From Mitosporidium daphniae (taxonomy: Eukaryota), in assembly GCF_000760515.2 (NCBI RefSeq), contig NW_013546178.1, positions 62,001 through 94,646 of the forward strand: 32,646 nucleotides of DNA. The letters run 5' to 3'. Below, piece by piece: positions 1 to 32,646 of this stretch (within the stretch, counting starts at the first letter, position 1; every line of letters begins with the position of its first letter). Position numbers and translations under genes: made by a program. Below the pieces are notes generated by a model. The model ran no database searches, had not been told where the DNA came from, and saw only the letters and a program-made list of their open reading frames with translations.

Positions 1-696
1 CAAAAGATGGTAAGTCCCATGTGATCCGGTGTAACTTTAGATAATCTCCAATTGAAAATATACTGGCATGCCGAGAAAATACGCTGGCTTTCTCTCTCTT
101 TCATCAACGAGGAGGTTTTCAAAAAATGGTATCTTTCGTTGATCAGATTGACGAGCCAGCATGATGAGCACCACAAAAGTGTCCAAAATACTTCTGCCGC
201 CGTTGCCACGGCTGCGGATTTGAAACCCTCAAACAAACTAGCAAGGGAAACTATCAGCCAAGAAAAAGCCACACGTCGGAAATCCAAGTTAAAGAAACTT
301 TTAGGATCTCCCAACATCAAAAGCTCATCCCAAATCATAACTGATGAGTATTCTCTGGAGGAGAGGGAAACTCCCTCTAGTCGCCTTCCTTCAATTGAAT
401 CAGTCATGAACCCTCCTCAACAGCGACTGGTCAAGATTATTACATCCACTTTCGCCAAGTTGGCTGTTCTGCCGTCAGATGACGACTTTGAGGTTTTGAA
501 AGAGTTTCTTTCGTCAGCATTTTCCACCAGTTCCAAGCAATTTTCCATCTTTTACAGAGACAGGCAAAAAGATGCCTTACTGCTCGAATCAGATGCGGAT
601 CTTGAGCTTGCCTGCAAAGACTGGTTTGAAAGCGACCGGCTTGAGGGTGCATTTCCGCTTATTTTGAAAAGCGACGATGAGGAGCCAAATCGATGA
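1..696 (+). CDS. 3' part of a probable Cdc24/Scd1-like Rho GEF (end of PH-like domain plus C-terminal PB1 domain); 5'-truncated by the window
   Basis: Intron 10-40 (GTAAGT...TTTAG). PH-end-like segment LSLSFINEEVFKKWYLSL. C-terminal PB1 OPCA-like motif IFYRDRQKDALLLESDADLELA. PH...PB1 order is typical of Cdc24, but the DH domain lies outside the window. Confidence 0.6.
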
Positions 697-746
697 CGAT
701 GGCCAAGCCGATGACGGCGAACCGAAGCAGTAAATAAAAGACATTT

Positions 747-1683
747 TTATTTGTATTTTAGAAGAATAGAATCCCTCCACCGCTTGTAAAAGTAAAACTC
801 GGGAGAATCTTCCAAAATGCCTGCATATTTGATGTGTTCAGGAAGCAAAGGAACCGATCTTCTGGGCATGTTGAGAGCACAATTTTCCGCACCCGCAGAT
901 GGCGAGCAAGTGTCACTCATTTCAAGCAAAACGTCTTTGTGACCGCCAATTGTTTTGTGTGGGCTTCGCTTCTGCTTTTTGAGCTCCTTAAATAACAACG
1001 AGTCTGCCTGAATGGCATCCAGCTGTTTTCTGCACATGTGTCTGATGGACTGCAAATAGTTTTGAAAGCTTCTTTCATTGATGGAATACTTTTCTATAAT
1101 CAGCTTCTTGTCTACACGCAACTAAGAGCACGTCAGCATGGCATGCATTTCATACCTTGAGACAGGATGTCACGGCGATGAAGATGGCCAGCAAGAGGTC
1201 GGGATTTTCGTTTGTAACGAAAGCCTTGGATGCTTCCGGAAGTGTGCTGCAGAAAAGAGGGATAAACATATCCAGCAACTTTTCACAGGGACAAATCAGT
1301 TGCTCGCATCCAGTGGAAAGCCCCAAAACCCGGATCGACAGTTTGGAGAGGTTAAGCGACAGCCCACTGCTCAGCTGTTGCATTGCCGTCAGATACTCTG
1401 CATTGGTAAGACAAGAAAACCGCACGTTGAATGCCCTATCGATGGTAATTTTGCTCCTAACAGGAAGGTGGTAACTTTTGCATAAACCATACTGTGCCAA
1501 TACCAGCTCTATGCAAACAAACACGCGGGCAGGCTCCAACGGACCCATTGATGGGCACAGGATAAGAGACCTTTTAAACAAAGAACGCGATTTTTCTAAA
1601 TACTCGCCATACTCCGAGGTGTTCAGTCCGCTGGACCTGAGAACCTTTGAGAAATAGCCATCAAAGTTTCTTATAAGGTCCAT
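747..1683 (-). CDS. ORC6: Origin recognition complex subunit 6
   Basis: ATG at 1683. Intron 1122-1155 (34 nt) joins the two ORFs to give SCLK|LRVDKKLI, resembling ORC6 CKILKLKVDKNK. C-terminal YKRWRDSILL resembles the ORC6 YEEWKRKIL motif. Confidence 0.75.
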
Positions 1684-1758
1684 TGAAGGGGCGCCAAAGG
1701 GCAAGTTTAATTGTAATTTTGGTGAAATTAAACGGGACCGTGTTTCCGATTTTTTAAA

Positions 1759-2283
1759 ATGAACCCAAATCAGCCCGCCCCGTCGTCGCAATCCGCTGCG
1801 CCCAGTACGGGCCCAATACTGCCGAAAGATGCAGTTGTATTGAGCATGATGATGCAGACCCTGTCGATACATGAATGCGAGCCGCAAGTGATCCCCCTGC
1901 TGCTGGAATACTCGTATCGCCACATCACCGACACGCTGATTGCTGCAAGCTCATTTGCCGAGCATTGCGGAAGATCGCCATTGACAGAAATATCGCTGCA
2001 TGACATCAGATATGCAATCCAGTCGTTGGCATCTCGGATTTCGAGCTCTTCGGGCGGCGCATGTGGGGTTCCCGGAATCCGCCCGTCTCGGGAATTGCTA
2101 TTAGAGCTTGCGACAAGGAAAAATGCCGAGCCCTTTCCCATGTCAACGCAGTTATCTGATGGCTCTTCAAATTCGATTGCAGGACGCACCGCCCTTAGGC
2201 TGCCGCCAGATGAGCTATGTCTACTTGGACAACAGTCGCACCCGATGTCGGTTAACCCCCCACTTCACCACATTAACAAATGA
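1759..2283 (+). CDS. TAF9: TFIID/SAGA subunit TAF9
   Basis: Histone-fold PKDAVVLSMMMQTLSIHECEPQVIPLLLEYSYR, then PSRELLLELATRKNAEPFP and LRLPPDELCL, all TAF9 signature segments. Confidence 0.92.
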   Translation: MNPNQPAPSSQSAAPSTGPILPKDAVVLSMMMQTLSIHECEPQVIPLLLEYSYRHITDTLIAASSFAEHCGRSPLTEISLHDIRYAIQSLASRISSSSGGACGVPGIRPSRELLLELATRKNAEPFPMSTQLSDGSSNSIAGRTALRLPPDELCLLGQQSHPMSVNPPLHHINK

Positions 2284-2341
2284 CCGATGCTGATGAGAGG
2301 ACCCGACTTGGTCGGCATTGATCCCGGCGCGTGCCCCACCC

Positions 2342-5300
2342 CTACAGCAGCATATAGGGGCAATAAACGCTGAAAAATCGAACAGTAGCAACATTTAATG
2401 GGTTATAAATTAGGGGGCATGGGTTAATGGCAATTACAGACATCTTATGAGGGCATGCGACGTTTCCAAAAGCTCTATGCAAATGGATGCATCTAGGGGC
2501 GCGTTGGGGGAATTCAACAGCCACCGAACTTGATTGAAAATCTAAAGACAAGCGTAAAAACCCCAATACCTCTGTGGAGACAAACGAGAAGGAGATATCA
2601 ATTATGAGGCCTTTGCGGCCAACGATACCATCTAAGATAGATGTAAAGTCGCCAAAGTTCCGGATCAGAATGGGGTTCCAACAAAGCGATAAGTATTTAC
2701 ATTTGACACCCAAATTATGAATGATCGTCACGGCTCTTTTTGCATCCAAGTTACACCTGTCAAAGGCAATAAATTGCCAACAAATATCGAGGCCCAGCAT
2801 ATTATAGGAAGAAATGTCTGGATTCCCACTCAAATTGAGGGTGCACTTTTTACTTTGACCTGAAGAGACTGGGCAATTTTGAGACATCAGTGAGCTGAGC
2901 TCTGTGGTCAATCCGCAATTTATCAACGAAAGGGAAGCTAGGCGTGTATCCTGCATAACCAATGCATTGAGCAGCCTCTCTAACACGGAACAGGGAAATG
3001 GGCCAAAAACCTCAACACACGAGACAAAGACAAGAACGCTCAATAAACCATCAACGAGGCGATTGTTGCAAATTTCAGACGCACAAAATAATGGCCCAAT
3101 GGCTACTTTATCAAGAGCATGTCTTGGTGTCTTGAAGGGCAATACTAGATTTGATAATCCAAAAAGCGATAGTTTATCATTGTGGGAGACATCCAGGGAT
3201 GAAATCGTGGCAGTTGAAACAAATTGGGACCACTCCTTGAGAGATGAAAGACCCTCCAATAGGTTCCCTCGAATCGAAAAGCTGCAAAAGTCACCATTTC
3301 GAATGTGACTATCAAGAAACAAAAACAGGACATCATCGGTGATCAAATTATGCGACAAATCTAGACTTGAAATGGTCGACATTTGGAAGCAAGAAAGAAT
3401 CTTCAAATTGGATGCCAAAAGACATCTTGATATGGTTAGCCTTTTGCAACAAATATTGGTGATATCAAGCGAGAAATCCAAACGAAGGTCCGAAATGCTA
3501 ATCAGATCAACATCGTTTTGGCCCTGAAGGGCAGCAAGCACAGGTGCAAGTGAGAACATCGGATCGTCTATCAATTCCGAAAATAAAATTTCGCCGTTGA
3601 GAATAATTGAATCCGCCATTTTGTCAAGGATATCATACATCTTTGGCATAAATGGAAAATTTAAGGCCTTGCAACAAGCCTCATATCTTTTGGCCATTTT
3701 CTTTTCAGAGGCATCGCAAATTCCATTATCCTTGCACAAGTTTAAAGGGCTGGCGTTGGGCAAGGCTGGGGGGCTGGCACCGGGCAAGGGTAGGGGGCCG
3801 GTGTGAAGTGCACTTTCAGAAGTAATAACCGCTTCTTCATGAAGAATTAGAATCGAAGATTCAGGCAAAGATAGAACCAACCCCAACGACGTGGATAAAA
3901 GCAATTCTGACCCATCTGAAAGACACAATCTCAAGTTGGGTCTTTTCTGCCCATCGGAAAGCAATAAAACAAGATCGCCCACATTCATCGATGACACCTG
4001 AAGTGAGGATAAGGGAATCGAAATAATACGTCTAGATGAGTCTTCCCATCTGATTTTGACCACAATGGAAGGGGAAACCACCTGTGCCGGCCTCAAAGAC
4101 GTGCAGTCATTAACTCCATTTATATGTTTGGTCACAGGCTTTCCGAATAGGCAATTTTCCAATTTTTTGTTATCATCAATGGTCCTTTTATGGCGATTGA
4201 TGGCTTCCGAGGAAAAGGCGTCATCTGNCCCTTCTTTTGACTCATCATCGCTAAGAATGATGGCCAACCTTGGCTTAGTGTTGATCCTCTTTTTCGGACA
4301 AAAATCTTCTTCTTCCTTTCCATTTGCAATAAAGGACGTCAACTTTTCAGATGAAATTGGATTCCTGCTTAAAACGCCTTTGTCAAAAATATTGCCGTTA
4401 CAATCGAAATTATCACGAGTGTAACGATAGTTTTTGTCGCAAGCATATTGCGAATTGTATTCCTCATCGTTGACCACAGGCTTCTTATTGATGAGGCGAT
4501 CCACTGCTCTGGCATTTTGATGGGTGTCTCCTGAGGCATTAATGTTGGATTTTTTTGGTGCCAAAAATTGGGACCTAAAGAACTTTCCCGCAGATGCAAA
4601 GCTCTTGACTGGAAGATAAGCGAGTGAGCTTATTTTCTTTCTTTCCTTGTCAGGTGCGTTGGAAAATTTGCCCAACTTAAGACCAACTTTCTTTCCATGC
4701 TTTTTTGATTGTAAAACCATACCGCTGGAGGCAAGAGATTGGATGCTTTTAGTGGGCTTTCTTTCGCCAAAGTAATCAAAGGAAGACTCAAGCCACTCCA
4801 CATATTCAAGATCCTCTTTACACGGGCCAAGAGGAGTAGAGGAGATGAGCGAGCAATATTTGGATACCTCAAGACCGGTCTTTTGCGTCATAGATGTAAT
4901 ATCCACGCTATAAAATGCTTGCTGCACCAGGGGAAACCGTTCTTGCAACCTTTTCTCGTCCCCTCCCTTTACAACTTGTAAATAATGGCTCATTAGCATC
5001 GCAATGTTGAAATACTCTCCGGTTTCATTTCCAAGTATTTGCGAAATAACAGCAATGGAGAGGTCAAGCTGATCCTTTGATGCAGGGATGTTCCCCAAGT
5101 TTCTGTAGCATTGGCATAAATACAAGTAAGACTCTGCCCTTTGCAGCATCTCTAAATCGGTATGTGCATCCCTGGAGCTTTGTACTTTCCAAGTGTCATA
5201 TGCATAGCTCCACAGCCTTAATTGGGCAAAAGATCTGCCCAACACAGATCCTATTTCCCAAGATGAATCCTGCGAAAATAAGGGCCACAAATATCGGATT

Positions 5301-6521
5301 GCGTCAAGGGGCTGCTTAAGTTCGCTTTGGCAGCAAATCGCAGCGCTAAGCAAGATGTCACCAGAGACAATTGGCTGATCAGTTGAGACTTGAAGGAAAC
5401 ACAGCCCGGTACATTTAATTTCACACGTGCATTTGGACCAAGGGATCGCTTCATTGGTCGAATCTGCCGCAGAAATTAACGATGCTGCTGATGCCCGTTT
5501 ATCGAGAAGCAGCTCGATTTCAGATATTCGTTCATTAATTAGAGACGCAAAAAACGAAAATTCCGCATCAGATGAGTTGGTCGATATGCGCAACGTCGCC
5601 ATACAGGTGTGCAATGACTCCATGGCCTTATCGAGATGGCCCCAAGCCTCAAATAATATGGAAAATCTATAAATGATATCAACAACTCCCGACGAGTTGT
5701 TTAAAGCTCTATATATGTCAGAAGCTTCGGAAAATGACTAAATGTGGGCGAATCTGACAAACCTTCTCGGTAGCGACAAAGTTTCTCTCCTCGAGCAGCT
5801 TCATGCCTCTGTTTGTGTAGAATCTTGCCAACGCTTCATCATCTTGAATGGCGTTCGCAACAGAAAACGAGTTGGAAAAATAAAGTTCGCTATTTGAAGT
5901 GTCTTCAAGCCTCTCATAGGTCAGGGCCAGGTTAAGAAACGTGTTTGCCTTCATTCTTAAAACCTCTGTTGTCTCCTCAAAGCATTCCAATTCAGAAAGG
6001 GCAGACGAAAAGGCTCTTTTTGCTTCTTGCAAGTAAATCTTTGAAAATATCCCGGCCAGGTTATCATCCCGTTGCATATAAATGAGCCCCTGCTGAAAAT
6101 AAGCAGCTTGCCTATTGGCCTTGACATTTGCTGCATCCAAAAATCGTTCTTGCGCAGAGTCAATAGATAAGCTTTTGCCTCCTGTCGACTTTGACGTACG
6201 ATCGCACTCTGACAATTGAAAGTTTACATACATCAAGGCTTTGTCCCAAAGACAAATAGAAGAATCTGAAAGTATACCTGCAATGCTATGAAATGCATCA
6301 CATTTCAAATCCGAATTCTTCATTGCCTTGGCAATGGAAAGCGCAGAGAAAAAATATTCCAAGGATTTATGGAGCTTTCCCGTTTTGACATAAAGATCGC
6401 CAATCGATGTACAGATATCATATTCCTCGTCCAAGTTACCCTGGCCCTTAAGACGAGAAAGCGATCTTTTAAAGTCCTCCAGATCTCGAGTATCTAATTG
6501 CTTTTCTATGGACTTTGACAT
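2342..6521 (-). CDS. TONSL: Tonsoku-like protein (N-terminal TPRs, disordered linker, ubiquitin-like domain, C-terminal LRRs)
   Basis: A 25-nt intron 5738-5762 fuses the TPR ORF in frame with the 1093-aa ORF. UBL-like IVVKIRW...IISIP...LRLCLSDGSELL is followed by MAKRYEACCKAL and LAPVLAAL, as in the TONSL UBL-LRR junction. LRRs include ISSLDLSHNLI and ISSLDVSHN. One N at 4228. Confidence 0.7.
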
Positions 6522-6589
6522 AAATTGCCAATTAAAAATTACCCCAACTCGGTCAACTAACTGCCCTCCCCAATTTAAAATTTAAAAAT

Positions 6590-6662
6590 TGCGACCTGTG
6601 TGGATTGAACACACGGCCTTAAGATCTTCAGTCTCACGCTCTCCCAGCTGAGCTAAGGTCGC
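6590..6662 (-). tRNA. tRNA-Phe (GAA)
   Basis: Minus strand GCGACCT-TAGCTCAGCTGGGAGAGC-GTGAGACTGAAGATCTTA-AGGCC-GTGTGTTCAATCCACAC-AGGTCGCA forms a full 73-nt cloverleaf with anticodon GAA, followed by TTTTT (Pol III terminator). Confidence 0.97.
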
Positions 6663-6812
6663 ACCAAAAAACTGAGGAAAAAAAATTTGATATTTTATAA
6701 TACATTTTTGACACTAGATAGGCATGTTAATTGGTCTCTTTTCAATTCATGTATCAATTTAATACAATTTCATGCATCTTATGCAGTCCACCCTCCTATT
6801 GTCCCTCACAGC

Positions 6813-7799
6813 ATGTGTAGATTGATATATTTTTACGCTCTCATTTTCATCAAAGTACTGTTGTATTCATTTGTCTCTTCTTCTTGTAACAGTTGTGCGG
6901 CTGCTCAAAAAGAACAAAAGCAGCCTTCTCAACCGCCCTCTCAACAGCCCTCTCAGCAGCCCTCTCAATACTATTTACTTGCAGATAGCTCTATTCTGGG
7001 TGGGGTGGGAATATCTCCAGCTGGAGATGGGACCCATCCAGAAATACTCGCCATTTCGGAATTAAAGTCAAAGCCGAACAAATGCCCGCTTTTGCCGTCT
7101 TCTTCGTTAAAACCCACGTGCACATCACCGGTATCTGAACATTTTATCCAAACCTTTGACCCATATACGACCATCATTAAAACTCTATATGGAACACACA
7201 CCGAACTCTCCACAGCAACGCAATGCATTCCATTTGCTGCTGCGCCAGTGGTAGCGTCGACGATTTCGGCAACTCAAACGGTTGTCCAGTTTGCCTCTCC
7301 TCCCCAGCAGCCACAATTTATTCTTCCATATCCATCGTTTCCTCCGATCTTTAACCAACCCCTGCCAACAAGCAGCAAATGTACAGAGCTACTTTCTAAT
7401 AATCAACTGCTTGCGCTGATCCACGAGCAAATGTGTGTTGGAAACGATCGCATGCGCCAAATGCTCAACGAAATTATTTCAAAAAGTGCGGTAACATCCT
7501 ATTTTACAAAAACCATACTGCCTTCCTTCACTTCTACGCTGCCTATTTGCACCATATCAACATCTTCGGTTATTTCGACTTTTTCCAAACAAGGGGTTAT
7601 ACCACCATCACCCACCTCGCCGGCATGCATGTCGTTATGTAACAATGGTTTCCACCAGTTCCAAATAATGCCTCCACAAATACGAGTCGTGGTGGCTACT
7701 TCAACGTATCTATTACCCTCTTATGGGGCATTTACTGCACCATCACCATCGCCCCAATACTGTCCTTTCAGACAAGCAGCAACCCCCGATTCCTTTTAA
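6813..7799 (+). CDS. Orphan, probably secreted Pro/Ser/Thr/Gln/Cys-rich protein
   Basis: First ATG at 6813 gives a hydrophobic signal-peptide-like N-terminus (MCRLIYFYALIFIKVLLYSFVSS). Intronless 328 aa, QPSQ repeats, no recognisable domain. Confidence 0.7.
   Translation: MCRLIYFYALIFIKVLLYSFVSSSCNSCAAAQKEQKQPSQPPSQQPSQQPSQYYLLADSSILGGVGISPAGDGTHPEILAISELKSKPNKCPLLPSSSLKPTCTSPVSEHFIQTFDPYTTIIKTLYGTHTELSTATQCIPFAAAPVVASTISATQTVVQFASPPQQPQFILPYPSFPPIFNQPLPTSSKCTELLSNNQLLALIHEQMCVGNDRMRQMLNEIISKSAVTSYFTKTILPSFTSTLPICTISTSSVISTFSKQGVIPPSPTSPACMSLCNNGFHQFQIMPPQIRVVVATSTYLLPSYGAFTAPSPSPQYCPFRQAATPDSF
6921..6968 (+). repeat. 4 x 12-bp coding tandem repeat (QPSQ/PPSQ)
   Basis: cagccttctcaa ccgccctctcaa cagccctctcag cagccctctcaa. 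Confidence 0.85.
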
Positions 7800-7908
7800 T
7801 AAAAACTTGAATGCAACGCTATGTGGTTTCCCAACTCACAAGGCGCCCGACAATTTTACGTATTTCTTTTCCAATTTATTGTTAATATAGCTACAGAGGG
7901 TCAAGTTA

Positions 7909-10476
7909 TTATTTTGCATAGTAGGATGACTGACTAGGCTTTTGGGGAGGCGCTTGTGAGGATCCCAAGTTGATATTACCGCCGGCTGCAGGACCGCCTC
8001 GTTGATATGCAGAAGGCACCGGAGCTCCGCTTGAATATGGTTGCTGCATGGGCCCATTGTTAAGACTTGGGGGTCCAGTCTGCTTAAGATAAGTAGAGGG
8101 CATAGCTGAATAGTAAGACGAAAGGCCTACCCCGCTACTAGCGGCACCACCATAATATGCAGGAGGCTGTTGTTGTGATGCGCCTGCACCAGCTGGACCG
8201 CCACCACCAGCACTGCTTGAGACAACCCCATAAAAGCTACCTCGTTGCTGTTGTTGTGCCTGCGGTGATGGGTGTTGATGCTGATGTTGGTGCTGGTGCT
8301 GGTAATAGCTTCCCGGTGCTTGCATTCCGGCTTGCGATCCTTGAGATTGCAAAATAGGCGGTGCAAAAGAATGAAATCCTTGCTGTGAAAGATGAGGAGC
8401 TCCCTGATAGCCGAGTTGCGAGGGTTGAGATGAAGCCGATGGCGTTGGCGCATATTGTGGGTGTGGGTATTGTGAGGGAGTCTGGCCATAGCCCATATAT
8501 GTTGGGGTTTGTTGGGGCACTGGGCCACCAGGCCTGTTTCCAGCATTGTATTGAGGAGCGGCATATCCCATTTGAGGCTGAGAAATAGGCAATGTCCCAG
8601 AGCCACTCGGCACAGATGCCGAAGATTGTAGCTGCATATGACCACCATATCCCGAAGCCTGCTGTGAAGAGGGAATCACGCCACCATATGGGTGCATTGA
8701 TGCCACAGGCCCGCCAGAATAGGCAGTTGATGGCATTGACTGCGGCACGAGATGCTGTGGCTGACCTGGATTCTGATATTGTCCTGGTTGCTGATATTGA
8801 TTTGAAGACTGACTTTGTGGCTGCATTGACTGCTGAACATGAAGATTGCTATACCTTGAAGCAGGAGCATCGCTTTCACTCCGGGAGTGAGATCTTTTTG
8901 AGGGAGGTGGTAAGCCCTCACTAGGCGAAGTGGTGGAAATTCCCTCTGCATATTTGGTCTTTGGCAGAGCCCGAGTTGTTTCTACCGTCTGCCCCTTGAT
9001 TGTGTGGGGTTGGCATGACAGGGCATTTTGCAAGTCATTGGACGATTGAAAGGTAACAAATCCAAAGCCACGCGATTGGTTTGACTCCTGGTCGACCATC
9101 AGAGTGGCCGAAAGAACAGTTCCATAAGAAGAAAAGTATCTTTTTAGCTCGTCTTCAGTAGTACCCCAAGGCAGGCCACCGATGAACATCTTTTCAGATT
9201 TGTGTTGCGCGTCTCGCGGAATAGCAGGTTTTGGATCTACACGCTTTCCATCGACGTAATGGGTCTGGCTTATGATCACATCGACAACGGCCGGATCCTC
9301 AAATGTAACAAAAGCAAAACCACGAGTTTTTCCTTCCGGTGTTTTCATCACCACAGAATCAGAGAGCTTACCGTATTTGGAGAAGTATGTTTTCAGGGAC
9401 TCGTCAGTAGTGTCCCAGCTAAGACCGCCAACAAAGATTTTTCCTTCATCGGGGTCCCTTGCCGGAGGTGCTGATCTTTGAGAAGAAAAGCCGGAAGATG
9501 AGTGGCGATGCGAGGATCTATCTCCGCCGTGGGAGGAGTGTCTTTCTCCAGAATTGGAAGATCTTTCAGCATCATTGGATGATTTATCCCCACCATGAGA
9601 AGATCTTTCCCTGCCGTGGGACGATGATCTTTCATTGTGCGAGGAGCCTCTGTCGCCATGGGACGAGCGATGATAGCCAGAATGGCCGTGACCGCTGGAC
9701 TGATGGCGATGGTGATGGCCGCCACTGCTAGCATGTGATCCCCCAGAAGATTGCGGAGAAGTATTGGAAGTAGACTGAGAAGAGGGAGCTCGATCAACAA
9801 AATAATATGAGGAGGGTACAGTGGAAGTTTCTGCGCTAGCAGCATCAACTTTCGGTGCCAGTTGCTCCACATTTTTCGTTATTATTTCTACAGCAGTATC
9901 GGCGGAGACAGCCAAAGATTCCTCAAATGGAGTAGCTTGATTAAAATAAGCAGCGGGGGAATTTGTGCTAAGGGGTAGCAAATTAACCTTTGATTCATTA
10001 TCTGCATTATCGTTTCCACCACCACCGCTGGGAACGGCATCACTTGAGCAAGAGTCGGCGGCACTATGAGGGCTATTTGAATCAGTAAATTTTAAATTAT
10101 CCTGCTCATCTTCATTAGAAGTACTAATTAACTTTCGCTTTCTATTATCTCCATTACTGTGATTGTTAAAAGCGGTATTGCAACCAACATTATATCCACC
10201 ACCATCGTCTGAGGAGTACTTATCGTTAGAGGGCACATTATCGCTTGAAGAGTGTATATCATCTACATTCGATGAATTATATTCATTGCAAAGTGGAAAC
10301 TTTTCTTGATCCGATGATATTGTGTATTTAGTGTCATCAGCCTTGCTTTCTCCTATGGAAGAGGGGGCTGGGGATGCAAGAGGCAGTGGACCACGTAGGT
10401 GGTCCACTGCCTCTGGATAAAAATCACCTTGCGATGGTATTGTTGTTTGTTCATGCTCGGTGTCTGCTTGACTCAT
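7909..10476 (-). CDS. Tandem-RRM RNA-binding protein (Hrp1/Musashi/hnRNP A-D family) with long low-complexity tails
   Basis: RRM1 KIFVGGLSWDTT...RGFAFVTF; linker RVDPKPAIPR; RRM2 KMFIGGL...RGFGFVTF; Q/P/G/Y/S-rich C-terminus. Confidence 0.9.
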   Translation of the reverse strand: MSQADTEHEQTTIPSQGDFYPEAVDHLRGPLPLASPAPSSIGESKADDTKYTISSDQEKFPLCNEYNSSNVDDIHSSSDNVPSNDKYSSDDGGGYNVGCNTAFNNHSNGDNRKRKLISTSNEDEQDNLKFTDSNSPHSAADSCSSDAVPSGGGGNDNADNESKVNLLPLSTNSPAAYFNQATPFEESLAVSADTAVEIITKNVEQLAPKVDAASAETSTVPSSYYFVDRAPSSQSTSNTSPQSSGGSHASSGGHHHRHQSSGHGHSGYHRSSHGDRGSSHNERSSSHGRERSSHGGDKSSNDAERSSNSGERHSSHGGDRSSHRHSSSGFSSQRSAPPARDPDEGKIFVGGLSWDTTDESLKTYFSKYGKLSDSVVMKTPEGKTRGFAFVTFEDPAVVDVIISQTHYVDGKRVDPKPAIPRDAQHKSEKMFIGGLPWGTTEDELKRYFSSYGTVLSATLMVDQESNQSRGFGFVTFQSSNDLQNALSCQPHTIKGQTVETTRALPKTKYAEGISTTSPSEGLPPPSKRSHSRSESDAPASRYSNLHVQQSMQPQSQSSNQYQQPGQYQNPGQPQHLVPQSMPSTAYSGGPVASMHPYGGVIPSSQQASGYGGHMQLQSSASVPSGSGTLPISQPQMGYAAPQYNAGNRPGGPVPQQTPTYMGYGQTPSQYPHPQYAPTPSASSQPSQLGYQGAPHLSQQGFHSFAPPILQSQGSQAGMQAPGSYYQHQHQHQHQHPSPQAQQQQRGSFYGVVSSSAGGGGPAGAGASQQQPPAYYGGAASSGVGLSSYYSAMPSTYLKQTGPPSLNNGPMQQPYSSGAPVPSAYQRGGPAAGGNINLGSSQAPPQKPSQSSYYAK

Positions 10477-10603
10477 TGGGTTGGATTACACTGATGAGGA
10501 ATAAAAATTATCGACAGCCTCGTATGTTGCTTATCATGTCAGTGCAAAATGTAAATCTTGAAAGTAAAATCTTATTTTTAAAAATTAAAAGTACTTATTT
10601 TTC

Positions 10604-11791
10604 ATGCCCACAAAGGTAGTAGTTTTTGGTTCTGGCGATTGTGGGCAGCTGGGGCTTGGCGAGGATATTACGGAGCTGGAGCGGCCTATGGTGGTACCTT
10701 TTTTCGACGACAAAGACATTACCATTGTGAGTGCAGGCGGTCTTCATAATTTGGCCCTATCTTCGTCCGGCACACTTTATTCGTGGGGATGCAATGACGA
10801 AAAAGCCCTCGGTCATGATGAGCCAGAATGGAATATTGGAATCATTGCTCTTCCCCTTATGCCTTCCGAGCGGATCATTCAAATCACTTGTGGAGATTCA
10901 ATATCTGCCGCGGTGACTTCCCAAGGTCGTGTATATTCATGGGGTACGTTTAGAGATTCTCAAGGGGTCCTTGGATTTTCTCCCTCAAATACCCAATTAC
11001 AAGGAACCCCTCATTTGCTTGATACGAATAATATGAAGGTGGTTGACATTTCTGCTGGTGCAAATCATCTCGTTGCCATTGCGGGAGAAGCAAGAGATAC
11101 CCTTATTTCGTGGGGATCTGGCGAGCAGGGACAATTGGGCCGTCGTGTTTTGGCCCGCCATAAAATCAATGGATTACGGCCAGTAAATATTACCCCCAAA
11201 AAAGGCATTCTCTCTCAATATGGGCTCGCTTCTGGATCATATTCGCGAATTGCTTGCGGTTCATATCACTCGCTTGCCATTACATCTTCGCTTATCCTTG
11301 CCTGGGGTTTGAACAATTACGGCCAACTAGGAAACGGGGATTCGTCTGGATCCCAAATGCTTCCATACCCAACTGCCATTCCCAATGGAACCAGCATTGT
11401 TGATGTTTCAGCGGGAGAACATCACTCGTTAGCTTTGCTTTCAGATGGACGTCTCTTTGCATGGGGGCGCGGAGATAGTGGTCAATTAGGCATTTCAAAG
11501 GATTTTACCTCTCCCTCATACAGCCCTATGCAGGTGGCGCCGACTTCTTTTGAAGCTCCCGTTCAAATGATAGCTTCCGGTAGCAATCACAATTTGGCTG
11601 TAGATACAAATCAAAACATATATTCTTGGGGGTTTGGCGCAATGGGCCAGCTTGGTGCGGGCTCCGATGAAGATCGGCATGTTCCAGAGCGTTTGATGCT
11701 TCCAAAATCACTTGCTTCGCTTGCCGGGCTCAAAGTCCGGCAAATCCAAGCCGGTGGCCAACATTCTCTTTTGTTGGTTGAACATCATTAG
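10604..11791 (+). CDS. RCC1: RCC1 / Pim1 / Srm1 Ran GEF (seven-bladed propeller)
   Basis: Repeated RCC1 motifs GSGDCGQLGLG, AGGLHNLAL, YSWGCNDEKALG, YSWGTFRD, WGSGEQGQLGR, WGLNNYGQLG. Confidence 0.9.
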   Translation: MPTKVVVFGSGDCGQLGLGEDITELERPMVVPFFDDKDITIVSAGGLHNLALSSSGTLYSWGCNDEKALGHDEPEWNIGIIALPLMPSERIIQITCGDSISAAVTSQGRVYSWGTFRDSQGVLGFSPSNTQLQGTPHLLDTNNMKVVDISAGANHLVAIAGEARDTLISWGSGEQGQLGRRVLARHKINGLRPVNITPKKGILSQYGLASGSYSRIACGSYHSLAITSSLILAWGLNNYGQLGNGDSSGSQMLPYPTAIPNGTSIVDVSAGEHHSLALLSDGRLFAWGRGDSGQLGISKDFTSPSYSPMQVAPTSFEAPVQMIASGSNHNLAVDTNQNIYSWGFGAMGQLGAGSDEDRHVPERLMLPKSLASLAGLKVRQIQAGGQHSLLLVEHH

Positions 11792-11925
11792 CAGGCTGTC
11801 CACAGCAACGAGCATCATGTGGCCAATTTTTTGTCAATAAATATTAGCGGCTCCCAACTTGAAAGTAGCCGTTGCATCGCTTTGTTTGGTGGTGCAGGTC
11901 ACATTGTATTTGCAACGGAGTTTTA

Positions 11926-13784
11926 TTAATTTAGTTTTGTATTCAAAGTACAGTGCTTCTGGATGGCCAACTAATATGAGCGATCAAGGCTTTTTTCATT
12001 ACCTCAATAAATTTATAGAGCCGTTTGTCCCGATTAACAATCAGGCTGGAGACGTGTCCGCCCTTTCCTGCACGGCCTGTTCGCCCAACACGATGAATGA
12101 AATCAATTGCGTTTCGGGGAAAGTCATATAATATAACATGATTGACCTACGACGTGTGAGCAAAGCTATTGCCATTCCAAACCCTTGGGAAATCTAAACC
12201 ACGGGACCCAACATCAGTGCAGATGAGAACCCTGCTTGAGCCGCTTCGAAAGGCTTCTACTGAGGCATCTCGATCCTATAGCTATGGAAGAGATACAATA
12301 CTTTGGCTGTCATCGATCCTGTTAGGATCGATACTTTCGAGGATAATTCCGAGTTTTTTAAATACTCCGCCAAGGTTTCCACCGATTCAATGGTATTGCA
12401 AAAAACCATCACATGGCTTCCAACGGCTCCTTTCAGTATTTTTGAGCAAATGCCTTCAATTATAAAACAATACGCTTACGAGGCTTTGATGATCCAGCCA
12501 AAGAGACCTTGTAAAACTTTTGCTTAACAACATCGAGAGGCTTGTGAAGCTCCTTTGTATGTATAATCTTTGCGGCTGGTGCTAAATTTTTGATAACGTT
12601 TGAATAAAAAGGTTTGGATATGGAGGCCGTTACAAAGACCAGTGAGGCTAGGTGAGGAAGCAAGCATAAGTGCTTTAGATCGGCAATCCAATCCGTCTCA
12701 ATTGGAGATGGCGCTGCCAAGATATCCGCCTCGTCAATTACTAGATGCCGAAGAAAATCTGTCGTAATTAGCGGATGCACTTTTTTAGAAACCGGCAATT
12801 GAGAAGATGTCAGCGGATTGGTTGTTCCTCGCCAATAGAGCAACTTGTTTCTGACCATCGACGAAAAAGCAGATGGATGCGTAACAAGGATATCTATTCC
12901 AGAGCTAGGCTTCCCAGCATAAGAGGGAACACATTTGATCAAGTCTTTCTAAGCAGGTGAAAACACCAGATAAATACCTTTGTGTATCCAGGAAGAATGA
13001 TTCCGGATCTCAAATGATATTGTTTTGCTAAAAGTTTGACAATAGATATGATTTGAAGCGCTAGCTCTCTTGTTGGAGCAATAATGAGGGATTTAGGGCT
13101 AATTATTGTATCCCTCTTTGAAGGAGTTTCTGTTGATGGGGGGGCTTGATTCTCATCAAGCTTTAGCTTTGCCAATATCGGAATCAGGTAAGCTAAGGTT
13201 TTTCCTGTTCCTGTTTCGGCGGCCAACAGGGTGGAATGGTTGCGAAGAATTGATGGTATCCCCAGTTTTTGAATTTCAGAAAGTCTCAAAAATTTGTAAG
13301 TAGATGCGAGAATATCCAAGAGTGACTTTGGGATTCCTGCTATTTCCTTAAATGGACTGGCAGAATGTGCCATTGGAGGCTGGTTCTTTGCCACACCCTG
13401 AAACGACTCTTCGTGTTTCTTTAATTTGGCTGAAGCGATTGCCCTACCAGTTTTAGGTGTTTGCGAAAAATCGGATTCAGCTACAATCTGGAAGCGACTT
13501 GGGGTTACCAAATGTGCATCCTTGGCAATTGTTTTCCATTTCATTAGTTTCTTCAACTTTCGATTCTTCTGCTTGGACTCTATAAATGCCTTAAATGTAG
13601 AGCCCCCTTTCTTCCTTCCAAACTTGGGAAGATTGCTAGTAAATTTACCTTTCCCCGCCTTATTGAAATGCTTTTGTGATATCGAGCTTTTTGTTGAATA
13701 GAATGAATATTTTGGCGATCGCTTTTCACCTTTAGGCACATATGTAGCGCCTATTGAAATTAATTGAGAAATCCATTTGAGCAT
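11926..13784 (-). CDS. DEAD-box RNA helicase, MRH4/DDX28-like (probably mitochondrial)
   Basis: Five introns: 12949-12977, 12454-12479, 12276-12301, 12147-12182, 11971-12002. Motifs Q (IQKLGIP), AETGTGKTLAY, PTRELA, DEAD, VFCNT, TDVGSRGLD, HRVGRTGRAG. Basic/Ser-rich presequence-like N-terminus. Confidence 0.85.
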
Positions 13785-13927
13785 AAAAAGAAATCTTGGG
13801 GTTAGTATGAAAGTAAGTAGCTTTAAAGATTGTACATTAGGTTTTAATTTTAGAAGCCACTCGATTGGCTTAAATTATTGCTATTGCACATTGAAAATGG
13901 AATTACAGAAAAAACTCTACCGCATAG

Positions 13928-14444
13928 ATGCACCACATTTGGGTTGTGCCAAATAGGGACCTTGATAAATGTTTGCCGCTCATACAGCAAATTGATAGAA
14001 AATGCTTCTCCAAAAAGGACTGTGTAATTAAAATGGACATGAAAGAAATTTTAAAGCCATCTGCGATTCTGATTTGCTCTGCTGTAACCGACCGGATAGT
14101 TGGATATGTCTTGCTGTCCTATACTCGTCAAGAAGCCTGCATGCGAGTATCCAAGGTTTTGACAGACATATATAATTTCCTAATAGATAGCTGTGCATCC
14201 TGAATTCCAAGGGAAAGGATTTGGCTCTCAATTGCTTGGAGAAGCAATAAAACTCGCCAGAGAAAGAAGGATCTCTTCAATTTTATTATACGTGGCTACA
14301 TTTAGAATCGCAGCAATTCAGCTGTATACAAAGCACGGATTTACCAAAGACAAGCTGTTATCAAACTACTATTGTTCATCACCAAGCTCCACCACGCACA
14401 ACGGCGATGCATATGAAATGCGGTTAACCCTTTCCATCGAGTAG
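13928..14444 (+). CDS. GNAT N-acetyltransferase (RimI/Ard1-like)
   Basis: Intron 14156-14186 gives RVSK|IAVHPEFQGKGFGSQLL (acetyl-CoA motif A), then AIQLYTKHGF and NYY...DAYEM. Start codon uncertain. Confidence 0.85.
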
Positions 14445-14598
14445 ATATTTTGGCATACATAACACCGATCTTGTTAAATATTTAAGACCTGCCTGCCACG
14501 GACCATTAAATTGTAAAATTGAATTAGATTTTAATCGCACGCGATTAAGATTTACATGCAAGTTGATATTTAAGACGGCAGTTTTTTGATCTATTGTG

Positions 14599-16229
14599 AT
14601 GATTTTCAAAGCCCCCATCCTCGTCTGTGTGTTGTTCCTCGTGCTATCTGCAATAGACCTGTATTCTTGTGTGCATGTTGTATCTTTAAATGAAGGAAAC
14701 TTTTCGCACGAGCTTGAGGGTAAAACTGCACTTGTCGTGTTCCAAACTAGCTGTAAGTTGCCTTGCATACTAAACATTTTTAGGGTGTGGACATTGCAAT
14801 AAGCTGAAGCCAAAGCTTGAGGAGGCAGCAAAAACAGTCTCCCAACTTGGCTTTAATATTTACTCGGTCAGCTGTGAGGATGATTCGCAACTATGTCAAA
14901 AATTCCAGATTTCCGGATACCCTTCTCTAATCCTATTCCACAACGCAATTCGCGTCAAAGATTATCCAAATAACGCTGCTAGAGAAGTTCCCGAAATTGT
15001 TGAATTTATCAAGAAGGAAAACAGCCCGGCATTCTCGACGATCAATTCTGATGAAGATCTTGCTGCCATGCTTTCAGACAAAACAGCATACTCCGTCATT
15101 GCAATCATTCCTGAAGATCATCCAAAAAAGCTCGAGGCTATTGAAAAAGTTGGAGCCATGGCCAGAGCCAACAGAGACTTGGCCTCGTTTGCCATTACCC
15201 ATCTTTCCAAAAGCGACCATTTGAAGCCATATCCTGAGGCAACCTTTTTAATTATCTCTGAAAATATTACCCATCTGACCAGCGACCTTTTGAAAGACGA
15301 TGTTCTTACGCAGGTTCATCGTTTGAAACTCCCTCTGTATGGAAAGCTTGACGAAGAGACGTATCAGTCGTATTCTGAGGCAAAGCTTCCAATTGGGTTC
15401 TTGTTTGTGACGCCAGAAGAGGCCGAAACATACAAGGAAATGATGACCGATATTGCAAAAAAGTTTTCCGATTTGATCTCTATCGTTTGGTTTGATTCCA
15501 CCATTTATGGAATATATGCCAACACGCTTGGTCTGTCTGGAATGAAATTTCCTTGCTTTGCAATCCATGACATGGAAACCGGATTTAAATTCCCATTTTC
15601 CGAAGACGTTCCGTTGGACTCTGATCATATTTCCAACTTTATTGAGGAAGTTTTTGCCGGAAAAATCTCGCCTTATTACAAATCGGAGCCGATTCCAGCC
15701 CACAATGATTCCGCTCCCGTTCAAAAGCTTGTGTTCAACAGCTTGAGCACGGTGCTTAACTCATCCAAGGCCGTTTTTATCAATTTTTGTGTGCCCAACC
15801 ACGAAGGATGCATTGCCTTTGCCCCAAACTACCTTGAATTGGCCAATTCGTTCAAGGACCAACATGATAAAGTCCTTTTTGTCGAATTTGACTTGAATCA
15901 AAACGACCTACCTCTTGAGATCGAGTCCACCATAGAAAAGATCCCCGCTCTTTATCTGTATTTGCCCGAAACAAAGTCCTTCAGTGAATTTGTCAAATTT
16001 GAGGGCAAGCCTTACAAAACAAAGCTTGCTGAATTTCTCGTGGCCAGTTGCACGTAAGTATTTGTTTTAATTTCGTAGGCATGGACTAAAGTCTGTTGTT
16101 GTTGACTCGGATGACCATATATCGCAAAATTATGAAAGCAATCATGGATATTTTGACCATGATGATGCAGACTCTGGATTTGGAAGCGATTCGATGGACT
16201 TTGAAGAGCCTAGCCATGATGATGTGTAG
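14599..16229 (+). CDS. Protein disulfide isomerase (a-b-b'-a'), copy 1
   Basis: Signal peptide. Intron 14753-14783 splits the Trp codon and restores WCGHC. Intron 16054-16078 adds an acidic tail ending HDDV*. The a' site is degenerate (PNHEGC). Confidence 0.9.
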
Positions 16230-16406
16230 TGCATGCGCAGTTTGGTTCATTAAAAAATTGCAATTGGCGTTTATTAAATTCACCATTTAAATTTTACCGA
16301 AACCCGTTTTGAAGTGCTACCAATTGGTGTGGAGGCATTGTAACTCTTTCCATTGAATTAGTCATATATAGTCCATTAAATTGCCCTTTCATTGTATCGT
16401 CTATTC

Positions 16407-18108
16407 ATGAAATTGGCGATCCCGCTTCTCATATTCTATGCCCAATCGGTGCTAGCAGGAGCAGATGTCCTTTTTAAACAAGAAATGATCACCTCGATCT
16501 CTTCAAAAGGCGAGCTGGACTCGTTTTTGGCAAATAATCCGGTATCTCTGGTTTTGTTTTTTGCTTCTTGTAACAGATTTGCAGCTTTTATTGTTCTAGG
16601 GTGCGGATTTTGCCATCTTGTTCTCTCCGAGCTTTCTATTGCAAAGCAAAAGCTATCTTTGCATCCAGATGGTGCTGTTTCTCAAACCCCCGGGATCGCA
16701 AGCATTCGTTGCGATACTGCGAAAACTCTGTGCGACTCGATGAAGATTGACAACTACCCGAGTCTGCTTGCCTTTATGTTTGTCTTTGCCTATTTTCTAA
16801 CCGTCTAGGAATGGGGCGTATGTAAAAGAGGTCTTTAGTTACGAGCACAAGAGGGTCATTGACTTGCTTCAAAAGTAAGGCGTGCACGTATTTTACGCCA
16901 CTAGATTCGGCGCCAATTCTTTTGTTGAGCTCAGTGAACACTCTGCCATCACTGCGTTCTCATCAAAGGCAACTTCGGTTGTCGGATGCTTTACGGAGGC
17001 TTCGGATCGCAAGGCATTTTCAAAACTTGCCGAAGAATCCACAGATCTTTTCCATTTCGGATTGATATCCAAAGAGCTTTGCCCATCTATCTGCAAGGCA
17101 CCCATGGTGAGGATAACCGACGCTTCCGGATTTCAAGAGGAAATTGAGTGGGACAGTGTCAGGTCCAATTTTACCTCCACTTTACTGGCTCGCTATTTGC
17201 CGCTGATATCGGACTACTCGCCTTTGGACAATGCTCTCCTTCGCCATTTATCCGGCTTGCCGGTCGGGGTGTTCTTCTATTTGCTTCCAGAAGACAGGAA
17301 CATTCTGCAATCTAGAATCGACTCTATGCTTCAAAACTACCGCCATAAAATTACATTTGTCTTTGCCAATTGGATAGAGTCTGAGCATTTGGCAAGGGAA
17401 TTCAAAATCCAAGAGCCAGTTTCGTGTGCCCTGCCCACTTTGTCTGTTGGATTTATCGAAAAGAAAAGATATTATTTATTCCCCGAATGCGGCCTTGCCA
17501 CTTTAACGCCAGAATCGATCACAAGCTTTTTGGATGCGATTTTCGAGCACAAGATAGAACCATACTCTCGGTCGGAAGAAAGATTGCACCCTCAAGGCGA
17601 TCTAAATGAAGATCCCAACGAGGATATGTCTTGCGAACAGGACGATAACTGTATTTCTGTCCTTAATAGGATCACTCATGATACTTTCCAGCATAGCGTC
17701 CTTGATGCCACAAAAAAAGAGCCGGTTCTTGTACAGTTGTATGCGGATTGGTGCATAGAGTGTCAAGATTTTGGAGAGGTTTTCAAATCCATCGCCACAA
17801 AGCTTGATAAAAGGGCCAAGCTCGTTTCGCTGAATGTTGATTTTAACGATCTTCCAAAAGATTCTGGAATCGAGAAACATAAGCGACTTCCTGAGATCTA
17901 TCTGTATCCGAAATCCCCGGCCCATTCATCTTGTCAAGCAAGCCATCGCAACTGCACCGTTTTTATGCCGATTAAATACCAAGGCCCCTTAGAATGCGAG
18001 TCTATTATCGAGTTTTTTGAGAAGAACAAGGAGTATAATACCCTGGCGACATCTGCAGCCCACGCTGCAAGCGGCAGTGAATTTACGGCTACTCATGAAG
18101 AAGTTTGA
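16407..18108 (+). CDS. Protein disulfide isomerase-like, copy 2
   Basis: Signal peptide. Introns 16570-16599 (restores WCGFC), 16778-16808 and 16875-16904. Second site YADWCIEC. Ends HEEV*. Confidence 0.87.
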
Positions 18109-18172
18109 CAATTTTGGTGTACTTTAACGAACAATAAATTTATTAAATTTGCTGGGCAATCGGAGCCTCAGT

Positions 18173-18749
18173 CTAAACTTGACTTTCGCTTGACAAAAAG
18201 TTTAACCCCAATGCCTGCAGGCGTTTGGTCTTCAATGCGTTTCGCCTTTTAAGACGTAGGGATCTTTTCTCAATTTGCTCTTGAGATGGAGTGGTTGGAT
18301 CTGTTGTGTTTTTCTTCTTTTTTGAGACGACAAATCGACGGTTGGCGCCTTTCCACATTTCAGCATGCACCGAGGAGGCTGGTAACACGTGGCATTTGAG
18401 AACCGAAGTGAACATCAGATAATTGTTCATGGTATCTGCCACTATTTCGGCCACATCTGGGTCGTTAAACTCTATAAATGCGTAATGCTTAGATGCGCCC
18501 GTCTAAAAATAACATAAGGCTTTTCAAGCTTACTTTTTTGTTTCGAGAAAGACGAAGGTTTACAATCGTTCCAAATTGAGAAAAATAGGCCTTCATTTGC
18601 TCTTCGTAGAATCCATGTGGGATATGGCCGAGATAAACCACATTGCTCATTTTGATGGGCGCCTCTTTTTTGCTGCCTTTTCTACCCGATACCGGCTGGT
18701 TGTCAGGAGGGGGCGCGGAAACAGGCAGGGAAAGCTCCACGGTGGACAT
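18173..18749 (-). CDS. NOP15: Nucleolar RRM protein Nop15/NIFK
   Basis: [24 protein letters not shown]...[19 protein letters not shown]...[14 protein letters not shown]; intron 18503-18533. Confidence 0.93.
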
Positions 18750-18869
18750 TTGTTAAAATTTTAATTTTAAGCTCAATTTTTTTATTTTAAATTGCCCTTT
18801 TGAACGCTATGATTGGGTGTCTGCCTGATACAATTTCTAAATAGGCAGCGGTATCAATTCTCGATATTT

Positions 18870-20500
18870 ATGGCATCAACGATAACGAAGAAATTTGGCC
18901 AGTTTAGACAGGTTGTCAATCACACATTGCTTATTTCCCAGTGGACCGGAGAGCGTCTGGGCACAGAGCGCAAGACGGAAGCAGCCAACGAGTTCAAAAA
19001 CCTCAGCGCAGAGACCGAATTGAGGAAAGAAGGGCTTGAAAATCTGCATGGCACACTGGTGGTTTTTTTGAAAACATTTGGTTTGCTTGCGTAATTTACT
19101 TGCCCAGAAAAAAAGAGAATCAACCCGTTGGACACGAGGAAGCTACACCCACTTGAAACGCTGGGGATGCACATGACAAAGCAGGGAAGAATCGTCGGCA
19201 TTGAAACGTCTTATGGTTTGCTTTGGCATTAACACATAATCTGATAGGCGGCGCCTTGGTCAAAAGTGGCGAGATTTTGCAAAAGCTAGCGAGCCAAGAG
19301 CTCAAATTTGTAACCCTCGTTAAGTAATGGCCCTAGTACTCGGATGGCAAAAGCTCTCTACTGGAACAACTGGGACAAATGCTATCGTTGATCAAAGAGT
19401 ACCAGGTATTTGTTGGTTCGCTGCAACTAGTGTAGGCTTTGAAGAAAAAACTCTCAAATCGGCGTCTGGACTACGATTCCAAACTCAACAAGCTCAGGCG
19501 GAGCAAAAAGGAAAAGCCGGCACTTCAATTGGAGGTTGATGCTCTGCACTCAAAGTATTTGCAAAGCATTTCGGATTTGGAGGACATTATGCAAAGACTG
19601 AAGGATACAGAGGTGTACATTTTATGCCTTTTTTTAGTTGGACATATCTACCGGCCTGTATTACTTTATGGAAGCTCTGGCGGAGTACTACAAAAGCGGA
19701 AATGCGCTGATGGTCCAAGAAAAGGACACAATCTTTGGTCATTTAGGGTTTGGGGCTGGTTTCCTAATTTTAGCATCGATTTAAACGAAGCGCCTTTGCT
19801 GCATTGCAAGGCTCGTCGCTCAGAAGACGATCTATCATCTTCCATATCGTCGCTTGGGATCAGTAACAATGAAGAGATTCCGCTGTTGAAGAATAGGGGT
19901 CTCGGAGAAGCCGTTGTCAAGGTCAGAGCCAAATACGACTTTATGGCCGAAAGGTCTTCCGGAGAACTAGGCCTAACTGAGGGAGAGATTCTGCACTTGA
20001 CAAGCAAAAACCCGCTTTGTTTGTCTCCAACCACAAGGACCGATGGAGCGGCGAACAGCGGCTGGTGGTCTGGCGTGAACAGTAAAAACGAAACGGGAAT
20101 ATTTCCGTCTGCTTACGTTGAGCTTGTGGGGTCAGAGGCCGATTTATCCGCTTTGCTTCGGACCGGTGAGACCAATTCTACCCAAACCACGTCTCCTTCT
20201 TCTTCGTGTTCTTTGTCTTCAAGCACGCACTTGAACTCTTCATCGACAGGGTTACATGTGGCGCCCATTTCGAAGCCTTTCCCGGTCTCCGGGAGCGCCA
20301 AAACCACCCCGTCCAGCTCCAATGGCAGTCTACATGCTCAAAAGGCGGTCGATGTCGGTGCACACTCGGGGACCTCGCCTATGTCATCCACCATTCCGGC
20401 TTGCTTTGTTTGTGGCTGCAACGAGTTTGCGAAGAATGTATTTAAAACAGATTCCTGCAATAACTGCTTCCATAAGCACAAGCAAAATAAAGTTCAATGA
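18870..20500 (+). CDS. N-BAR + SH3 protein (endophilin-like) with C-terminal Cys/His module
   Basis: KKFGQFRQ|WTGERLG...KTE and KKLSNRRLDYD are BAR motifs. SH3 AKYDF...ELGL...WWSG...GIFPSAYV. Introns 18912-18941, 19081-19107, 19216-19247, 19310-19336, 19406-19435, 19613-19637 and 19748-19773 keep the frame open. Possible upstream start at 18809 via intron 18817-18844. Confidence 0.85.
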
Positions 20501-20542
20501 ATTTATCTAACCCTACCACCTATGCATCGAGGTGTGTACGAG

Positions 20543-20648
20543 CACCACCACCGGCACTACTACCACCATCACTACCACCACCATCACTACCACCACCATC
20601 ACTACCACCACCATCACTACCACCACCATCACTACCACCACCATCACT
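20543..20648. repeat. 15-bp minisatellite (CCACCACCATCACTA), 6 copies plus 1 degenerate
   Basis: ccatcact recurs at 20566, 20581, 20596, 20611, 20626 and 20641, between two convergent stop codons. Confidence 0.95.
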
Positions 20649-20652
20649 GTCT

Positions 20653-22454
20653 TCATGATATTCTTTTATAAAACAAAATGTAGGCATCTGTCGAGTATGC
20701 CTTTGAGGCGTCAATTTTGTAAACTGTAGAGTCACTGCAATAGTACCAAAAGGGACCAGACGCAGTGTTCATTCGCACGTGGGCAACATAATGTCCAGAC
20801 TCCATGGTGGACCCAATGTGGATAACAAGTGCATATAGCTCATATAAAACCTTGGTGTTTGGCAGCATTTCACCGTTGAAAAACGGCGACATGTCCAGTT
20901 GCGGAGGGACAATAACCCTTTCCGCGCTTTTGGCAAAGCGTCCTCGAGAAACGGACGAAAAGCGTTTCAAGTGAAGAACAAGGACTTCCGGGAAGATCTC
21001 AATGCGATACCACTTTTCTGCCTTTCTAAAAGTTGGTAGCTTTTTAGTGCACGAGGAGCTGGGCGCTGCATTAAAGCTTCCATTGCTGCTTCCGAGTTTC
21101 GGGGGTTTGAGCAAGTCGCACGAATCGGTCTGCGAAGAAATAGAAATACTTGAAAGGCTATCTGAAAGTGAGCCAAGATAGGATTCTGCTGCAGCCTCGC
21201 CATCCTCGGATTGGCGCGGCAAACTTTGTGCGCCATCTTCCTTTTCTTCGCTGCTGCCCGTCAAATGGCTATCGGTGCTGCTATTGCTGGCCTTCGGAAT
21301 CGACTCACCCTTTGCCAATCGAGAGCAATGCTCGCAGTCATATAAATAGTTGTCGTTCAGGTGATCCACTTCAAAATATTTCTCCAATAACGCAACAAGA
21401 GAAACTCCAGACGAGAAGCTCGGGAAAAGAGGTGTTTTTTTTGGTGAAGGAACCAGATCAAGACTTATGTCCAAAAAAGGCTCCTTTACTGTCGAAATCT
21501 AGGCAGCGTTTATAAATACGAAGGCATTACATTGTTGCAATGGTGGCAGCGAATCGTGGACGCCGTCAAGCCAGCAAACACGCGGTTCACAATTGTTGGC
21601 GAAATGGCGGCAGCACTTTTTTCCGCCTCTCCGCGCTTCGGAGTGTGCTCAATTAAAACATAGGGGCTCTCCACGGGTTGGGCACATCGGTCTTCCCGCT
21701 GCTCGGATTTTTTTTTCAAAATAATTTTCTCCTCTTCGTCGCCAAGAAACCCCAAAAAAAGGCGCAGAAATTCGTGTGCATCTTGCTGCCGTAGCCGTCT
21801 ATATACAGGCCATTTGAACGCAATCGAGTAAAACAATGCCTTGGGGCACGCCGTTGGGCAAGTTAGAGCGCTTGAGCTTCGCGTCAGAAAAGTTCTAGGC
21901 GAATACGAAAACGATTGGCTTTGCGTAAGCGAGGAAAGGAAAAAATCCTTGCGAATCTCAATGGCGAATGAACGAAACGTGCTCATCAGCGCAAGCAATT
22001 GGATCGACTTTGACAAAAAGGACGAAATCTCGGTGGTTCCATTCAACGAATTGACGCTATGCGGAAACAAGCGACTCACCGGCTCATCGTAATCCAAAAA
22101 GTTTTCCTCCAATTTCTGGAAATCCTCGCAGATGATATTTGAGGCCTCTGAAATCAGGGCCGAGGGCTCGGAATCCCGGAGTTTTGGAGATTTCTCCCCC
22201 AAACTTGAAGGGTCGTATGTGTATAGAACGGAAGGGATCCCGAGCTTCGAAATCAGGGACTCCGTGGCAAGGAGAGCCTGCAGCGTGGAGTTGAAAAAGC
22301 AGGTGTTTCCTAAATTGTACAGCCCGACCGGCTTGAACTCAACACTCGAGATGGAAGGCAAGCAGGAGGCTGGCGGTGCATCCTCATTTTTGCTTTGGGG
22401 GCTCGACCCATTGCCAACAAGCGGATTGGGGGTGATTTGTTTTTTCTTTGGCAT
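20653..22454 (-). CDS. Ubiquitin-specific protease (C19), USP16/45-like
   Basis: Cys box GLYNLGNTCFFNSTLQAL, QQDAHEFLR, LVLHLKRF, His box HIGSTMESGHYVAHV, CSDS and AYILFY. Intron 21499-21530. ATG at 22454 assumed. Confidence 0.92.
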
Positions 22455-22859
22455 GGCAAAGCTGATTAATTCGCCGATCTTACCAATAATGGTGAAAAGA
22501 AAAAAGTGAAAAATCGAAAAAAAAAAGCCTACCAAAGTGGAATTGAGCACTGTGGATGTGTCGATTTAAAAAGCAAAGATGCACTGGTCAAAATGCTGGA
22601 AATGCAACAATGCTTTAATTGCCCCGAATTTAATGATGCAAATGGGTTGTTGGGTATTCAAAACCGTGCAAATCCGGAAAATTTAAAATCGGCACGCTTG
22701 TCAAACTTGTTCAATTGAACGTCCGGCCCGTCGTGACGCTGTTTTCGCCCCGATTTTAATTGGACTAAACTTAAATGGTTGGCTGGATGCATCTCTGATC
22801 ATGTGGTGATCGCCATTGTTGGCATTTTGTTTTTGGTGCCCAATACCATAGACATCATC

Positions 22860-25100
22860 ATGGGTTCCTTTGTACTTCCGTCCCTGCAAATTGACCCAAT
22901 TTCCTTTTGGAGCTCGTTGCATCACTTGAAACTGGAGAGGTTCAAACTGGAAGAGGGCCCCTTCCCACTTTGGGGATTTTTGGATGTCGGGAAAAGTCAC
23001 GCCTTTGTGAAGCTGGACGCCAACTCCTTTCTCAACAAAGAGCAGGCCAACTTGGATGCAGACGCAAAACATTCTTCGTTTGCCATTCCAGGCCATCTTT
23101 TGGTAAGCAATACCTTCTCAAACTACAAATCGGGCTCTTGGAAAAAATCGGCCCTCTCCTCGGTCTCAAAAATTGTAAACTTAATTTCCATTCACCTGGG
23201 CTAGGTATGGGAGCAGATGTCAATCAGCTCCATTCAGCAGGGCGATCCATTTTACCTGCTGTCTTTTGTTCTCTTTGTATATGCCGACCTCAAGGCCTTC
23301 AACTACAAGTATTCCTATGTGTTTCCAGCCTTTTTTTCGCCCAAAATCTTGTTAAATCATAGCCTGTCCCACTCGACAAATTTTATTTTAAATGCGCACA
23401 AAGTGCCGATCTTCTTTTGCGCCACATCCAGTTCAGACAACAAATTGGAGCAGCAGCAACCGGAACCGGATCTCTTCACCCTTCATCCTCTTTCGTACTC
23501 ACATTCTTGCGAATTTGCAAAAAAATGTGCAAATTTTGACTCTTTTTTCTTTGGCATCAGAAATGATGTGTTCATTCCCTTTAAAAAACAGGCTTCAAGC
23601 TTCCTATTGAGCTGGCCTATTCGAAATTACATCATCCTTTTGTACAAGCTCTTTCGGATAAAAGAGTTTCGGATCTTACCGCTATACCAGTCCGACCTGT
23701 ATGAAGTTTTCCATGAAAACGGGGCGCAAAAAATCAAGTTCCATGCGTCTGCAAATATGAACGAATGTTTTGTTCACGTGTCGTTTTCTGAATTTCCATG
23801 CACCGATTTTTCGGCCAAAAACCCGGAGGATCTGTTTGCGCTCACGGGATGGCAAACGGAGTCCAACGGCCTGGTGAAGGAGTTTGCGGTCAACTTTTCC
23901 GACTATTGCAATCCGATGGATATTTTAAAGTCTTCTCTTTCTCTAAATTTGAACTTGATGAAATGGAGGGTGCTGCCGGACCTCAATCTTGAGCGCTTGT
24001 CTTCTCAGCGCGTATTGATTTGTGGTGCCGGTACGTTGGGATGCAACATCGCTAGAGCGTTATTGGTATGCGTGCCTTGGCCTTCTTATATTGTGTAGGG
24101 ATGGGGCGTTACCAACATCACATTTATTGACAGTGGAGTTGTCTCGTTATCGAATCCCGTGAGACAGTCCCTGTATTCATACTCCACCACTATGGGTTCT
24201 TCCAACAAGGCCGAGATGGCTGCGCAATCGCTAACCATGATCTATCCTTTGGTCAATTCCAAGGGCATTGTTATGAATATCCCCACCCTGGGTCAATGTA
24301 CCGTTTCGCAGAACGAAATCCAAGAGCTTGAGGCTTTTGTGGTTGATGCTGACGTACTATTCCTGGTCACAGATACTAGAGAAAGCCGGTGGCTGCCCTC
24401 TGTGCTAGGTCTCCATCACAACAAGGTGGGGCTGCCTTTGATAAATAACCTCCTCTTCCTCCTAGCTGGTGATAACGGCTGCAATTGGGTTTGACTCCTT
24501 CCTTGTAATGCGAAACGGGGCCAATACACACAATACCGCGTCGAGTCCACGCGCACCTGACACCACATCGCTTGGGTGCTATTTTTGCCAGGACCCATAT
24601 GCAGTGCCAGACGCAGTATATCTCCCACATATAACGCTAATTACAAGCAAATTCCAGAGCGTCCCATAGACATGGCATGCACCATTTCCCGGTCCGGCCT
24701 TTCCATGATTGCTTCTGGGATGAGCGTCGAGCTTTTTGCCGCCTGTGTGCAGTACTTTTGGGTGTCGTATTTTTTCTATAGAAAAGATCCAGCAAACGAT
24801 GCCAAACATCCATTGGGATCTCCGCCCCACCAAATACGAGGAGATTTGTCATCCTTTTCCCAGCTTGTAAATTCATTCTCTGCAAGTGAAGACTGTATCT
24901 GCTGCTCACGGCAGGTATGCTGGTTGATTCTTTAACGATAGGTCCAAAATGCAATATCCGCACATCTTGAGGGTCCTGTGCGTCTTCGCCAGCTCAGCAT
25001 TTGGCTGAGAACCCCAGCTCTTCTTCGGAAGCTGCTCGACAGCAATGGCCGTGCTCCATCTCAATGCTTAAGCACACTTTCTCTGGTTGAGTTTGAATAA
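22860..25100 (+). CDS. ATG7: Autophagy E1-like enzyme Atg7
   Basis: [70 protein letters not shown], catalytic-site DMACTISR and PHQIRG. Introns 23175-23204, 24066-24098, 24426-24465, 24616-24647, 24915-24941 and probably 24752-24781. Confidence 0.95.
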
Positions 25101-25157
25101 ATTTATGTGTTTGCAATCGCGGCTCTCCCATGGGAGCATTTGATGGGCAACTTTTAA

Positions 25158-27677
25158 TTACGCCTTCCCTGGTGTCGGTTGGAACATGTTCATGGTAAAG
25201 GCAATCCCTGCGGCGTCTTCGGCAAGAAGGGGATCCTTTCGGACGGCCTTGGAAAATGCTTTCAAAAACGACGAGCGCTCCTTGGAAAAAGTCAACGGAT
25301 TTGAAGAGGGTCCTCTTGGATAATAGGTGATTCCCAAAGTTTCCAAATCACATCGGATGTAATTCTGCAGCAGGCGATGTCTCTCCACTTGGCGACGCGT
25401 GTCAAGCGTCAGCTTACAGGGAATCCTAAATTTCAACGTAAGAATATCCAGATTTTCCCCAATAATTGGGGTAAAGTCTGGCTCAAAGCTGCCATGAAAC
25501 AGATGCCTTCCTTGTGTCTTCAGAAATTCGGTTAGCCGAGCACGAAAGGCGTAAATTTGCTCTTCCGTTGTGTCGCAGCCTAGATACAGATTCACCTGCT
25601 CCCATTGCTCGTTAGAGCGTTTCCAATTGGTGATGTTCTTGCGAAGAAGCACCGGGTTGGGCATGTATATCTCGACTCCTGTGGAGTCTCGCATGGCAGT
25701 TTTCAAAACATCCACGCGGGAAATCACATAGCGCTTTGGATCGCCCTCAACGGTAACCTCGTCGCCAATATCAAAGGGATGGCACACAAAAAGGAACATC
25801 AACGAGTCAAAGGCGCTTTTTGCCCAATCGCCAATGACCACATTTAAGGCCAAGATGAAGGAAAGTGTAAGGGTCAAAATAGAAGAGACATTGGCACCCC
25901 AGATTACCCCGTAGATTAAAAGAAGGATTAGAGAAGTGGAAATGTTTAGTACCATATCCAGGGCTCTCAAAGCTTCTGCAGAGGAAGAAACCGAGCGTAC
26001 CAAATTGCGATAATCCTTATGAACCTGCACAAAGACTTGCTTGAGCTCCGAACGCGTTACATTTCCATCGAGGTTCAAATCAAACACAGAATAGATCTCC
26101 GAAGCGGCCTCCTTGGACGCAAAAAGACGGAAAAAGTCACCCTGGTGAAGAGGGGGCACAAGCAGGTCCTTGCTGTAATACCCAGAAGGAAGAAAAGACT
26201 CTCCTTCAGGCTTGTGGGCAGCATTATCACAATTTAGGTCAATGGAGGGGTTCTTTCCACATGTCAAGACGTCAAAGATGAACGCCCCTCGCTTTTTACA
26301 TTCTGGAATTGGAAGCCCCACATCGGATGAAGATGTCTCCTTTGCTATCATGAGGGAAAAATCAGGTCCAAAGATTCCGACGTTCTTTTTGAAGGTGGAA
26401 AAGTTGACCCAGTCTTTTTCTGTCAATAGGCGCAAGTCTGAAGCGTTTGAGGCAAAGTTTGTTCCCTCAATTGAGCTGCTGGTGACGCCAAAAAGATTCC
26501 TGAGGGCCCGGACAAGTCCTTCTGCCTGGATTACAGGAGTCGTCATGGGCCGTGTCTGCTGGTGATGAGAGGACGATGCATTTAGAGGGAGCAAGTTATC
26601 TTCATCGTCGTCCCTGTTCAAAGAATAGTACTCTTCATCGACATCGTCATCAAGATCATCTTGGGTCAGATTGCAAAGCTCTTCTTCTTCATTTTCGCCA
26701 TCCTCCGCATCTGATTCTTCATTGAAAGAGTTCATGGAAGAATAGATGGCCGAGCGAGGTCTTTTTGGCTGCATATTGGCTGGCGTATAGAGCAGCCCCT
26801 TTTTGGCACCCTCAAATCTGCACACCGAAAATAGGAGATGTGTCACAAAGAGATGGTACCGATTGAGTAAAATTCTATCTCGATATACCTGGTCCTGATA
26901 AAGGATGGATGCCAGCATTACCAGAATCTTTGATACTGTGACTCCAATAAGCGTTACCAACGCACATTTGATGGCCTTTTTTGCAATAGAAAAGGCATAA
27001 ACACAAGAGGAATCTTTTTCTCCGCCACTTCCGTCGCCTTTTCCGCCTCCATTCTGATCGTCTTTTCCGCCTTCTTCTTCTGCGTATGCATTCAAAAAAT
27101 GGGGATCTTTGAAAGAAAAGGAAGAAAGTTTGAATTGTTCCATAAAAGAGGAGAGAATGGGGTCGGTTATGGCATTTCTATTGGAAGCTTTAGTATAAGA
27201 ATTTTCACTGATGGTATCTCTGCATTGTTGCGGAGTATAAATGTCCAAAAGAATAAGGGCAGCAATAAAATAGAAGCTCATAATTATTTTGGTTCTAGAT
27301 CTTCTCAATACGCGAACAACATAGAAATGTCTCCTTGGTGTCACTTGAACACTGATATCCTGCAGTATTCGTACACAAAAAGAGATCAAGAGCAACACCA
27401 AAACATTACTTGCAATTAAGATGGTCCAGTCGTAAAGCGATAAAAAGTACCATGTGGGGCCTTCCCCTCCTCCCTCAAATATGTATTTGTACGCCAGATA
27501 TGGCAATGAAATAAAAATGGGAAACAAGAACAGATATAAGAGGTGCTTTTTTAAATAGCCGGAAAAGTTTGATGTTCTACTATTAACCAAAAGAGCATCG
27601 TCATCATCATCGTCTTCGTCTTCCAGTTGTGATGAAGTTCTCCCGGTAAACCGGACCTTTTTTTCTCTCGGGCTCAT
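25158..27677 (-). CDS. MscS-like mechanosensitive channel with EF-hand (Msy1/Msy2 type)
   Basis: Multiple TM segments, EF-hand FDLNLDGNVTRSE, MscS motif FLFVCHPFDIGDEV...MPNPVL...ITNWKRS. Confidence 0.92.
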   Translation of the reverse strand: MSPREKKVRFTGRTSSQLEDEDDDDDDALLVNSRTSNFSGYLKKHLLYLFLFPIFISLPYLAYKYIFEGGGEGPTWYFLSLYDWTILIASNVLVLLLISFCVRILQDISVQVTPRRHFYVVRVLRRSRTKIIMSFYFIAALILLDIYTPQQCRDTISENSYTKASNRNAITDPILSSFMEQFKLSSFSFKDPHFLNAYAEEEGGKDDQNGGGKGDGSGGEKDSSCVYAFSIAKKAIKCALVTLIGVTVSKILVMLASILYQDQVYRDRILLNRYHLFVTHLLFSVCRFEGAKKGLLYTPANMQPKRPRSAIYSSMNSFNEESDAEDGENEEEELCNLTQDDLDDDVDEEYYSLNRDDDEDNLLPLNASSSHHQQTRPMTTPVIQAEGLVRALRNLFGVTSSSIEGTNFASNASDLRLLTEKDWVNFSTFKKNVGIFGPDFSLMIAKETSSSDVGLPIPECKKRGAFIFDVLTCGKNPSIDLNCDNAAHKPEGESFLPSGYYSKDLLVPPLHQGDFFRLFASKEAASEIYSVFDLNLDGNVTRSELKQVFVQVHKDYRNLVRSVSSSAEALRALDMVLNISTSLILLLIYGVIWGANVSSILTLTLSFILALNVVIGDWAKSAFDSLMFLFVCHPFDIGDEVTVEGDPKRYVISRVDVLKTAMRDSTGVEIYMPNPVLLRKNITNWKRSNEQWEQVNLYLGCDTTEEQIYAFRARLTEFLKTQGRHLFHGSFEPDFTPIIGENLDILTLKFRIPCKLTLDTRRQVERHRLLQNYIRCDLETLGITYYPRGPSSNPLTFSKERSSFLKAFSKAVRKDPLLAEDAAGIAFTMNMFQPTPGKA

Positions 27678-27878
27678 TGTGCGGTGATGGGCCGCAAATG
27701 CATAGATTTAAAGAGCTAAGGGTTCTTCCCATAGGTGAATTGTGAAGTTCTGCTTTAAAATTCGGCAAATAGGCACTTTCCGTTCTTTGTGTGATGGTTT
27801 CAGACAAAATTTAAAAATCCACATTTTTAAAAGAGACTCCAAGTGAAGTACGTTGTGAATTGTACTTAACCCTAATTC

Positions 27879-28390
27879 AAAAAGTGCACACTCCATTGCA
27901 TAAAAGGCCTGGAACGCCGCAAATGGCACGAAACCCCTGAAATGCGGGAACGGCACATGTCCGTGCGGTCATACATACGCGCATGCATTGCCAAAAGAAT
28001 GGCATGCAATTGGATGCTTGCAAACACCCTCATTTCACAGTTGAATTAATTTGAAATTTTCGGGTCAAATCAAATTAACGCGTTTGCTCACATGATGTAC
28101 AATTGCTCGTGTGTGCTAAGCAAACAAGTAAAATCAGCACGCATTAAGAATTTGGCTCCACAATATCCGTTCACAAAGCGGCCTTTATGTATGCAAGACC
28201 AGAGCTATTGCAGCATCCTGGGCGTCCCATGTTTGAATTGGGGTTGAGACACCTGGTGAGCTTCAACCACTCACTGGTGCAATCGACGGGTTTAGGGTTA
28301 GAGAGCCAACAATAGCGCCTAAATCGAACCGAGAGCGCCACAGCTAATCTGAAAGACACCCGTCTATGATAGCTTGGAATTTCCAAATTC
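27879..28390 (-). ncRNA. Candidate telomerase RNA (TTAGGG-type); ends approximate
   Basis: Template CUAACCCUAA at 28301-28292. Boundary hairpin 28341-28334/28319-28312. H-type pseudoknot 28140-28082 with UUUU loop. Core-enclosing helix 28352-28343/28079-28070, 28362-28358/28065-28061 and 28389-28378/28058-28048. G-U wobbles favour the minus strand. Folded by eye only. Confidence 0.7.
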
Positions 28391-28391
28391 A

Positions 28392-28403
28392 TTAAAAAAT
28401 CGG
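28392..28403 (-). promoter_or_regulatory. CCGATTTTTTAA putative core-promoter/TSS motif directly upstream of the ncRNA candidate
   Basis: Identical 12-mer just before the TAF9 ATG (1746-1757). CCGATTTTAA variants upstream of ATG7 (22750-22759, +) and USP (22683-22692, -). Confidence 0.4.
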
Positions 28404-28414
28404 GTACGGCTTTC

Positions 28415-29174
28415 CTAGCTTTTTTTGGCAAGGTTTGGACAGTCCGTTATAACGGCGTTAAATCCGGCTGTTCTTGCCATTTCAATGTCTGCCGTTGAGT
28501 TCAACACCCATACAAATATCAATTTGTGGGCTTGATGGACACGATCAATAACCTGAGATGGAGCTTTTTTGACGGCATCCCAATCGATGGAAAAAATGTC
28601 AATCAGGTCAGAGGCCAATGCTTCTTCTGGAATAGCCAATGAAGAGGTCGATTTTGGGGGCCAATGCTCGTGAATCAGCATGATTTGATGGCGGTTAGCA
28701 AATAACTCCTTCGCCTTGAAGAGGAACTCTTGGTTCCACACCCCTAGTATTAGCCTTTCGGGAGTAAAATCATGTATCGATAGGATCGCTTGTAATTTAT
28801 CAAGAATCGCAATAGGATTGTCCTCCTTGATGTCTAAAACAACCGTACATCGGTCATAGGGTGGCTGCAGGAGAGAATTCAACAGGTCCTTCAGCAAAGG
28901 GATGCATTGGCTTTCGTTTTTTGTTCTCAAATGGTCAATGTAGCCGTGATATGGAAGATCACTAACCACGCCTGTTCCATTTGTTGTTCTATCAACCCTA
29001 CAATAAAGGAAAACAAACCAACGTAGTATCGTGCATCAAAATGATCTCGTCATCAGATGTGATTCGCAAATCGGTCTCAATCCCCATAGCTCCCGCGTCT
29101 ATAGCTTTAAGGTGCGATAGAATAGTATTTTCGGGATACAAATGGCAGAAGCCCCGATGCCCAAATATAAGCAT
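28415..29174 (-). CDS. Glycerophosphodiester phosphodiesterase domain protein (Pgc1-like)
   Basis: MLIFGHRG...PENT...IETDL...LMHDTT|VDRTTNGTG via 25-nt intron 28998-29022; C-terminal VWVLN...VITDCP. Confidence 0.9.
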
Positions 29175-29202
29175 CTCGTGAATTTAAAATTTTATTCTTC
29201 AA

Positions 29203-31034
29203 ATGGACAAACGTCCATTTTTCTCGTGTGCGAGGCTCAAGTTTCTGCCGTCGTTGGGCAAAATTTTCAGGGCATCATCAAATCCCTCTACATTTGCCAA
29301 GGGCAAGTTGTCGTCCTACTTCTCGCTTCTCCTTCCCGAATCGCGCCTGCTGGCATGTAAGAAGGTATATTTTCCCTGTTAGTTGGATCACTATTAATGG
29401 TCGGTTCAACGTCCATTTCCATGTACGTCCCTCATGGGATTGGGCAAGTTTTGGATTCCATTTCTGATCAAAGCTCTTCGAGCAATGTTATTCCTCTTCT
29501 CACCACAATGTCTGCAGTTTTTGTTGCAGGAACAGGCATTAACTTTGGAAGAATTGCAATTTTCAAATGGGCCAACGAGAAAATAGTCAACAATGTTAGA
29601 AAGGCCCTTTTCGACGCATACCTCTCGAAGGAGATGTCATTTTTTGACAAGGGCTCAACTGGAGATATCATAACGGTATCAATTCAGAGATCGCAATAAT
29701 TACCTTAGAGGTTCGCTTCTGACGCTCCCATTGCAGGGAAGGCAATCACGTCAAACCTGTCCGATGCAATTAAAAATGTAGGGCAGGGCATCGTTGGCAC
29801 TGTAATGATGTATGGGATCAGTGCAAAATTGTGCGCATGTCTGATTGGAATCCTTCCGCCAATAGCAATTCTGGGAATCTTTTTTGGAAAAATTGTCAAA
29901 AAAATATCCTTCCAATCGCAAGAATCGCTTTCTGCATGCCTTTCTTTTGCAGAGGAGCGCTTTTCGAGCATCAAGACCGTAAAAATCTTTGGCCGCGAAA
30001 AGGAGGAATCTTCCGCTTTCAGCAAGAAAATCGAATCTATACTTGCCCTTGCTCGAAAGGAAAGTATTGCTGCCGGGTCAATGTACGCAATGACTGGCGC
30101 GCTGGCAAATGCGTCTTTGATATTTTTACTATCACTCTCTAGCTCTATGATACTTGCAAATGAGATAACCATAGGCGCTCTCACTTCATTTTTGATGTAT
30201 ACCGCGTACGTTGGAGGCTCCGTATCTCGTAATAATCGGCCTTTCATTAAATTACTAGGTCTTTCTAATGTTTTTTCGGAATTTCTTAAAGGATACGGTG
30301 CATTTGAACGCATAGCGCCTTTGCTGGGCCCCATTTTGAGGGAACCCCGTGCTCGCGAGCTCGAGTCGCCCATTTTACGGGGACATGTTTCATTTGAAAA
30401 TGTAAAGTTTACCTATTTTGGCAAAGAGGGCGAGTATATCCTCGATGGGTTCACTGCACCACAGCTTGCTTGTCCAGGAAAAATCACCGTCTTGGTAGGT
30501 CCAAGTGGAAAGGGGAAGTCCACGCTTATTTCTCTCTTACTGCGATTGTATCCCGTGTCATCTGGAAAAATTATGATTGACAACACACATAATTTGGAAT
30601 CGATCGACTTAAATTGGCTGAAGGAAAAAGTTGCGGTCGTGCCACAAGATCCCCAGTTGTTCCAAGAGAGCATCGCCAACAACATTGCCTATGGGAAGAT
30701 AGGTGCCTCGGATCAGGAAATAATGGAAGCAGCCAAACTCGCAAATGCTCATGGGTTCATTGAAAATCTTCNCAATCGATATGACACAGTGATAGGAGAG
30801 CGGGGATGTACCCTTTCCGGAGGCCAAAGGCAGCGAATAGCATTAACCAGGGCTTTGATCAAAAATGCTTCTATCTTGATTTTAGATGAGCCTACTTCTG
30901 CCCTAGACACCGAGAATGAGTCTTTGATTCACAAAATGCTCCAACGGCTTGCTGCAGACGGAATTTCCATCGTCATTATTACACACAAAGAAGCCACAGC
31001 TGCAATTGCAGATTTGAAGATCGAATTAATTTAA
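29203..31034 (+). CDS. ABCB half-transporter, MDL1/ABCB10-like (probably mitochondrial)
   Basis: Introns 29357-29382, 29676-29708 and probably 30229-30258. TMD with [11 protein letters not shown] and [12 protein letters not shown]. Walker [30 protein letters not shown]. One N at 30772. Confidence 0.9.
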
Positions 31035-31118
31035 ATTTAAATTTAAAGAATAAAATTGAAATTTTACGTAAATCTAAAATGGTGCAAGTTTGATTTTTGT
31101 GATTCAGAAATTTTTATT

Positions 31119-32401
31119 ATGTCGAAGGTATTTGTCGGACGCATTTCAAACCGTGTTTCGGAGCAAGATCTAAGTGACCTTTTTTCAAAGTATGGAAAGG
31201 TATCGCATGTACACATGAAGGTATCATTAATACACCCTAATGTAACAGCAAAATTTCGCATTTGTGCACATGGATACTCCTCTTTCGGCCCAGGAGGCAA
31301 TTAAGGAGCTCAATGGCTCGCAATTGGCCGGAGATACGATCACCGTCGAACTGGCCAAATCAGAGGTCGAGGGTGGGGTAAGCGATGGCGGTGTTCGTCG
31401 CTCCTCTTTTCGTCGCTTTGATAACAACCGATATTATCCCGATTCTGACCGTCCCCGCCCATTTCGAAATGGACCTGATGTTGAAGAGTATGGCAGGCGG
31501 AACTATAACAGATATGATTCTCGAGATGGTCTGGATTCCAGAAATCTCTACGAAAGGGGCAGATATGAGTATGGGCCCAGAGACCGCTTTGATCCCCGAG
31601 GCGAAAGAGATGTCGGCGGACGCCGTGGGGGCATGCTGCCTCCTCCGCCGCCCCCCGGTTCAGGCTCTTCTGTTTCCGCGTCTTATAATGACCCTGCTTC
31701 GCCTGCCCCATCGGGAGCACTTCGAATGGATCGTGAAATGAGGGGAGGTGGGGCTCCACCTCATTATCGCCCTGATGAATATTACCCACCTCCTGGCGAC
31801 TATCGGGGTCGTGATGGTTTCAATGCTCGTCGTCGCGCATATTCACCACCGGGCGGATTTCATGAAAGACCGCCCTCCATGAGATACCCGCCAGAGGATG
31901 ACCGCTATGACTACCCACGTAGAGGCGGCTACGGACCTGGAGCAAACCCCAGCGAGTTTGGCGGAAGAAATCCGCCTGAATATGAACCGTAAGCCATTGT
32001 GGAGTGATTTATCCTTCAACTAGAGGTTTTCATCGCCGACCACCAGGCTGCTTCGAATGTGGCCGTCCAGATCACAAGGCTATCGCTTGCCCGTACATTT
32101 TGCGGACATAATTTCTAGATCTCGTCGCGGTACTTCAGAAGAGGATGGCTCTCGTCGTTATCGTGATAACAGATCAAGATCTCCGGCATCTCGCTTTGAC
32201 AATCCTCGCTCTCCTCCTACTAGCAACCCCTCGAGCAGATTTGAGCAACCCTCGTCTATTGCTCCGGGTTCTGATGCTCAGCGCACCTCCTCTTGGGGCT
32301 CGGGCTACTCCTCGCCCAGCAGAAGAACACAGGGAAGCTCTTTCAATAATGATGACGTCCGCTCTCCCAGCCCCGTCGCTCAATACTACGAAGATATGTA
32401 G
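31119..32401 (+). CDS. SR-like protein: RRM, Arg/Gly/Pro/Tyr-rich region, CCHC zinc knuckle and RS/SP tail (SRSF7-like architecture)
   Basis: SKVFVGRI...HMK|QNFAFVHM (intron 31221-31248). Small exon 32024-32092 between introns 31989-32023 and 32093-32118 encodes CFECGRPDHKAIAC. Tail RSRSP...RSPSP. Confidence 0.85.
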
Positions 32402-32511
32402 TCTCACTCTATTGGCCCTTTGTACTCAATATATTATGACGAGATTACTTCTACTATTACTACCGCTGTTATCTGTATAACTGCTGTTGCTAGTTGTTAA
32501 TGGTGGCTGCT

Positions 32512-32646
32512 GATGTCGACTATCGATGTCAATGTTGACGTCGGCTATCGATGTCAATGTTGACGTCGGCTATCGATCTCAATGTTGATTTCGGCTATCG
32601 ATCTCAATGTTGATTTCGGCTATCGATGTCAATGTTGACGTCGGCT
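32512..32646. repeat. 25-bp tandem repeat with internal palindromes (CTATCGATGTCAATGTTGACGTCGG), at least 5 copies, truncated by the window end
   Basis: Unit starts at 32520, 32545, 32570, 32595 and 32620, with two sequence variants in the order A A B B A. Confidence 0.95.

Follow-up and report, generated by a model that had tools for sequence, protein, structure and literature searches.

A candidate telomerase RNA in the intergenic gap between the GDPD and MscS genes of Mitosporidium daphniae

The 737-base gap between the GDPD and MscS-family genes of Mitosporidium daphniae may well encode the telomerase RNA (TR) of this organism, with a length of roughly 300-510 nt. The probability of this reading, which is a model built on the sequence, is put at about 0.57. 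The DNA analysed (the window) is a stretch of 32,646 nucleotides from contig NW_013546178.1, and all positions are counted from its first letter. The candidate and both neighbouring genes lie on the minus strand, and helix strands are given in the 5′ to 3′ direction of that strand. An earlier note on this DNA had proposed a TR core here. All of the motifs that it quoted were found on the minus strand where it had placed them, and its drawn pairings for the enclosing helices, the boundary hairpin and both pseudoknot stems are valid. The identity that it assigned is partly supported. The order and spacing of the elements match the core described for known TRs (PMC9841428, PMC3592445). On the other hand, no P6.1 was found, the predicted fold is at a disadvantage as long as the template is free to pair, and telomere-like words are over-represented. 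The features are collected in Table 1.

Table 1. Candidate TR elements and flanking genes, in window positions.
Feature	Position	Strand	Basis
GDPD gene	28415..29183	-	Pfam PF03009, ORF list
Outer enclosing helix, 5′ strand (local hairpin preferred; weakly supported)	28378..28389	-	folding
Middle enclosing helix, 5′ strand (pairs with 28291-28285 in the competing fold)	28358..28362	-	folding
Inner core-enclosing helix, 5′ strand (P1c-like)	28343..28352	-	folding
Predicted template-boundary hairpin, 8 bp with 3 G-U (strands 28341-28334/28319-28312)	28312..28341	-	folding
Predicted template (10 nt; complement of 1.67 TTAGGG repeats)	28292..28301	-	sequence search
Linker, 151 nt, two or three hairpins	28141..28291	-	folding
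Predicted H-type pseudoknot	28082..28140	-	pairing and descriptor
Enclosing helices, 3′ strands (28079-28070, 28065-28061, 28058-28048)	28048..28079	-	sequence and folding
Possible distal domain: multi-way junction enclosed by an 11-bp helix (28037-28027/27948-27938)	27938..28037	-	folding
Run of five U, possible 3′ end or Sm/Lsm-like site	27879..27883	-	sequence reading
Second telomere-like word, 9 nt (27867-27875), in a 17-nt inverted repeat arm	27865..27881	+	sequence search
MscS-family gene, downstream	25158..27677	-	ORF, PF00924

The gap is non-coding. No ATG-initiated ORF of 100 aa was found inside it by the ORF scan. A small protein was rejected as an explanation: for nine stop-free frames that lie inside the gap or overlap it, Pfam returned nothing above its cut-off (best E = 0.23). 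The Rfam search returned neither a telomerase family nor any other family over the candidate at E values up to 10, and the sole match at gathering score in the window was a tRNA. A tRNA-Phe(GAA) gene is located at 6589-6663 on the minus strand. The GDPD stop codon occupies 28417-28415, at the alignment column where two related proteins (P0130 and P0131) also terminate. Its distance to the first helix strand, which is on the same strand, amounts to 25 nt. An intron of only about 25 nt seems to interrupt the GDPD gene itself at approximately 28998-29022 (minus strand), as read from the sequence.

The predicted template is the only telomere permutation of at least 10 nt in the window, and the earlier note had described it correctly as about 1.7 copies of the TTAGGG complement. 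It was divided into six templating nucleotides at the 5′ side and four alignment nucleotides at the 3′ side, a register that would write GGTTAG. The human TR has the same register and the same template length, and 10 nt falls in the known range of about 1.5-2 repeats (PMC4993307). The template word alone proves little, because the Markov expectation for such 10-mers is 12-28 per 5.8 Mb (0.07-0.16 per window). Moreover, TAACCCT was observed seven times in the window against 1.69 expected, which is an approximately fourfold enrichment (P = 0.008 without the candidate). Telomere-like words are found, for instance, at 14425, 19311, 20507, 20913 and 27867 on the plus strand and at 13799, 14780 and 28292 on the minus strand. 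Eight of the 11 telomere-like runs other than the candidate are outside the 23 listed long ORFs, which cover 70% of the window in a list that omits some ORFs. The second word in the gap lies 416 nt from the template in inverted orientation, and some 190 bp separate it from the MscS start, which is downstream of it. Its partner arm, at 28232-28248, contains a third related word. No inverted repeat in the gap is longer than the 17 bp formed by these two arms, which pair throughout on the plus strand when two G-U pairs are counted. Read on the minus strand, the 9-nt word is also a complement of the template. A plus-strand TR using this 9-mer was rejected, as it failed the pseudoknot test even with loose rules.

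The excess of telomere-like words is possibly the trace of a Tbf1/Myb-type regulatory motif in this genome. The strongest rival explanation follows from it: the template word would be a DNA site for a Myb/telobox (Tbf1-like) factor, placed in the MscS promoter or in a GDPD terminator, and the helices around it would fit by chance. We regard this as somewhat unlikely. It is favoured by the over-representation of TAACCCT, by the position of most other runs outside the listed ORFs, and by the two related words in the same gap. Yeast Tbf1 is known to bind TTAGGG words at many promoters (PMC6410037). A DNA site, however, gives no reason to expect a hairpin next to it, a pseudoknot, and a helix that closes 2 nt after the pseudoknot.

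The hairpin that precedes the template ends 10 nt before it, as had been claimed, and its pairing probability was 0.93 in the unconstrained ensemble. An alternative extension of this hairpin reaches the edge of the template. A hairpin of the boundary type is also found at 1,838 of 12,800 real positions in the window. The enclosing helices comprise an inner helix of 10 bp (two G-U), a middle helix of 5 bp and an outer helix of 11 bp with one bulge and no G-U pair. Of 2,000 shuffles with the same composition, 10 reached the -20.5 kcal/mol of the arm duplex, as did 642 of 6,460 window pairs of the same geometry in real sequence. Folding was then carried out in a constrained ensemble, in which stem 1 of the pseudoknot was forced, while the template, the 9 nt on its 3′ side, both strands of stem 2 and loop 1 were kept unpaired. 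Without being forced, the inner helix (0.97), the middle helix (0.96) and the boundary hairpin (0.98) were predicted to form, and the outer helix reached only 0.02. The nested core-enclosing helix of the earlier note is predicted in its inner and middle parts only when the template flank is kept open, and its outer part is unsupported. Since the outer helix does not form, the core may start nearer to 28362 than to 28389.

The predicted pseudoknot is composed of a 7-bp stem 1 (28140-28134/28119-28113), a U-rich loop (28133-28126) and a 6-bp stem 2 (28125-28120/28087-28082) with three U-A pairs. The earlier note had named the U-A-U triple-helix pseudoknot as part of the conserved TR core. The stems, the U-rich loop and the three U-A pairs are there, but the U-A pairs stand two pairs off the stem junction, with one C-G and one G-C pair in between. 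In the human TR, the triple helix sits at the junction (PMC4993307), and a C-G.U triple has been proposed in Aspergillus (PMC3603654). In the light of the Aspergillus proposal, the offset weakens the case without being decisive against it. The stacking energy of the pseudoknot is -22.5 compared with -17.3 for the nested alternative, before any pseudoknot penalty. Seven comparable pseudoknot loci were counted in the window. In the linker, the further hairpin drawn by the earlier note was found at 28280-28249, with one and two unpaired nucleotides where dashes had been written. The segment 28217-28202 could pair with the long pseudoknot loop in a P2a-like manner, with a probability of 0.05 in the constrained ensemble. 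As this pairing was matched by 50-91 of 2,000 shuffles and by 845 of 6,490 real windows, it is only weakly unusual and was dropped as an independent test.

The arrangement as a whole was assessed with a joint descriptor of three elements: a boundary hairpin 5′ of the template, a U-rich H-type pseudoknot 3′ of it, and a helix that closes directly behind the pseudoknot. The controls were Markov sequences and local shuffles in which the template was planted. The candidate passes the loose, intermediate, medium and tight settings. Under the loose rules, 480 of 1,500 Markov sequences and 498 of 1,000 local shuffles also pass (32-50%). Under the medium rules, all three elements were found in three of 12,000 Markov sequences and two of 6,000 local shuffles (5/18,000), and under the tight rules in none of the 12,000 and none of the 6,000. 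In the real window, 26 of 12,800 positions pass the medium rules, or 10 after dropping the 16 that use the pseudoknot of the candidate itself, and 68 of 6,292 positions away from the candidate pass the intermediate rules. Among the 12 telomere-like runs of at least 7 nt, the candidate alone passes the intermediate and medium rules; three others pass the loose rules. Because TAACCCT is about fourfold enriched, 50-110 template-like 10-mers were assumed per genome, and simple arithmetic gives 0.01-0.09 chance matches per genome for the medium rules and 0.5-1.2 for the intermediate rules. The latter estimate, roughly 0.5-1 per genome, would suit a DNA site with fortuitous helices, whereas the medium and tight results, together with the failure of every other telomere-like word in the window at the intermediate level, argue against it. 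All of these figures are a guide rather than a P-value, since the thresholds were set after the candidate had been seen and are uncalibrated on known TRs. The combination of template, hairpin, pseudoknot and enclosing helix is rare under rules of middle strictness.

The energetics are less favourable to the TR reading, and a fold that is not the preferred one also speaks for the DNA-site explanation. When the 3′ flank of the template was free to pair, a 7-bp helix (28364-28358/28291-28285) closed around the template with a probability of 0.997 and the enclosing helices dropped to 0.003. Another strong competing helix is 28390-28383/28155-28148. The free fold has an energy of -101.8 kcal/mol, and the best template-open fold, with stem 2 excluded, has -89.8. 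For the comparison, the hairpin term of 6.6 was removed, the -10.4 of stem 2 was added and a pseudoknot penalty of 10-15 kcal/mol was applied. With this penalty included, the telomerase model lies about 5-10 kcal/mol above the free fold. Therefore, the help of a protein would be needed.

The preference for one strand was also determined. The 347-nt core segment folds better on the minus strand (z = -2.15, 3 of 100 shuffles) than on the plus strand (z = -1.31, 14 of 100). In the wider gap (27860-28395), by contrast, the plus strand is preferred (z = -2.96, 0 of 100 shuffles) over the minus strand (z = -1.87), because of the 17-bp inverted repeat with its plus-strand G-U pairs. The argument that G-U pairs point to the minus strand is therefore weak.

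The competing helices, the plus-strand z value and the perfect inverted repeat are what would be expected if the gap made a different structured RNA, such as a folded 3′ UTR of GDPD, a folded leader of MscS, an RNA from the plus strand or a housekeeping RNA that has diverged. This explanation is judged to be unlikely. It would agree with the finding that no AATAAA-type signal occurs within 200 nt after the GDPD stop codon, but many other ORF ends in the window are likewise devoid of one. Words in the gap resemble the consensus words of RNase P and U5; these are incomplete, however, and common across the window. The key words of RNase P, U5, SRP, U1, U2 and U6 are absent or incomplete in the gap and were rejected. 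In Rfam, RNase P, MRP, SRP, snRNA and snoRNA models gave no match above chance in the gap. The order of template and pseudoknot would stay unexplained by any of these RNAs. As a separate observation, 27908-27855 (minus strand) contains a word that falls a single base short of the U5 snRNA loop; a U-run and a small hairpin come after it, and Rfam gave no U5 match there. A small non-autonomous transposon at 28050-28390, whose inverted ends would mimic the enclosing helix, is very unlikely: direct repeats of 5 nt border the segment on both sides (28045-28049 and 28391-28395) and the outer helix is free of G-U pairs, but the repeat is A/T-only and could easily arise by chance, the inverted ends are short, unevenly interrupted and not flush with it, and the window holds no second copy (best other BLAST match E = 0.24).

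A TR also requires comparison with those already described. Similar to what is predicted for the candidate, the TRs of Pezizomycotina and Taphrinomycotina (Neurospora crassa TER, S. pombe TER1) have a template for TTAGGG with a local boundary helix on its 5′ side, a pseudoknot of two contiguous stems whose first loop is rich in U, and stacked enclosing helices (PMC3592445, PMC3603654). Differences are seen in three respects. First, fungal TRs measure 900-2,425 nt (PMC8480181), whereas the candidate would have about 300-510 nt. Second, the TRs of Pezizomycotina and Taphrinomycotina differ from the candidate, in which no P6.1 was found. Third, the boundary helix of Aspergillus is mostly 2 nt from the template (PMC3592445, PMC3603654) and that of the candidate 10 nt, unless the alternative extension forms. 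The TRs of echinoderms and protostomes, which carry a P1.1 hairpin and an eCR4/5, resemble the candidate as modelled in size range, P1 enclosure, P1.1-type hairpin, P2b/P3-like pseudoknot, a possible P2a-like extension and the lack of P6.1 (PMC8480181, PMC4993307). Unlike in non-vertebrate animal TRs, no box H directly after a P4-like helix and no H/ACA layout were found in the candidate, and its U-A pairs are off the junction. The Ustilago maydis TER shares with the candidate a core directly downstream of a protein-coding gene on the same strand (PMC9564094). It is 1,291 nt long, has a canonical CR4/5 with P6.1 and is hosted by Emi1 (PMC9564094), while the host of the candidate would be GDPD in a putative precursor relation. 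The TR candidate of Lichtheimia, which is unvalidated, is likewise a computational proposal from a fungus outside Dikarya; it is ciliate-like and has no homologs in other basal fungi, (PMC4133162), in contrast to the animal/fungal type of pseudoknot and enclosure predicted for the present candidate.

P6.1 is thought to be ancestral to fungi and animals (PMC8480181). It is present in basal animals, filamentous fungi and Ustilago and absent in echinoderms, protostomes and trypanosomes (PMC3592445, PMC9564094, PMC4993307, PMC8480181). With a consensus taken from PMC3592445 (4-bp stem, NUNGN loop), no P6.1 was detected on the minus strand between 27650 and 28450; the nearest form is one 3-bp version at 27932. 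No ANANNA word occurs on the minus strand from 28029 to 27801, and no hairpin-box H-hairpin-ACA layout was found. The candidate would operate in the manner of the animal/fungal template-pseudoknot core, but by these tests it belongs to neither the CR4/5 (P6.1) nor the H/ACA class. The possible distal domain (28037-27938) has a fold that is not above chance (z = -0.83).

The ends of the RNA were considered from signals in the sequence. No TATA word is present in 28450-27680. Only 25 nt remain for a promoter after the GDPD stop codon, so the promoter would be inside GDPD or the RNA would be cut from a read-through mRNA. The latter route has been shown for the U. maydis TER, which is cut from the mRNA 3′ UTR of emi1 (PMC9564094). 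The loop of the boundary hairpin (28330-28320) contains a word at 28329 that resembles a tRNA T-loop or B box but misses the last base of the consensus (PMC5499648). No A box was found upstream of this word. On the 3′ side there are a U-rich word at 27998-27991 and a splice-site-like hexamer at 27978 that lacks a downstream branch-point consensus and occurs nine times in the window. The 42 nt from 27978 to 27937 run from this 5′ splice-site-like hexamer to a pyrimidine-rich AG, with no branch-point consensus inside, and may possibly act as a cleavage signal or be spliced as an intron from the MscS leader.

In the TR model, a minus-strand RNA would start just past the GDPD stop codon. Its folding, which probably depends on bound TERT, would yield a ring, with the enclosing helix placing the U-rich pseudoknot beside the template. 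TERT would pair the chromosome end with the four 3′ letters of the template and copy the six 5′ letters, thereby adding GGTTAG. Synthesis would stop at the boundary hairpin, and TERT would then translocate. The downstream junction of 100 nt would serve, if anything, as a stimulatory domain without P6.1. The RNA, of about 300-510 nt, would arise by cleavage of a transcript that reads through from GDPD, or its transcription would begin at a promoter within the GDPD coding sequence.

A more specific version holds that this is a miniature TR of about 300-500 nt from the microsporidian stem lineage, P6.1-less and promoterless, and cut from the 3′ UTR of the GDPD mRNA. We consider this version unlikely. 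If true, it would represent a second, independent origin of an mRNA-derived TR and the smallest TR on the fungal side of the tree. The lineage of Rozellomycota and Microsporidia branches at the base of the fungi, and Mitosporidium, a parasite of water fleas, is placed close to the microsporidian root. A TR from this position would show whether the ancestor of fungi and animals had a short RNA with P1, P1.1 and a pseudoknot, and it would test the ancestry of P6.1 and which 3′-end pathway arose first. The candidate is likely, though unconfirmed, to be the first TR for this lineage. None is reported for Rozellomycota or Microsporidia in the literature searched, and a published prediction may have been missed. 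In a survey of microsporidian ncRNAs (PMC5499648), the word telomerase does not occur. Telomere repeats in microsporidia vary among TTAGGG, TTAGG and TTAG (PMC12449221), and this shift provides a built-in test of covariation between template and telomere. A model from the slowly evolving Mitosporidium could seed the search for TRs in true microsporidia.

Related sequences were also sought. A degenerate pattern of the pseudoknot gave no match in metagenome contigs. A scan of the same kind of contigs with a pattern from the MscS alignment gave 594 pattern matches, none of which was confirmed as a relative. Related proteins exist for both neighbouring genes: for MscS, P0122 and P0128 are 88% identical over the searched region and P0123 78%, and for GDPD, P0130 and P0131 reach 62% and 47%. 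For RCC1 (10604-11791), the named relatives include Amphiamblys (44%) and Rozella (44%), and closer proteins reach 81% (P0001) and 67%. From two sequencing runs presumed to be RNA, all contigs fell within the MscS ORF (26857-27633), at a depth of about 2-6; neither the candidate nor GDPD was covered, and the runs have no bearing on the candidate either way. One low-depth DNA run (X17), the only one touching the gap, showed no differences across its partial cover. The genome is compact and Rozellomycota-like in the window, with short intergenic gaps and a GC content of 44.8%; the M. daphniae assembly of 5.83 Mb has 42.68% GC and carries the TTAGGG repeat on one contig (PMC12449221). Elsewhere in the window, adjacent ORFs at 15068-18108 (plus strand) are thioredoxin- or protein-disulfide-isomerase-like by inspection and form a tandem pair or one split gene. 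DNA runs from zooplankton and invertebrate metagenomes are among those containing sequence of the window.
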